64,000 nt of DNA. Origin: Verrucomicrobiaceae bacterium UBA1938 (GTDB lineage Bacteria > Verrucomicrobiota > Verrucomicrobiia > Verrucomicrobiales > Verrucomicrobiaceae). The stretch's first letter is position 1. Every line of letters starts with the position of its first letter. Under the pieces are notes generated by a model. The model had not been told where the DNA came from, did no database searches, and saw nothing but the letters and a program-made list of their open reading frames with translations. The DNA lies in contig DDFC01000030.1 of NCBI GenBank assembly GCA_002336895.1, positions 47,326 through 111,325 of the forward strand. Reading direction: 5' to 3'. The translations under genes were made by a program, and so were the position numbers. Below, one piece after another: positions 1-64,000 of this stretch.

Positions 1-577
1 TGTCATGCGGATGCGAGAAGCCAAAGTTGATGAGAAAGGGGTCCGTGTCCTTCTTCGCCTCGCGCTCGTTCAGGTAGTCCATCACTCGGTCCCCATGCCA
101 GGTGCTGCCGCTTTCGTCGGTGCCGCCGCGCTTGGTCGCATCATGCCGCACGGTGAACTGCTTGTTCGCGCCCTCATACGAGTTGCCCTGCTTGCAGGTG
201 CGCATGGTGTCATAGCCAGCGCGATTGAACACAGCCGCCAGCGTGTTCAGCTCCAGGTTCGGCGGGCAGTGCTCCTTCGCCAGGGGGCCGATGGGCAGAT
301 GCCACACCGTGCGCCCGCTCATGATCATGTGCCGCGAGGGCGTGCACACCGCCCCCACAAACGCGCCCATGTGCCGCGCGGAATCAAACACCATGCCCTC
401 CGCCGCCAGTCTGTCGATGTTGGGACTCTGCAGTGCCGACTTCGGATTGTAAAACTTGAAGTCAAAGGGCGACTGGTCATCCACCACGATGAAAAGAAAA
501 TTCGGCCGCTTCGCAGGAGCAGCGAACGACGAACTCCAAAAGCAAAGCGAGAGCAGGAGGTAGGCGAGCAGTTTCAT
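1..577 (-). CDS. Sulfatase, 5' part only (runs off left edge)
   Basis: Not in ORF track; manual translation from ATG at 577 gives signal peptide MKLLAYLLLSLCF, RPNFLFIVVDD, CTPSR formylglycine motif and FSHPHD. Confidence 0.85.
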   Translation of the reverse strand, partial: MKLLAYLLLSLCFWSSSFAAPAKRPNFLFIVVDDQSPFDFKFYNPKSALQSPNIDRLAAEGMVFDSARHMGAFVGAVCTPSRHMIMSGRTVWHLPIGPLAKEHCPPNLELNTLAAVFNRAGYDTMRTCKQGNSYEGANKQFTVRHDATKRGGTDESGSTWHGDRVMDYLNEREAKKDTDPFLINFGFSHPHD

Positions 578-588
578 GGCGTTGTTGA

Positions 589-2061
589 TCAGTTGGCAGG
601 TGTCGCCTTGGCTTTCTTGCCCGCGCCTTTCTTGGCTGGCGTGAACTTCTTCGCCCCACGCTTGTCCATCGGCAGCAGCGCGCCGCCGCGCGCGTTCATC
701 TCGGCGTCGCACAGCGCACGCATCTCCTTCAGCGCCGCCGCATGCGCGGGATCGTTCGCGTAGTTTTTGAGCTCGTCACGGTCAGACTCCAGATCATGCA
801 GAAACTCATACGCGGGCTGCTGGTCAAAGTAGCGTGCATACACATAGCGCTGCCCACGGATGCCCTCCCACGTCAGTGTGGGCGCCAGGTCCAGGTGCTC
901 GCAGAAGAAGTGATCCCGCCAGGGCTTGTCGCTCCCCTTGCCATCGATGAGCGTGGAGAGGCTGCGACCTTCGTAGGCGTCGGGCCGTTTCACACCCGCC
1001 CAGTCGAGAAAGGTGGCGGGCAGGTCCACATTCAGCACCAGCTCATCCAGCACACGGCCGCGCTTCTCCTTGGGCACACGCGGGTCATAGACGATCATCG
1101 GCACGCGCAGCGACTCCTCGTAGTGCGACCACTTGCCCTGAAAGCCGCGGTCTCCCAGGTAGTACCCGTTGTCTCCAGAATAAACGATGATGGTATTTTC
1201 TGCCAGCCCGGCCTCCTTCAGTGCGGCAAGCACACGCGCGATCGCCTTGTCGATCCCGCTGATCATGCGGTAGTAGGCGCGCACATTGATCTCATACTTC
1301 TCCGGCGTGTCGTAGCCCCAATACCAGCGCTCGCGGTTGATCGAGTCTTTGAGAAACTGCGGATGCGCCTCGTAGATGGCCGGATCTCCCAGGCGCGCAG
1401 GTGGGATGGAGCGGTCCTCATACATGCCGTCGGTGGACTGCGGCCATGGGTACAGGCCGATGCCCGGCCGGTGGTCATTATCTTCGGCATGCGCGGCGTT
1501 GAACCACAGGTTCAGCGCAAAGGGCTTGTCCTTCGGCTGCGATTTGATGAACTCGATCCCCTTGTCACACACGATGTCCGTCTCGTGCCGCTTGCTGCCG
1601 TCGGGCATCGTCTTGATGTATGGATTCCTCCCGATCGCCTCGTACTCGTCATACTGCGCCTCAGGCTTGAAGCCCTGCGGGGAGATCATGTGCCATTTAC
1701 CAAAGTGCCCGGTGCGATAGCCTGCGTTGCGCAGCAGCACGGGATACATGGTGGCCAGAGCCTCCGGCTTCACGGTGGGTATGGCATCCCGCTGCGCATG
1801 GCTGCGCGCCCACTGCCCCGTGAGCACCACGGCGCGGCTGACCCAGCACACCGCCGTGGTCACATGCGCATTGCTGAAGCGCACGCCCTGTGCGGCAAGG
1901 GAGTCCACCGTGGGCGTCTGCACGATGGGGTGCCCTGCACAGCTCTGCGTGTCCCACCGCTGATCGTCGGCAAAGAGGAAGAGGATGTTCGGACGCGCAG
2001 GCGTGTCTGCCGCAGCGGCGGTCAGGCAGAGGGAGGACAGCAGGACAAAAACGGATTTCAT
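589..2061 (-). CDS. Sulfatase family protein
   Basis: Signal peptide, RPNILFLFADD, CWVSR motif, GDNG, GKWSHYEES. Confidence 0.9.
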   Translation of the reverse strand: MKSVFVLLSSLCLTAAAADTPARPNILFLFADDQRWDTQSCAGHPIVQTPTVDSLAAQGVRFSNAHVTTAVCWVSRAVVLTGQWARSHAQRDAIPTVKPEALATMYPVLLRNAGYRTGHFGKWHMISPQGFKPEAQYDEYEAIGRNPYIKTMPDGSKRHETDIVCDKGIEFIKSQPKDKPFALNLWFNAAHAEDNDHRPGIGLYPWPQSTDGMYEDRSIPPARLGDPAIYEAHPQFLKDSINRERWYWGYDTPEKYEINVRAYYRMISGIDKAIARVLAALKEAGLAENTIIVYSGDNGYYLGDRGFQGKWSHYEESLRVPMIVYDPRVPKEKRGRVLDELVLNVDLPATFLDWAGVKRPDAYEGRSLSTLIDGKGSDKPWRDHFFCEHLDLAPTLTWEGIRGQRYVYARYFDQQPAYEFLHDLESDRDELKNYANDPAHAAALKEMRALCDAEMNARGGALLPMDKRGAKKFTPAKKGAGKKAKATPAN

Positions 2062-2106
2062 GAACCTCTGCGAACGAAGCCCGCAGCGCCATTCTTCCGC
2101 CCGAGA

Positions 2107-3585
2107 TCAGGGAATGGGATTCTGTAAAGAGAGCCCGTAGCTCTTTTCCCACCAGGCCACGCGCTCGGCATCGCTGGGCTGGCCTTTTTTCACGCGGCTC
2201 TTCCAGATGCGCTCGTATTCGAGGCGCTTGGCCCGCTGGATGGCGCTCAGCGGCGGCTCCGTGGGCGGGTCTCCCTGCGCACCACGGTCCGGGCTGGAGT
2301 TGATCCAGGTGTCCATGGCACTGCGCATGGCGGCCATGCGATCCGCCACTTTGGGTTCTTTGGCCAGGTTGTGCAGCGACTGCGGGTCGGCCTTGAGGTC
2401 GTAGTATTCCAGCGCCTCACGTCGTGGCGTCAGCCATGCAGCCTGCTGCTCATTGAGCTTTCCCTCCTTGTCCATCACGCGTAGCAGCGGCATGCCGGGG
2501 TAGCTGTACTCTTTGTATCCTGACCAGTTCAGGTGCGAACGCGAGGGCTGAAAGTTGCGCACAAAGAGCGCGTCCGGCTCGATCACCGCTCGGATGCGGT
2601 CCATCGCATCGCCACAGCGGTCACGTGCGGCAAAGAGCCTGCTGCGCTCAGGGAATTCCCGCCCGAGGATCGCCTTCCCCTCCATCCAAGGAGGAATCGG
2701 CAGACTCGCAAGCTGAAGCATGGACGGCGCGAGATCGATGAGGCTCACCAGCCGCTCTTCCACACTGCCTGCGGCCACTCCTGGCCCGCGCATGATCAGC
2801 GGCACATGCAGCCCCTCCGCATTCAGCCACTGCTTGCCCCACGGCATGGGGCGGCCGTGATCGGCAAAAAACATGACAATGGTGTTGTCCAGCACTCCCT
2901 CGGCTTTGAGCTGATCCAGGATGACACCCACCCGCTGATCCACGACTTCCACACTGCGCTGATACGCATACCAGTCACGGCGTACCAGCGGATGATCGGG
3001 GTAGTTCGGCGGGATCTGGATGGCCTTCAGCTTCGCTTCATCATACTCCTCAGGGATTGGAAACGGCCGGTGCGGCTCGGTGATCTGAAACTGCGCAAAA
3101 AAAGGCTGCCCCGGCGTGCGCTTCCGCCAGTCATTGCCATCATACATCTTCGCCGGATCATGGGCAAAGTTGTAGTGCGTCTTGGCCTTGGTCACCGGGC
3201 GTCCGTTGCGCACTGTGCCGGGCGCCGCCGCGTTGGTGACAAACCAGCCCGCTTCGCGCAGCATGCCAGGCAGGTGCTGGTAGGGCGCGGGCAGCGGCTG
3301 CGGATTCTCCGTGTCATGCGGATGCAGCCCCGTCGTGGTTTGATAGCACCCGAGGATGAAGGCCGAACGCGAGGCGCTGCACACCGGCGCCGTGGCATAG
3401 GCCCGTGTGTAGCGCCGCCCCTCTGCCACCAGCCGGTCCAGATGCGGCGTGCTCACCTCCTTCAGGCCGTAGGCTCCAGTGTCCGGTGACATGTCATCGG
3501 CAATGATCCACACAAAATTCGGCGTTGCTGCGGCAGCCGCAGTGTGGAGCGTCAGGAGGACAAGGCTGGTCAGTACAAACTTCAT
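2107..3585 (-). CDS. Sulfatase family protein
   Basis: PNFVWIIADD, CSASR motif, ADHG, YDLKADP. Confidence 0.9.
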   Translation of the reverse strand: MKFVLTSLVLLTLHTAAAAATPNFVWIIADDMSPDTGAYGLKEVSTPHLDRLVAEGRRYTRAYATAPVCSASRSAFILGCYQTTTGLHPHDTENPQPLPAPYQHLPGMLREAGWFVTNAAAPGTVRNGRPVTKAKTHYNFAHDPAKMYDGNDWRKRTPGQPFFAQFQITEPHRPFPIPEEYDEAKLKAIQIPPNYPDHPLVRRDWYAYQRSVEVVDQRVGVILDQLKAEGVLDNTIVMFFADHGRPMPWGKQWLNAEGLHVPLIMRGPGVAAGSVEERLVSLIDLAPSMLQLASLPIPPWMEGKAILGREFPERSRLFAARDRCGDAMDRIRAVIEPDALFVRNFQPSRSHLNWSGYKEYSYPGMPLLRVMDKEGKLNEQQAAWLTPRREALEYYDLKADPQSLHNLAKEPKVADRMAAMRSAMDTWINSSPDRGAQGDPPTEPPLSAIQRAKRLEYERIWKSRVKKGQPSDAERVAWWEKSYGLSLQNPIP

Positions 3586-3633
3586 GCTCTGAAGGGAACG
3601 CGAAGCAGCCAGATTTGTGTCAGCGAGTTGAAC

Positions 3634-4491
3634 TCAATGCTCCGGGATCCACTTCTGCGCCTTCAGCCAGTACACCAGATCCGCAAACCATGGGTGCTGC
3701 GTGCCGATGAGGCCGGTGCCGTGGTCGCCATGCTGGTAAAGGTGCAGCTCATGCGGCACGCCATTCTGGTGCAGGGCTGCGGCGTAGAGCTGCGCGTGCT
3801 CCACCGGCACCAGTTTGTCCTCCGCCGTGTGCCACAGAAAGCACGGCGGCAGTCCGGGGCGCACCTGCAGTTCGCTGGAGGTCTGGCGCACCAGCTCTTC
3901 ACTGGGTTTCTCGCCGATCAGCATCTTGCGCGAGGTCGCGTGCGGCTTGGTGATCATGCTGATCACCGGATAGCACAGGATCGCCAGATCTGGCCTCGCG
4001 CTCACTGTGGGGGTGCGGCCTTCGATCTCGCCGTCCTCAGGCCGGTTGATCAGCGTGGAGGTCAGATGCCCGCCGGCGGAGAATCCCATCACGCCGATGC
4101 GCTTGGGGTCGATCTTCCACCTGTCCGCATTACCACGGATCTGCCGCATGGCCTCCACCGCATCCTGCAGCTGCGCAGGGTAGCGGTAGCCCGCACTGCC
4201 CAGCCGGTAGCGCAGCACAAAGGCCGTGATGCCCTGCTCATTCAGCCAGAGTGCAAACGGCTCCGCCTGCCCCTCATAGATGCCCGAGTAGCTTCCACCC
4301 GGGATCAGCAGCATCGCAGCACCGCTCGCCTTGGCTGGCACATACGGCGTCAGCGTCGGGATGTCCTTGGCCGCTGTGTCCAGGGCTCCTGGCGCACCAT
4401 CTGGCCACAGCACCATGGGTTTTTCAGCTGCCGAAAGCGATGAATGGCAGACGAGCAGCAGAAGCGAAAGTATCAGTTTAAAAGACTTCAT
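3634..4491 (-). CDS. Alpha/beta hydrolase (BD-FAE/acetyl esterase-like)
   Basis: PGGSY oxyanion loop, GFSAG nucleophile motif, D..VP and HGDHG catalytic motifs, signal peptide. Confidence 0.85.
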   Translation of the reverse strand: MKSFKLILSLLLLVCHSSLSAAEKPMVLWPDGAPGALDTAAKDIPTLTPYVPAKASGAAMLLIPGGSYSGIYEGQAEPFALWLNEQGITAFVLRYRLGSAGYRYPAQLQDAVEAMRQIRGNADRWKIDPKRIGVMGFSAGGHLTSTLINRPEDGEIEGRTPTVSARPDLAILCYPVISMITKPHATSRKMLIGEKPSEELVRQTSSELQVRPGLPPCFLWHTAEDKLVPVEHAQLYAAALHQNGVPHELHLYQHGDHGTGLIGTQHPWFADLVYWLKAQKWIPEH

Positions 4492-4509
4492 GGCGGCGGG
4501 ATGATAAGG

Positions 4510-6099
4510 TCACGGACCTACAAACTCCTCACGCGAAAGCCGTCCATCCTGATTTTTGTCGAAATTCTTGAAGCGCTGCGCGGCGTTTTCCTTGTTGGAG
4601 AGACCCTCGCTGTATTCTTCGAGCGTAAGGATGCCGTCGGCATTCTTGTCCCATTTCTTGAAGGCCGCTGCGCGGTTGGGTGCAGCTTTGGCGGGAGCCG
4701 AAGACGGCTTTTTATGTGCTGCGCCCGGCTCGGGCGGCGTGGGCACCGGCAGCGTTTTCTGCCAGGCACGCAGGGCGGCGGTCATCGCGGCGGTCCGCTG
4801 CGGATCGGTGGCGGAGAGGTCATGTGCCTGCGCGCGATCCTTGCTCAGGTCATAAAGTTCGGTGCGACTGCCGTCATAGTTCATGACCAGCGTGTGGAAA
4901 CCGTCGCGCATCGCCAGTTGCGGCCAGTCGGCCTCCTGCGCGTTCGGACCGCGCCATTCCCAGAAGAGCGGCTGCGTGCGCACGAAAGCCTCTCCTTTGA
5001 ATGCCGCCAGCACATTCAGCCCGTCGCTTTGATAACCTTCCGGAGCGGCAACACCTGCCGCCGCCAGCAGCGTGGGCAGCATGTCCACTCCGGCGATCAC
5101 GCTCGTCTTGTCCACGCGCCCCGCAGGCACCCGCCCGGGCCAGCGCACCAGGAAGGGCACGTTCACGCCGCCCATGTACAGACTGCGTTTGCGTCCGCGC
5201 AGTCCGCCCGTGGTGCCCACGCTGTGGTACAGTTTGTCCGTCGGGCGCGCCTGCGAATTCTCCGGGCCGTTGTCGCTGGAAAAGATGACGATCGTGTTCT
5301 CGGCCAGCTTCAGTTCATCCAGCAGCGCCAGCACCCGCCCCACCTGCGCATCGGCCCGGGTGACGGCGGAGTAATAGGTGCGCTGCGGTTCGGCCGTGTC
5401 GGGATACGGCGCCTTTTGCTCCTCCGTGGCGGCGACGAGGTGATGCGTCTCGTGCAGCCAGAAATGGATGTAAAACGGCTTCTTTTCCACGCTCGCCTGC
5501 CTGACAAAACGCAGCACATGCTCCGCCGCCGCGATGGTTTGAAACGACGCCCCCGACTTGTCATGGGCATCTCCCGCCTGCCGCTCGACGCTCGTGCCTT
5601 CAAACACATTTCGCCCCGGCCCGGTCCAGACAGCGGCATCATCATTGCCATACGCCGCAGGCAGCGGAGCATCGATGTCCTTGCCGACGCCGGAGAGGTG
5701 CCACTTGCCATAGTGCGCCGTGGCGTAGCCCGCATCTTTCATCAGCCGCGGCAGCAGCGTGACCTTCGGGTCCAGCCAGTCTGGCATGCCGCGTGCGACA
5801 TTCTCCGCATGACCGGCGAAATGCTGATGCACGAGAAACCGTGCCGGATACCGCCCGCTGACAATGGCCGTGCGGCTGGGCGAACACACCGGATGGCACA
5901 CGACGAACTGCTGGAAATCGGTCCCCTCCCTCGCGAGGCGGTCCAGATTTGGCGTTTTCAGATGCGGGTGCCCGTGGCAGGCGAGATCGCCCCAGCCCCA
6001 GTCATCCGCATAGATAAAAAGGATGTTCGGCCTCGATTCCGCAGCGAATGCCGCGCTCAGCATGGCAAATGAGAAAAACAGGATCAGGCAGGATTTCAC
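4510..6099 (-). CDS. Sulfatase with C-terminal EF-hand pair
   Basis: GTG start at 6099 gives a signal peptide; RPNILFIYADD, CSPSR, GKWHL, SDNG; DKNADGILTLEE and DKNQDGRLSREE EF-hand loops. Confidence 0.88.
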   Translation of the reverse strand: MKSCLILFFSFAMLSAAFAAESRPNILFIYADDWGWGDLACHGHPHLKTPNLDRLAREGTDFQQFVVCHPVCSPSRTAIVSGRYPARFLVHQHFAGHAENVARGMPDWLDPKVTLLPRLMKDAGYATAHYGKWHLSGVGKDIDAPLPAAYGNDDAAVWTGPGRNVFEGTSVERQAGDAHDKSGASFQTIAAAEHVLRFVRQASVEKKPFYIHFWLHETHHLVAATEEQKAPYPDTAEPQRTYYSAVTRADAQVGRVLALLDELKLAENTIVIFSSDNGPENSQARPTDKLYHSVGTTGGLRGRKRSLYMGGVNVPFLVRWPGRVPAGRVDKTSVIAGVDMLPTLLAAAGVAAPEGYQSDGLNVLAAFKGEAFVRTQPLFWEWRGPNAQEADWPQLAMRDGFHTLVMNYDGSRTELYDLSKDRAQAHDLSATDPQRTAAMTAALRAWQKTLPVPTPPEPGAAHKKPSSAPAKAAPNRAAAFKKWDKNADGILTLEEYSEGLSNKENAAQRFKNFDKNQDGRLSREEFVGP

Positions 6100-6194
6100 G
6101 CCATCAGAACGATGATGAAGCAAGGATCTCGCGTGTTTCAGCACCGCATTGCTTTCCGCTGGCAATTCACACCATTGTGACGGACAGCAGCGGG

Positions 6195-7328
6195 ATGTCA
6201 GAAACCGCCCCCCATCCTTTTGCCGCACTCGGAGTCCCCACGGAGATGCTTCGTGCTCTCGAGGAGCTCGGCATCGTCACCCCCACGGAGGTGCAGCAGA
6301 AGGCCATCCCCTTCCTCATGGAAAACGGCGGTGATCTCATCGCCCAGGCGCAGACCGGCACCGGCAAGACCGCCGCCTTTGGCCTGCCGCTCCTCACCAA
6401 GGTGAACCCCAAGCACCGCGACATCCAGGCCCTGGTCCTCGCACCCACGCGCGAGCTCGCCAAGCAGATCGGCAAGCAGCTCTTCCGCTTCACCAAATAC
6501 TGCCCGCAGAAGATCTTCGTGGAGGTCGTCAGCGGTGGTGACAAAATCGACCGCCAGGCTGAGGCGCTCCAGCGCCCCACCCACATCGTCGTCGCCACTC
6601 CGGGCCGACTGATCGACCTTCTTGAGCGCGATGCCCTCACCCTGGAGTTTGTGCGCTACGTCGTGCTCGATGAAGCGGACGAGATGCTCAGCATGGGCTT
6701 CAAAAAGCAGCTCACCGAGATCCTCAAGCTCGCCGCCATGCGCCGCAGCACCTGGCTTTTTTCCGCCACCTTCCCAGGCGGCATCCAGGAGCTCATCCGC
6801 GGCTACATGTCCGCCACCTCGCACCGCATCCAGATCGACGAGAGCAACGTGGTCAATCCCGACATCGACCACCGCTTCGTCGTCTGCCCGCGCGACAAAA
6901 AAACCGCCTTCATCTTCGACTTCCTCCAGCGTCAGAAAGACCGCCGCGGCATCATCTTCTGCCGCACCAAGGCCGGCGCACGGGAGCTGCACGAGGAGCT
7001 CGTCGGTCTCGGCCTGCCCGTCGGCGTCCTGCAGGGAGACCTCATGCAAAAGGAGCGTGACAAAGTCATGCGCGCCTTCAAAAAGCAGCGTGTGCAGTTC
7101 GTCATCGCCACGGACGTGGCCGCGCGCGGCATCGACGTGGCGGAGCTCTCCTTCGTCATCCATCACCAGCTTCCCGAGCAGATGGAGTACTACACCCACC
7201 GCAGCGGCCGCACCGCCCGCGCCGGAAAGAAGGGCATGTCACTCGTTGTCGTGGACCCCAAGGAGAAATGGCAGGTCAAGCAGGTGGAAGATTCGCTCAA
7301 GGTGAGGTTCAGCGAGTATCGGAAGTGA
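6195..7328 (+). CDS. DEAD-box RNA helicase
   Basis: Q motif, AQTGTGKT, PTRELA, DEAD, SAT, ARGID, HRSGRTARAG; start moved to ATG 6195. Confidence 0.92.
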   Translation: MSETAPHPFAALGVPTEMLRALEELGIVTPTEVQQKAIPFLMENGGDLIAQAQTGTGKTAAFGLPLLTKVNPKHRDIQALVLAPTRELAKQIGKQLFRFTKYCPQKIFVEVVSGGDKIDRQAEALQRPTHIVVATPGRLIDLLERDALTLEFVRYVVLDEADEMLSMGFKKQLTEILKLAAMRRSTWLFSATFPGGIQELIRGYMSATSHRIQIDESNVVNPDIDHRFVVCPRDKKTAFIFDFLQRQKDRRGIIFCRTKAGARELHEELVGLGLPVGVLQGDLMQKERDKVMRAFKKQRVQFVIATDVAARGIDVAELSFVIHHQLPEQMEYYTHRSGRTARAGKKGMSLVVVDPKEKWQVKQVEDSLKVRFSEYRK

Positions 7329-7330
7329 TT

Positions 7331-7735
7331 TCACTTCCTGCCGCGCAGCCACCGCACCAGCAGGATCAGCGTCAGCGTGGTCGTGGCACCCGTCGCATCC
7401 GCGATCAGGTCGCGCATTGTCTCCCCGATGCTGTACTGAATGTGCGTGTGAAGGAAAATATCCGAGGCAAACTCTGCAAACTCCCAGAACACACCCACCG
7501 TGCAGGCCAGCGCAAAGGCGAACAGATACCGCGCAAAGGAGGTCAGCTCCCCCAGCCGGTGCGCAAAGAGCTCCAGCGCATGCCAGAGAAAGTAGGTGAT
7601 CGCCAGCCCCCCGCTGTAGTGCATCACAAAATCCAGCGGCTCTCGCCAGCGCGTGTGCTGGATCTCATGATGAAAGACCAGCACCGCCAAAGGTGCCCAC
7701 CCGGCGCGCAGCAGCAGGCGGAGCAGCGGCTTCAT
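7331..7735 (-). CDS. Small membrane protein (VanZ/DUF2238-like)
   Basis: Several hydrophobic helices, H.SGG and WEFAEF..D...D motifs; start overlaps stop of upstream gene. Confidence 0.6.
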   Translation of the reverse strand: MKPLLRLLLRAGWAPLAVLVFHHEIQHTRWREPLDFVMHYSGGLAITYFLWHALELFAHRLGELTSFARYLFAFALACTVGVFWEFAEFASDIFLHTHIQYSIGETMRDLIADATGATTTLTLILLVRWLRGRK

Positions 7736-8283
7736 AGTCTCGGCCAGTTCACTTTGGCGATCTGCTCGCGGCCGTTGCGGTCGTGGTACTTCACGTGGCC
7801 GTTCTCCACGCCGTACTGGTGCACGCACATGGTCACCTTCACATCGTAGCAGCAGTATTCGGCGATCTTGGCCACCTCTCCCTGCTGCCACCATTTCAGC
7901 GCATCCAGGCCGTCGGCGGTTTTGCCCGCGCCGATCGTGGCCGAGGCCACGGCCTCCAGCTTGATGCGGTGCCCCAGCGTCTTTTCCAGATCGATCAGCA
8001 GGTCCAGGCTGTGCGGCAGGTCGGCTGGGTCAAAGAGCAGGTCGTGCCCTTTCAGCACCTCGTAGTCAAACCCGATGTGGTTGTACCCCACCACCAGATC
8101 CGCCTCCTTGAGCTGGCGGATCAGCGCGGGCGCTTCCTCCTGCGTGTAGATGGAGTACTCGTTCAGCCGCGTGCTGAAGGTGCACGCCACCGAGATCCCC
8201 ATCATGTGCTTGTTCCCCCAGCCGCCCACGTCATTCGCGGTGCGGCGGGTTTCCAGGTCAAAGTAAACAATGTCTCCAGCCAT
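7732..8283 (-). CDS. Stand-alone RNase H-like / DEDD 3'-5' exonuclease domain protein
   Basis: YFDLET, VGYNHIGFD, DLL and YCCYDV acidic motifs. Confidence 0.75.
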   Translation of the reverse strand: MAGDIVYFDLETRRTANDVGGWGNKHMMGISVACTFSTRLNEYSIYTQEEAPALIRQLKEADLVVGYNHIGFDYEVLKGHDLLFDPADLPHSLDLLIDLEKTLGHRIKLEAVASATIGAGKTADGLDALKWWQQGEVAKIAEYCCYDVKVTMCVHQYGVENGHVKYHDRNGREQIAKVNWPRL

Positions 8284-8312
8284 GAGATGAGCGCAGGCCC
8301 TGAGGCGGAGGC

Positions 8313-8777
8313 TTAGCCAATGCGGTAAACGATGCGCGCCTTGTCCATGTCGTAGGGGGACATTTCGATCTTCACCGCGTCGCCGATCACGAGACGGATG
8401 AATTTCTTGCGCATCTTGCCGGAGATATGGGCCAGCACTTCGTGGCCGTTGCGCAGCTTCACGCGGAACATCGTGCCCGCGAGCACAGCGGCGATGGTGC
8501 CTTCCAGCTCGATGGCTTCTTCCTTCTGCTTTGCCGGTTCCTCAGGTTCCGGCGGACGCGGCGGCGGGGAAAAGCGCTGGCCACCACCAGCAGGTCCGCT
8601 TGGGCGGCGCGGAGGGCCTCCGCTGCCACCACGGTTGGGGCCTGGGCCGGGACCGCGGTTCGGACCTGGGCCTGGGCCGCGATTAGGGCCGGGACCACGG
8701 TTGGGACCGCCGCTGGAATTGCCCGGGCGGGGAGGACCAGAACGTGAGGGGCCGCGATTGGGAGGAGGACGTGACAT
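8313..8777 (-). CDS. infA: Translation initiation factor IF-1 with Pro/Gly/Arg-rich N-terminal extension
   Basis: C-terminal 70 aa KEEAIELEG...[22 protein letters not shown]...GD.V..EMSPYD..KARI.YR is canonical IF-1. Confidence 0.92.
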
Positions 8778-8938
8778 GCGTGAAAAAAAGATGGGCGTGA
8801 GGATGCTGCCACCGCCGGGGATTACAAGGGTAATTTTGTGCCGCTGGCGGCGGCAAATCCCTTTGTGGAAATTCGGGCAGACAAAAATCTCGCCCCCCTG
8901 CGTCCTTCTCGTCGAAACTGCCTCCCTCTTCCCAGCGC

Positions 8939-9445
8939 ATGTCCGCCGCCCCCACACTGCCTGAAATCTATGATGCCCACGCGGCGGGCCTGTTTCATTA
9001 CTTTGCCAGCTTCACCGGTGCTGAGGCGGATGCCAAGGACCTGCTGCAGGACTTCTTTCTCAAACTGGGCCGGCAGCACATCCCGCCGGGCATCGCCAGC
9101 ATGCGCGCCTGGCTGCTCCGGCTGGCGCACCACCACGCCATCGACTGGCTGCGCCGCCATCAGGTGCGGCGGCGCGCGGAGGTGGCTGCCCCGGTGGAAA
9201 CCTTCGCTGCTCATGCGGACCCCGACCAGCAGGAGCTGGCGCGGCGTCTCACCCGTGCCCTGGCCGCACTGCCGCTGGAGCAGCGCAGCGTGGCCCAGCT
9301 CAGGCTCTGGGACGGCCTCACCTTTGAAGAGATCGCAGAGGTGCAGGGCATCCCGCTCAACACCGCCGCCAGCCGCTACCGCTACGCCCTGGAAAAACTC
9401 CGCACCGAGCTGCGTCCCTTCTACGACGAACTCAAGCCCTCATGA
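8939..9445 (+). CDS. ECF sigma-70 factor
   Basis: Region 2 [10 protein letters not shown] / WLLRLAHH, region 4 LPLEQR...[25 protein letters not shown]. Confidence 0.88.
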
Positions 9446-9759
9446 CCCCCATGATCCCGGAACCCGATGCCTTTGAATCCACCCTGCGCGCCCTGCAGCG
9501 CCGCCCGCTCCCGGCGCAGTGGCGGGAGGAGATGTTGCAGGCCGCCGCTGTCGCCAAAGTATCACCACAGCCCGCTCGCACTCCGCGCTGGCTGCTCGCT
9601 GGCTGGGGTCTCGCCTGGGCGGCCACGTTGGTGCTCTACCTCGGCACCCCGGCGGAGCCGCCGCCTGCGCCCTCCGCCGCTCTGGGTGCCGCCACACCGC
9701 CCGCCCGGCTGTTGCAGCAGCACAGCGCCGAGATCGAGGCCCTGCTGGCCGCCAACTGA
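9442..9759 (+). CDS. Putative single-TM anti-sigma factor
   Basis: 4-nt overlap with sigma gene, FE..L..L.RRPLP..WREEML N-terminus, one TM segment. Confidence 0.6.
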   Translation: MTPMIPEPDAFESTLRALQRRPLPAQWREEMLQAAAVAKVSPQPARTPRWLLAGWGLAWAATLVLYLGTPAEPPPAPSAALGAATPPARLLQQHSAEIEALLAAN

Positions 9760-9793
9760 AAACACTTCCCCCCACTTTTTACCACTTCATACC

Positions 9794-11344
9794 ATGATCC
9801 GCCGCCTTTTTCCCAAACGCACCGCCCGCACCCTGCTCTGGCTCTTCATCTCCCTTATCACCCTCGTGGCGCTGCTCTACGTGTGGACAAACTGGAGCGG
9901 AGCCCGCCGCTGGGCCGCCGCCCACGCACTGGTGCAGCGCGAGGGCGAAACCTTCGACTTCCACGCCCTCCTGCCGCAGACACCCCCGGAGGCGCAGAAC
10001 CTCCTCGCCATCGAGCCCCTGCGCGGCATTGCCGCCGTCGTGGAGGGAGACGCCTCCAAAGGCGAGCCCGCAGCCCGCCGCAAAGCTCTCGAGGCGCTCA
10101 AATGGACAGGCACCGCCCCCGCCGCCCAGGGAGTCGCACTCAGCCAGGCCACGGACTTCCGTGATTGGGTCAAGTTTCTCCGCGACTCCAAATACCTCGA
10201 CCTGCCCGCCGCCCCCGAGCCCGCAGCCCGCGACGTGCTCGCCGCGCTGGATGCCAGGCATCCCCTGCTCAAACAAATCTCCGATGCCGTGACCACCCGC
10301 CCCCTGGCCATGTTCACCCCCGGCCTGCGCGAGCGTCCGCTGCCCGAGCTGCTGATCAGCATGCCCCTGCCGCACTACACCGCTGCGACGGGGCTGGCCC
10401 GTGCCCTGGGTCTGCGCGCACGTGCTGCCCTTGCCGCCGGAGACAGCACCGAGGCCGCGCACAGCATCCTGGCTCTTCACCAGATGGCCCTCGCTGCCGG
10501 GCAGGAGCCGCTGCTCATCGGTTTGCTCGTTGGCCACTCCTTTGAGTCCCAGGCCCTGGCGCCTCTCTGGCAGGGCCTGAAAGACCGCGCCTTCACCCCG
10601 GAGGATCTCCAGCGCTTGCAGTCCGCCTTTTCTCCGGCGGACCAGACAGCCCGTGCCATGCTCCAGGCCATGCGCGGAGAGATGGCCGCAGGCTGCAATG
10701 CGCTGGACCTCGTGCAGCAGACCGCCAGTGGCCGCCGCAGCATGGACGAGATGCTCTCCACCGCTCTTTCCTCCAGCAGTCACACTACCAGCCGCGTCCT
10801 CATTCGCCTGGTCCCCGGCGGCCTCTTCGACCACTGGAAAAGCCTGCTCGTGGAGCTGGAAATGCAGCAGCTCATTCTCCCCCTTAAAAAAGACGGACTG
10901 CATGCAGCGCTGACCTCCAGCGAAAAGATCATCGATGACCTCAAGCAGCGCTCCAATCTCCTCCGCCATCCCGACTACATCGTGGCCAGGCTGCTGCTGC
11001 CCTCCGTCACCCAGGTTAGCTGTAATGCTCTGCTCATCGACGCCCGCCGCAGGCAGGTGATCACCGCTCTCGCGCTGGAGCGCTTCTTTGTCAAAAACGC
11101 CCGCTATCCCGCCGCGCTTACTGAGCTGGTCCCAGACTACCTCCCCGCCATCCCCGCCGATCCCTGCTCTGCCCAGCCCCTTCGTTACCGCACCACCCCC
11201 GCAGGCCGCTACGCCCTCTGGTCCGTCGCGTTCGATGGCAAAGACGACTCCGGCAAAGTCACCCCCGATTCCAAAACCAGCCCCAAGCTCACCAAGCGCG
11301 AATACCTCGGCGACTGGACCTGGACCTACGATCCGGTCAAGTGA
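9794..11344 (+). CDS. Membrane-anchored hypothetical protein, third gene of ECF operon
   Basis: ATG 9794, N-terminal TM helix, long helical body, C-terminal DPCS.QPLRY....LWSV..DGKDDSG motif. Confidence 0.7.
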   Translation: MIRRLFPKRTARTLLWLFISLITLVALLYVWTNWSGARRWAAAHALVQREGETFDFHALLPQTPPEAQNLLAIEPLRGIAAVVEGDASKGEPAARRKALEALKWTGTAPAAQGVALSQATDFRDWVKFLRDSKYLDLPAAPEPAARDVLAALDARHPLLKQISDAVTTRPLAMFTPGLRERPLPELLISMPLPHYTAATGLARALGLRARAALAAGDSTEAAHSILALHQMALAAGQEPLLIGLLVGHSFESQALAPLWQGLKDRAFTPEDLQRLQSAFSPADQTARAMLQAMRGEMAAGCNALDLVQQTASGRRSMDEMLSTALSSSSHTTSRVLIRLVPGGLFDHWKSLLVELEMQQLILPLKKDGLHAALTSSEKIIDDLKQRSNLLRHPDYIVARLLLPSVTQVSCNALLIDARRRQVITALALERFFVKNARYPAALTELVPDYLPAIPADPCSAQPLRYRTTPAGRYALWSVAFDGKDDSGKVTPDSKTSPKLTKREYLGDWTWTYDPVK

Positions 11345-11364
11345 TGCAGGCACTCCTGCCTGCA
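11341..11364. repeat. REP-like palindrome GTGATGCAGGCACTCCTGCCTGCA
   Basis: Two mismatches to reverse complement of 57050-57073. Confidence 0.6.
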
Positions 11365-11453
11365 ATGCGAGCTACCTAGCACATCCGCCCCGCCGCCCGC
11401 CCCGCCCCACATCGCTGAAAACACCCCGCCGTCTCCACGTTCACAGCGCCACC

Positions 11454-13277
11454 ATGCTTCGCATCCTGCTCTGTTTCGTTGCCTCTTTCGCCCTGCTGCC
11501 CTCCGCAATCGCGGCCAGGCCAAACCTCCTCATCATCACCACCGACGACATGAGCTGCGACTCTGTGGGCGTTTACGGCTGCAAGCTCAAGGACACCACG
11601 CCCCACATGGACAGGCTCGCCGCTCAGAGCCTGCGCTTCAACTACGCCCACACCGTCGTCGGCAATTGCATGCCCTCGCGCAATGTCATGTGGTCCGGCA
11701 AGTATCCGCACAACAACCGCATCGAAGGCTTCCAGTCCATCACCAAAGAGTCCAAGAATTACCCCGTGCTCGGAGACCTCATGAAGGACGCCGGTTACTT
11801 CACCGGCATCCGTCACAAAGTCAGCCACTCCACCCCCTACTCCCCCTTTCCGTGGGATCTCGTGCTTGGAGATGAAAAGCACGACGACGCCAAAAACCCC
11901 GCCTCCTGGGGCCAGGCCGCCATCACCGGCATCGACGCTGCAAAGAAAGCCGGCAAACCCTTCTGCCTCTTGCTCAACATCGCCGACCCGCACAAGCCCT
12001 TCTACGCCGAGGGCAAAAAGGGCGAGACCATTCCCGACAAAAACGTGCCGTCCAAAGTCTTCACCCCCGAGGAGGTGCCCGTGCCCGGCTTCCTGCCGGA
12101 CGACCCCGTCGTGCGCAAGGAGCTCTCCCACTACTACTCCAGCGTGCGTCGTGCTGACGATGGCGTGGGCGCCATCATCGCCGCGCTCAAAGCCTCCGGT
12201 GAGGATGAAAACACCATCATCATCTTTCTCTCAGACCACGGCATGCCGCTGCCCTTTGCCAAAACCCAGCTCTACCACCACAGCACCCGCACCCCGCTCA
12301 TGATCCGCTGGCCCGGCGTCACCCAGCCCGGCGGCGTCGATGACGAGCACCTCATCTCCACCGTCGATCTCCTGCCCACCATTCTCGACATGCTCGGCAT
12401 CGCCTCCCCCGGCGGCTTCGACGGCAGCTCTTTCGCCGCCGTGCTCAAGGGCGAAAAGCAGCCGCAGCGCACCATGATCTTCAAGGAGCACAACGAAAAC
12501 TCCGGCGGTCAAAATACTCCCATGCGCGCCGTGCAGACCAAGGACATGGTTTACATCTTCAGCCCCTGGTCCAACGGCAAACGCATCATGACCGGCGCCA
12601 CCAATGGCACCGCCACCTGCCGCCAGATGCGCGTGCTGGCGAAGACCAACGAACAGATCGCCGCCCGCATCGACCTCTTTGACCACCGTGTGCCCGAGGA
12701 GGCCTACGACGTGAGCTACGACCCCGATGCCCTCACCAATCTTATTGCCAAACCCGAGCACGCCGCCCAGGTGGCCGTCCTGGAAAAAGCCATGGAAGAC
12801 TGGATGGTCAAAACCAACGACCCGCTCCTCGAAGTCTTCCGCCATCGTGACGACCCCGCCGCGCGCGAAAAGCTCATGCAGCAGCTCGAAGGCAAACAGA
12901 TGACCAAGAAGGAGCGCGTCGCCGCCAAGCAGGCCGCCAAGATGCAAAGCAGGTCTGCGGCAAAGCCCGATCCCTTCATCGTCCTCGTCGTGCCGGAGTC
13001 CGTCACCCCCAGCCAGAAGGCCACTGTCAAGCTCACCCACCACTTCCCCGCCGACCTCGGAGAGAAACCCGTGCAGGTCACCCTCAAAGGCGGCGACAAC
13101 AGCCGCATCCAGCGCAAGGAAGTCAAAGCCCGCGGAGACGGCGTCATCGAAGTCACCTTCGACATCCCCGCCACCCTCCCCGAAGACAAAGCCATCTTCG
13201 CCGCCCTCGTCGGCAGCAATATCAAAGACGCCCTCCAGCATTTGCAGGCCAAGCCGGTGCCGGTGGTGGTGAAGTAG
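11454..13277 (+). CDS. Sulfatase with extra C-terminal beta-rich domain
   Basis: Signal peptide, RPNLLIITTDD, CMPSR, SDHG; ~100 aa beta-strand-like tail. Confidence 0.88.
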   Translation: MLRILLCFVASFALLPSAIAARPNLLIITTDDMSCDSVGVYGCKLKDTTPHMDRLAAQSLRFNYAHTVVGNCMPSRNVMWSGKYPHNNRIEGFQSITKESKNYPVLGDLMKDAGYFTGIRHKVSHSTPYSPFPWDLVLGDEKHDDAKNPASWGQAAITGIDAAKKAGKPFCLLLNIADPHKPFYAEGKKGETIPDKNVPSKVFTPEEVPVPGFLPDDPVVRKELSHYYSSVRRADDGVGAIIAALKASGEDENTIIIFLSDHGMPLPFAKTQLYHHSTRTPLMIRWPGVTQPGGVDDEHLISTVDLLPTILDMLGIASPGGFDGSSFAAVLKGEKQPQRTMIFKEHNENSGGQNTPMRAVQTKDMVYIFSPWSNGKRIMTGATNGTATCRQMRVLAKTNEQIAARIDLFDHRVPEEAYDVSYDPDALTNLIAKPEHAAQVAVLEKAMEDWMVKTNDPLLEVFRHRDDPAAREKLMQQLEGKQMTKKERVAAKQAAKMQSRSAAKPDPFIVLVVPESVTPSQKATVKLTHHFPADLGEKPVQVTLKGGDNSRIQRKEVKARGDGVIEVTFDIPATLPEDKAIFAALVGSNIKDALQHLQAKPVPVVVK

Positions 13278-13326
13278 TGCTGTGGCTCGCCTTCGTTCAC
13301 TCGAAACAACATCCTCTCTCACAGAT

Positions 13327-13436
13327 GAAGGCCAACGGCCTTCCGTATTTAAGCCCAGGGTTCGTAGAACCCTGGGATAAGAGCAACCCGTACCGTTTGT
13401 CATGGTGCAACCCCAGCGGGGTTGCGTCCATCGCCG
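13327..13436. repeat. Left palindromic end of Y1 element
   Basis: Hairpins GAAGGCC-AAC-GGCCTTC, CCCAGGGTTC-GTA-GAACCCTGGG, GCAACCCC-AGC-GGGGTTGC. Confidence 0.85.
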
Positions 13437-13439
13437 CAG

Positions 13440-13895
13440 TCAACCCCAAACATACGCCTCATCCCATCTCTGGTTATGGCGTCTCAGCAGTTCACGATAC
13501 TCGTCTTGGAAGGTGATTTTCCGATGATGCTCCTCCTGTTGCTCGATGTATCGAACCACGGCTCCTGAACGGGATTCAGACACCGAAAAGCAGCCGTATC
13601 CAGCCTGCCAGTGGAATTGGCGGAACATGCCGCCGCGCTCCTGAATCCAATTGCAGGAGACGCGTTTGATCTCCTTGACGAATTCCGCCATGGCAAGGGT
13701 GCGCGATAGTGTGGTCAGCAAGTGGATGTGATCCGCGACACCTCCGACCTGGATGGGAAGACAGTCCAATGCCTTGGCACATCCACCAAGATAAGAGTGC
13801 ACTTCGGAACGAAAAGACGCGTCGTGAAAGACCGGCTCGCGGTCCTTGGTGGAAAAGACAGTGTGGATCAAAACGCGGGCGATGGACTGGGACAT
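13440..13895 (-). CDS. tnpA: IS200/IS605-family (RAYT-like) HUH transposase TnpA
   Basis: H.VFSTK.R, DHIH (HUH), WQAGY, RYI..Q.EHH. Confidence 0.9.
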   Translation of the reverse strand: MSQSIARVLIHTVFSTKDREPVFHDASFRSEVHSYLGGCAKALDCLPIQVGGVADHIHLLTTLSRTLAMAEFVKEIKRVSCNWIQERGGMFRQFHWQAGYGCFSVSESRSGAVVRYIEQQEEHHRKITFQDEYRELLRRHNQRWDEAYVWG

Positions 13896-13913
13896 GACAA
13901 ATTCTGGATCAAG

Positions 13914-14022
13914 CGGCGATGGACGCAACCCCGCCGGGGTTGCACCGGAAATATCTGTGGGTGATTTCCATTCCCAGGGTTCTGCGAACCCTGGGCTTAA
14001 AGACGCATGCCCGTTGGGCATG
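13914..14022. repeat. Right palindromic end of Y1 element (inverted copy of left end)
   Basis: Reverse complement reads CATGCCC-AAC-GGGCATG...TAAGCCCAGGGTTCGCAGAACCCTGGGA...TGCAACCCCGGCGGGGTTGCGTCCATCGCCG. Confidence 0.85.
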
Positions 14023-14096
14023 AAACTGGGGTGTGACCAGCGCGTGCTTTCACTTCTTGGATAATCCCTCTTCGGAGGCGCGTTAAAACTCGCTTC

Positions 14097-15386
14097 ATGA
14101 TCCGCTCTCCTTTCTGTCTCTTCTTCGCCTGCGTCCTTACCGCCTCCGCCGCCGACCTCTCCGTCGCAAATTACCCTTCCATCCAGGATGCGCTCGATGC
14201 GAACCCAAACCGCATGCTCTTTGTGCCGGCGGGCGACTACTCCATCACGCAAAAGATCCGCATCCGTGGCGAGCGCAGCGGCCTCTTCGGCCCCGGGCGC
14301 ATCATCCAGCAGAGCGCAGACCAGCCGATCATCGAGATCGAAAACGCGAATGCGGCGGAGATCCGCGATCTCACACTCACGCGGCCAGAGGGGAAAATGG
14401 ACTCCCGCAATGAAGCCATCCTCGCCATCAAATGCCGCGACCTCGTCATCGAAAACGTGCGCGTGCTCGACAACCGCAGCCCCGCCGGAGCCATCTCCGT
14501 GCGCGAGAGCAAGGACACACGCATCTCCCGCTGCCTCGTGCGCAATTACATGCGCGTCAGCATCGACGACCGCACCCAGAGCAAGGACTGGGGCTACGCC
14601 TTCAACTGCACCGACGGCACCGGCATCAGCGTCAGCTACAGCACCGGCTCGCTCATCGAGGGGAACCGCGTCATCGAGGACAACTTCGTCCCCACTCCGG
14701 AAGTGAAGGCCCGGTACAAGCTCGGCGACTACGTGAAGAAGAACCCCGTAAAAGGCGCGCTCATGAACCAGCAGGCCTGGGACTCAAACTACACCGACGC
14801 CTGGCAGCAGGGCTCCGGCATCGTGGTCAATGCCCCGGAGGTGAACGACCTCACGCGCGTCATCGGCAACCACATTGAAAACGCCGCTCAGGGCCTCGAC
14901 ATCCATGCCGACCACGTCATCGTCTCCCAGAACATCATCACCAATGCCTTCATCGGCATGAAGGCCATGCACGGCTCGCGCAATGTGCTCATCTCTGGGA
15001 ACCAGTTCGTGCGGAACTCCCTCTGGGCCATCGGCCTCATGCCAGGTGCCGCTGCTCATCCCGCCACCGATGACAAGCCCGAGAACTCCGATGGCGGCTC
15101 CATCATCTCCAACAACCTCATCTCCGACTTCGGTTACGGAGACGCCCACTGGATCTGGGGAAATGAACGCTCTCCCATCAAATTCGACACCGGCCAGCAG
15201 CCCGACGACCCGCCTCTCACCGACGTCGTGATCACTGGCAATGTCATCCACGCCCTCGACAAGCCCCGCTACAAATACGCCGTCATCATCCCCGGCGGCC
15301 CCAATGCCCCACGCGGCCTCCATTTTTCCAGCAACCTCTTCCACCCAGGCACCCAAGGCATCTGCAACACCGATCTGCCCCAGTAA
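14097..15386 (+). CDS. Secreted right-handed parallel beta-helix (pectin lyase fold) protein
   Basis: Signal peptide, SIQDALD...LFVPAGDY, repeated I..N.I/GN motifs. Confidence 0.75.
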   Translation: MIRSPFCLFFACVLTASAADLSVANYPSIQDALDANPNRMLFVPAGDYSITQKIRIRGERSGLFGPGRIIQQSADQPIIEIENANAAEIRDLTLTRPEGKMDSRNEAILAIKCRDLVIENVRVLDNRSPAGAISVRESKDTRISRCLVRNYMRVSIDDRTQSKDWGYAFNCTDGTGISVSYSTGSLIEGNRVIEDNFVPTPEVKARYKLGDYVKKNPVKGALMNQQAWDSNYTDAWQQGSGIVVNAPEVNDLTRVIGNHIENAAQGLDIHADHVIVSQNIITNAFIGMKAMHGSRNVLISGNQFVRNSLWAIGLMPGAAAHPATDDKPENSDGGSIISNNLISDFGYGDAHWIWGNERSPIKFDTGQQPDDPPLTDVVITGNVIHALDKPRYKYAVIIPGGPNAPRGLHFSSNLFHPGTQGICNTDLPQ

Positions 15387-15587
15387 AAAGGAGAGCGGAC
15401 TTCAGTCCGCAGCACTCCGCGGCAAACAGCATTCTTATCCCTCCCCCATCCACGCCACATCAAAAACTCAAGTCTTGGAGCAGCGGGTGATAGAGAATTA
15501 TTCACAAGCTATGTAGTATTACATAATACCACGATCTATCAAAAATAGGATCGTCCTCTCTTGGACACAACCGCCTCGTCACTGACC

Positions 15588-15651
15588 AGCTCTGAAGGGG
15601 CTGCGTAATTGAGCCCAGGGTCAGCCGAGCCTCAGCGAGGCGACCCTGGGT
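15588..15651. repeat. Solo REP-like copy related to Y1 element ends
   Basis: Small hairpin, then AGCCCAGGGT...ACCCTGGG stem, same architecture as 13327-13377. Confidence 0.6.
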
Positions 15652-15785
15652 ATATGGCAAACAATCCGGAAAGCAAACCCACCGCTTTCTTCACCACGCC
15701 GCGCTCTCCAGCAGCGTTTCCCCCGTCCTCCCGCAACGCCTCGCCTCCGCACCCACTCATTCCGTCAAACGAACCTCGAACGGTG

Positions 15786-16016
15786 TCACCCACCCGCCAG
15801 CCACTTCTGAAACGCCGTCTCCACGCGCTCCAGCATCTCCGTTCGACTGCGGCGCACATCCGTAAACTGATTCCACTGCGTGGTGTCCGCGCCCGGACCC
15901 TCGATCTCCGAGATAAACTCTATCACCAGCCCCAGCTTGTCGCGGTGCTGCTCACGCAGGTAGTCGGTGCAGGCGGCGGCGGTCTGCTGCAGCCGGTTTT
16001 TCGTTCCCAGTCCCAT
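15786..16016 (-). CDS. Hypothetical protein
   Basis: 76-aa ORF filling the intergenic space; no recognisable motif. Confidence 0.35.
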
Positions 16017-16129
16017 GCGCCATTCATCCGGCGTTTCCGCATCACAGGCAAGCACGAATGAAACAGCCGCCGCAGATCATCTTCCGCGTCTTTGCCGAAG
16101 GAACGTGCCCTCCGCTCCGTTCCCTCGCC

Positions 16130-17692
16130 ATGCGCCAGCCAGCATCCATCACCAAATTCTGTCTCCTCATCCTTTCGTCATTCGCTCTCGCTGCATCGTC
16201 CTTCGCCGCTGAGCCACCGCCAAACATCCTCTTCGCTATCGCCGACGACTGGGGCCCGCATGCCAGCGCCTACGGTACGCCCTGGGTCAAGACCCCCAGC
16301 TTTGACCGCGTCGCCAAGGAAGGCCTGCTGTTCCGCCAGGCCTACACGCCCAATGCCAAATGCGCCCCCTCACGCGCCTGCATCCTCACCGGGCGCAATT
16401 CCTGGCAGCTTAAGGAAGCAGCCAATCACATCTGCTACTTCCCGCCCGAGTTCAAAGGCTGGGGCGAGGCCCTCGCCGAGAAAGGCTGGAACGTCGGCTA
16501 CACCACCAAAGGCTGGGGCCCCGGCGTGGCCAATGACGCCAATGGCAAGCCTCGCCAGATGACCGGCAAGCCCTACAACAAACGCCGCGCCGAAGCCCCC
16601 ACACCCGAGATTCTAAACTGCGACTACGCCGCCAACTTCAGCGACTTCCTCGATGCCGCGCCCGCAGGCAAGCCCTGGTGCTTCTGGTATGGCAGCGTCG
16701 AGCCGCATCGTGGCTACGAGTTCGGCAGCGGCGTCGCCAAAGGCGGCAAGAAGCTCACGGACATCGACCACGTGCCCGCCTACTGGCCGGACAACGACGT
16801 CATCCGCAATGACATGCTCGACTACGCCTTCGAGGTGGAGCATTTCGACAAGCACCTCGGCCGCATGATCGCCGACCTCGAAAAGCGCGGCCTGCTGGAC
16901 AACACCCTCATCATCGTCACCGCAGACCACGGCATGCCCTTCCCGCGCAGCAAGGGAAACGCCAACGTGCAGGCCAACCACGTGCCCCTCGCCATGATGT
17001 GGAAAAAAGGCATCCTCCAGCCCGGCCGCACGCTCAGCGACTTCGTCAGCTTCGTCGATCTCGCCCCCACCCTCATCGAGGTGGCTGGCATGAAGTGGGC
17101 GGACACCGGCATGGCCGAGTCTCCCGGCCGCAGCCTCACCGATCTCTTCGCCGCCAAGCCCGTCCATGTGCGCGATCACGTCCTTCTCGGCAAAGAACGC
17201 ACCGACGTCGGCCGCCCGCACGACTGGGGCTATCCCATCCGCGCCATCGTGACGAAGGACAGCGTCTTCATCGAAAACTTCGAGCCCACCCGCTGGCCCG
17301 GCGGCAATCCCGAGACCGGCTACATGGACTGCGATGCCGGTGCCACCAAGACCTTCATCCTCGACGCCCATCGCAAAAACCCCGCCGACCCTTTCTGGCA
17401 GCTCTGCTTCGGCCTGCGTCCCGGCACCGAGTTTTACGATCTCAAAGCCGACCCCGATTTCGTTAATAACCTCCCCGCCGATCCCCGTGCCACCGCCTTG
17501 AAAACACAGCTCCACGCCGAGCTCACTCAGCAGGGAGATCCCCGCATGTCGGGCCAGGGCTCCATCTTCGACGAATACAAACACGCCCAGCCCGGGAACG
17601 TTGGCTTCTATGAGAAATTCATGAGCGGCAAGCCCATGAAAGCCGGATGGATCAATCCAAGCGACATCGAACCCCGGCCCGTGCTTCCATGA
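16130..17692 (+). CDS. Sulfatase (heparan N-sulfatase-like)
   Basis: Signal peptide, [26 protein letters not shown]. Confidence 0.9.
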
Positions 17693-18747
17693 GAATCCTG
17701 CTCTGCCTTCTGCTCTGCAGTTCTGCGTTTGGTGCGTCCAAAAAACTCACTGGCACCCAGCCGCTGCCACCCATGCCTGCGGCGGCCTTTACCGTCGTCA
17801 TCATTCCAGACACCCAGGCCTACACCGGCAAAGGCTGCAAGGCTACGCCAGAGAGCACCGAACCCGTGTCCAATACCAACCTGGAGGCCCAGGTGAAATG
17901 GATCGCCGCGCACCGGGAGGATCAAAACATCGTCTTCGTCAGCCACGTCGGAGACATCGTGGACAAAAACAATGCCAACGAATGGGCCGTGGCCAGGCAG
18001 CACCTCGACACCCTCCGCGGCGTGGTCCCCTTCAGCCTCACGGTCGGCAATCACGACATGACCACCAAGGGAGACGCGCATCTTTTCCAAGAGCACTTTC
18101 CCGCCGCCAGCTTCAAGGACTATCCCTGGTACCTCGGCAGCTACACCCACACCCGCAAAGATCAGAACGTCTCCGCCAACAATGTGAACAGCGCCCAGCT
18201 CTTCACCGCCGGCGGCATGGACTTCATCCACCTCAGCCTCGAGTGCAATGCACCCGACGACGTGCTCGCCTGGGCCGGTGACCTCCTCGCCAAAAATGCA
18301 TCACGCCGTGCGCTCATCACCACCCACATGGACCTCGGCATCCTCGACAAGCCCAAGACCGAGGAGGGCTTCATCCACGATCCCAAAGGCCGCATGCGCT
18401 GGATCAAAATCCACGGCGCGCGTGGAAACACCGGAGAGCAGATGTGGGACAAGCTCTTCCGCAGGCACGCAAACCTCCGCCTCATCTTCTGCGGAGACCA
18501 GAGCCGCGTCACCGCGCTGAAACTCACCACCCCGGCTGACGACGGCCACCCCGTCACCTCCATGCTCACAGACTACCTCTCCCAGCCCGCCCTGCGCCTC
18601 CTGCGCTTTGTGCCCGCAGAGAACCGCATCCACGCCCTCACCTACGATGTCGTAAACAACGTCCTCGTCTCCGACACACCCTACGTCCACGACCTCGACC
18701 AGCACCAGTTCACGCTCGACTACCCCATGCAGCCTGCTGCCAGATAA
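17689..18747 (+). CDS. Calcineurin-like metallophosphoesterase
   Basis: IPDTQ, HVGDIVD, GNHD, TH motifs; ATGA coupling to upstream sulfatase. Confidence 0.85.
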
Positions 18748-18759
18748 AATTCATCCGCC

Positions 18760-20397
18760 ATGAGACCCTTGCTACTCACACTCCTGTCTTCTCTCCTCGC
18801 GCTTCATTCGTCCTTCGCGGCTCCGCCCAACATCCTCTTCGTCCTCTCAGACGACCACAGCTACCCCTTCATCCACTGCTATGGCCGCGATGAGATGAAG
18901 ACGCCAAACCTCGACCGCTTTGCCGCAGAGGGCATCATGTGCCGCCGCATGTTCACCGGCGCACCACAGTGCGTGCCCTCCCGCGCCACCATCATGACCG
19001 GCCGCTCCGCCGTGGCCTGCCGCATGACGCGCTTCTCCTCGCCTCTTCCTCGCGATGAGATCACCTTTCCCGAGATCCTCAAAAAAGACGCGGGCTACTT
19101 TGTCGGCTGCTGCGGCCGCACCTATCATCTCGATGGCTCAGGCCGCAGTCCCGAGGCCTCGTCACAGGTCTTTGAGGAGCACCACCTCGTCACCTTCAAA
19201 GACCGCTTCGACTACGTGGACGCCAGCGGCCAGGAGAGCCTGCCCACTAAAATTAACGAGTTCTTTGATCAGAAGCCAAAGGACAAGCCCTGGTTCCTCT
19301 GGGTCGGTTTCAGCGATCCCCACCACGCCTGGAACACCGGCAAAAACCCGCCCGATCCCGCCAAGCTCAAAGTCCCCGGCTTTCTCCCCGACCTCCCCGG
19401 CGTGCGCAAAGACCTCTCTGCTTATGAAGGCGAGATCGAGCATTGCGACGGCGACTTCCAGCACGTGCTCGATCTCATCAAAGAGCGCGCCGGTTTGGAA
19501 AACACCCTCATCATTTTCATGGGAGACAACGGCATGGCCTTCCCCAGCGGCAAAGGCTCGCTGCACGATCCCGGGCTCAATGTTCCCCTCCTCGCATGGT
19601 GGCCCGGCGTCATCAAACCCGGTGGCGACTCCAGCGCGCTCATTTCCGGCGAGGACATCGCTCCCACCTGTCTCGAAGCCGCCGGCCTTCCCGTGCCAGA
19701 TCGCATGAGCGGCGTCAGCTTCCTCCCGCTGCTCAAAGGCACCAAGTTTGAAAAAGAGCGCCAGCACATCTTCGCCGAGCGCGGCCCCCACGGCAGCGCC
19801 ACCTTCAATGAAGGCACCACCGCCAGCGGTGTGGACTACAGCCGCTGCGTGCGCAGCGCCCGCTACAAGCTCATCTACAACGTCACCCCCAACATCCGCT
19901 ACACCCCCGTGGACAGCGGCGGTGATCCCAGCTGGAAAGACATCACCAAGGCGCACGAGGACAAGACCCTCGCCACCGAATTCGAAGACCTCTGGTTCAC
20001 CAGCCCGCGCCCTGTCTATGAACTCTACGACCTCCAGGAAGACCCCGCCGAGCTTCACAATCTCTACGGCCAGAAAGGCCTGGAGCCAGCCACCCTCGAG
20101 CTCAAGACCGCCCTGCAAAAGAAGATGATCCTCGATTACGACTACCTGCCACTCCCCATCGCTGGAGACGCCAAAGCCAAAGGCAAAGCTCAGGTCAAAA
20201 ACAACCCCAGCCGCGCCGAACAGTTCAAGCGTCTCGATACCGACCACGACGGCAAGCTCACCAAAGAAGAGTTCAGTGCCAGACGTAATGCAGAAGACGC
20301 AGCAAAGTGGTTCAAAGCCCGCGACGTGGACGGCAGCGGCACCATCGATCAGGCCGAATACACCGCCGGCACCGTGCCCAATCCGCCCAAGCGCTGA
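18760..20397 (+). CDS. Sulfatase with C-terminal EF-hand pair
   Basis: PNILFVLSDD, CVPSR, GDNG; DTDHDGKLTKEE and DVDGSGTIDQAE loops. Confidence 0.9.
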   Translation: MRPLLLTLLSSLLALHSSFAAPPNILFVLSDDHSYPFIHCYGRDEMKTPNLDRFAAEGIMCRRMFTGAPQCVPSRATIMTGRSAVACRMTRFSSPLPRDEITFPEILKKDAGYFVGCCGRTYHLDGSGRSPEASSQVFEEHHLVTFKDRFDYVDASGQESLPTKINEFFDQKPKDKPWFLWVGFSDPHHAWNTGKNPPDPAKLKVPGFLPDLPGVRKDLSAYEGEIEHCDGDFQHVLDLIKERAGLENTLIIFMGDNGMAFPSGKGSLHDPGLNVPLLAWWPGVIKPGGDSSALISGEDIAPTCLEAAGLPVPDRMSGVSFLPLLKGTKFEKERQHIFAERGPHGSATFNEGTTASGVDYSRCVRSARYKLIYNVTPNIRYTPVDSGGDPSWKDITKAHEDKTLATEFEDLWFTSPRPVYELYDLQEDPAELHNLYGQKGLEPATLELKTALQKKMILDYDYLPLPIAGDAKAKGKAQVKNNPSRAEQFKRLDTDHDGKLTKEEFSARRNAEDAAKWFKARDVDGSGTIDQAEYTAGTVPNPPKR

Positions 20398-20467
20398 AGG
20401 CTGTTCTCAACATGCCCTGCTTAATTGCAACATTGATCTTGTGGCCTATTCGTGCCACATTAGCACT

Positions 20468-20713
20468 ATGGCAGTCAAAGCAGCAATTGTCCGTGCCCGG
20501 GTTGATCAGAAGCTGAAACGCGAATCTGAAGCGATCTTGCGTAAGCTAGGCCTCAACACCACCGAGGCGATACGCATGTTCTTCACACAGGTGACATTGA
20601 AACGCGGCCTGCCTTTTGCCGTATCACTTCAGACGGAAGACACGGCGAATTCCGATCTGCTCCTGCCAAAAGCCAAGCGCAAAGCAGCCATCGACAGCCT
20701 CTATGACGACTGA
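20468..20713 (+). CDS. RelB/DinJ-family antitoxin
   Basis: ARVDQKLK..SE.IL.KLGL.TTEAIRMF..QV....GLPF ribbon-helix-helix signature. Confidence 0.85.
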   Translation: MAVKAAIVRARVDQKLKRESEAILRKLGLNTTEAIRMFFTQVTLKRGLPFAVSLQTEDTANSDLLLPKAKRKAAIDSLYDD

Positions 20714-21020
20714 ACCGGGAGAGGTGTATCAGGTGGACCTGGGCATCGCGGGCAAGCTCCGCTACTTTGTCGTCGTGTCACGACACGATGATGACCCTCC
20801 TCGTGCACTTTCACTTTGCGTCCCGATTACGACTCAAAACCGAGGTTCCAAATATGAGGTGACTCTTCCGCGTGTTCGTTTTCTGCGCGAACAAAGCTTC
20901 GCTAATGTTCAGGGCCTCCAGGCTGTACAGCATCACGAGCTTCGTGGTCCCGTAGGACGATTCAATGCGCCAACGGTGAACTCCATCAAAGATGCCCTTC
21001 GGTTCGCGCTGGAACTTTAG
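20703..21020 (+). CDS. MazF/PemK-family toxin
   Basis: GEVYQVDLG..GKLR.FVVVS, VPITT; 11-nt overlap with antitoxin. Confidence 0.82.
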   Translation: MTTEPGEVYQVDLGIAGKLRYFVVVSRHDDDPPRALSLCVPITTQNRGSKYEVTLPRVRFLREQSFANVQGLQAVQHHELRGPVGRFNAPTVNSIKDALRFALEL

Positions 21021-21063
21021 ATGCGGAAAAGCTGCCGCAGAGAGTGTTTTGGAAGAAAATTTT

Positions 21064-21573
21064 ATGGACGCCATTGAAGCCAACCAGCTCCTACAGCGGC
21101 CTCTGGAAAGCAGAGACTACAATCGGCTGGCGAAATGGCTCCGCGAGAGTCCTGAGGCAGAGCGAATAGATTTTTTTCGCCGTCATTTGCGTACGAGTCA
21201 TCCTGCCTTTTGGAAACTTGCCATGTCGTCCATTAATAGTCGCAGTGAAGCTTTCGACCTGTTTAAGCGAGGCTTGGATGACATCACTTCTGCACATTCC
21301 TCAAAGACCAAGATTTGCACCCATTTCGGAGTTGCCAAACTCGGGGCGAAAAGTGCGATTGCTGAGATTGCATCCAGGATCGATTCTCAGCCTCATGTGG
21401 TTGATATGGCGCTGTACTGGCTGCCGAGCATGATTGCAAAAGACACCCCGGCGTTCACGGTTTTGGAAATGCTCCAAATTCAGGCTGAAGACAAAAACAT
21501 CATCAAGCCTGTTAGAAGCATCGAAGGTTCCGATGGTCGCATCACATATGCAGATCGCTATGGAAGCGAATGA
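21064..21573 (+). CDS. Hypothetical protein, AT-richer than flanks
   Basis: Open frame directly after TA pair; atypical codon usage. Confidence 0.55.
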   Translation: MDAIEANQLLQRPLESRDYNRLAKWLRESPEAERIDFFRRHLRTSHPAFWKLAMSSINSRSEAFDLFKRGLDDITSAHSSKTKICTHFGVAKLGAKSAIAEIASRIDSQPHVVDMALYWLPSMIAKDTPAFTVLEMLQIQAEDKNIIKPVRSIEGSDGRITYADRYGSE

Positions 21574-21643
21574 TTAAATCCCGGGACACACTGCCACGTG
21601 TTCTTTTGAGAGAGCCGCTTCTCATACGCGTTCCTACAGCACT

Positions 21644-22339
21644 ATGCTGCGCCTCCTCCTCTTCCTCACTCTTACCCTCTCCCTCCGCGCCGATTTCATC
21701 ACCCCGGTCTTCTCCGACGACTTCTCCCGCGATGAAGCCACCCCCGGCAAGGAGGACATCGGCAATGGCTGGACCAGCAACAGCGCCTGGCGCGCCAAAG
21801 GCCATCAGCAGGTCGATCTCATCGACGGCCACATGCACGTCACCAAGCACGCCGAGGCCGACCACGGTGTCGCCATCTTCCACGCAGCCGAGTTTCAAGA
21901 CGGCATCGTGCAGCTCAAGTTCCGCCTCGGCGAAGGCGACGACCTCGGCGTCGATTTCGTCGATCGCGAGCTCAAAACCGTGCACGCCGGCCATCTCTGC
22001 ATCGCCCGTGTCACCAACAAGGCCGTCACTATCACCGACTCCAAGACCGGCGGCATGGACAATGAAATCCGCGCCCGCCGCGAGAAAGGAGACAAATCTC
22101 CCGAACTCACTGCGCTGCTCAAATCCAAAACCAAATCCTTCAAGCTCGACCTCAAGCCCGGCGAGTGGCACACCATGAACATCAAGATCGTCGCCGACCA
22201 GATGACCGTCCGCATCGACGACCTGGAAGCCGTTTCATTCAGCAGCGAAGGCATCGCGCATCCAACGAAACGCATGATCACCCTCGCCGTAAACAAATCA
22301 GCGGACGTGGATGACGTGAAGGTTTCGAAGCTGAAGTGA
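21644..22339 (+). CDS. Secreted ConA/DUF1080-like jelly-roll protein
   Basis: Signal peptide, [19 protein letters not shown]...I....D.M.V.ID. Confidence 0.65.
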
Positions 22340-22355
22340 GTATTTCACTCCTTCC

Positions 22356-23300
22356 ATGCGCTTCGTTTTCTTCTTTGCCCTTTTCGCCACCGCTTCTATC
22401 GCTCAACCATCGCACGAGGTCGTCCCCGGCTGGCCGCAGCTTCCGGAGGGCCACACGCTCGGCCTTTGCGCTGGTGTAGGTGTTGATGCCCAAAACCGTG
22501 TGTTCGTTTTCCATCGCAGCGGCCGCGTCTGGACCAAGCCCTTTCCCAAAGACCCCATCGCAGCGCCCACCGTCAGCGTCTTTGACGGTGCCACCGGCCG
22601 CCTCCTCAGCACGTGGGGCGTCAGCCGCTTCATCATGCCGCACGGCCTCACAGTGGATCACACAGGCAATCTCTGGCTCACCGATGTCGGCCTGCATCAG
22701 GTCTTCAAATGTTCACCCTCAGGCAAGCTGCTGCTCACGCTGGGAGAAGCAGGTGTCCCCGGAAATGATGACACCCATTTCAATCTGCCCACCGATGTAG
22801 CCGTGCTCCCAGACGGCTCCTTTTATGTGAGCGACGGCTACCAAAACACACGTGTGCTGAAATTCACCGCCACAGGCCGCTTCGAGTTTCAGTGGGGAAC
22901 CAAAGGAAAAGGACCGGGCCAATTCCACCTGCCGCACGGCATCACCCTGGACCACGAAGGCCGTGTCATCGTCTGCGACCGTGAAAACGAGCGCCTTCAG
23001 GTCTTCGACCCCAAAGGCGCCTTCCTGCACGAGTGGAAAGGCCCGCAGATCGGCAAACCCTATGGCATCGCCACCAGCCCCGACGGCCATCTCTTCGTCA
23101 TCGATGGCGGCTCTCCATCATTGAAACGCGAACAGCGCGGCAAGGCAGTGGAACTCGATACCTTCGGCAGCTACGGCAAAGAGCCCGGGCAGTTCCAGCT
23201 CGGTCACGACATCGCCGTCGGTCCAGACGGCTCGGTCTACGTCGCCGAAGGCACCGGCGCACGCGTGCAGAAGTTCGTGCGCAAAAATGCTGCCGATTGA
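22356..23300 (+). CDS. NHL-repeat beta-propeller (peptidyl-alpha-hydroxyglycine lyase-like)
   Basis: Repeated PHGL.VD / PTDVAV / PHGI.LD / HDIAV blades, SDGY.N.RV. Confidence 0.82.
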   Translation: MRFVFFFALFATASIAQPSHEVVPGWPQLPEGHTLGLCAGVGVDAQNRVFVFHRSGRVWTKPFPKDPIAAPTVSVFDGATGRLLSTWGVSRFIMPHGLTVDHTGNLWLTDVGLHQVFKCSPSGKLLLTLGEAGVPGNDDTHFNLPTDVAVLPDGSFYVSDGYQNTRVLKFTATGRFEFQWGTKGKGPGQFHLPHGITLDHEGRVIVCDRENERLQVFDPKGAFLHEWKGPQIGKPYGIATSPDGHLFVIDGGSPSLKREQRGKAVELDTFGSYGKEPGQFQLGHDIAVGPDGSVYVAEGTGARVQKFVRKNAAD

Positions 23301-23378
23301 GACCGCATAGCTCTCATGCTGCGCGCTCTGGAGGAGAGGGATCGTCCCGATCCCTCACGCACTCGCAACGTTCACCCG

Positions 23379-24305
23379 TCACCTCCCATCCTCAGCCACC
23401 GCCGTGATTCCCTTCAGGCTGTCAAAGCTCACCTTCTTCATCGTGGCGATGAATTCCCGCATGTACGCCGTCCCGGCCAGCCTGCGTGTCGTCGCGGCAT
23501 TCAGCTGCGAATACAGCCCGCTCTTCCGCACAGGCCGGTGCGCCACATAGTTCCGCTCCAGGTAGGGCTGCACCGCCCAGCCCGGCATGGCCGCGACTCC
23601 GCGCTGGCTCGCCACCAGCTGCAGGATCGCCACCGTCAGCATCGCCGTGCGCCGCACCGGGTTCACCCCCAGCGGGGCCAGCACCTCCCGCACCAGATCA
23701 ATGCGGTCATCCGGGATCGGATAGGTGATGAGCGTCTCTTTGGCAAAATCCTGCGCGGTCAGGTGGCTCTTCCGCGTCAGCGGGTGCTGATGTGCCAGCA
23801 GCGCCAGCACCTCGTAGCGAAACAGCGGATGATACACGATGTCCTCACGCGGCGGCGCTTTCGACACGATCACGAGATCCGCCTGATTCTCGATCAGCAG
23901 CCCGGTGGGGTCGGGCTGAAAGCCTGACACCAGGTCCATCTCCACCTCCGGCCACGCCACTCGAAACTCATCCATCGCCGGCATCAGCCAGTCAAAGCAC
24001 GAGTGGCACTCCACCGCGATGCGCAGCTGCCCGGCCTTCCCTTCCGCGATGCGTGCCACATCGCGCTCGCACTGCCGCATCTGCTTCACGATCTCATGTG
24101 CCGTGCCCAGCAGCCGCTCCCCCGCAGGGCTCAGCCGCAGCGGGCTGCTCTTCCGCTCAAACAACGGCACCCCGAGATGTGTCTCGATGCTCTTTACCTG
24201 ATGCGAAAGCGCAGGCTGGGAAAGGTGCAGGCGGCGGCCCGCTTTCGAGAGGTTTCCCGTTTCAGCAAGAGCGATCAGGGCGTGCAGATGGCGGATTTCG
24301 ATCAT
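23379..24305 (-). CDS. metR: LysR-family regulator MetR
   Basis: IEIRHL...LSQPALSHQ HTH, GQLRIAVECHSCFDWLMP signature; divergent from metE. Confidence 0.9.
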   Translation of the reverse strand: MIEIRHLHALIALAETGNLSKAGRRLHLSQPALSHQVKSIETHLGVPLFERKSSPLRLSPAGERLLGTAHEIVKQMRQCERDVARIAEGKAGQLRIAVECHSCFDWLMPAMDEFRVAWPEVEMDLVSGFQPDPTGLLIENQADLVIVSKAPPREDIVYHPLFRYEVLALLAHQHPLTRKSHLTAQDFAKETLITYPIPDDRIDLVREVLAPLGVNPVRRTAMLTVAILQLVASQRGVAAMPGWAVQPYLERNYVAHRPVRKSGLYSQLNAATTRRLAGTAYMREFIATMKKVSFDSLKGITAVAEDGR

Positions 24306-24390
24306 GCCGCCATCATAAACCATTTCGATGATCATCCACAAAACTATCTGGATTGTGAATGCTGATTCCGGCGATAGTTATCCCGTCGCT

Positions 24391-26745
24391 ATGAGCGACA
24401 ACATCATCCACACACACAATCTCGGCTACCCGCGCATCGGCGAGCAGCGCGAACTCAAAAAAGCCACCGAGGCCTTCTGGCACGGCAAAATCTCCCAGCA
24501 GGAGCTGGAGGCCATCGGCCGCAGGCTGCGCCGGGACCACTGGGCCAAACAAAGCGCCGCAGGCATCGACCTCATCCCGTGCAGCGACTTCTCCTTCTAC
24601 GATCAGATGCTCGATTTCTCCTGCCTCATCGGCAACGTGCCGCCGCGCTTTGGCTGGTCGGGAGACAGCATCGGGCTGGACACCCTCTTCCTCATGGCTC
24701 GCGGCTCACGTGGCGAAGGGCATGAAGCCTGCAGTCAGGGCTGCACTGGCGGGCATGAGGCGGCCTTTGCCTGCGAAATGACCAAATGGTTCGACACCAA
24801 TTACCACTATATCGTGCCCGAGTTCCGGGCAGACACACAGTTCCGTCTCGTGGGCGGCAAAGTCTTCCATGAGTTTGAAGAAGCCAAGGCCCTCGGCCTG
24901 CGCGCCAAGCCCGTGCTGCCCGGCCCCGTGACCTACCTCTCGCTTGGCAAAGTGCAGGACTCGCAGCACCCGGACTTTGACCGCTGGTCTCTGCTCGACG
25001 GCTTGGTGTCCGTCTATGAGCAGATCCTGCGCCGCCTCGCCGCACAGGGCGTAGAGTGGGTGCAGATCGACGAGCCCGTCTTCGCGCTCGACCTCTCCCC
25101 ACAGCAGCGCGATGCCGTGGTGGATGCCTGGAGCAGGCTCGCGGCTGCTGCGCCCGGTTTAAAAATCATCGTAGCCAGCTACTTCGGCGCGCTGCGGGAA
25201 AATCTGCCGCTCTTCCTCTCTCTGCCCGCACACGCCTTCCACTGCGACTTCGTGCGCGCTCCAGAGGAGCTGGACTCAGTGCTCGATCATCTGCCACAGG
25301 ACAAGATCCTCTCCCTCGGCGCGGTGGATGGCCGCAATATCTGGAAAAACGACTTCGCCAAATCCCTCACACTGCTCACCGCAGCCCGGGCAAAGCTGGG
25401 CGCACGCCGCCTCTGGGTAGCTCCCTCATGTTCTCTGCTGCACGTGCCCGTCACCCTCGCCTCCGAGCCCGCACTGGATGCACAGATCGAAAACTGGCTG
25501 GCCTTTGCAGATGAAAAGCTCAAGGAAGTCGTCACCCTCAGCGCGCTCCTGCGTGGCACCGCTCGCAGTGGTGTGCTGGAGGAAAATCAGGACGCCATCC
25601 ACAGCCGCGCCACCAGCCCCCGCACGCACAATCCAGAAGTGCGCGCACGTCTCGCACGGGTGACGGCTGACGACGCCCGCCGTCGCTCACCCTTTGCGCA
25701 GCGCCAGCTCTTGCAGCAGTCCCGGCTCGGCCTGCCCGAGTTTCCCACCACCACCATCGGCTCCTTTCCACAGACGGCCGAGGTGCGCTCCATGCGCGCC
25801 CGCTGGAAAAAAGGCGAGCTCACCACCGCCGAATACGAGGTCTATCTGGAAAACGAAACACGCGCCTGCGTCGCCTTTCAGGACGAGATCGGTCTCGACA
25901 TGCCGGTGCATGGCGAGTTCGAGCGCAATGACATGGTCGAGTACTTCGGCGAGCAGCTCGATGGCTTCCTCTTCACCGCCAATGGCTGGGTGCAGAGCTA
26001 CGGCACCCGTTGCGTCAAGCCACCCGTCATTTACGGAGACGTCAGCCGCCCCGCACCCATGACGGTGCGCTGGGCGCAGTTCGCGCAGTCACTCACGCCA
26101 CGCCCCATGAAGGGCATGCTCACCGGCCCTGTCACCATCCTGCAGTGGAGCTTTGTGCGCGATGACCAGCCCCGCTCCGAGACCACGCGCCAGATCGCCC
26201 TCGCCATCCGCGATGAAGTCGTGGACCTCGAGGCCGCAGGCATTGCCGCCATCCAGATCGACGAGCCCGCCATCCGCGAAGGCTTGCCTCTGCGCCGCGC
26301 CGACTGGGCGCACTACCTCGACTGGGCCGTCACTGCCTTCCGCCTCAGCGCCAGCGGCGTGCGGGATGATACGCAGATCCACACGCACATGTGCTACTCC
26401 GAGTTCAACGACATCATCGCCGCCATCGCAGACATGGATGCCGACGTCATCACCATCGAGACATCTCGGTCCAACATGGAGCTGCTCGGCGCCTTCGTGG
26501 ATTTCCACTATCCCAACGAGATCGGCCCCGGCGTCTATGACATCCACTCCCCGCGCGTGCCTTCTGTCAGCGAAATGGAAAACCTCATGCGCAAAGCCGA
26601 GGCCGTCATCCCCCGCCGCAATCTGTGGGTCAACCCCGACTGCGGCCTCAAGACACGCGGCTGGCCCGAAGTGAAGACCTCCCTCATCCACATGGTGCAG
26701 ACCGCCAAAAAACTGCGCGCCACACAGCCGCAACCTGCCGTGTAA
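24391..26745 (+). CDS. metE: Cobalamin-independent methionine synthase
   Basis: LGYPRIG, EMTKWFDTNYHY, TTIGSFPQT, HGEFERNDMVEYF, HTHMC, WVNPDCGLKTR. Confidence 0.96.
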   Translation: MSDNIIHTHNLGYPRIGEQRELKKATEAFWHGKISQQELEAIGRRLRRDHWAKQSAAGIDLIPCSDFSFYDQMLDFSCLIGNVPPRFGWSGDSIGLDTLFLMARGSRGEGHEACSQGCTGGHEAAFACEMTKWFDTNYHYIVPEFRADTQFRLVGGKVFHEFEEAKALGLRAKPVLPGPVTYLSLGKVQDSQHPDFDRWSLLDGLVSVYEQILRRLAAQGVEWVQIDEPVFALDLSPQQRDAVVDAWSRLAAAAPGLKIIVASYFGALRENLPLFLSLPAHAFHCDFVRAPEELDSVLDHLPQDKILSLGAVDGRNIWKNDFAKSLTLLTAARAKLGARRLWVAPSCSLLHVPVTLASEPALDAQIENWLAFADEKLKEVVTLSALLRGTARSGVLEENQDAIHSRATSPRTHNPEVRARLARVTADDARRRSPFAQRQLLQQSRLGLPEFPTTTIGSFPQTAEVRSMRARWKKGELTTAEYEVYLENETRACVAFQDEIGLDMPVHGEFERNDMVEYFGEQLDGFLFTANGWVQSYGTRCVKPPVIYGDVSRPAPMTVRWAQFAQSLTPRPMKGMLTGPVTILQWSFVRDDQPRSETTRQIALAIRDEVVDLEAAGIAAIQIDEPAIREGLPLRRADWAHYLDWAVTAFRLSASGVRDDTQIHTHMCYSEFNDIIAAIADMDADVITIETSRSNMELLGAFVDFHYPNEIGPGVYDIHSPRVPSVSEMENLMRKAEAVIPRRNLWVNPDCGLKTRGWPEVKTSLIHMVQTAKKLRATQPQPAV

Positions 26746-26751
26746 CCCGCC

Positions 26752-27642
26752 ATGCACATCCACGACATCCTCTCCGCCACTCGTGGCACCACCGCGTTCT
26801 CCTTCGAGTTCTTCCCGCCGCGCACTCCTGCGGCGGTGAAGACCCTGCAGACCACGCTCGACCAGCTCGCACCGCTGCGCCCCGCCTTTGCCAGCGTGAC
26901 GTATGGCGCGGGCGGCAGCACCCGCGAGCTCACCCAGAGCCTCGTCACCGAGCTGCGGCAGAGCGATGTCTTTGACCCCATCCCGCACCTCACCTGCGTC
27001 GGCCACAGCGAGTCAGACATCATGACTCTGCTCACCCGCTACGCCGCTGCCGGAGTCAGCAATATCCTGGCTCTGCGCGGCGACCCGCCTTCAGGTGGCA
27101 CAGACGGCAGCTCCTTTGCACACGCAGCGGATCTCGTGCGCTTCATCCGCCAGTTCAATGAACGCGGCCTGCACCCCGACCCGCGCGGCTTTGGCATCGG
27201 CGTTGCCTGTTTCCCCGAAGGCCATCCCGCCACGCCCAATCGCATGACGGAGATGGATCACCTCAAGGCCAAGATGGACGCCGGAGCCGACTGGCTCTGC
27301 ACCCAGGCATTCTTTGACAATCACGCTTTCCACGACTTCCGCGCCCGCTGCGCGCTTGCGGGCATCACCGCGCCCATCCTCGCTGGCATCCTCCCGCTCA
27401 CCACCGCCAGCGGCATGCAGCGCATGGCCGCCCTCGCCGGCGGCATGCGCTACCCTGCCCGCCTCATTCGTGCCCTCAATCGCGCAGGAGATGACCCCGA
27501 AGCCTTCCGCCGCATCGCCCTCCACCACGCCGCCGAACAATGCACCGACCTCTTGGATCAAGGTGCCGACGGCATCCACCTCTACACCCTCAATCAGGCC
27601 CAGCCCGTGCTGGAAATCCATGCACGCTTGGGCCTTCGCTGA
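26752..27642 (+). CDS. metF: Methylenetetrahydrofolate reductase
   Basis: FSFEFFPP, SVTYGAGG, PHLTC, ILALRGD, TQAFFD, HLYTLN. Confidence 0.93.
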   Translation: MHIHDILSATRGTTAFSFEFFPPRTPAAVKTLQTTLDQLAPLRPAFASVTYGAGGSTRELTQSLVTELRQSDVFDPIPHLTCVGHSESDIMTLLTRYAAAGVSNILALRGDPPSGGTDGSSFAHAADLVRFIRQFNERGLHPDPRGFGIGVACFPEGHPATPNRMTEMDHLKAKMDAGADWLCTQAFFDNHAFHDFRARCALAGITAPILAGILPLTTASGMQRMAALAGGMRYPARLIRALNRAGDDPEAFRRIALHHAAEQCTDLLDQGADGIHLYTLNQAQPVLEIHARLGLR

Positions 27643-27645
27643 GCC

Positions 27646-28869
27646 TCATACACTTTCCTCCGCTTCATTCGTTGGCACCCACGCAGGGAAGGGATCTGGC
27701 AGCGCCCGCCATTCATGAGGCCCGGCTTTCATCTCATCGTTATGCAGCAGGCAGGCATCCAGTTTCGCCGTAATGGCAGCTCGGTCCATCCTCCGCCCAA
27801 TGAACACGATTTCGCTGCGGCGGTCGCCGTAAGGTTCCTGCAAATTCGCTTCGATCTCCGCCAGCGCGTCAGCATCCGCCGGCCACTCATTGCGGCTCAC
27901 GGCGGACCAAAACAGGCCCATCGCCCGCGTTTCGCGCAGCACGCCCGCCTGGGAGAGATAGCCCGCCAGCTCCATGCGCGTGGCTAGCCAGAACATGCCC
28001 TTCGCCCGGATCACTCCCTCCCACGCGGCGCGCATGAAGACATCAAACCGCTGCGGATGAAACGGCCGCCGCGCCCGGTAGATGAAGCTGCTGATGCCAT
28101 ACTCCTCGGTCTCAGGCGTGTGCCCGTTCAGGGAGTCCAGCCAGCCCTCCGCCTGCTCGGCCTTGGCCAGCTCATACAGTCCAGTACCTAGCACCGCCTC
28201 CAGCGGCACCTCCGACCGCCGTGTCTCATGCACCTTTGCCTCGGGGTTCAGCGCACGGACGACTCCGCGTATGTCCTCCAATTCCTCCGCGCTGACTTCG
28301 TCGGTCTTGTTGATCAGGATGACGTTCGCAAACTCGATCTGGTCTGTCAGCAGATGCACGATCGTGCGCCCATCTTCCTCAGACACCGCCTGCCCGCGCT
28401 GCTGCAGGTCATCCGTGCTGTAGTAGTCGTTGAGAAAATTCCGCGCATCCACCACGGTCACCAGCGTGTCTAGCTGTGCCAGATCATTCAGGCTGCGTCC
28501 CTGCTCATCCTTGAAGGTGAAAGTCTCCGCCACCGGCATCGGCTCAGACACTCCGGTGGACTCGATCAGCAGCGCATCAAACCGGCCCTCCTGAGCCAGC
28601 CGGGTCACCTCTAGCATCAGGTCCTCCCGCAGCGTGCAGCAGATGCAGCCATTGCTCATCTCCACCATTTTCTCCTCCGTGCGCGAGAGCTGTGCATCCC
28701 CCGCCTTCACCAGTTGCGCGTCCACATTCACCTCGCTCATGTCATTCACGATCACCGCCACCCTCCGCCCCTCCCGGTTGCGCAGGATGTGGTTGAGCAG
28801 CGTGGTTTTCCCAGCGCCAAGAAAGCCGGAGAGAACCGTGACAGGGAGTTTGGAAAGGTGAGCAGACAT
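27646..28869 (-). CDS. COG0523 (CobW/YciC/ZigA-type) metallochaperone GTPase
   Basis: [22 protein letters not shown], CobW_C-type tail. Confidence 0.92.
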
Positions 28870-28891
28870 GCAATGGAGGCGTTTTTGATAA

Positions 28892-28936
28892 CGCAATAAA
28901 GTTGCAACAATTATGAATTACTGCAACATGATTGCA
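28892..28936. promoter_or_regulatory. Two tandem TGCAA-N5-TTGCA palindromes (Fur/Zur/Mur-type operator candidates)
   Basis: CGCAATAAAGTTGCA (28892-28906) and TGCAACATGATTGCA (28922-28936) in the AT-rich leader of the COG0523 gene. Confidence 0.6.
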
Positions 28937-29171
28937 TTATAAAAATACCGCCGGAAACCCAGCACTGCCCTCAAAAGACCTTTTCGTTACCCAGCCGCTC
29001 ATGATCCACATCAGGTAGATTCAGCACCGCGCGCTACAGCAGCTTGGCCTGCGCCCGCGCTCTGGGCTGGCATAGAGTTATGCCGTAATCAGTCGAATAC
29101 GAGTCTGCTCTGGATCACAGACTGTGAGAGAGTGCAGCAGGCTCTGGGGCGTGAAAGCAAGAAGCGCCCCA

Positions 29172-29220
29172 TTTGGAGTGCGGTTGCGGAGTGAAGAATG
29201 AACGCAGCTACCGCTTTTCG
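29172..29220. repeat. REP-like GGAGTGCGG...CCGCTTT copy
   Basis: Near-identical to reverse complement of 30456-30504. Confidence 0.7.
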
Positions 29221-29357
29221 CAGGCCGGACGGCAGGCTGAGGCCATAAAACCCTGCATGACCTCGCGTAAGCGGTGGCTCCGATGCACAACTGCTGATGA
29301 TCCTTCATCGGCATGCTGGGTGGTATGGCATGCGGCGAATGGATGACAGACCTGTTT

Positions 29358-30287
29358 TCAATGCATCGTGGTCTCAGCGCCCTCCGGAGCGGGGAAATCT
29401 TCCTCGTCACTTGCCTTGGCTTCTGTGGCATCCCCGCCCTGGTTCATGGCATGGAGAGATTTCAAATAAGCGTTGTTCGGCGTGGGCTTCACGGCACGCT
29501 CCTCGGTCTGCAGCATGCCCTGCACGCGCTGGGTGCTGCCTGCGATGAGGTCGGCGATCAGCGTGGCCTCGGGCAGGTTCTTCCAGTACTTCTTTGGCAT
29601 CTCCGACTGCATGGCGCTGATCTTTACGCGGGCGGGGTTGAAGATGTTCCTGTAGTAGGTGCGCCAGAGTTCGTCTTGCGCGTCCTCGTCCGGCGCGCTG
29701 CTGCGTGGCACGCCTGCGGTGAAATGCAGCCGCGTGCCATCCCAGTGCGCACATTCATGCGGGGTCAGGATGGACCAGTCCATGCCGGCAAAGCGTTTCT
29801 CAAAGAACGGCGAAGCCAGCCGCACGATGCGGTGCTCGGGCTCAAACCACGCCACGAACTGCTCTCGCCCGGTGGCGGCATCCGTGCCCACGAGGCGGAA
29901 GCGCACAAAGGCATGCATCTTGTGGATGTCCCGCCCCACGGCCTTGCACCAGTCCTGCAGCTGGCGCACATCGCGGTCGGTTGGCATCGATAGCAGGTGG
30001 CGCTCTCCGCCGACGGTGAGCCGCCACAGCACGCGGTACAGCATGGCCCAGCGTCGTGCATCGGTATGCGCTGCGGCACTGCGTGCCAGATCGAGGAAGG
30101 CGGGGGGCACCTTGATGGCCTGTGCACCCGGCACGGCGAACGCAGCGGGCTCTTCACGCACAAATAGCGCGGCCTCCTGCGCATCATCCGCCCACAGCAC
30201 CTCGTGCGGCGCCACACTTTGGGCCAGCAAAGCGCGTGCCGCAGCACGCCAGGCTTCAAACTCAGGTTCGATGACGACGGTGCGCAT
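29358..30287 (-). CDS. TIGR03915/DUF4130 putative DNA repair protein
   Basis: FEAWR..AR.LL, HKMHAFVRF, F..RF..M.WSILTP, LW..YY.NIFNPAR, MPKKYWKNLPEA. Confidence 0.88.
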   Translation of the reverse strand: MRTVVIEPEFEAWRAAARALLAQSVAPHEVLWADDAQEAALFVREEPAAFAVPGAQAIKVPPAFLDLARSAAAHTDARRWAMLYRVLWRLTVGGERHLLSMPTDRDVRQLQDWCKAVGRDIHKMHAFVRFRLVGTDAATGREQFVAWFEPEHRIVRLASPFFEKRFAGMDWSILTPHECAHWDGTRLHFTAGVPRSSAPDEDAQDELWRTYYRNIFNPARVKISAMQSEMPKKYWKNLPEATLIADLIAGSTQRVQGMLQTEERAVKPTPNNAYLKSLHAMNQGGDATEAKASDEEDFPAPEGAETTMH

Positions 30288-30311
30288 GCAGGGCGGAGAG
30301 GCTAGGCGTTA

Positions 30312-30504
30312 TTTGGACTGCGGCTGCGCAGTGAGGCACGAACGGAGCTGCCGCTTTCAAACGTCCCGTGGCCGTTGCAGGCTCGCTGCGGCTGCGAACC
30401 ACCGCCAGCTTCCGCCTTCGGACATTCCATGGCATGTGCATGTCCAGCACCACGCCGAAAGCGGTGGCTGCGCTCATTCTTCGCTGCGCAGCCGCACTCC
30501 CCAA
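30312..30504. repeat. Inverted REP doublet
   Basis: GGACTGCGGCTGCGCA...CCGCTTTC (30312-30358) facing GAAAGCGG...GCAGCCGCACTCC (30456-30504). Confidence 0.75.
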
Positions 30505-30606
30505 AAAAGCCTGCCCCGCGAAGGGCCATGAAAATGAGCAGCCAGCCCAGAGCCATTCGTGAAAATTCGCGGATCTTCGTGGTCATTCGTGTTGATGATC
30601 ATTTCC

Positions 30607-31899
30607 TCACAGCTCCCCCGATCTCGCGGAGATGAAATCGCCGGCGGTCGGTTTGGGCGCTGCGCCGAAGTTTATTTCCAGCTGCTCCGGCGGCGGCAGA
30701 AAGCGGGCGCGCAGGGAGTCGCTGTCCAGCCCCAGACGTGCAGGGTGGTGGTCTGCAGCAGTGATGAAAGGCAGCAGCTTCTTCATCTGCAGGCGCAGGC
30801 GAATCAGGTCGGCCAGCCGCAGCCGCGTGTAGCGCCGTGCCGCCAGGATGCGTTCCACATTGCGCACGCCCAGGCCGGGGATGCGCAGCAGCAGCTCACG
30901 CGGTGCGCGGTTCACATCCACCGGGAAGGAGGCGCGGTTTCGCAGCGCCCAGGAGAGCTTGGGATCCAGCGCGAGATCGAGATTCGGCGCAGCAGCAGAG
31001 GCGATCTCCTCCACTTTGAATTCATAAAAGCGCAGCAGCCAGTCGGCCTGGTACAGGCGGTGCTCGCGGATCAGCGGCGGGGCCTTCAGCGGCAGGATGG
31101 TGGACGGCTCTGGGATGGGGCTGAAGGCGGAGTAGTACACGCGGCGCAGGCGGTGCGCGGTGTACAGCTTGTCCGCGCAGCCGAGGATGGTGGCGTCCGT
31201 GGAGGCATCCGCCCCCACGAGCATCTGCGTGCTCTGCCCGGTGGCAAAGGGCGGCGGCTTCGGCGCGTTCGGTTTGCGCTTCTCCGCATGGCGTTCGTCG
31301 ATCTTCCCCCGGATGCGCCCCATGGCCTCCTCCGTGCGCGCGAGGTTTTTCTCTGGGGCCAGCGTGTTCAGGCTCTGCTGGCTGGGCAGCTCCACATTGA
31401 TGCTGATGCGGTCCGCATAGCGCCCCGCCAGTGCGATGAGATCCTGCGAGGCTTCGGGGATCGTTTTAAGGTGGATGTAGCCGCGAAACTGGTGCACCTC
31501 CCGCAGCTTGCGCGCCACGTCGATGACCAGTTCCATCGTGTGGTCCGCACTGCGGATGATGCCGCTGCTGAGGAACAGGCCCTCGATGTAGTTCCGCTTG
31601 TAGAAATCCAGCGTCAGCCGCACCACCTCGTCCGGCGTGAACCGCGCCCGCGTTACGTTGCTGGAGCGGCGGTTGATGCAGTAGTGGCAGTCGTACAGGC
31701 AGGCGTTCGTCATGAGCACTTTCATGAGCGACACGCAGCGCCCGTCCGGCGTGTAGGAGTGGCAGATTCCCATCCCACCAGTGGACCCCACGCCCGCGCT
31801 CCCCCGCGAATCCTTCCTCGCTGCGCCGCTGCTCGCGCACGAAGCATCATACTTCGCCGCATCCGCCAGGATTTCGAGTTTGCGGTGGAGGTCCATCAT
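30607..31899 (-). CDS. TIGR03916 putative DNA modification/repair radical SAM protein
   Basis: LADAAKYDASC, GICHS.TPDGRC, CLYDCHYC, REHRLYQADWL, HhH LLRIPGLG. Confidence 0.92.
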   Translation of the reverse strand: MMDLHRKLEILADAAKYDASCASSGAARKDSRGSAGVGSTGGMGICHSYTPDGRCVSLMKVLMTNACLYDCHYCINRRSSNVTRARFTPDEVVRLTLDFYKRNYIEGLFLSSGIIRSADHTMELVIDVARKLREVHQFRGYIHLKTIPEASQDLIALAGRYADRISINVELPSQQSLNTLAPEKNLARTEEAMGRIRGKIDERHAEKRKPNAPKPPPFATGQSTQMLVGADASTDATILGCADKLYTAHRLRRVYYSAFSPIPEPSTILPLKAPPLIREHRLYQADWLLRFYEFKVEEIASAAAPNLDLALDPKLSWALRNRASFPVDVNRAPRELLLRIPGLGVRNVERILAARRYTRLRLADLIRLRLQMKKLLPFITAADHHPARLGLDSDSLRARFLPPPEQLEINFGAAPKPTAGDFISARSGEL

Positions 31900-31935
31900 G
31901 AGCGCAGGCCAGGAGCAGGCATGCGGATCTTATAC

Positions 31936-31949
31936 TGTTCACAAGAACA
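31936..31949. promoter_or_regulatory. LexA (SOS) box, Verrucomicrobia type, within a sigma70-like promoter
   Basis: Perfect TGTTC-ACAA-GAACA lying between TTGAAA and TATAAG on the minus strand. Confidence 0.8.
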
Positions 31950-31952
31950 TTT

Positions 31953-32069
31953 TCAATCGTGAAGGTGGCCATATCGGCAGTCTTTTGGACGTTCAAAATG
32001 GCAGGCGTGTTGCCGCCTCTGAATGACAGTCAGATCCACCCTCGCTTCGTCCGTGTAAACCAGTCGCAT
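31953..32069 (-). pseudogene. Truncated ParE-like toxin remnant
   Basis: TAATG-coupled ORF MRLVYTDEARVDLTVI (ParE-like N-terminus); similarity is then lost and it stops after 38 codons. Confidence 0.6.
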
Positions 32070-32302
32070 TAGGCGATGACTGAGTCGAGTTCAGCTATGA
32101 TTTCCTCGTGGCTGTAAGAGCGTGTTTCACCGTGTTCGCGGCGCAGCACCCGGGCATCCATTTCCTCGCGCCACTGAGGCGGCATCTCATCGTCATCTTC
32201 CAGGCTCACCAGCAGTCGCTCCGCAATGTAGGAGCGCTCGGGGCGTGGCATGGCGAGGGCGCTTTGGAGAACGCTGGTGATGTCAATGGCCTCGGTGCTC
32301 AT
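32069..32302 (-). CDS. Addiction module antitoxin (TIGR02574-like)
   Basis: AL.MP..ER..IAERLL.SLE...W.EE...R pattern. Confidence 0.8.
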   Translation of the reverse strand: MSTEAIDITSVLQSALAMPRPERSYIAERLLVSLEDDDEMPPQWREEMDARVLRREHGETRSYSHEEIIAELDSVIA

Positions 32303-32411
32303 GGGATGAGTGTATCAGCCGACGGCTAATATTTTAACCGGGGATGCGGGCTAGAGAAGTAGCGGCGTAGGGAGGCTTGATGGAGATCTGAGTCCATATA
32401 TCATAGTTGAG

Positions 32412-32681
32412 ATGAACTTGGAATCGGAGAAAGATTCAGCCCGGCGGAGGGTGGAAGTATTCCTGTCTCGGTATGCGGATCACGATGCCAGCTTTGCCCC
32501 GTTGCGTTTGGCAAGGGCGTGGCTGGACGAGTTGATGAAAACCGAATTTGATCCGCTGGCTCTTGTCCAGATTCGCGATGAGGCCAAAGGCATTCAAAAC
32601 CGATTCGACATCGCTTTCTTCACCTTCTGCAATCACATCGACGGGGTGGTCAAAGAATTGACGCGCCCAATTGGAGCCTGA
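32412..32681 (+). CDS. Hypothetical protein
   Basis: 89-aa ORF convergent on DUF1501 gene. Confidence 0.45.
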   Translation: MNLESEKDSARRRVEVFLSRYADHDASFAPLRLARAWLDELMKTEFDPLALVQIRDEAKGIQNRFDIAFFTFCNHIDGVVKELTRPIGA

Positions 32682-32682
32682 C

Positions 32683-34101
32683 TCACCCCAAAATCCCCGG
32701 CACCAGCTCCCCATGCACATCCGTCAGCCGGAAATCACGCCCCTGATATCGGAAGGTCAGCCGCTCATGATCCAGCCCCAGCAGGTTCAGCACCGTGGCA
32801 TTCAGGTCATGCGTATGCACCGGGTTTTCGGCAATGTTAAAGCCAAAGTCATCCGTCTTGCCATACACCGTCCCCGGCTTGATCCCGCCGCCCGCCATCC
32901 ACATCGTGTAGGCATCCTTGTGGTGATCACGCCCCGGCGAGGTCTTGGTGCCATCCTGATTCGCCCCCTGGCGCAGCGGAGTGCGGCCAAACTCCCCGCC
33001 CCAGATCACCAGCGTCTCATCCAGCAGCCCGCGCTGCTTCAGGTCCCGCACCAGCGCAGCCATCGGCTGGTCCACATCCTTCGCCTTCGCCGTCAGTCGT
33101 TGCTTCAGGCCGCCATGGTGATCCCAGTCCGAATCAAACAGCTGCACCATCCGCACTCCGCGCTCGATCAGCCGTCGCGCCAGCAGGCAGTTGTTCGCAA
33201 AGGACGCCTTGCCCGGCTGCGCCCCATACATCTCCAGCGTCGCCTGGTTCTCCCGCGTGATGTCCATCAGCTCCGGCACGCTCGTCTGCATCCGGTACGC
33301 CATCTCATACTGGCTGATCCGCGTCGCGATTTCCGGATCTCCCATCACCCCCAGCTGCTGCTCATTCAGCGCCTTCACCGCATCCAGCACATGGCGCCGG
33401 TCCTTCGCACTCTGCCCCGCCGGATTCCCCAGAAACAGCACCGGCTCCCCGCTGCCGCGAAACTGGATGCCCTGATACACACTCGGCAGAAATCCCGTGC
33501 TCCACAGCGTCGATCCCGCCCCGCCTGCCGGGCCTGAGAGCAGCACCACATACGCAGGCAGGTCGCGGTTCTCCGTCCCCAGGCCATACGTCACCCACGC
33601 CCCCAGGCTCGGCCTTCCTCCCTGGCCAAAGCCCGTGTGCAGAAACATCTGCGCCGGCGCGTGATTGATCTCATTCGTGTGCAGAGACTTCACCACGCAG
33701 AGGTCATCCGCCACCGTGCCCAGGTGCGGCAGCAGCTCGCTCAGCTCCAGCCCGCTCTGCCCGTGCCGCTTGAATTGAAACTCCGTCCCCGCCAGCTTCA
33801 TCTCCCCGCCGATAAACGCAAAGCGCTTCCCCTTCGTCAGCTCCTCCGGGCAGTTCTGCCCGTCCATCTTCTGCAGCAGCGGCTTGTAGTCATACAGATC
33901 CAGCTGCGAAGGCGCGCCGATCATGTGCAGGTAGATGATGTGCTTCGCCTTCGGCGCAAAGTGCGGCCTCGGTGCCACCGGCACACCCGCTGCTGGCAGA
34001 TCCCGCGCCAGCAGAGACCCCAGCGCCACCCCACCCAGCCCCAGACCAGACTGCCGGAAGAACTGGCGGCGGGAGACATCGAGAAAAGCAGGCGTGTTCA
34101 T
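32683..34101 (-). CDS. DUF1501 family protein
   Basis: Tat-like [47 protein letters not shown]...GRDFRLTDV. Confidence 0.92.
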
Positions 34102-34282
34102 GGCTGGCAGTCGCAAATAGAGAGCGTGTGTTCCCCATGAAACGCACCCAGGCACCCCGAGATTGCGCCCTCATTCACGCATCCACATCCGTTGGCGGCA
34201 GCACACAGCCGTGAGACGGGCTGCCAGCCCGTCCACCTTTCGCACTCTTTGGCCCACCACCATCATCACGCAGAACTAGTCC

Positions 34283-35311
34283 TCACAGCCACACCAGCGG
34301 CAGCGGTACGATCAGCACCACATCCGCCAGCACCCGGTACGCATCCACAGACCACCTCCTCCGCGTCGCATGCAGCAGTGCATACAGCACCAGCGCTCCC
34401 AGCGCCGCACGGGCCAGCCCGCTCAGTCCCGGCTCCAGCTCACCCATTCGCGCAGACTCCAGCAGCGCCAGCGTAAAAAGCACCGCCCCCACCATCAGCT
34501 GCATATGCCGTGCATCCGCCTTCACACCCTCCTCCCGCCGCGAGATCCCGTGCAGATTGCACGCAAACAGCAGCGCCAGCAGCACACACTCCAGCACCGG
34601 CTCCGCCAGCGTCTCCGGCATCGAAAGAAACCGCGTGCTCGTCGTGCATCCCATCGCAAACAGCAGCGCCGCCGCCCACTCCTTCGGCAGCAGCAGCCCC
34701 ATCCGCACATCCAGCTGTCGCAGAAAGGACAGCACCATCGCCCCCAGCACACCCAGGCTCAGCATAAACCGGTGCCCGCTCTCCAGCGGCAGCCGCGAGA
34801 TCAGCAGGATGGCCCCCAGCCCCGCGCACGACACAAACACATCCCGCATCACCCGGCTGCCCTGCGCAGACCACCCTGCCAGATACAGCGCCACCAGCAG
34901 TGCCAGCCCCACCGCCTGCCACAGCACTCCCTCTGGGATCACGTAAAAGGCCATCCATCCCAGCAGCACCATCGCCGCAGGCACCACCCCCAGCAGCAGC
35001 ACATGCCGGTGTCGGTGGTAAAAGGCATGCCTCACATCCAGCTCCGCCGCGTCCTTCACACCCAGCGTATCCAGCGTCCGGTCCAGCACATAGATCACCC
35101 AGCACGCCAGCGCCAGCCCCGCATTCAGCAGCGGCGTCAGCCGGATCCCATGCGCGTGCGCCAGCGCCATCTGCCACAGCACCGCTACCACCGGCGCCTC
35201 CAGGCTCAGCACATGCGGCCACAGCCACCACGGCGTCCGCCGCGCGTGCGCAGCATCATCAGCCACCGCATTCGCAGGCGTGCTGTCGCTGGCTGGTTGG
35301 GGTGCGGTCAC
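34283..35311 (-). CDS. Integral membrane protein (remote UbiA-prenyltransferase-like)
   Basis: Many TM helices; LSLEAPVVA.LWQ, W.IY..DR..D and RH.FY motifs. Confidence 0.6.
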   Translation of the reverse strand: MTAPQPASDSTPANAVADDAAHARRTPWWLWPHVLSLEAPVVAVLWQMALAHAHGIRLTPLLNAGLALACWVIYVLDRTLDTLGVKDAAELDVRHAFYHRHRHVLLLGVVPAAMVLLGWMAFYVIPEGVLWQAVGLALLVALYLAGWSAQGSRVMRDVFVSCAGLGAILLISRLPLESGHRFMLSLGVLGAMVLSFLRQLDVRMGLLLPKEWAAALLFAMGCTTSTRFLSMPETLAEPVLECVLLALLFACNLHGISRREEGVKADARHMQLMVGAVLFTLALLESARMGELEPGLSGLARAALGALVLYALLHATRRRWSVDAYRVLADVVLIVPLPLVWL

Positions 35312-35657
35312 AGGCCCCTTTCTTTAATTCCCCACCACACAAAAGCGAACACCTTCGCCCACGTTTTTTTCATCAAACCTCAGGCGCTAAGCCAAAGACA
35401 AACACCACCTGAAGAGCACGCTTATCCACACTCGCCCAAGAGCGCCCCCGCACCTCAATCGTCCTCGTCCTCCTGCTCGAACTCGTCCTCGCTCCATCCG
35501 CTCCGCAAACACCCATCCCTCCCTTATTCTCCCACTCTCCCACTGAGCACTGAGCACTGAGCGCTGCCCACCCACCCGCCCCTCACCCTCGCACAAATCC
35601 CACGCTGCACAGTTGCGGCCCCTATCCCCACGCGGCACCTTCCCTCTACCCCCATTC

Positions 35658-37430
35658 ATGATAGGCGACGACTACTTCGAACTTCGCTCCCGCATCGGCA
35701 CAGACCTCCTCGCCCTCGCCACCATCGTGCGCGAGACCGGCGGCGATCCCGAGTCCGCCGCCATTCTGGACAATCTCATCGCCTCCCTCAAAGAGCCCTT
35801 CGTCTTCGTCGTCGTCGGCGAGGTCAATGTCGGCAAATCCACCTTCCTCAATGCCCTCTTCGGCCAGGACTTCTCCTCCACCGGCGTCGTCCCCACCACC
35901 GGCAAGATCCTCTTCTTCCGCCACGGCGAAGACCACGCCATCGTCCCCATCACCCCCACCCTCGATGAAGTCCACGCCCCGGTGGACTTCCTCCGCGACT
36001 TCCACATCGTCGACACCCCCGGCACAAACTCCGTCGAAAACGAGCACCAGCTCATCACCGAGCGCTTCGTCCCCATCGCAGACCTCGTCATCTTCGTCTT
36101 CTCCGCCATGAACCCCTGGGGTGCCTCCGCCTGGGAGTTCCTCCAGAAAGTCCACCGCGAGTGGATGCGCCACGTCATCTTCGTCCTCCAGCAGTGCGAC
36201 CTCCGCTCCCCCGAAGAGATCCAGGTCATCACCGACTACATGGGCCAGCTCTCCCGCCAGCGCTTCGGCCGCGACTTCCCCCTCTTCCCCGTCTCCGCCA
36301 AAAAAGCCTTCCTCGCACGCGGTGCCGGCATCGAGCGCGAACGCCTCCTCCAGGAAAGCGGCTACACCGCCCTAGAGGCCCACATCTCCTCCATCGTCCG
36401 GCACAACTCCGCACGCCTCCACAAGCTCGCCAGCACCATGACCCTCGCTCGGCAGATCCTTGAGAGAATGCGTGCGCTCTACACCGCCGCCATGCAGCAG
36501 GCCCGCAGAAAGGCCGCCGTCCTCCAGGAGCTCCAGACCGAGCGCGAGCTCCAGGTCGACCGCACCCTCAAAAAAATCCTCCCCGCCCTCGACGCCACCG
36601 AGCGCGACTACCACGAATCCGTCCTCCGCGTCGCCGGCCTCGCCAGCGATGCCCTCGCCACCCGCAAAGCCTTCCAGCGCAAAGACGCCGACGAAACCGC
36701 CCCCGACTCCCCCGAAGCCACCCGCCCCCAGAGCCTCGACCACCGCCTCTTCCAGGAGCTCCAGCACCGCACCGGCGACCGCTGGCGCCAGGTCGGCCTC
36801 GTCCTTGAGGAGGACGTCCATCAGTTCGAACGCTACCTCTACGCCCAGGGCCGCGGCATCCTCTTCCCCACAGACGTCTCCCTTCCCGCCCACGACTACG
36901 GCGAAGACGAGAGCGAGCTCCGCCGCCGCTTCGGCACCCACATCGACTCCTCCCTCCGCCGCTTCGTCATCGGCCTCAAGCTCGATGAAGGCATCGAGCC
37001 CGGCCTCGAGCACGCCCGCGTCACCGCCCGCTGGCTCACACGCCTCATCGCCCCCGTCATCCTCGCCCCCGCCATCACCGCCTGGTTAGACGGCCCCGTC
37101 GGCGCCGCCATCGCCCTCGGTGCCGGCCTCCTCCTCCTCGCCGTCGTTTACCTCCTCACCCAGGTCCGCCTCAGCCAGTCGCGCAATGCCATCCTCGACA
37201 AGCTTGAGGAATCCTCCGTCACCCTTCGCGCCCTCCTCCACAAGCAGGTCACCGACGACGTCACCGCCTCCTTCACCCGCTTCCTCGATACCCTCACCCC
37301 AGCCCAGGCAGACGCCGCCCAGGCCGAGCACCAGCAGGCCGCCCAGGTCGAGCGCCTCCGCCTCCTTGGCGACTCCTTCACCACCCTCGAGCACCAAATC
37401 CAGACCCTCACCCCCGCCGGCGGCAGATAG
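35658..37430 (+). CDS. Bacterial dynamin-like GTPase
   Basis: GEVNVGKST, DTPG, QQCD G4 variant, PVSAK; helical stalk and two TM helices. Confidence 0.82.
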   Translation: MIGDDYFELRSRIGTDLLALATIVRETGGDPESAAILDNLIASLKEPFVFVVVGEVNVGKSTFLNALFGQDFSSTGVVPTTGKILFFRHGEDHAIVPITPTLDEVHAPVDFLRDFHIVDTPGTNSVENEHQLITERFVPIADLVIFVFSAMNPWGASAWEFLQKVHREWMRHVIFVLQQCDLRSPEEIQVITDYMGQLSRQRFGRDFPLFPVSAKKAFLARGAGIERERLLQESGYTALEAHISSIVRHNSARLHKLASTMTLARQILERMRALYTAAMQQARRKAAVLQELQTERELQVDRTLKKILPALDATERDYHESVLRVAGLASDALATRKAFQRKDADETAPDSPEATRPQSLDHRLFQELQHRTGDRWRQVGLVLEEDVHQFERYLYAQGRGILFPTDVSLPAHDYGEDESELRRRFGTHIDSSLRRFVIGLKLDEGIEPGLEHARVTARWLTRLIAPVILAPAITAWLDGPVGAAIALGAGLLLLAVVYLLTQVRLSQSRNAILDKLEESSVTLRALLHKQVTDDVTASFTRFLDTLTPAQADAAQAEHQQAAQVERLRLLGDSFTTLEHQIQTLTPAGGR

Positions 37431-37900
37431 GTCGGGACGCTGGTCCCCAGCCTCCGCCCAGTGTCCTCCCGCCTCCTTCTGGAAAAAAGGCAGGCAGGCT
37501 TGTCCGCAAGCCTCCGTCGCATCTCCCACAGCCTCCCTCATCCCACATCGGCAGCCGTGTCCCCTCTGCCTCAGTTCGTGAGACAGGCTGCCAGCCTGTC
37601 CTTCCAGCACCCCGCCACACTCCCACCTCCGCATCCCGCATCGCCCCCACTCCTTGCTGGGAGCGCCGGTATTCTACCGGCTCCGGAAAGCCCCGCCACA
37701 CCCTCACCCCCGCGTCCCAGCATCGCCCTCTCCGGCAATTTACAATTTTCAGTTCCCACTTCTCAGTCCCTCCCCACACCCGCGCTCCTCTCCCACACCC
37801 CAAACCCCTCCGACAACTTTAAACTTTAAACCTCAAACTTTAAACTCAGCCCTCAAACAACCGTTCAGCCACCGTCAACGACTGTAAACTCCCCCTGCCT
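37431..37900. repeat. Composite intergenic repeat cluster
   Basis: Modules shared with 39201-39790: GGGACGCTGGTCCCCAGCCTCC, GGGAGCGCCGGTATTCTACCGGCTCC, AAACTTTAAAC, CACCGTCAAC. Confidence 0.7.
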
Positions 37901-37909
37901 CTTCGTCCC

Positions 37910-39190
37910 ATGACTCCCGCGATGCTCAAAGCCGCCCTCATCGCCCAGGCCCGTGCCCTCGGCTTCAGCGACTGCCGCATCGCCCCCGCCCAGCCCGCCG
38001 CCCACCGCGCCCTCTTTGAGCAATGGCTCGCCGAAGGCAAACACGGCGACATGGCTTGGCTCGCCCGCACCCCCGAGCGCCGCACCGATCCCACCCTCGT
38101 CCTCCCCGGCGCCAAATCCGTCATCCTCCTCGCCCTCAACTACTACCAAGGCGGCACCCCCTATCCCCAGGACCAATCTTCCTCCGACTCCTCCTCCCCC
38201 GAGCGCAGCGAGTCCTCCGAAGCTCAAAGAGCGAAGGACGGACCCCCTCCGCCATCCAGCACCGAGCCCCCACCCTCCAGCATCGCCCCATCGCCCTCAC
38301 CTCCGTACTGGGAGCGCCGATATTCTACCGGCTCCGGAAGCCCCGCCACATCCATCCCCTCCGCACCACCCCCAGCCTCCGATCAACCACCGTCAACCAC
38401 CGTCAACAACAGTAAACCACCGTCAACTCCGTTCCGAATAGCCCGCTACGCCTGGAACAACGACTACCACGACCTCATCGAGTCCAAGCTCCGCACCCTC
38501 ACCGACTTCCTCACCGCCCACGGCGGCACCCAGCGTCCTTACGTCGATACCGGCCCCGTCCTCGAGCGCGACTTCGCCAGCCTCGCCGGCCTCGGCTGGG
38601 GAGGCAAAAGCACCATGCAGATCCACCGCCACCTCGGCACCTGGTTCTTCCTGGCCGACATCCTCACCACCCTCGATCTCCCCCCAGACGCCCCCGGCCC
38701 CGACCGCTGTGGCACCTGCACCCGCTGCATCACCGCCTGTCCCACCCAGGCCATCACCGCCCCTCGCAGCCTCGATGCCCGCCGTTGCATCTCCTACCTC
38801 ACCATCGAAAGCAAAGGCCCCATCCCCATCGAATTCCGCCGCGCCATCGGAGACCGCATCTATGGGTGCGATTCCTGCCTCGACGCCTGCCCCTGGAACC
38901 GCCACGCCCAGACCTCCCACGAGGCCACCTTCCAGGCCCGCACCACCATATTCCAGCACACCCTGCGCGACTTCCTCTCTCTCACCGACGACACCTTCCG
39001 CGCCCTCTTCGCCAAATCCCCCATCAAGCGCATCAAACGCCCCGCCTTCCTTCGCAACATCTGCGTCGCCCTCGGCAATGTCGGCACCCCCGCCGACCTC
39101 CCCGCCTTAGAAGCCGCCGCCCAGGACGAGCACCCCCTCATCACCGAACACGCCCAATGGGCCATCGCCGAAATCCGCTCCCGCCACTGA
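37910..39190 (+). CDS. queG: Epoxyqueuosine reductase QueG with in-frame low-complexity insertion
   Basis: G.HG.M.WL, RIARYAW..DYH, VDTGP.LER, CG.C..CI.ACPT and YGCD.C...CPWN Fe-S motifs. Confidence 0.93.
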   Translation: MTPAMLKAALIAQARALGFSDCRIAPAQPAAHRALFEQWLAEGKHGDMAWLARTPERRTDPTLVLPGAKSVILLALNYYQGGTPYPQDQSSSDSSSPERSESSEAQRAKDGPPPPSSTEPPPSSIAPSPSPPYWERRYSTGSGSPATSIPSAPPPASDQPPSTTVNNSKPPSTPFRIARYAWNNDYHDLIESKLRTLTDFLTAHGGTQRPYVDTGPVLERDFASLAGLGWGGKSTMQIHRHLGTWFFLADILTTLDLPPDAPGPDRCGTCTRCITACPTQAITAPRSLDARRCISYLTIESKGPIPIEFRRAIGDRIYGCDSCLDACPWNRHAQTSHEATFQARTTIFQHTLRDFLSLTDDTFRALFAKSPIKRIKRPAFLRNICVALGNVGTPADLPALEAAAQDEHPLITEHAQWAIAEIRSRH

Positions 39191-39200
39191 CCGCAGGTCA

Positions 39201-39790
39201 CCCTTCGTAGCTCAAAGAGCGAAGAATGGGCCAATCCTCCTCCTCGCGCAGCGAATCCTCCGAAGCCTTGGCGCAGGAAGAAGCCACCGCAAACGCGCCT
39301 CACCGCCTCCGTACTGGGAGCGCCGATGTCCACATCGGCTCCGGTCCCTCCGCCACACCCACACCTCCGCACCACCTCCAGCCTCCTCCTCCCCATCGTC
39401 CTCGTCCTCGTCCTCCTACTCCTACTCCTACTCCTACTCCTACTCGTCCTCGTCCTCGTCCTCGATCCATCCCCTCCGCCATCCCCCTTCGCCCCGCGCC
39501 TCCCAGCCCAGGTAGGGAGGCTGGTCCCCCAGCCTCCGCCGAGCGTCCTCCTCCCCCCCCAGCATCCATCCATCCACGTCTCAGCGCCACCATCCGTAAG
39601 CGGGCCATTCCTGCCCCGTCACCAAAGCCCTCCCAGCCGCTCTCAAAAACCACCGTCAACCACCGTCAGCAATCGTTCAGCTATCGTTCAGCTATCGTTC
39701 AGCTATCGTTCAGCTATCGTAAACGGCGCGTCAGCGCCCCACCGCCTCCGGCCAACTTAAAACTTGAAACCTTAAACTTGAAACTCCCTC
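39201..39790. repeat. Composite intergenic repeat cluster including hexamer and 11-mer tandem arrays
   Basis: Same modules as inside and upstream of queG; (CTCGTC/CTCCTA)n at 39395-39466; (CAGCTATCGTT)x5 at 39667-39721. Confidence 0.75.
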
Positions 39791-39804
39791 TACGTCCCCC
39801 GTCC

Positions 39805-39832
39805 TTGACAGCCCTCCCACCCCTGCTAACAT
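39805..39832 (+). promoter_or_regulatory. Sigma70-type promoter of tRNA-Cys
   Basis: TTGACA-N16-TAACAT with TG extended -10. Confidence 0.7.
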
Positions 39833-39854
39833 CCCTGGCTCTCAATTCGAGAAC

Positions 39855-39929
39855 GGCGAGGTAGCAAAGTGGTAATGCACTGGTCTGCAAAACCGGTATG
39901 CGCGGGTTCAATTCCCGCCCTCGCCTCCA
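39855..39929 (+). tRNA. tRNA-Cys(GCA), copy 1
   Basis: Full cloverleaf, GGCGAGG/CCTCGCC acceptor stem, GCA anticodon, U73, encoded CCA. Confidence 0.95.
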
Positions 39930-39941
39930 CTTCCCGACAAC

Positions 39942-40178
39942 ATGGCTGCCATCCCGGTGGAAGAACTCGTCTATCAGTCAGACCCAGCCTTTTTGAATCG
40001 CATTTTGCTGCTGCCGCCAGAATCCCTGCGCTTGCTCTGCCCTGTCTGCCACGCCCCTCTCTTGTTTGCGCCTACGTGGAAACGCGCCCGCGAGCTGAGA
40101 GTGCATCCGGGAATCTACTGCCAGGTGGACCTCAAACATTGTATCGCGATGTTTGAACTCGCTCCAGAGTCAGAATAA
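39942..40178 (+). CDS. Small hypothetical protein with CPVC...C...HC
   Basis: 78-aa ORF 12 nt after tRNA; possible zinc ribbon. Confidence 0.45.
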   Translation: MAAIPVEELVYQSDPAFLNRILLLPPESLRLLCPVCHAPLLFAPTWKRARELRVHPGIYCQVDLKHCIAMFELAPESE

Positions 40179-40216
40179 CCGGCCAGTCTGGCTGCTTTTC
40201 AACAAACGCAGTCCGC

Positions 40217-40245
40217 TTGACCATGCGTCAAGTTTAGTTTACATA
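40217..40245 (+). promoter_or_regulatory. TA promoter with overlapping palindromic operator
   Basis: TTGAC-CATGC-GTCAA palindrome covering -35 TTGACC; TACATA 17 nt downstream. Confidence 0.6.
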
Positions 40246-40272
40246 TGAGGCGGTCGCTCTACCACCTCCGCT

Positions 40273-40608
40273 GTGCTTCAACCCGGTTCATACGAAGTCC
40301 TCATCTTCCGGCACGCCTCAGATGAAAGCCCCTACCTCGACTGGTTGGAATCTCTCGACTGGAAGATGCAGGAACGCATTTCCTCACGCGTAGCCCGCAT
40401 GAAAAAAGGGCAGTTTGGCGACTGCAAAGCTCTCGCTCCCAGCCTCTACGAACTGCGTCTTTTTTTCGGACCCGGCTACCGGGTTTACTTCGGCCAGCAC
40501 AGGGGCAGGACCATCATCCTCCTCGCCGGCGGAGACAAATCCACCCAGAGCAAAGACATCAAACAAGCCCGCCAATACTGGAAAACATACTTGGAGGACC
40601 ATCCATGA
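40273..40608 (+). CDS. RelE/ParE-superfamily addiction module killer (TIGR02683-like)
   Basis: WLESLD...RI..R..RM..G.FGDCK.....YELR..FGPGYRVYF...LLAGGDKSTQ.KDI..A..YW. Confidence 0.9.
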   Translation: MLQPGSYEVLIFRHASDESPYLDWLESLDWKMQERISSRVARMKKGQFGDCKALAPSLYELRLFFGPGYRVYFGQHRGRTIILLAGGDKSTQSKDIKQARQYWKTYLEDHP

Positions 40609-40958
40609 AAGCATCCAAAAAAACCAGCACCCTCTCCCACGATGAAGTCAGGCTCCGGCACCTCAGCGACCCCAAGCGCGCCAGATACGCCATCAAGCTC
40701 GCCCTCGAAGAGTTCGAGCAGGACAACGACATCGACATGCTGCTCGACACCCTGCGCCTCGTCGCCCAGGCCCAGGGCGGCCTCGCCTCTCTCGCACGCA
40801 AAACAGAAGTCAGCCGCCAGGCCCTGCACGAGGCCCTCTCACCTCAGGGAAACCCGCGCCTGCGCACCTTCCAGAGCGTCCTCGGCTCCCTCGGCCTCCG
40901 CATGTCCGTCAGGCCTGCCCGCCCCACCGCCAAAAAGCCTGCCCGCTCTGCAGCCTGA
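40605..40958 (+). CDS. Addiction module antidote (TIGR02684-like HTH)
   Basis: GGLASLARKTEVSRQALHEALSPQGNPRL.TF..VL.SLG; ATGA overlap with toxin. Confidence 0.9.
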   Translation: MKASKKTSTLSHDEVRLRHLSDPKRARYAIKLALEEFEQDNDIDMLLDTLRLVAQAQGGLASLARKTEVSRQALHEALSPQGNPRLRTFQSVLGSLGLRMSVRPARPTAKKPARSAA

Positions 40959-41000
40959 ACGCACGCTCAGCATGCTTCGCCGCCTTCGCAATTCGAGAAC

Positions 41001-41075
41001 GGCGAGGTAGCAAAGTGGTAATGCACGGGTCTGCAAAACCGGCAGGCGCGGGTTCAATTCCCGCCCTCGCCTCCA
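41001..41075 (+). tRNA. tRNA-Cys(GCA), copy 2 (G28:G42 mismatch, function uncertain)
   Basis: 3 differences from copy 1 over 75 nt. Confidence 0.75.
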
Positions 41076-41113
41076 CTCCACCCCCACAAGCGTTTCACCG
41101 CAGAAAGCCCTCG

Positions 41114-41193
41114 AAGGGAGCGCGGACACTCTTGTCCGCTTCTGCTCTTCAGCAATCAAAGGGAGCGCGGACACTCCTGTCCGCTTCTGCTCT
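41114..41193. repeat. Tandem pair of AAGGGAGCGCGGACACTCYTGTCCGCTTCTGCTCT
   Basis: 35-nt direct repeat with 45-nt period and internal GCGGAC/GTCCGC hairpin. Confidence 0.8.
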
Positions 41194-41226
41194 CCGCAGC
41201 TCTGCTGCCCGTTGATCACTCACTCA

Positions 41227-41312
41227 GTCGCTCGCCGGCGCTCGATTGAAACTCGCATTACAGACCGACACCCTCGTCTTGAAGGCCAACGGCCTTCGTC
41301 TTTCAGCCCAGG
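41227..41312. repeat. Solo fragment homologous to left end of the Y1 element
   Basis: GTCGCTCGCC...GAAAC...GAAGGCCAACGGCCTTC..TTTCAGCCCAGG matches 13282-13359. Confidence 0.75.
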
Positions 41313-41833
41313 AATGCCGCGTGTCCTCCGAAGCTCGTAGAGCGAAGGAGGAAGCTTTAGCGAGTGCTCCCCTGGGCTCCGGCATCCAATCCAGTCAGCA
41401 AACCCAGCCCCCCTCCACACGCCGCCCGGCCCCAGCATGCCTGCCCTTCGTAGCTAGAACTGGTCTATAAGGAAGCACTGAACAAATGAACGCGGAGCAG
41501 TTTGGAAACCGCAGAGCATTGACTTTCAGGCCTCATCTCTGCGGTCTTCTAATCTCTGCGTTGTTAAATCAGTGTTTCCTTGGCAAAGAACGGGCGTCTC
41601 CTCCGCCATAGCGCCGCAGGCCGCCCCACTCTGCGTCCCGCTCTCAAGGCATGGCACCGCCACTCGCCCCCCATCTCCCCACTCGCAGCCACATTGGGGT
41701 TGCCCCACCACCGCACCCTGCGCGGCAAACCTCGCCATCTCCCACGTCCCAGGCTCCTTCCTCAGGCCAAAGCATTACGAAGCTCTGGCAAAAGTGCGAA
41801 CCATGATCTAACTCTCTCACCTCACTGGGTGAT

Positions 41834-42406
41834 ATGAGCAATGCCTACACCGTGCTTTGGAACAGCGACCGCATCAGGATCGCCCGGAAGCACGACCTCA
41901 TCGGCAGGAGCATCGACTTCCTCTTTGGCGGCCCTCACACCACCCAGCCCAGTTTCATCCGCGCCGGCGTCAAGGCCGGAGAGATCATCTATCCCGTTGC
42001 CGTTCGAGACGGCGCCCTTCACATCCTCTCCCAGATACGCATCAGGGCCATCCTCACGGTCGATGACTTCATCGCCGAGCACCCCGATCTCTACCCTCCC
42101 GCAGAGCGTCAGGGGCGGCGGGCCTTCGAGATCCTCGACCTCGGCGTCCAGCTCCACCCCTGGCTGCGCGCCCTCAACTGGACCGGTTCAGATCACGTCT
42201 TGCTCGCACAGAGCTCCACCCCCTTCAGCCTCGAAACCGTCCTCCCCTCCGAGATGCTCACGCGCATGACCCTCCGTTTCAACAAAGTCGAAAGGCCCGT
42301 CAGCGGCGTCGCGGACGGCCGCCTCACCACCACCGTCGGCCTCCAGGGCATCCATCGGTTGTCATTCTCTTCTGCATGGGAGTTTGCCAGCCTGTTTCAG
42401 GCATGA
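41834..42406 (+). CDS. Hypothetical protein
   Basis: 190-aa ORF with host-like C-ending codons between tRNA copies 2 and 3. Confidence 0.65.
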   Translation: MSNAYTVLWNSDRIRIARKHDLIGRSIDFLFGGPHTTQPSFIRAGVKAGEIIYPVAVRDGALHILSQIRIRAILTVDDFIAEHPDLYPPAERQGRRAFEILDLGVQLHPWLRALNWTGSDHVLLAQSSTPFSLETVLPSEMLTRMTLRFNKVERPVSGVADGRLTTTVGLQGIHRLSFSSAWEFASLFQA

Positions 42407-42553
42407 GCCCAGACAGGGAAAGAGTAACGGGGAAAGGAGCGCAAACACGGGAGAGTGAAGCATCGAAAGCACGCGAAGGGAGCGCGGAGATTCGCTTCGC
42501 GGCTGCGTAGCCTCTCCGCGTCGGCTACCATCCCCGTATCTCCATTCAAGAAC

Positions 42554-42605
42554 GGCGAGCTAGCAAAGGGGTAAGGCACGGGTTCTATTCCCGCCCTCGT
42601 CTCTA
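42554..42605 (+). pseudogene. tRNA-Cys pseudogene, copy 3 (anticodon/variable arm deleted)
   Basis: Aligns to copy 2 with a 23-nt deletion between CGGGT direct repeats plus 6 substitutions. Confidence 0.8.
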
Positions 42606-42941
42606 CAAGCATACCTAAGGCTTAGATCTCCCATGCAGGCGCGTTACCATGTTTTGAGCTTATTATAGACGGCTCAGATGTCTTGGTAGCATTCCGAGCG
42701 CGTGACCGTGAGTCTTGAAAAAGATCTCTGTTCAACAGCTGGACATTGACAACTGATTTTCGCGAATTAAAAGTTCGTGGTGATTATCACCCGGGCATCT
42801 GCCGCATTGTATGGAGTTCTTTCGAACACGGTGAAGTTGTAAGCAGTAATGAACATGTAAATGACTGTAATTCTGTCCTATTTTTGTAGGTTTGACTCTG
42901 AGGGGAAGCCGCTCCAAGTTTGGCTAAATATTAGGCCAAAG

Positions 42942-44153
42942 ATGCCGCAGCCTCCACATCGCAAAACCTCCGAAATTCATTCAGCAAAAGCTGCAATGGC
43001 GGGCTTTTTATTCCAGATAGTTCGTGCACTGACTAGAATGGCTGGCGCTAAAGACGGCACCTTCGTTTCGATTGAAACGCTGGACGATGTCGTGGTCGAA
43101 TTTGCAGATGGAACAAAAATTTTGGAGCAAGACAAGCTATCATTCTGTCGGAATCCGGTCCCTGACGGCAGCAAAAATTTCTGGAAAACTCTTAGCATAT
43201 GGATTGGGCTTATTGATGACAAAGAAGTAAGTCTTGAGTTAGCTGACTTCCATTTAGTATCGACCTTCCCGGTAAAAACTGGAATAGCCTCTATGCTTAA
43301 AGCGTGCAGTGCGGACCGTGAGAACGAAAAAATTGTCAAAGAAGTTTTGAAGATCGCCAAAGCACCTGTCGATGAAGTAAAAGAATATGCAGAAATCGTA
43401 GCGGCTTGGCCTCTGGAGAAACTTCGGATGCTGATAGCGCGAATTACAGTGACAGACGACTCGTGTTCGGACAGCAGGGAAGAACTGGCAAACAAACTAA
43501 ACGTGGAAAAAAACATTCGGGATCCCGTTGTTCGAGGACTCATTGGATGGCTCACTGACGCTTTATTTGAGCACTTTGAATTGGCATCCAGCACTTCAAA
43601 TTCAGACGAAGCACTGAAAATTTCCATCGACACATTTCGCGCCGAAACAAACCGGCTAATAGCCACATTTTACAATCGCAAGATTGTGCTTCGAGCGTCA
43701 CAAGACATAATAGCTGAGCAAGAAGATATTGACGCCGAGAAAAATGCGAGATTTGTAAAACAGCTTCAATTGCTAGAGTTTGGAGATGAAGAAGATGAGT
43801 TAGTCATTGAAGCAATTTTAGACTATCTGAAAGCAGACGAAGAAACCACACGCTTAGCAGAGAAAAATGAAATAACCAAAAAGCGGTTTCAGGAATACAA
43901 AGAAAATCTTCGCTCACACTGGAAGTATTGCTGGAGAAAAGCGCGAATTTCTCCGGCCACCACCGAGCACCTTACAGGTCAGTTTATTTTTAACGAGACT
44001 ATGCAAGTCAACATATCGTTGGATGAACTTCCTGTCACACATAGCTACCTCAATCGCGGCACCTATCACGCGATGGCCAATCAACCTGATGCCACCGGAA
44101 TAGGGTGGCACCCCAACTATCAAAAAATCCTAAAGTCGGACGCAAGTGCATGA
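42942..44153 (+). CDS. lmuA: Lamassu/ABC-3C effector LmuA: Cap4-like PD-(D/E)xK nuclease plus C-terminal domain
   Basis: HSA...MAGFLFQ..RAL, IETLDDV...EQDK; C-terminal RGTYHAMAN...IGWHPNY. Confidence 0.72.
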   Translation: MPQPPHRKTSEIHSAKAAMAGFLFQIVRALTRMAGAKDGTFVSIETLDDVVVEFADGTKILEQDKLSFCRNPVPDGSKNFWKTLSIWIGLIDDKEVSLELADFHLVSTFPVKTGIASMLKACSADRENEKIVKEVLKIAKAPVDEVKEYAEIVAAWPLEKLRMLIARITVTDDSCSDSREELANKLNVEKNIRDPVVRGLIGWLTDALFEHFELASSTSNSDEALKISIDTFRAETNRLIATFYNRKIVLRASQDIIAEQEDIDAEKNARFVKQLQLLEFGDEEDELVIEAILDYLKADEETTRLAEKNEITKKRFQEYKENLRSHWKYCWRKARISPATTEHLTGQFIFNETMQVNISLDELPVTHSYLNRGTYHAMANQPDATGIGWHPNYQKILKSDASA

Positions 44154-44616
44154 TATATATGAAATTATGCAAAACCCTGCGCTTGGGTGTTGCTGTATCA
44201 ATAAGTTTGTAGAATCTTTCCACAAGAAAAGGGGATCTGGTCCTCTGCTGCCTTTGGCGGCGTTGGTTTTGCCGATTGTATTCCATAGACGAACCGTTAG
44301 TATTCTTCACAAAAGATACTTCCGAGGGGGATTCCTGAACGCACTTATAGAACACCCAAACTTAGGGGTTGGATTGCAGGAGCGAATGGAAGAAATGGTT
44401 GATCAAACGTTGGCATCAATCGGACTAGGTCTCGGCCTTGGAATGCTTACTTATAATGCAGAAGCATGTACTTTATCTACCGGCGGACAAAGGGTTGAAA
44501 GTTCAAAATTTGCTCCAGCCGTTCGCGATATGCTCTGGACAGCAGATCGTTTGGGTTACTGGATGGCCGATGAACAATTATCAACGATTTGTAGCCATTT
44601 GAACATCACATTCTAA
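44146..44616 (+). CDS. lmuC: Lamassu/ABC-3C middle component LmuC
   Basis: QNPALG, L.LVLPIV.H motifs; 8-nt overlap with effector. Confidence 0.72.
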   Translation: MHDIYEIMQNPALGCCCINKFVESFHKKRGSGPLLPLAALVLPIVFHRRTVSILHKRYFRGGFLNALIEHPNLGVGLQERMEEMVDQTLASIGLGLGLGMLTYNAEACTLSTGGQRVESSKFAPAVRDMLWTADRLGYWMADEQLSTICSHLNITF

Positions 44617-46602
44617 ATGAATATTAAAATTCGTAGCATCATCTTGTGGCCTAAAAACCCTCAGAACGAGATCCGAAGAATTGATTTCAAATGCAAAGGG
44701 GTCGAGGTAATTTCTGGGTGGAGCGAAAAGGGAAAGTCTTCCATTATTCATATAATAGACTACTGCTTAGGAAGCGAAAAGTGCGCTATTCCAATTGGTA
44801 AGGTCCGCGAGACTGTAGAATGGTTTGGAATCCTTCTGGCGCTGCCAAATGGGAAACAGATTTTGAGCGCTCGACTGAATCCAGGCGAGAGCCAAGAAAA
44901 CTCTGATATGATGTTTGTAGAGGGAAAAAGAATATCTATTCCTGATCAGCCTACCAAGACTCATAGGAGGGATACTGTAATTTCTGCTTTGGACAAGCTT
45001 GCAAAGTTGCCCCAACGAGGTGCCGCTGAAGAAGAAGGGTCTGATTCGGAAGGCCCTCCAAGTTTCAGAGATATGGCAGCATTCAATTTTCAACCGCAGA
45101 ATGTTGTGGCCAACCCTAATATTTTGTTTTTTAAATCTGAGCTCTGGGAACATCGACGGAAGCTGACTAGAAGTGTGCTTCCATACGTGCTAGGGGCCGT
45201 CGATGCGGAAACTTTAGATTATCAATCAAGATACCGCATCATTGAGACGAAGCTGCGTCTTAAACGCGAAGAGCTTGATCTAAAACAAAGAGCGATGGAA
45301 TCTCTAGTTGCAGGACTTAGATCTCACTTTCGCACCGCACAAGCGAATGAACTCATTCCAGAAGGCATTAGTCCCACAGTTGAGTGGGGTCCTCAAGATT
45401 TCGTTCAGCATCTACGAGAAGCTTTAAAGACTTGGAAGAGCACACCTGCTTTATCTTCTCTCGGATCCATGACAAGAAAAGCACGTGCAGAGGTCAGCGC
45501 ATTGCAAAAGTCACAGAAGATTTTAATCCGTGAGATCGATGACTTAAATAGGCAAATATCAAAAACGGAGCGAGTTTCGGAGTCATTTGGGGGATATGCT
45601 GAAAGCTTAAAAGATCAATCGGCGCGAGTATTTCCTGCAGGATGGCTCCACACTTACTTTACCGAGCATTTTGCCTGTCCTATATGTAATGGACCTCAAC
45701 CTCGAAAAGGTGAATTCGATAGGCTTGTCTACGTTGCAAAAAAATTAGGAGAAACCGTTCAAGCTGTTTCGCAAGGTGCCCCTGTATTGACTGCGGAGAA
45801 GCGTAGGCTGGAGCGTTTGCTCGATGAGTCGGAAAATAAGTTGCAGGCTATTGATGTTCAATTAAACGATTGGGAAAAGCGTTCTGCGGAGCTGGCGGAA
45901 CTTGGAAGTCGGAGGGATTTTCTCAACACATTTACGGGGCGTTTGGGTTCAGAACTGGACGCTATAGACGCTGGCGGTGTTACTGCTCTTGAGAATGAAG
46001 TGAAGTCGATGGAAAGGGAACTAAGGTTATTGGCAGTCAAAATTAACCCAGAACGCATTCGCTCAAAGACTGAGAAGGCGCTCAAATCGATCTCAAAAAG
46101 TATAGCGCACTACGCGCGGGCCATGCAGGTTGGGCATTCATCTCAAGAATGGGTGATCGATGAAAGAAATCTCACGCTTGTTTCGCATAAGCCAGGAAGA
46201 AATGACTATCTCTGGGAAATCGGAAGCGCTGCCAATTGGATGGGATATCACATTGCTACTCTTCTTGCCATGCACGAATTTTTCAGGACCGTGCCAGAAA
46301 ATCCCGTTCCGAAATTCATTGTATTCGATCAGCCGAGCCAAGCTTATTTTCCCGAGGGCCTAGGAAAAAAGGGGGGCAAGAAAACGCAAGAGCTAATCCG
46401 AACTCGCTCCGATGATATAAGTAGGCTTAAGCGGCTCTTTCTTGCGCTCTCTGATGCAGTTACGAGAACCAATGGAGGACTTCAGATAATTCTGCTCGAA
46501 CACGCGGAACCAGAAATGTGGGAGGGCATTCCCAATTTTTCGCTCGTTGAAAATGTTGAGTGGAGAGACCGCGGAGCGCTAATACCTGACAGCTGGAAAT
46601 AG
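44617..46602 (+). CDS. lmuB: Lamassu SMC/Rad50-like ABC ATPase LmuB (DUF3732-type)
   Basis: Walker A G.SEKGKS, IIDYCLGS, coiled coil with CPIC hook, GSAANW signature, Walker B FDQPSQAYFP. Confidence 0.82.
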   Translation: MNIKIRSIILWPKNPQNEIRRIDFKCKGVEVISGWSEKGKSSIIHIIDYCLGSEKCAIPIGKVRETVEWFGILLALPNGKQILSARLNPGESQENSDMMFVEGKRISIPDQPTKTHRRDTVISALDKLAKLPQRGAAEEEGSDSEGPPSFRDMAAFNFQPQNVVANPNILFFKSELWEHRRKLTRSVLPYVLGAVDAETLDYQSRYRIIETKLRLKREELDLKQRAMESLVAGLRSHFRTAQANELIPEGISPTVEWGPQDFVQHLREALKTWKSTPALSSLGSMTRKARAEVSALQKSQKILIREIDDLNRQISKTERVSESFGGYAESLKDQSARVFPAGWLHTYFTEHFACPICNGPQPRKGEFDRLVYVAKKLGETVQAVSQGAPVLTAEKRRLERLLDESENKLQAIDVQLNDWEKRSAELAELGSRRDFLNTFTGRLGSELDAIDAGGVTALENEVKSMERELRLLAVKINPERIRSKTEKALKSISKSIAHYARAMQVGHSSQEWVIDERNLTLVSHKPGRNDYLWEIGSAANWMGYHIATLLAMHEFFRTVPENPVPKFIVFDQPSQAYFPEGLGKKGGKKTQELIRTRSDDISRLKRLFLALSDAVTRTNGGLQIILLEHAEPEMWEGIPNFSLVENVEWRDRGALIPDSWK

Positions 46603-46714
46603 TTGGCAGGACGCCCTCGGAAAGTGTCTGGCAGTTTGCACGCATGGTGAACGCACAACCACGAACCCTCGATCAATTGTACTATTCGCTGGTTTCTAGA
46701 TGAGGCTCAAAAGT

Positions 46715-46745
46715 AAGGCTCGGCGTTTTGTGAACGCCGAGCCTT
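46715..46745. terminator. Perfect 13-bp hairpin downstream of Lamassu operon
   Basis: AAGGCTCGGCGTT-TTGTG-AACGCCGAGCCTT. Confidence 0.5.
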
Positions 46746-55577: not shown

Positions 55578-56924
55578 ATGAAATTCTCCGCACTGCTGCC
55601 GCTGTTTCTGCTTTTCATTATCGCTCCGCTCACCGCTGCTGCAGCGGATGCCGCCCGGCCAAACATCCTGGTCTTCTACCTCGATGACATGGGCTGGGCG
55701 CAGCCCGGAGCCTACGGTGGAAAGATGGCCCCCACGCCCAACATGGATGCGCTGGCCGCAGGTGGCATGCGCTTCACGCAGGGCTACTCCTCCGGCTGCG
55801 TGTGCTCCCCCGGCCGTGTGGGCCTCATGACGGGCCGCTACCAGGCGCGCACCGGCCATGATGCCAACCCCACCAAAGCAGGCCGCGAACTCCTGCTCAG
55901 CGAGACCACCCTCGCCCAGCATCTCAAGTCCGCCGGCTACACCACCGGCCTCGTGGGCAAATGGCACCTTGGAGACACCAGCGCCGAGTTTCTTCCAGCC
56001 GCACGCGGCTTTGACTACGCCATGGGCACGGTGGGGAATCTCGGTGAGGGCAAAGGACCTTCCTTTTATCGTGGCAAGGACTTGATCAAGGAGTTGCCCG
56101 GAGAACCCATCACCTCGCCCGTTTATGCGCGGGAGTCGGCAGGCTTTATTGAAGCGAACCAAGGCAAGCCGTGGTTCCTCCTCATGTCCTTCAATGCCGT
56201 GCACTCGCCACACGTGGCCTCGGAGAAGTGGCTGGAGAAGTTCAAGCACTTTTCCAAACACGATGCCGCCTACGCCGCACTCGCCGCCGAGGCGGACGAA
56301 GCCATCGGCAACGTGATGGCCAAGCTGCGCGAGTTGAAACAGGAGGAAAACACCCTCATCTTCCTCCTCAGCGACAACGGCGGCGCTTACCAAAACGCCG
56401 AGATGGGCGGCCTGCGCGGTCACAAGTGGTTCGTCTGGGAGGGCGGCATTCGCGTTTCCTGGCTGGCTGCATGGAAGGGGCACATCCCCGCAGGCCGTGT
56501 GAGTGACGAGCCCGTGATCCAGCTCGACATCCTGCCGACCGCCCTTGCCGCCGCAGGTGCCAGCACCAGCATCCCGCTGGATGGCGTGAACCTGCTGCCG
56601 CTGCTCGAAGGCAAGACCGACAAGCTCGCCGCGCGCGAGCTCTACTTCCGCTTTGGCGTGCAGCAGGCCGTGCGTCAGGGAGACTGGAAGCTCGTCAAAG
56701 CCAGCAAGGACATGCAGCCCATGCTGGTGAACCTCGCCACCGACCCCGGAGAACAGACTGACCTCAGTGCGAAGGAGCCCGACAAAGCCCAGGCCCTGCA
56801 AAAGCTCTTCGACCAATGGAACGCCACCATGCAGCCCCCGCGCTGGGAGGACCAGCGCTGGAATGGCGAGGAGAGCCGCAAGGAGGGGAAGAAGGAGAAG
56901 CGGAAAAAGAAGGCGCAAGAGTAG
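55578..56924 (+). CDS. Sulfatase (N-acetylgalactosamine-6-sulfatase-like)
   Basis: RPNILVFYLDD, CSPGR, GKWHLG, SDNG, EGGIRV. Confidence 0.92.
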   Translation: MKFSALLPLFLLFIIAPLTAAAADAARPNILVFYLDDMGWAQPGAYGGKMAPTPNMDALAAGGMRFTQGYSSGCVCSPGRVGLMTGRYQARTGHDANPTKAGRELLLSETTLAQHLKSAGYTTGLVGKWHLGDTSAEFLPAARGFDYAMGTVGNLGEGKGPSFYRGKDLIKELPGEPITSPVYARESAGFIEANQGKPWFLLMSFNAVHSPHVASEKWLEKFKHFSKHDAAYAALAAEADEAIGNVMAKLRELKQEENTLIFLLSDNGGAYQNAEMGGLRGHKWFVWEGGIRVSWLAAWKGHIPAGRVSDEPVIQLDILPTALAAAGASTSIPLDGVNLLPLLEGKTDKLAARELYFRFGVQQAVRQGDWKLVKASKDMQPMLVNLATDPGEQTDLSAKEPDKAQALQKLFDQWNATMQPPRWEDQRWNGEESRKEGKKEKRKKKAQE

Positions 56925-56942
56925 CGCGAAAGTCCGTCTGAA

Positions 56943-57073
56943 GTGATGCGGGCATTGCCTCGCTTCGCGAGCCCTCCGGGCAGCCTGCGGCTGGCTATCT
57001 TCGCTCCGCTACGGTTCCTGCCCGCAACGAATGTCCCGAGACGCTCGCCTGCGGGCAGGAGTGCCCGCATCAC
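56943..57073. repeat. Inverted REP doublet GTGATGCGGGCA...TGCCCGCATCAC
   Basis: Terminal and internal inverted repeats; related to 11341-11364. Confidence 0.75.
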
Positions 57074-57120
57074 CTAATGCGTTAAAAATTTCACGTTTCA
57101 TCTTGCCATTCCGGGCCTCA

Positions 57121-57140
57121 TTCGTTAAAAATATAACGAA
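57121..57140. promoter_or_regulatory. Putative BlaI-type operator
   Basis: Perfect palindrome TTCGTTA-AAAATA-TAACGAA abutting the ATG and covering the -10 of a TTGCCA promoter. Confidence 0.65.
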
Positions 57141-57527
57141 ATGTCCGACCCATCCCAGCTTTCGCGGCGCGAGCGCCAGATCATGAATGTCCTCCATGCC
57201 GAGGGCAGCGCCACGGTGGCCGCAGTGCAGGCGCAGCTCCCGGACCCGCCCACGGACATGGCCGTTCGCCGCCTCATGCACATCCTTGAAGAGAAGGGGC
57301 ATGTGAAGCGCCTGCGCAAGGAGGGGCGGGAGGTTATCTACGCCCCCGCGCAGTCGAAGGCCCGCGCCGGCCTGAACGCCCTGAAGCAGGTGCTGGACAC
57401 CTTCTTTGGCGGCGCGGTGGACGAGGCCCTGGCCGCCCACCTCACCCGCAAGGACGCCGCGCTCACGGATGGGCAGGCGCAGCGCATCCAGAAGCTCATC
57501 GACGAAGCGAAACGCGAAGGCCGCTGA
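57141..57527 (+). CDS. BlaI/MecI/CopY-family repressor
   Basis: LSRRERQIM.VL, L..LEEKGHV, L..FFGG. Confidence 0.92.
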   Translation: MSDPSQLSRRERQIMNVLHAEGSATVAAVQAQLPDPPTDMAVRRLMHILEEKGHVKRLRKEGREVIYAPAQSKARAGLNALKQVLDTFFGGAVDEALAAHLTRKDAALTDGQAQRIQKLIDEAKREGR

Positions 57528-57550
57528 TATGAAAACAAATTCACATGGCC

Positions 57551-57649
57551 GCGCGAGCGTCCAGGAGTGCTCCAGTCTTCTGGAGCTTTGCGCGGGCCTT
57601 TGGACGTTCGAAAGCGCCGGAGGACCGGCGCACTCCAAAACGCTCGCGC
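57551..57649. repeat. Inverted REP doublet between regulator and sensor genes
   Basis: GCGCGAGCGT..GGAGTGC...GCTTT facing AAAGC...GCACTCC..ACGCTCGCGC. Confidence 0.75.
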
Positions 57650-57672
57650 GTCGCAGGCCACTCTAACCTCTT

Positions 57673-60600
57673 ATGAACACGGCTCCTCTCCATGATCTGC
57701 TTTTTCACACCGCGCTGAAGGGCGCGGTGGTGCTTTTCGTGACACTGCTCGCAGGGCTGGCCCTGCACAGGATGGCCGCCGCACGGCGCTACGCACTGTG
57801 GATGGCCGCCGTCGCCACGCTGGCCGTGCTGCCACTGGCCATGGGGCTGCTGCCTGCGTGGCGTGTGCTGCCGAAGGCTTCCGGAGAACTGGACGGGCCG
57901 GTGATGGAGACGCCGCACTTCAGCGTCAATGCCGAGCAGGCTTTGCCGGTGGAAAATGTCAGCACAACCCCGTCTGACGCCACTCCTGTGCTGCCCACGC
58001 AGGCACCCGCCATGCCCGGCTTCGCTCGGAGCATTTCATGGCAGGATGTGGTAGAATATCTGCCCATGGTCTGGATGCTTGTCGCAGGCCTGCTGCTGGC
58101 GCGCCTTGCGCTCAGCGCGTGGCGGCTGCGGCGTCTGGAGTACTCTTTGCAGCCAGGTGAATGCTGCATGCTGGAGCAGACGGCGTTTGAGCTGGGGCTG
58201 AGGCGCAGGCCGCGCCTGCTCATCGGCCCTGCGGATTCCGTGCCCATGGTCTGGGGTGTCCTCAGGCCGCGCCTGCTGCTGCCGCAGGGCTTTGAAAGCT
58301 GGAGCCATGAAAAGCGGCGCGGCGTGCTGCTGCACGAACTCGCACATCTGAAGCGCGGTGACCCCCTCGCGCTCTGGCTCGCACAATGGGTCAAGGCGCT
58401 GCACTGGTTCAATCCTCTGGCATGGCTGACCCTGCGGCATCTGCGCGCCGATCAGGAGCGTGCGTGCGATGACGCTGTGCTGCGTCAGGGCGTACGTGCC
58501 AGCGACTACGCACAGTCGCTGCTCGATCTCAGCCGCCACAACCGCATCGCTCCCGGCCTTTCGCTCTGCGCATTGACGATCACCCGCTGCGCTCCGGTGG
58601 AGGGGCGTGTGAAGGCCATCCTCGATCCCGCTCGTCGGCGCGAAGGTCTCACCCGGCGCTGGCTGGCCGGACTGGCTGGCTGCGCCCTGCTTTTCGCCCT
58701 GCCCGTGGCCATGCTCCACGCCATCGAAGGCCCCACATTGCGCGGTCGCATCCTGGACCGCAACGGCGTGGTGCTGGCGGAAAGCACGAAGGAGAAAGTG
58801 CGTGTGTATCCGCTCAAGACGCTGGCGGCGCACATGATCGGCTATGTGAGAAAATCCGATTTGGATGGATCCGTGTTTGAAGGCCATGCAGCCATGGAAA
58901 AGCTGCAGAACGACCCATTGAAAGCGGGCAGGGACGTCACGCTGACGCTCGATGCACGCATTCAGGCGCTGACCATGCATGCCATGAAAGACAACGACGT
59001 TACACGTGGCGCGGCAGTGGTGCTGGATCCGCGTACGGGGGAGATTCTGGCCTCTGTTTCGCTGCCGAGTTTTGACCCTAATGCATTCATTCCATCCGTC
59101 GGTTTGGAAGACTGGGTACGCTATCTCCATGATAAGAACGTGCCTCTCAAGGATCGGGCGCAGAAAGGTTTTTACCAGCCCGACGCAGCTTTGACGCCAC
59201 TCACTGGGCTGGCGGCGATCTATGCGGGTGTGGGAGATCAGTCTTTTGCGTGCCAGGCTCCGGTGAAAAAAAGCCAGGCTGTCTATTCATGCTGGAGATT
59301 GCGTGAAGGAAAACCGGGGCATGGCATTCTCAGCCTCGACACAGCCATGGAGCAGGGCTGCTGGCACTACTGGTATCACATCGGGATGGCCGCGGGATTC
59401 CCGAAGCTGTCTGAAGTGGGCGCACGGCTTGGGTTTGGCGGCAGCTACGGCCTTGTCGAGGAAACACAGGAAGGCGTCTGGCCCACAGAGGAATGGTGGG
59501 AGGGCCATCGGCGTGGGCTGGAGGCTTGGCCCGAAAGCAACACTGCTGATCTGGCCATGGGCCAGGGCTATGTGAAAACCACGCCCATGCAGATGGCGGT
59601 ACTGGCAGCCACCTTGGCCAACTCAGGCCTGGCGCCACAGCCACGTTTCATCCGGGGCGGCGGTGTTGCAAAATTGGCGGACTTCCGGTTTGAAGGCGCT
59701 CGGGCCGCGCAGATGCAGAAGCTGCGGGAGGGCATGCGGCTCGTCGTCAATGGAACCGCTGGCACCGACCAGTCCGCCAGAAGCGCGAATGTGATGATCG
59801 CAGGTAAAAATGCCATGATTCAAAACTGGCACCGCATCAATCAAAACCCGGAGAACACGCACAGCTGGTTCATTGGCTTCGCACCCTTTGACCAGCCGAC
59901 ACTTGCATTCGCCATTTTGAAGCAGGGCAGCAAATCGGAGGAGGATGATGCGACTCCCATCGCGAAACGCATCGTGGAAGAAACGCTGGCGCTGCCTGCG
60001 GATGGCAGCGGCGAGGTGCTGCCCGTGAAAGAGGACGTGAGCGAACTGCAACTGGCCCAGGCAAAATTTGATGCCAAAGCGGATGTTCTCAAAGCCGCCA
60101 TCGAGCGCCTCAAGCCAGAAGAAACCACAGGCTTTCCATTGGATGAAATCAGGGTGCGCAATGGGCAGATTCTGATTCGCGGCGTGGCCACGGGAATGAT
60201 CCAGGCCCTGCAATTTCGTGACAGGGTGCTTGGCCTCAAATGGGAAGACCCGCTGGAATGGACCATGCCCGTTCCACAAATCCTGGCGGACGGAAAGCGT
60301 GTGGGATTGATGATGCTGGCCACTCTGATATGGGAGGGGAAGACCAATACTTCTTTGGAGAAAGTACAGGCATCTCTCAAAAGCCTGAACGATCCACGCG
60401 CGTATGGCTGGGAGGAGCTGCGCAACGCCGCGGGACTGGCGGAACTCCCAGGCGGTACTGAGGCGTGGCGCGTTGCGATGGGCGATCCCTCCGTGAACTT
60501 TTATTTGCAGCGGAAGAATATAGCCGGGTGGCTGCGTGCTTCCTTAGGAGCGGAGGTGGATGTCGGCTGGCTGGAATCCAATACGGCCAAAGTACAGCGT

Positions 60601-61281
60601 TACCCGGCGAAGAACGGTTATCACATCGAAGTGCAGCCTCTGACTCCGCCCAATCTTTTTAAGGTGACGGTGAAAGCTCCGGTAAAGACTACAGCAGTCA
60701 TGCCTGGCCAAGTTGACTCAAATGCCACTGAGACCGAGATTCGGATGAAGTTGGCGCCAGCAAAACAATGGTCCACCTTGAAGCGGGCCGGCCTTCTTGC
60801 AGACCTGCCTGCCGGAGCGCGGCCTTTTGACCTGGGTGGCAAGAATCCAGAGAGGCAGGTGGAAAGCGTGCCGACGTTTTATTTTTGGGCGTCGCGGGAT
60901 GAGGTGCGCCGCTGGCTGCTGGAGTCTCACTGTCTGCCCACGAAGGGGGATTTTCTTTCGACGCGACAGGAGGGCCTGGCTTCAGCACTCTCGCAGCCCG
61001 CAGTTGAAGACATTGCGGCAGACTGGCCCGCCCCTCCGCAGTCATTCCGGCGCACTTACATGGCGGCTGGACACTGCCAGATCGACATCCATGCTTCGGA
61101 TGGTGAGCATGTGACCGTGACCGTTTCCCGGAGAACCCCCTCCATCCTCATCGCCCCGGATGAATTCCAGGAGCCCCGGCCTGCGGGCAGGCTGGCCCCA
61201 AAGTATGAGGGAAAGAGTGTCACGCAGAGCGAGTCCGGCATGCCCACACTCGATGTGGCAGTCCAGGCACTGCGCCCATGA
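57673..61281 (+). CDS. M56 (BlaR1-like) protease fused to degenerate class B PBP transpeptidase domain and C-terminal repeats
   Basis: HELAH, HWFNPL.W, E.ACD; RGRILDRNG, LTLD.RIQ, VLDPRTGEILA, GQG...TPMQMA, WFIGFAP. Confidence 0.85.
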   Translation: MNTAPLHDLLFHTALKGAVVLFVTLLAGLALHRMAAARRYALWMAAVATLAVLPLAMGLLPAWRVLPKASGELDGPVMETPHFSVNAEQALPVENVSTTPSDATPVLPTQAPAMPGFARSISWQDVVEYLPMVWMLVAGLLLARLALSAWRLRRLEYSLQPGECCMLEQTAFELGLRRRPRLLIGPADSVPMVWGVLRPRLLLPQGFESWSHEKRRGVLLHELAHLKRGDPLALWLAQWVKALHWFNPLAWLTLRHLRADQERACDDAVLRQGVRASDYAQSLLDLSRHNRIAPGLSLCALTITRCAPVEGRVKAILDPARRREGLTRRWLAGLAGCALLFALPVAMLHAIEGPTLRGRILDRNGVVLAESTKEKVRVYPLKTLAAHMIGYVRKSDLDGSVFEGHAAMEKLQNDPLKAGRDVTLTLDARIQALTMHAMKDNDVTRGAAVVLDPRTGEILASVSLPSFDPNAFIPSVGLEDWVRYLHDKNVPLKDRAQKGFYQPDAALTPLTGLAAIYAGVGDQSFACQAPVKKSQAVYSCWRLREGKPGHGILSLDTAMEQGCWHYWYHIGMAAGFPKLSEVGARLGFGGSYGLVEETQEGVWPTEEWWEGHRRGLEAWPESNTADLAMGQGYVKTTPMQMAVLAATLANSGLAPQPRFIRGGGVAKLADFRFEGARAAQMQKLREGMRLVVNGTAGTDQSARSANVMIAGKNAMIQNWHRINQNPENTHSWFIGFAPFDQPTLAFAILKQGSKSEEDDATPIAKRIVEETLALPADGSGEVLPVKEDVSELQLAQAKFDAKADVLKAAIERLKPEETTGFPLDEIRVRNGQILIRGVATGMIQALQFRDRVLGLKWEDPLEWTMPVPQILADGKRVGLMMLATLIWEGKTNTSLEKVQASLKSLNDPRAYGWEELRNAAGLAELPGGTEAWRVAMGDPSVNFYLQRKNIAGWLRASLGAEVDVGWLESNTAKVQRYPAKNGYHIEVQPLTPPNLFKVTVKAPVKTTAVMPGQVDSNATETEIRMKLAPAKQWSTLKRAGLLADLPAGARPFDLGGKNPERQVESVPTFYFWASRDEVRRWLLESHCLPTKGDFLSTRQEGLASALSQPAVEDIAADWPAPPQSFRRTYMAAGHCQIDIHASDGEHVTVTVSRRTPSILIAPDEFQEPRPAGRLAPKYEGKSVTQSESGMPTLDVAVQALRP

Positions 61282-61315
61282 TCTCTCCAAAGGAATAGCG
61301 GCCCGATGCCGAAAC

Positions 61316-62164
61316 TCACTTCAGCAGGCCGCTGTCCGTGAGCCACTCGGTGAAGCGGGTGGGCCAGCGGGAGGCGGCGGTGGGTTTGGCGTCGTGTTTG
61401 TAGCCAAAGCCGTGGCCGGCGTTGGCAAAGATGTGCAGCTCGGCTTTCACGCCCGCAGCTTTGTATTTGAGGTAGAGGGTGGCCATGCCTTCGGAGATGT
61501 CCTGGCGGTCGCTGTAACCAGCGGCGATGAAGAGCGGGGGCATGCCTTTTTTGGCCTCAAAGAGGCCTGAAGTGCCGGGGTAGATGAGAGCCTGGAAGTC
61601 CGGGCGGCTTCTCTGCTGCTCGATGGGGTCGGCAGATTCTTTGCTGCCGGGATCATTCGTCATGGCGGCAAAGGCGGCCAGCTCTCCGCCTGCGGAGAAG
61701 CCGAGGATGCCGATGCGGTCCGGCTGGATGTGCCACTCGGCGGCGCGGGCGCGCACGGTGCGGATAGCGCGCCGGGCATCCGCCATGGCGTGGTCCTGAA
61801 TGGTGTAGGTGCTGCCTTTTTCCCGGGCCAGACGGTACTTCAACACAAAGGCGGCGATGCCATGGTCCCGGAACCACTCTCCCAGCGCATAGCCTTCATG
61901 GCCGAGGCAGAGCTTGGAGTGGCCGCCGCCGGGGCAGATGATAACAGCGGTGCCGGCGGCTTTGTCCGCCGCAGGCACAAAGGGGGTGATGGAGGGATTG
62001 TGCACGTTGCACACGTTGCTGCCCTCGGTGGTTTCAGCTTCAGCGGCACGCGCCTCGGAGCCGGGTGCCCCATTGGGCCACAGGGGCAGGGCGGCAGGGG
62101 TGTCTGCCGCAGGGCAGAGGGCGGCGGGCAGGAGGAGCAGGCTGGCGAGGAGGGATCGGTTCAT
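61316..62164 (-). CDS. Alpha/beta hydrolase (BD-FAE-like)
   Basis: PGGGH, GFSAGG, HIFANAGHGFG, signal peptide. Confidence 0.85.
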   Translation of the reverse strand: MNRSLLASLLLLPAALCPAADTPAALPLWPNGAPGSEARAAEAETTEGSNVCNVHNPSITPFVPAADKAAGTAVIICPGGGHSKLCLGHEGYALGEWFRDHGIAAFVLKYRLAREKGSTYTIQDHAMADARRAIRTVRARAAEWHIQPDRIGILGFSAGGELAAFAAMTNDPGSKESADPIEQQRSRPDFQALIYPGTSGLFEAKKGMPPLFIAAGYSDRQDISEGMATLYLKYKAAGVKAELHIFANAGHGFGYKHDAKPTAASRWPTRFTEWLTDSGLLK

Positions 62165-62225
62165 GAGAAATGCAGGCAGAATGTAACGCTGAGAATGCCG
62201 AAGTTTACGCGAAATGATCGCACGA

Positions 62226-62253
62226 TTGACAAATCAAAGAGTACCGCTAGTGT
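62226..62253 (+). promoter_or_regulatory. Sigma70-type promoter of rpmH operon
   Basis: TTGACA-N16-TAGTGT. Confidence 0.55.
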
Positions 62254-62333
62254 CGCGCCCCCTCTTTTCGAGGGAGGCCGTGACTTGTCCGGTCTGAATC
62301 CACTGCTTCCCACTTTCACCACCCCACAAGCCC

Positions 62334-62522
62334 ATGCCAAAGACATTCAGGACCTACCAGCCTTCCAAGCGCACGCGCAAGCAGCAGTTTGGTTTCCGCG
62401 CACGCACGAAGACCGCGAACGGCCGTGACATCCTGCGCCGCCGCCGCCGCGCCGGACGCAAGCGCCTCCTGCCCAAGGGCGTGGAAATCCACTTCAAGCG
62501 TCACACCCAGCAGCACTCCTAG
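62334..62522 (+). CDS. rpmH: 50S ribosomal protein L34
   Basis: RTYQPS..R..K..GFRAR..T.NGR.IL.RRR..GRKRL. Confidence 0.95.
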
Positions 62523-62546
62523 TCCCGCTGCGGCGCGCTCCTTCCC

Positions 62547-62927
62547 ATGCGCCTTCCCTCAAACCTGCGGATGAAGCTCGCGCGTGATTTCGCGCGCGTG
62601 AAGTCGCAGGGCAGCAGCCAGGCTGGAAAATATCTGGTGCTTGGGGCATTGCGCGTGGAGGAGCTCACGGAGTTCCAGTTTGGCCTCATCACCGGGGGTC
62701 GGCTGGGCAATGCTGTGGTAAGAAATCGCATCCGCCGCCTGCTGCGCGAGATCGTGCGGGCACACCGTACGGAGATACTCCCCGGGTGGCAGATGGTCAT
62801 CATCGCCCGCTGGCGTGCCCCACAGGCCACGCTGGAAGAACTGGAAAACGACTGGCTGCGGCTGGCACGGCGCATGAGCCTGATAAAGCCCAAGACCCCG
62901 GCCGCGCCGCGCACACCTGCACCATGA
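62547..62927 (+). CDS. rnpA: RNase P protein component
   Basis: DFARV, G...G.AVVRNRIRRLLRE (RNR motif). Confidence 0.93.
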   Translation: MRLPSNLRMKLARDFARVKSQGSSQAGKYLVLGALRVEELTEFQFGLITGGRLGNAVVRNRIRRLLREIVRAHRTEILPGWQMVIIARWRAPQATLEELENDWLRLARRMSLIKPKTPAAPRTPAP

Positions 62928-63160
62928 AGTGGCTCATCCGCATCCTCATCCGCGGCTACCAGGTGTTTCTCTCCCCCGTCATTCACGCCCTCGGCGGCCC
63001 CGGCTCCGGATGCCGCTACACGCCTTCCTGCTCGCGGTATTTTCTGGAGGCCGTGGAGACCCACGGCGTGCTGCGCGGCAGCTGGATGGGCATCTGCCGG
63101 ATCTGCCGCTGCAATCCCTGGGGCGGCCACGGGCACGACCCGGTGCCCGCGAAGAAATAA
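62924..63160 (+). CDS. yidD: Membrane protein insertion efficiency factor
   Basis: YQ..LSP, CRYTPSCS.Y, RICRCNPWGG.G.DPVP. Confidence 0.95.
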   Translation: MKWLIRILIRGYQVFLSPVIHALGGPGSGCRYTPSCSRYFLEAVETHGVLRGSWMGICRICRCNPWGGHGHDPVPAKK

Positions 63161-63331
63161 TCGAGGAATGACGAATTTTCTTCAACAGTGTAATGGCGGT
63201 CAGGGCATTCCCCGGCATGGGTGCGCCCCGCATTTTCCCGCCCTCTCTCATTGTTCACTCGACGGGGGCTCAATCCGGCTGCACATGCCCTCATTCATTA
63301 AAAACCTCTCTCCCACCCAAAGCTAAATTTC

Positions 63332-64000
63332 ATGGACCGTAAAAGTTGGATCGTCGTGACGCTGTGTGTCATCCTCATGGGGGTGAACTGGCACTACATG
63401 CAGGAAAACCAGAAGCTGCAGCAGGCCGAAACCGCACGTAAAAAGCAGGAAGAAGTGGCCAAAAAAGCGGCGCAGACCGCAGAAGCCAAGACCGCCGCCG
63501 CAGCACCTGCCGCCGGCACCACGGCCACCCCCGCAGCCGCCGAGCTGCCGGAGGAAAAGCACTCTCTGAAGGTGGGCACCGTCACGTTTGAGCTCAGCTC
63601 CAAAGGCGGCGGCATCTCCCGCGCCGTGCTGGCCGGCACGGACATGGTGACGCTGAACAAGAACGGCCTGGAACCCGTGGGCGCCCTGCGCCGCGATGCC
63701 GCCGGGCTGGACTCCATCCCCTACAAGCTGACCGCCAAGAGCGACAAGAGCGCCACCTTTGAAGGCACGAGCAAAGAAGGCATCCTCGTCACCAAGACCT
63801 ACACCCTGACGGAAGGCGCAGAGGGAGATGAGCATCTGGTGGACCTCAAGATCACGCTGAAAAACACCGGCACCACCCAGCACCGCTCCGAGGAGTACTA
63901 CCTCTACACCGGTGCCGCCAGCGCCATCAAGCACGACGATGCCCGCTATGACGGCTTCTTCTGGAACAACGCCGGAGACACCGACAAGCATCTCTCCAGC
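63332..64000 (+). CDS. yidC: Membrane protein insertase YidC, 5' part (runs off right edge)
   Basis: Not in ORF track; MDRKSWIVV..C.IL..VNW TM1, Ala-rich linker, FELSSKGGGI; position after yidD. Confidence 0.88.
   Translation, partial: MDRKSWIVVTLCVILMGVNWHYMQENQKLQQAETARKKQEEVAKKAAQTAEAKTAAAAPAAGTTATPAAAELPEEKHSLKVGTVTFELSSKGGGISRAVLAGTDMVTLNKNGLEPVGALRRDAAGLDSIPYKLTAKSDKSATFEGTSKEGILVTKTYTLTEGAEGDEHLVDLKITLKNTGTTQHRSEEYYLYTGAASAIKHDDARYDGFFWNNAGDTDKHLSS

Follow-up and report, generated by a model that had tools for sequence, protein, structure and literature searches.

Bacterial translation initiation factor IF-1 is described in textbooks as an OB fold with nothing attached, some 72 residues long, and is among the smallest and most uniform of the universal proteins. 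Reference members of the family (PF01176, TIGR00008) are the 72-residue IF-1 of Escherichia coli (PDB 1AH9) and that of Thermus thermophilus on the 30S subunit (PDB 1HR0, 5LMN). Eukaryotic eIF1A has an OB domain with an IF1-like mode of binding and a basic N-terminal tail, which is threaded towards the P site close to the mRNA channel and influences how stringently start codons are selected (PMC2731904). Additions to a conserved factor have also been reported for Rho, which carries lineage-specific, Arg-rich disordered N-terminal insertion domains whose length varies by lineage (PMC11347177), and for IF2-alpha, in which an unresolved N-terminal extension aids recruitment to the 30S subunit (10.64898/2026.06.26.734871). 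At the level of expression, the AUU/AUC start of infC is an established target of IF3 autoregulation (PMC5499595). Our literature search turned up neither an extended bacterial IF-1 nor an infA gene with a non-canonical start, and no regulation of infA via such a start; the IF-1 tail of the Verrucomicrobiales reported here appears to be undescribed.

The window analysed is a stretch of 64,000 nucleotides from Verrucomicrobiaceae bacterium UBA1938 (contig DDFC01000030.1), a Prosthecobacter genome of 6.87 Mb and 95% completeness. Its minus strand carries at positions 8,313-8,777 a reading frame of 154 residues with a TAA stop at 8,313-8,315, and residues 89-152 of the translation match the IF-1/eIF1A family (PF01176) with 78.2 bits against a Pfam cut-off of 30.2. 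Residues 83/84-152 are collinear with residues 2-70 of 12 distinct IF-1 sequences in the PDB (E-values of 2e-23 to 1e-15), including 2n78, 9fco (E. coli), 1ah9, 1hr0 and 5lmn, with E-values of 2e-23 to 3e-16. The likeness to canonical IF-1 comprises this gapless alignment of residues 83-152, the AHISGKMRK motif, the OB fold and the copy number: the PF01176 search yielded one IF-1 gene in this genome and one match in each sampled genome of the genus. For the core (residues 83-154; 8,316-8,531, minus strand), which ends in RIVYRIG and whose OB fold covers residues 83-152, AlphaFold2 predicts five strands and one helix with pLDDT values of 72-89. Judged by its sequence, the gene at 8,313-8,777 is the single, orthologous infA of this genome; its length of 154 residues, versus about 70-87 in bacterial IF-1 as usually found, is a variant feature that leaves orthology unaffected. 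From orthology we infer that the Prosthecobacter protein is essential and occupies the A site of the 30S subunit. Unlike canonical infA, the gene lies outside the ribosomal-protein cluster, between an ECF sigma-factor gene and a gene for an RNase H-like, PolB-exonuclease-like 3'-5' exonuclease of 183 residues (7,732-8,283, minus strand; PF13482, PF10108). The latter starts 29 nt beyond the infA stop and is probably co-transcribed with infA; antisense translations place the same gene next to infA in several loci of the genus.

Because the solved IF-1 chains (71-87 residues) begin aligning at their own residue 2 or 3, opposite residue 83 or 84 of the query, the extension comprises residues 1-82 (8,532-8,777, minus strand), which have a counterpart in no solved IF-1. 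It is a low-complexity segment of Pro, Gly, Arg, Ser and Asn: 27 of the 82 residues are Pro, 21 Gly and 12 Arg, with a net charge of +9 and a pI of 12, and residues 1-88 are predicted at pLDDT 46-57 with no secondary structure. A manual count on the translation gave seven RG dipeptides and one RGG, and the only aromatic residue is a single Phe. Polyproline runs occur at both ends of the tail and reach seven to eight consecutive prolines in relatives, whose tails also carry GRGRGRG or PRGIVGG units. The PNR codons of the five PNRG motifs read CCC AAT CGC, CCC AAC CGT, CCT AAT CGC, CCG AAC CGC and CCC AAC CGT, and Tandem Repeats Finder recognizes at 8,628-8,690 a diverged tandem repeat with a period of 24 nt (eight codons, GPGPNRGP-like), 2.6 copies and 79% identity, in which the closest relative differs by in-frame indels of 15, 3 and 15 nt. 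A preliminary description of this DNA had proposed an in-frame extension of about 82 residues before a canonical IF-1, RG/Pro-rich and disordered, with five PNRG motifs whose differing PNR codons spoke against recent slippage. Translation, the PF01176 match and the PDB alignment bear out the extension; the motifs and their codons are exactly as claimed, composition and predicted disorder agree with the character assigned to the tail, and a single diverged array is consistent with the argument against recent slippage.

No other copies of the tail DNA were found in the genome, and we rejected an assembly of the tail from the dispersed intergenic repeats of the genus, as the tail DNA is single-copy. 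The idea that many PNRG-type tails exist genome-wide was likewise discarded, for six-frame motif and composition scans returned IF-1, IF3 and a few unrelated proteins, namely SSB, the tail of a DEAD-box helicase and EF-hand proteins. The other top match to the PNRG motif in the six-frame scan was a CRISPR array read as protein.

The pattern of change within the genus is that of translated sequence. When the nucleotides of 12 species pairs were aligned without regard to codons, substitutions in the tail fell 80/60/405 on codon positions 1/2/3, and the length of 22 out of 24 indels was divisible by three. Summed over 11 species pairs, picked from 15 compared and with each species used once only, 305 codon differences are synonymous and 91 non-synonymous. 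All 42 distinct sequences of the genus keep the tail frame open despite lengths that range from 32 to 147 residues; given this conservation and the coding pattern of substitution, the open frame is not an accident of GC-rich composition. Two motifs are conserved in the 42 sequences, MSRPP(P)NRGPSR at the N-terminus and another at the junction with the core. Read from these alignments, purifying selection acts on the tail as coding sequence; both its ends are conserved, and its middle changes quickly as short repeats are gained and lost in frame. The substitution counts, the in-frame indels and the synonymous excess uphold the protein-level maintenance that the differing PNR codons had suggested.

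The tail was found in all sampled genera of families f1, f2, f5, f6 and f8 of the Verrucomicrobiales and, judged from the alignment, in family f7; family f4 is mixed, with several genera that lack it, and family f3 is without it. Prosthecobacter, Verrucomicrobium, Luteolibacter, Haloferula and Akkermansia are among the tail-bearing genera. Tail length spans 30-190 residues over the order, and loss was seen in none of about 60 genomes of the genus nor in the sampled genomes of families f2 and f5. The extension, which might have proved to be missing from close relatives, is thus present in all sequences of the genus and in most families of the order. The earlier caveat that N-extended IF-1 may be common in the phylum holds within the order, where the tail is the norm, but not elsewhere in the phylum: 34 other families were sampled with 40 genomes, 39 of which have the canonical IF-1 start, and Chthoniobacterales, Limisphaerales and Kiritimatiellae have no tail. 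Since these groups, family f3 and several f4 genera live without it, IF-1 function in general does not depend on the tail. On the sequences sampled, most of the order Verrucomicrobiales shares the tail, which is no peculiarity of one gene, and we have high confidence in a translated, selected, order-wide tail. A candidate covariation of Ala versus Pro in the VL(A/P)GTMF loop with the tail was rejected, since Ala occurs in the tail-less Chthoniobacterales and Pro in two tail-bearing f4 genera.

Translation of infA would begin at the ATG at 8,777 and yield a two-part protein. The next in-frame ATG, GTG or TTG after this ATG is a GTG at residue 98, within the first OB-fold strand, as expected from the earlier remark that the usual IF-1 N-terminus has no start codon. 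The ATG is preceded by a T-rich leader, CACGCCCATCTTTTTTTCACGC (8,778-8,799, minus strand), with C at -1 and no Shine-Dalgarno sequence; the start region shows no more structure than shuffled sequences do (z = +0.88), and an Rfam scan of 7,600-9,600 at E-values up to 1 returned no families. Genome-wide, Shine-Dalgarno motifs are depleted upstream of starts and 58% of starts have C at -1, so initiation of infA without a Shine-Dalgarno sequence would be usual for this genome. Upstream of the leader, an alignment of 42 upstream regions points to a promoter-like block at 8,800-8,827 (minus strand), composed of TTGTAA (8,827-8,822), a 16-nt spacer and CATCCT (8,805-8,800), preceded by the A/T-rich AAAATTA. 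The corresponding block TTGTMA-N16/17-CAYYCT lies 9-45 nt upstream of the ATG in every member of the genus, and from it the mRNA may begin just upstream of the ATG; a scan of 8,200-9,000 for strict sigma-70 consensus promoters and terminators gave no sites. A longer, GTG-initiated reading frame (8,313-8,957, 214 residues) was rejected as the gene, as its additional 60 residues are not kept open in relatives and overlap the conserved promoter-like DNA.

Relatives place the start independently at the N-terminus of the tail, because those without ATG have a perfect AAGGAG 5-7 nt upstream of an ATC, ATT or ATA exactly at the first codon of the tail. Going by sequence alone, this arrangement occurs in 11 of 20 Akkermansiaceae loci and in family f6, and an infC-type infA start, with a Shine-Dalgarno sequence 5-9 nt ahead of AUU, AUC or AUA, is seen in eight relatives. 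It resembles infC in combining a rare start codon with a strong Shine-Dalgarno sequence, whereas infA of the window uses ATG without one. Akkermansia muciniphila is among the relatives whose extended infA would start with AUC, AUU or AUA behind a strong Shine-Dalgarno sequence; its candidate start is an ATC 6 nt beyond AAGGAG, which gives a model of 165 residues. Public models of its IF-1 have 52, 64 or 66 residues, begin within the OB fold or at its margin and lack the tail, likely because the real start is, to judge from the DNA, probably AUC; the 66-residue RefSeq Akkermansia model starts at an ATT codon equivalent to the ATC of Ile89.

These observations bear on whether a short product might be the working IF-1, made from an internal non-canonical start such as the ATC at Ile89 after the purine-rich AAGGAAGAAGCC, with the long form minor. 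The RefSeq Akkermansia model would be its counterpart, in two relatives in family f6 an open Arg/Gly-rich frame is followed by an ATG where IF-1 canonically starts, and the AAG GAA GAA codons resemble a Shine-Dalgarno sequence. The same purine-rich stretch nevertheless encodes the ancestral KEE motif of all IF-1 and so is no evidence of a ribosome-binding site, the genome is generally without Shine-Dalgarno use, and initiation at Ile89 would drop the conserved K-E-E-A residues. Since the tail shares the frame of the core and changes in the way that translated sequence does, a form that starts at a non-AUG codon next to KEEAIE, raised in the preliminary description, cannot be the sole product; it may occur as an additional isoform, and we think it very improbable that the short form is the working IF-1. 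A further alternative is that the tail-coding region mainly throttles expression and sets the amount of IF-1, the polyproline runs imposing a dependence on EF-P and the start a sensitivity to IF3 and IF1 levels, as in infC, whether it is unstructured and free of a Shine-Dalgarno sequence, as here, or combines one with AUC, AUU or AUA, as in relatives. The polyproline motifs are conserved at both tail ends, the AAGGAG-led starts of Akkermansiaceae and family f6 resemble the infC target of IF3 autoregulation (PMC5499595), and infC of this genome itself has a GGAGG-N6-ATA start. Against this, infA of the window starts with ATG, the tails of Akkermansia have no polyproline, and neither 80-190 residues nor a conserved cationic composition is necessary for a throttle, which renders this explanation distinctly improbable. 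Such a throttle and an RNA-binding arm are compatible and do not exclude each other.

The tail might also be a tolerated passenger, translated but without specific function, derived and still being altered by replication slippage in GC-rich DNA at an IF-1 N-terminus that is free, where selection would act only on a harmless composition, devoid of hydrophobic or acidic residues, and on the frame, as the essential OB fold lies downstream. Its length of 32-147 residues within one genus, species-specific units (GPPNRS, SSGPPRGIVGG, GGPPRPGG and GTGNLANGGPGRSSS), in-frame indels even among closest relatives, and lineages of the order without a tail would all fit this account. Yet the approximately 3:1 synonymous excess and the third-position bias go beyond what maintenance of the frame alone explains, the N-terminal and junction motifs are conserved throughout the genus, loss is absent from the genomes surveyed in the genus and in families f2 and f5, and IF3 has gained a similar tail in the same genus; on balance we regard a passenger as unlikely. 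Variability in length and repeat units is also what would be expected of a tolerated, largely neutral low-complexity region. A role in driving condensates, in which the RG/Pro-rich tail would phase-separate IF-1 with RNA, draws on a composition that resembles RG-rich disordered regions and on the Arg-rich disordered inserts known in Rho (PMC11347177). With one RGG only, no aromatic 'sticker' residues apart from one Phe, and an IF-1 that works stoichiometrically on 30S subunits, we give this proposal very little credence.

We favour, as the likely reading of the locus as a whole, a single infA that encodes an OB fold together with a selected, disordered, cationic tail that may act as an RNA- or ribosome-binding arm. 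According to this proposal the OB fold would bind the 30S A site, with the disordered polycationic tail of 82 residues preceding it as a non-specific RNA-binding arm; that the tail adds RNA binding is plausible. As IF-1 sits in the A site like the OB domain of eIF1A, a basic N-terminal tail could follow the mRNA channel in the direction of the P site, or alternatively contact 16S rRNA or the neighbouring IF3. Such contacts may raise the affinity for 30S subunits or steady the placement of mRNA and start codon in a lineage without Shine-Dalgarno anchoring. For this RNA- and ribosome-binding mechanism our confidence is tentative and stops short of an even chance. Bacteroidota are likewise Shine-Dalgarno-scarce, and we know of no IF-1 tail of this kind among them; the link between the tail and Shine-Dalgarno scarcity is weak for this reason. 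Akkermansia is Shine-Dalgarno-scarce with a conserved CCUCC (PMC10783764).

With eIF1A and aIF1A the Prosthecobacter protein shares the Pfam family, an A-site position via the OB domain and, in character only, an unstructured basic N-terminal tail. It differs in having neither the helical subdomain nor the acidic C-terminal tail, as it ends after the last OB strand, and its own tail is Pro/Gly-rich and three to six times longer. The best sequence matches of Prosthecobacter IF-1 are bacterial IF-1, and its tail and that of eIF1A are analogous in position and charge, not homologous. The inserts of Rho and the N-terminal region of IF2 resemble it as cationic low-complexity regions of lineage-variable length on a conserved RNA-binding core, but they belong to other proteins. 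In this genome the N-terminal region of IF2, about 290 residues long, is ordinary and not Pro/Gly/Arg-rich; as IF2 keeps this region, a transfer of the tail from IF2 to IF-1 was rejected. IF3 of the genus, identified with the PF00707 profile, carries a similar Pro/Gly/Arg-rich N-terminal tail of 85-125 residues. In a broader and speculative view, which we consider rather unlikely to hold in full, the Verrucomicrobiales would have rebuilt the 30S initiation complex on its factor side: long disordered arms rich in Pro, Asn, Arg and Gly on IF-1, and in Prosthecobacter also on IF3, would extend to the mRNA channel, to the P site or to one another. They would assume some of the positioning of mRNA and start codon in a lineage that has largely abandoned Shine-Dalgarno pairing, convergent with the eIF1A tail, and infA of Akkermansia and of other families would be under infC-like control, with IF-1 synthesis tuned by initiation fidelity.

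For Akkermansia muciniphila, the truncated IF-1 models have consequences for proteomics databases and for any study of translation in this species. Across most of an order that includes this intensively studied human gut bacterium, the sole IF-1 bears a tail, as against the bare OB fold of the textbooks. Should the tail touch mRNA, rRNA or IF3, bacteria would have a counterpart of the eIF1A tails through which eukaryotes set start-codon stringency, and the tail would offer a handle on start-site choice in Shine-Dalgarno-scarce bacteria.

The infA gene of the window, a 154-codon ORF with an ATG start, is translated on the minus strand from 8777 to 8313. Residues 89-152 of its product constitute the IF-1/eIF1A OB domain (Pfam PF01176; 78.2 bits versus a curated cut-off of 30.2), and residues 83/84-152 align with 12 distinct solved bacterial IF-1 sequences (71-87 aa) from their residue 2 or 3. 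The product thus comprises a complete IF-1 and 82 extra N-terminal residues. Past the initiating ATG, the next in-frame ATG, GTG or TTG is a GTG at residue 98, within the OB fold. The preliminary description, which had claimed an IF-1 with an extension of about 82 aa and no start codon at the usual N-terminus, is confirmed in every detail, and the five PNRG motifs it listed, together with their codons, agree exactly with the sequence. The tail (residues 1-82) contains 27 Pro, 21 Gly, 12 Arg, 8 Ser and 6 Asn and has a net charge of +9 and a pI of 12; all three acidic residues are located in its last seven positions (PEPEEPA). One diverged 24-nt array (2.6 copies, 79% identity) was detected in it by Tandem Repeats Finder. 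In an AlphaFold2 model based on a 38-sequence alignment, residues 1-88 are predicted to be devoid of secondary structure (pLDDT 46-57), and the rest to adopt an OB fold of five strands and one helix (pLDDT 72-89). A whole-genome search identified the locus as the sole PF01176 match in the organism's own 6.87-Mb Prosthecobacter assembly (95% complete), and no second copy of the tail DNA was found there in a genome-wide search; the tail therefore did not arise from dispersed intergenic repeats. Apart from its size, the protein qualifies as a bacterial IF-1 on all sequence criteria tested. In contrast to eIF1A, it lacks the helical subdomain and the acidic C-terminal tail, and its best matches are bacterial; at most, it would work like an IF-1 with an eIF1A-type arm.

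The concern that close relatives might lack the extension does not hold, as all 42 distinct infA sequences of the genus encode an in-frame N-terminal tail of 32-147 residues. Both ends of the tail are conserved across Prosthecobacter: the N-terminus, one of whose two forms is MASPNYKGNNPRPG, and the junction with the core, R(F/Y).PPPR(P/E)PEPE...K(Q/A)KEEAIELEG. The middle is composed of species-specific tandem units such as GPPNRS (six copies), SSGPPRGIVGG (three), GGPPRPGG (ten) and GGTGNLANGGPGRSSS (three). Summed over eleven species pairs, which were drawn from fifteen compared so that no species was used twice, the tail codons carry 305 synonymous versus 91 non-synonymous differences; the core shows 0-3 non-synonymous differences per species pair. 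In nucleotide alignments made without codon information, tail substitutions summed over all rows fall on codon positions 1, 2 and 3 in the ratio 80/60/405, and gap length is divisible by three in 22 of 24 cases. The remaining two gaps, of 11 and 1 nt, occur in the same species pair and total 12. The synonymous excess, third-position bias and in-frame gaps bear out the proposed maintenance of the tail at the protein level. Judged from these alignments, the tail is a translated region under purifying selection, whose length changes by in-frame gain and loss of repeats.

An IF-1 match is present in 199 of 201 sampled genomes of the order Verrucomicrobiales. Counting one infA locus per genus, the tail occurs in every sampled genus of families f1 (9), f2 (7), f5 (6), f6 (2) and f8 of this order, and in f7 as judged from the alignment; f4 is mixed (6 genera with, 8 without) and f3 lacks it. 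Named genomes with the tail include Prosthecobacter, Verrucomicrobium, Luteolibacter, Haloferula, Akkermansia and Akkermansiaceae MAGs. In Chthoniobacterales (including Udaeobacter), Limisphaerales, Kiritimatiellae and Gammaproteobacteria, IF-1 starts 1-5 residues before the core. The earlier caveat that N-extended IF-1 might be common in the phylum thus applies to the order and fails for the phylum, since 39 of 40 genomes outside the order (from 14 additional families in the class and 20 elsewhere in the phylum) have a canonical start. The sole exception, locus L202 in genome G219 (family f29), encodes an unrelated 35-residue basic extension, MNRPKRSNQRSNARRGGADQKRTPRPAPQESTDTL, which is probably an independent gain. 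Database searches returned 3050 hits of 85-270 aa, and many extended proteins are plainly named 'translation initiation factor IF-1', for example those of P. fluviatilis (123 aa), P. dejongeii (109 aa) and Roseimicrobium (136 aa). A second IF-1-like OB ORF, highly divergent and about 73-81 aa long, is also present in some Akkermansiaceae and other families (G104:C1:1603302-1603481, plus strand, locus L252; G191:C20:36210-36389, locus L253; G174:C18:144453-144629). It is absent from the own genome; its PF01176 scores of 18-40 bits mostly fall short of the cut-off, and the HISGKMRK motif is missing.

The stop-to-stop infA frame of the window spans 232 codons, and an upstream GTG would yield an ORF at 8313-8957. 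We rejected this longer ORF as the gene, because relatives do not maintain its extra part as an open frame and because this part overlaps conserved non-coding DNA. Upstream of infA, all members of the genus share an A/T-rich stretch followed by TTGTAA or TTGTCA, a 16-17-nt spacer and a CAYYCT element, which lies 9-13 nt, about 22 nt (own genome) or about 45 nt before the ATG. This conserved block is a putative infA promoter; a strict sigma-70 scan around infA returned no site. Read as a promoter, the block would let the mRNA begin just before the tail's ATG, and its position only 9-13 nt from the ATG in long-tail species suggests a nearly leaderless infA mRNA there. Long-tail Prosthecobacter loci (L015, L016, L017, L023, L026 and similar) have a tRNA gene and a T-run directly upstream of infA, and translating the tRNA T-arm in the infA frame gives STGLEPATTRITIW. 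The window's own infA leader contains no Shine-Dalgarno sequence, as is typical of this genome, and carries C at -1; neither structure at the start region nor any Rfam family at the infA region was detected. Of the 717 long ORFs examined in the own genome, all with an unambiguous ATG, 8.5% have a Shine-Dalgarno-like tetramer at -20 to -4, versus 14.8% in a control window further upstream, and 58% have C at -1. This depletion points to Shine-Dalgarno-independent initiation genome-wide, to which infC, with its strong Shine-Dalgarno sequence, would be an exception. On the other side of infA, 29 nt past its stop, begins a gene for an RNase H-like, PolB-exonuclease-like protein of 183 aa (7732-8283, minus strand); in several congeneric species it likewise adjoins infA, an unusual pairing.

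In eight relatives belonging to two other families, the open tail frame is entirely free of ATG, GTG and TTG codons. All eight instead display a perfect AAGGAG followed, after 5-7 nt, by ATC, ATT or ATA exactly where the low-complexity frame begins, which provides independent support for a start at the tail's N-terminus. The same arrangement occurs in 11 of 20 Akkermansiaceae loci, the other nine having ATG without a Shine-Dalgarno sequence, and in family f6 (loci with this start: L222, L151, L025, L155, L156, L157, L027, L181, L030, L223-L229, L232, L234 and L235). At the A. muciniphila locus L222 (G104:C1:~1482490-1482990, minus strand), whose truncated products match records carrying the name of strain ATCC BAA-835, AAGGAG-agtcct-ATC opens a 165-codon infA frame. 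Its first 95 residues, rich in Ser, Arg, Pro, Gly and Asn, precede the OB fold, and the 101 codons ahead of the core contain no canonical start. Exact look-ups found no public record of this 165-aa protein; the public models are truncated: ACD05058.1 (64 aa) begins at a GTG within the fold, the RefSeq 'MULTISPECIES' entry (66 aa) at an ATT on the fold's edge, and a third comprises 52 aa. The strong Shine-Dalgarno sequence at this gene stands out because Akkermansia is Shine-Dalgarno-scarce with a conserved CCUCC (PMC10783764). A strong Shine-Dalgarno sequence with an AUU, AUC or AUA start is the hallmark of infC and the target of IF3 autoregulation (PMC5499595); infC of F. johnsoniae starts with ATA (PMC7797042).

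The infC gene of the own genome (G000:C38:34347-35306, plus strand; loci L255/L256), outside the window, has GGAGG, 6 nt and an ATA start. Its frame runs (I)SNPFQQLSGGSFAPRPQQGQGTGGPPQRPTGPAGPP...GGFRPGGGNRPGGRDRPNNGRFVDQT ahead of the canonical RINERIRAPKVRVV, adding about 94 residues; this N-terminal tail is rich in Pro, Gly, Ala, Arg and Gln, and a C-terminal tail in His and Asp. The Shine-Dalgarno sequence, an ATA or ATT start and an IF3 tail of 85-125 residues are shared by all 23 Prosthecobacter loci whose sequence extends to the N-terminus; other families of the order have just 17-30 residues at this position. In six-frame composition scans of the own genome, IF-1 and IF3 were the only translation factors with such regions, and IF2 is ordinary. 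A protein-motif scan also brought up a CRISPR array (G000:C19, around 52400-53500, minus strand), whose repeat translates as SLAIPSRGGRQN. IF-1 and IF3 are neighbours on the 30S subunit in initiation complexes, for example 5LMN; two adjacent factors therefore both carry Pro/Gly/Arg-rich arms in this genus.

Taken together, the tail is a translated, selected, disordered and polycationic region on the sole IF-1; it is a trait of the order and evolves through the turnover of its repeats. The OB domain of eIF1A occupies the A site as IF1 does. The basic tail at the N-terminus of eIF1A passes beneath the initiator tRNA on its way to the P site, running near the mRNA channel, and makes start-codon selection less stringent (PMC2731904). 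A bacterial IF-1 with a basic N-terminal tail would be well placed for a similar role. Such a tail could make additional, non-specific contacts with mRNA, 16S rRNA or IF3, and these would increase 30S occupancy or help to hold the mRNA in place where Shine-Dalgarno pairing is unused. By this analogy, we tentatively regard the tail as an RNA- and ribosome-contacting arm. Tail-less lineages in the same phylum argue against a simple link to Shine-Dalgarno scarcity, as do the Shine-Dalgarno-scarce Bacteroidota.

The other explanations overlap in part. A tolerated passenger region, to be judged by the species-specific repeats of the tail's middle on the one hand and by the purifying selection on the other, appears rather doubtful. 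A mainly regulatory role of the tail-coding region or its start, to be judged by the infC-like starts of relatives and by the ATG of the window's own gene, is unlikely. That the working factor is a short isoform initiated at an internal codon is very improbable. Condensate formation, suggested earlier for this disordered, Arg-containing tail, we consider just as improbable.

As a single gene, the extended infA is ordinary for its order; full-text literature searches found no paper describing extended bacterial IF-1 proteins, and the order-wide extended IF-1 appears to be undescribed. As an experimental lead it is worth pursuing, given the infC-like infA start in Akkermansia and the parallel tail on IF3.

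What the first reader, a model, noticed from the sequence alone, without database searches (positions are those of the whole stretch)
38150..38434. Intergenic repeat modules inserted in frame inside queG
Seen: residues 81-175 (95 aa, Ser/Pro-rich) lie between NYY and RIARYAW, where QueG normally has a short loop. The DNA is made of three modules also found in neighbouring intergenic DNA. A: CCAATC..GCGCAGCGA.TCCTCCGAAGC (also ~39230-39285, partly 41323-41351). B: CTCCGTACTGGGAGCGCCG..CGGCTCCGG..CCGCCACA at 38301-38350 (also 37657-37700, 39307-39357). C: CAACCACCGTCAAC at 38384-38430 (also ~37868, ~39648). The frame and all Fe-S motifs are intact. Known: Rickettsia palindromic elements set a precedent for repeats translated inside enzymes. 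Inference: selfish repeats colonising a permissive surface loop and generating new coding sequence.
Basis: partly seen in the sequence, partly recalled or inferred. Interest (0 to 1): 0.75.

Follow-up and report, generated by a model that had tools for sequence, protein, structure and literature searches.

The report
Intergenic repeats translated inside QueG loop
A tRNA-modification enzyme gene (queG) of a Prosthecobacter bacterium carries a real, in-frame 95-residue loop built from the genus's own intergenic repeat DNA, and related species hold 25 to 296 residues at the same spot; this is a new example of a known phenomenon (repeats translated inside genes, as in Rickettsia).

Summary
queG (window 37910-39190, +) matches TIGR00276 in two pieces. 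They are split by a 285-nt, Ser/Pro-rich, in-frame insert (38150-38434) where most Verrucomicrobiaceae have 8-11 residues.

- **Repeat origin.** The insert has 40 matches of at least 45 bits elsewhere in the genome; shuffled copies have none. Its best matches are the two intergenic regions flanking queG.
- **Clade pattern.** All 12 members of one well-supported Prosthecobacter clade in the tree, and the closest relative G056, carry inserts of 25-296 aa here. These are mosaics of the same modules. In one genome the same module is read in different frames.
- **Recent change.** G056 (~93% nt identity) differs by two in-frame indels.
- **Selection.** The QueG core is under purifying selection (dN/dS 0.08-0.32). 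QueH is absent and QueA is present.
- **Structure.** The insert is predicted disordered. It lies at the start of the "Cbl-insert" loop of solved QueG.
- **Other lineages and genes.** Unrelated lineages carry their own inserts at this loop, two of them clearly hairpin-forming. Two other genes in this genome also carry modules in frame.

No link to tyrosine transposases was found. The copying mechanism is unresolved, though local recombination or template switching looks likeliest. This is a new member of the RPE/intragenic-REP kind.

The parts
37910..39190 (+). queG (epoxyqueuosine reductase), 426 aa with stop; one open frame through the insert
   Evidence: TIGR00276 370.8 bits (cut-off 200), matched in two stretches
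37910..38149 (+). QueG N-terminal core (aa 1-80, ends NYYQ), first part of the cobalamin-binding domain
   Evidence: pLDDT 71-96
38150..38434 (+). In-frame 285-nt (95-codon) insert, Ser/Pro-rich, 48% C, predicted disordered
   Evidence: (pLDDT below 50 for residues 79-184)
38176..38244 (+). Module Y+A (CCAATCTTCC...GCGCAGCGAGTCCTCCGAAGC plus hairpin TCCTCCGAAGCTCAAAGAGCGAAGGA), read as SSDSSSPERSESSEAQRAKDG; 68/68 nt identical in closest relative G056
   Evidence: hairpin -15.4 kcal/mol, z -1.6
38252..38364 (+). Block homologous to upstream intergenic 37600-37713 (81.5% over 119 nt). Contains module B hairpin CTGGGAGCGCCGATATTCTACCGGCTCCGG (38306-38338), read as PPYWERRYSTGSGSPAT. The segment 38244-38383 that holds this block is absent from G056.
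38380..38430 (+). Module C: about 48 nt of tandem 10-mers (AACCACCGTC), read as QPPSTTVNNSKPPSTP; dispersed family, unstructured
   Evidence: 84-96% matches on many contigs; dG 0
38435..39190 (+). QueG C-terminal core (aa 176-426): rest of the cobalamin-binding domain, 2x[4Fe-4S] ferredoxin domain, HEAT-like domain
37600..37713 (+). Upstream intergenic copy of the B block (hairpin loop GTATTCTAC; no other genomic B copy recovered in the scans shares this loop type with the insert)
37856..37889 (+). Upstream intergenic module C/D7-like copy, ending about 20 nt before the queG start codon
39201..39266 (+). Downstream intergenic A hairpin (CCCTTCGTAGCTCAAAGAGCGAAGAATGGG, shares the CAAAGA loop with the insert copy) followed by module Y
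39306..39386 (+). Downstream intergenic module B copy (84% over 82 nt to the insert)
39383..39475 (+). Hexamer-array module E (CTCGTC/CTACTC units). Absent from this genome's insert but present in frame in the queG inserts of G056, L021, L023, L026, L028 and L031 (read as SSSSSYSNSSSI.P, PRPRPPTRTRPRS or LPIVLVLLLELVLD)
39516..39537 (.). Module D19 perfect hairpin GGAGGCTGGTCCCCCAGCCTCC; translated in two different frames inside the queG insert of L031/G014
39648..39672 (+). Downstream intergenic module C copy (96% over 25 nt)
41316..41349 (+). A-family hairpin copy after the second tRNA-Cys

Best explanation
**What it is.** The segment is a genuine, translated-in-frame expansion of one variable loop of QueG, the start of the 'Cbl-insert' loop. 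It is built from short repeat modules that make up much of the intergenic DNA in this Prosthecobacter lineage.

**Shown**
- An ancestor of one Prosthecobacter clade already had an enlarged loop.
- Since then the region has turned over quickly by gain, loss and duplication of modules at the DNA level.
- The changes seen are multiples of three, so selection keeps the C-terminal 250 residues in frame.
- The C-rich strand of these modules is nearly free of stop codons in all three frames.

**Inferred**
- New sequence enters mainly by homology-assisted copying between the loop and other copies of the modules, above all those in queG's own flanking intergenic regions. Candidate routes are unequal or ectopic recombination, gene conversion, and template switching at hairpins. 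Dedicated transposition looks less likely.
- The peptide is a tolerated disordered loop with no function of its own.
- QueG stays active as the only epoxyqueuosine reductase in the genome.

**Confidence.** The figure of 0.72 applies to the whole statement. The descriptive part (real, repeat-derived, in-frame, clade-wide hypervariable loop in a gene under selection) I put at about 0.9. The local-copying mechanism I put at about 0.5.
For: **Real insert in an intact gene.**

**Repeat nature.** The insert has 40 genomic matches against 0 in shuffles. The modules occur in 46 of 61 genomes of the genus, including genomes whose queG has no insert.

**Clade history.** In a core-protein ML tree, one clade (support 100/99) has inserts of 25-296 aa in all 12 members. 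Sister groups have 8-18 aa.

**DNA-level events.**
- L031 reads module B as VLGAPASCRLRF, where this genome reads it as YWERRY.
- L031 also reads D19 and E in two or three frames.
- G056 (~93% nt identity in the core) differs by a 96-nt module and a net 138-nt block, both in frame.

**Local copying.**
- Genome-wide, the best matches of insert 38252-38380 are the upstream and downstream intergenic regions of queG.
- The hairpin-loop variants (TATTCTACC in B, CAAAGA in A) are shared only with those neighbours.
- In L031 the 3' part of the insert is collinear with that genome's own upstream intergenic region.
- The E module in G056 is flanked by a 28-40-nt duplication, not a short target-site duplication.

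**Selection.**
- Core dN/dS is 0.08-0.32.
- Core substitutions are concentrated at third codon positions, while those in the modules are even across positions.
- QueH is absent and QueA present.

**Tolerance.**
- Residues 79-184 have pLDDT below 50 and no secondary structure.
- The site maps to the loop between chain residues 107 and 124 of 5d08, the start of the Cbl-insert Tyr77-Asp104.
- Sense frames of the clade's inserts have 0-2 stops; antisense frames have up to 9.
Against: - Translation of the insert and enzyme activity are therefore inferred.
- One clade member (L032) has the N- and C-terminal parts in different frames inside a ~740-nt insert. This could be a pseudogene, or an indel error in a long-read MAG.
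- The Cbl-insert loop supports the HEAT domain in B. subtilis QueG (PMC5175355), so tolerance of up to 296 extra residues is not self-evident.
- Local copying versus transposition is not resolved. Similarity to the flanks could also reflect copying from the gene into the flanks, or shared ancestry.
- Modules B and C diverge less (6-15%) than the synonymous rate of the core (dS 0.2-0.3). The A block is 68/68 identical in G056, where about 4 differences would be expected. This hints at nucleotide-level constraint or recent conversion, not pure neutrality.
Confidence: 0.72

Rival explanations
1. Classical mobile elements: the modules are non-autonomous transposable elements (REP/REPIN, MITE or RPE-like). 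They are inserted by a transposase acting in trans, and the QueG loop simply survives hits that would be lethal elsewhere.
For: - Hairpin modules (A, B, D19) are dispersed over many contigs and across many species.
- The genome has 19 Y1_Tnp (IS200/RAYT-type) hits, 5 of them full length.
- Unrelated elements, including a 96-nt near-perfect palindrome (dG -64 kcal/mol, z -7.2), sit at the same loop in other families.
- At least two other genes in this genome carry modules in frame, with AAA_25 and PSD1 domains each split in two.
- REPs inside genes are documented, and a Verrucomicrobium (O. terrae) is REP-rich (PMC3733652).
Against: - None of 13 Y1_Tnp loci examined has the queG-locus modules within 1.2 kb, apart from one 26-nt match. 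Only one locus has B copies within 3 kb.
- Copy numbers are low (about 7-40).
- Module C is a non-palindromic tandem decamer with no fold.
- The one well-resolved recent gain (E in G056) is flanked by a 28-40-nt duplication, not a short target-site duplication.
- The best matches are the immediately adjacent intergenic regions.
Confidence: 0.25
2. Functional element: the modules inside queG are kept because they act at the nucleotide level (for example RNA hairpins affecting mRNA stability or processing, or protein-binding sites), or because the added peptide has a role in QueG (tethering, regulation, partner binding).
For: - Modules B and C diverge less than synonymous sites of the core and show no third-position excess.
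- The B stem arms are nearly unchanged in four species (one stem substitution, in this genome), while most differences fall in the loop or outside the stems.
- The A block is 68/68 identical between G000 and G056 against ~93.5% identity in the core.
- Every clade member in the tree keeps some insert, and none has reverted to 8-11 aa.
- Module C copies lie 6-25 nt upstream of the start codons of several genes, including queG and queA.
Against: - Content and length differ wildly between close relatives (25 to 296 aa), and no module is universal. L028 and L027 lack C; L030 has only C.
- The same module is read in different frames.
- The peptide is low-complexity and predicted disordered.
- The numbers of substitutions are small, and gene conversion from other copies would also slow apparent divergence.
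- The test for module C sitting upstream of starts was not significant against random positions (18/43 against 33%).
Confidence: 0.15
3. Decaying or split gene: queG is being inactivated in this clade. The open frame is a by-product of stop-poor C-rich repeats, or the gene is expressed as two parts.
For: - All three sense frames are nearly stop-free across the inserts, so an open frame alone proves little.
- L032 has a frame shift inside its insert.
- The insert sits in a loop that contacts the HEAT domain (PMC5175355).
Against: - The C-terminal 250 residues stay in frame in the 12 clade members in the tree and in G056, despite many independent indels.
- Core dN/dS is 0.08-0.32 within the clade.
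- All Fe-S cysteines and other invariant residues are intact.
- QueH is absent and QueA present, so QueG is the only route from oQ to Q.
- There is no start codon near the start of the C-terminal part.
Confidence: 0.05
4. Assembly artefact: repeat-induced misassembly joined intergenic repeat DNA into queG.
For: Draft assembly of 43 contigs; the insert is repetitive; reads could not be checked.
Against: - Homologous inserts occur at the identical codon position in more than 13 independent assemblies from different studies, including an isolate genome (P. fluviatilis KACC 12649).
- Closest relative G056 shares flanks and a 68-nt identical block.
- The length is an exact multiple of three and the junctions are clean.
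Confidence: 0.02

Closest known systems
Rickettsia palindromic elements (RPEs; Ogata et al. 2000, as summarised in PMC10969869)
   Same: Short repeats that also occur between genes are found in frame inside conserved enzyme genes. The genes stay intact, and the added peptides are thought to sit where the fold tolerates them.
   Different: - No sequence relation was tested or is expected (different phylum).
- RPEs are single ~100-150-bp palindromic units with a conserved encoded peptide, hitting many genes. Here one loop holds a mosaic of several small families, including a non-palindromic tandem decamer and a hexamer array.
- The mosaic changes between close species from 25 to 296 aa.
- The same family is read in different frames.
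REP / REPIN elements inside genes (GTAG- and CGTC-tagged REPs, Di Nocera et al. 2013, PMC3733652)
   Same: 20-40-nt hairpins that are mostly intergenic and occasionally lie wholly inside ORFs. The paper reports REPs in the PVC superphylum and calls the Verrucomicrobium O. terrae REP-rich. The A family contains a GTAG in most copies.
   Different: - Copy numbers here are low.
- No RAYT association was found.
- The GTAG lies inside the A hairpin, not as an end tag.
- Modules come as ordered mosaics, not as single or paired REPs.
Intragenic ERIC/BOX/MITE insertions and cyanobacterial small dispersed repeats (ERIC, BOX and Anabaena MITEs as reviewed in PMC10969869; the cyanobacterial nested small repeats are recalled from my own knowledge and were not checked here)
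   Same: Small repeats fuse in frame with host ORFs, and elements nest within elements to give mosaics.
   Different: Those cases are scattered over many genes. Here the notable feature is a single hot loop with clade-wide turnover and similarity to the gene's own flanking intergenic DNA.
Canonical QueG (B. subtilis 5D08/5T8Y; S. thermophilus 5D6S)
   Same: Same family and domain order: cobalamin-binding domain, two [4Fe-4S] clusters and a HEAT-like domain. All cluster cysteines are present.
   Different: B. subtilis has 16 residues at this point of the Cbl-insert loop, and most Verrucomicrobiaceae have 8-11. This protein has 95, and a relative has 296.

Membership tests
QueG, tRNA epoxyqueuosine(34) reductase (TIGR00276) | Profile score above the curated cut-off | tested here: met
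   370.8 bits against cut-off 200, E 5.6e-111, in two stretches split by the insert
QueG, tRNA epoxyqueuosine(34) reductase (TIGR00276) | Eight cysteines of the two [4Fe-4S] clusters | tested here: met
   C267, 270, 273, 277, 293, 320, 323 and 327 are present and invariant in 38 sequences; Fer4_16 E 9e-23
QueG, tRNA epoxyqueuosine(34) reductase (TIGR00276) | N-terminal cobalamin-binding domain (DUF1730) and C-terminal HEAT-like domain | tested here: met
   PF08331 E 1.8e-18 (two stretches); HEAT_2 weak, E 5.8e-4, below the gathering score; 5d08 aligns over 177-422, including the HEAT region
QueG, tRNA epoxyqueuosine(34) reductase (TIGR00276) | Converts oQ-tRNA to Q-tRNA | not testable with these tools
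   Only context is available: QueA present, QueH absent; core dN/dS 0.08-0.32
In-frame intragenic repeat elements (RPE-like phenomenon) | The inserted DNA belongs to repeat families with other, mainly intergenic, copies in the same genome | tested here: met
   40 matches of at least 45 bits against 0 in shuffles. Of 73 pattern hits for modules A, B, C and D19, queG's own copies and one AAA_25 copy were clearly inside recognisable genes. A wider BLAST screen added one more gene.
In-frame intragenic repeat elements (RPE-like phenomenon) | Host ORF stays open and conserved on both sides | tested here: met
In-frame intragenic repeat elements (RPE-like phenomenon) | Element is palindromic or hairpin-forming | tested here: inconclusive
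   A folds (-15.4 kcal/mol, z -1.6). B has a 9-bp bulged stem by eye, but the RNA fold gives z -0.06. C has no fold. Independent inserts in L059 (z -7.2) and L034 (z -2.9) are clear palindromes.
In-frame intragenic repeat elements (RPE-like phenomenon) | Sequence homology to the Rickettsia RPE families | not tested
   No RPE sequences were compared, so membership of the RPE families themselves is not claimed; only the phenomenon is the same.
REP/REPIN mobilised by RAYT | REP copies flank a RAYT (Y1 transposase) gene | tested here: not met
   19 Y1_Tnp hits. No A/B/C/D19 copy lies within 3 kb of any except one locus. Flanks of 13 Y1 loci share only one 26-nt match with the queG locus.
REP/REPIN mobilised by RAYT | GTAG or CGTC tetranucleotide tag at one end of the stem-loop | tested here: inconclusive
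   Most A copies contain CGTAGC, but inside the hairpin arm. B and D19 have no such tag.
MITE | Terminal inverted repeats and short target-site duplications | tested here: inconclusive
   The only resolved recent gain (E in G056) is flanked by a 28-40-nt duplication of module Y, not a short target-site duplication. C modules often occur as inverted pairs elsewhere, but the queG copy is single.
Intein / intron | Self-splicing element with conserved splice-junction motifs or a catalytic RNA fold | tested here: not met
   No Pfam intein/Hint/LAGLIDADG hit. Rfam found only the two tRNA-Cys genes in 36500-42500. The insert is low-complexity and hypervariable.

The most novel reading that the evidence does not exclude
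The QueG Cbl-insert loop is more than a passive sink. It may be a standing cassette site that keeps exchanging sequence with the gene's own 5' and 3' intergenic regions, and the modules inside the coding region may be maintained at the nucleotide level because they act in cis as hairpins or protein-binding decamers on queG mRNA or DNA. On this reading a stretch of an enzyme gene doubles as a piece of regulatory intergenic DNA, with the protein merely tolerating its translation. The hints are a 68/68-nt identical A block against ~93.5% core identity, module divergence below the synonymous rate with no codon-position pattern, retention of some insert in every clade member, and module C also lying just upstream of the queG and queA start codons.
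Probability: 0.12. Interest if true: 0.7.

Novelty: new member of a known kind. Interest (0 to 1): 0.42.

Why it matters
- **Evolutionary series.** This is a well-resolved natural series, running from 8-11 aa through 18 and 25 aa to 296 aa. It shows how non-coding repeat DNA becomes translated sequence inside a conserved metalloenzyme without killing it.
- **Structural point.** A loop that props up the tRNA-binding domain of QueG can absorb hundreds of disordered residues.
- **Annotation.** Such inserts split profile matches and can be mistaken for misassemblies or pseudogenes in Verrucomicrobiota MAGs.
- **Repeat biology.** The close similarity of the insert to the gene's own flanking intergenic DNA, and the long flanking duplications at recent indels, offer a handle on how these small, low-copy modules spread without an obvious transposase.
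- **Limits.** It does not open a new class of system. The phenomenon is known from Rickettsia and from REPs inside genes, and unchecked AI notes from earlier in this scan report similar cases in other Verrucomicrobia.

Tried and rejected
- **Rfam.** A scan of 36500-42500 at E up to 1 found only the two tRNA-Cys genes. No known RNA family covers modules A-C.
- **13-mer counts.** Genome-wide counts along the locus barely separated the insert from the coding flanks (mean 3.5 against 2.3-2.7), because the families are diverged and low-copy. BLAST with shuffle controls was used instead.
- **Single-sequence nhmmer.** It was too insensitive for these short modules.
- **RAYT/IS200 link.** 19 Y1_Tnp hits, but no association with the modules; rejected as shown, not excluded.
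- **Module C as a 5' leader.** 18 of 43 clusters have an ORF start within 45 nt downstream, but 33% of random positions do too with my crude ORF definition. Not established.
- **L029 as an independent insertion.** Its flanks match its insert-less sister right up to the insert (0.97 and 0.92 identity). Yet its loop begins GGTAYP like the clade's, so a short-patch import is likelier than convergence.
- **Intein, intron, second start codon.** No support.
- **First regex fuzzy scan.** It timed out and was replaced by a numpy mismatch scan.
Full report
**1.

The ORF at 37910..39190 (+) encodes 426 aa. It matches the QueG equivalog TIGR00276 with 370.8 bits (cut-off 200). The match falls in two stretches, and residues 176-421 align to profile positions 88-336. 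Pfam finds a split DUF1730 and the Fer4_16 double-cluster domain.

The sequence between NYYQ (77-80) and RIARYAW (176-182) is 95 residues, window 38150-38434. It is 64% S+P+T+A and 48% C on the sense strand.

- **Module A.** 38192-38244 matches 39202-39266 and 41316-41349.
- **Module B.** The homology is longer than noted. 38252-38364 matches the upstream intergenic 37600-37713 at 81.5% over 119 nt (E 6e-23). 38300-38380 matches the downstream 39306-39386 at 84% over 82 nt.
- **Module C.** 38385-38409 matches 39648-39672 at 96%, and 38385-38417 matches 37856-37889.

This is far beyond chance. The insert has 40 matches of at least 45 bits elsewhere in the 6.87-Mb genome. Thirty dinucleotide shuffles gave none, and same-length pieces of the queG core matched only themselves. 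The eight Fe-S cysteines are intact and invariant.

**2. Organism and comparative picture**

Record titles of the closest relatives place the window in Prosthecobacter (Verrucomicrobiaceae).

Across about 100 QueG loci, the loop between NY[YF]Q and RIARYAW is 8-11 aa in most Verrucomicrobiaceae. A maximum-likelihood tree of the core protein, with the insert removed, gives one clade with support 100/99. All 12 of its members carry enlarged loops:

| Locus | Insert (aa) |
|---|---|
| L030 (P. fluviatilis) | 25 |
| L024 | 50 |
| L027 | 53 |
| L028 | 61 |
| L023 | 75 |
| L003 | 90 |
| L026 | 92 |
| L001 (this genome) | 95 |
| L021 | 99 |
| L022 | 120 |
| L025 | 125 |
| L031 | 296 |

- The sister lineage L044 has 18 aa.
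- Close relatives within the clade differ greatly, for example 95 against 25 aa and 90 against 61 aa.
- One further relative, L032, has a ~740-nt insert with the two halves of the gene in different frames. This is either a pseudogene or an indel error in a hybrid long-read MAG.

The inserts are mosaics of recurring modules:

| Module | Read as |
|---|---|
| A | ERSESSEA(Q/R)RAKDG |
| B | PPYWERRY.TGSG |
| C | QPPSTTVNN.QPPSTP |
| E | SSSSSYSNSSSINPLRHPPAP |
| F | DGRKEAQRGAKEE |
| G | HPASSIQPPASS |
| D19 | GREAGPPASAERP |

No module is universal.

**3. The events are at the DNA level**

In L031 module B is read as VLGAPASCRLRF instead of YWERRY. D19 appears twice in two frames (VGRLVPQPPPSV and GREAGPPASAERP). 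The hexamer array E appears in three frames (SSSSYSNSSS, PRPRPPTRTRPRS and LPIVLVLLLELVLD).

The closest relative found, G056, has about 93% nucleotide identity in the core. Its insert is 85 aa. Compared with this genome:
- it has an extra 96-nt E module, flanked by a 28-40-nt duplication of module Y;
- it lacks the 140-nt segment that holds the B block (net 138 nt);
- both changes are multiples of three;
- the A block between them is 68/68 identical.

The modules are not derived from queG. They occur in 46 of 61 sampled genomes of the genus, including genomes whose queG has the short loop.

**4. Where the sequence comes from**

Genome-wide, the best matches to the central part of the insert are the two intergenic regions flanking queG. 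The particular hairpin-loop variants (TATTCTACC in B, CAAAGA in A) are shared only with those neighbours. In L031 the 3' part of the insert is collinear with that genome's own upstream intergenic region.

The genome has 19 matches to the Y1 transposase family (IS200/RAYT type). The modules do not flank them. Rfam has no family for the modules.

My best reading is therefore homology-assisted copying among module copies, especially local ones, by ectopic recombination, gene conversion or template switching. Selection then removes out-of-frame products. Transposition in trans remains possible (rival 1).

The C-rich sense strand of the clade's inserts has 0-2 stops in any frame, while the antisense frames have up to 9. 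Orientation and length are therefore the only hurdles.

**5. The gene looks functional and the loop tolerant**

- Core dN/dS between this gene and 11 clade members is 0.08-0.32, and core substitutions are concentrated at third positions.
- QueH, the alternative oQ reductase, is absent. QueA, which makes oQ, is present.
- AlphaFold2 with a 38-sequence alignment gives pLDDT below 50 and no secondary structure for residues 79-184. The flanking core elements are well predicted, though the Fe-S-binding stretches also score low (mean pLDDT 65.5).
- By alignment to 5d08, and using the numbering of Dowling et al. (PMC5175355), the insertion point is the start of the 'Cbl-insert' loop (Tyr77-Asp104). 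In B. subtilis QueG the HEAT-like tRNA-binding domain rests on this loop. It is a lineage-variable extended loop, not a random surface turn.

**6. The loop is a recurrent sink, and queG is not the only gene**

Outside the clade, unrelated inserts sit at the same position.
- L059 (Chthoniobacteraceae): 32 aa encoded by a 96-nt near-perfect palindrome (dG -64 kcal/mol, z -7.2).
- L034: 31 aa from a hairpin (z -2.9), with a sister that has 8 aa.
- L094: an 11-bp perfect stem.
- L073: 42 aa.
- L029: its flanks match its insert-less sister right up to the insert, yet its loop resembles the clade's, which suggests a short-patch import.

In this genome two other genes carry modules in frame. An AAA_25 protein (C28:289734-291203) has an A hairpin in frame, and its AAA_25 match is split in two. 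A PSCyt1/PSCyt2/PSD1 protein (C39:48588-51707) also has modules in frame, and its PSD1 match is split in two.

**7. Loose ends that keep a more interesting reading alive**

- Modules B and C differ by 6-15% between clade members, below the synonymous divergence of the core (dS 0.2-0.3). Their changes are spread evenly over codon positions.
- The A block is 68/68 identical to G056, where about four differences would be expected.
- Either gene conversion from other copies or nucleotide-level constraint could explain this. The counts are small.
- Module C copies lie 6-25 nt upstream of several start codons, including queG and queA. My crude test against random positions was not significant.

**8. 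Comparison with what is known**

The phenomenon matches the Rickettsia palindromic elements (Ogata et al. 2000, as summarised in PMC10969869) and REPs found inside genes (PMC3733652). The latter paper also notes that a Verrucomicrobium (O. terrae) is REP-rich.

Three things are particular here:
- a single loop holding a mosaic of several small families, one of them non-palindromic;
- clade-wide turnover from 25 to 296 aa;
- the kinship of the insert with the gene's own flanking intergenic DNA.

Earlier notes of this scan describe similar in-frame repeat hot spots in other Verrucomicrobia. They are unchecked AI notes. I used them only to temper the novelty score. I found no paper on Prosthecobacter repeats.

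**Verdict**

This is a new member of a known kind, of moderate interest.

Noticed in passing
L026:4300-4560 (Prosthecobacter MAG, queG 3' end): After the queG stop there is a short repeat module (AACTTTAAAC type). It is followed by a second copy of the last ~18 codons of queG (PLISEHAHWAIAEIRARH). A module insertion near the 3' end therefore seems to have duplicated flanking gene sequence, like the long duplication around the E module in G056.
   Followed up: partly
L032:2935-4730 (Prosthecobacter MAG_MBR_H125.48): queG has a ~740-nt insert in which the N-terminal and C-terminal halves are in different frames. Both frames stay open for ~850 nt of overlap. This is either a frameshifted pseudogene or a long-read indel error.
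   Followed up: partly
G000 C20:41462-41595, next to queA at C20:40478-41446 (-); also window 37856-37889 before queG: An inverted pair of module C decamer arrays lies about 9-16 nt upstream of the queA start codon, and a C-like copy lies ~20 nt upstream of the queG start. Other C copies sit 6-25 nt upstream of long ORFs whose N-termini resemble (from memory, not tested) PurT, GlgE, Vsr and FolK. C may be a leader or promoter-proximal element, but my statistical test was not significant.
   Followed up: partly
G000 C39:48588-51707 and C28:289734-291203: Two more genes carry intergenic-type modules in frame. One is a PSCyt1/PSCyt2/PSD1 protein, with a module in the linker and another splitting PSD1 (SPSPHLIVSLSS, also seen in the queG insert of L025). 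The other is an AAA_25 protein with an A hairpin splitting the domain.
   Followed up: yes
window 13536-13877 (-) and 18 other places in G000: The genome has 19 matches to the Y1 (IS200/RAYT-type) transposase family. They include five full-length ones (one in this window) and a multi-copy 388-aa ORF family with only the N-terminal half of the domain. Three module B copies cluster next to one of the latter at C33:194177-194501.
   Followed up: partly
window 39855-39929 and 41001-41075: Two tRNA-Cys(GCA) genes lie 1.1 kb apart (91% identical over 103 nt including flanks). Each is followed by different small genes, one pair looking like a toxin-antitoxin pair at 40273-40958. Another first-reader note covers this.
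   Followed up: no
window 39383-39475 and G000 C6:89344-89522: There are long arrays of very short units: a hexamer array CTCGTC/CTACTC downstream of queG, and a 13-copy decamer array of module C on contig C6. These low-complexity arrays have defined, conserved ends, so they behave as modules and not as simple slippage products.
   Followed up: no
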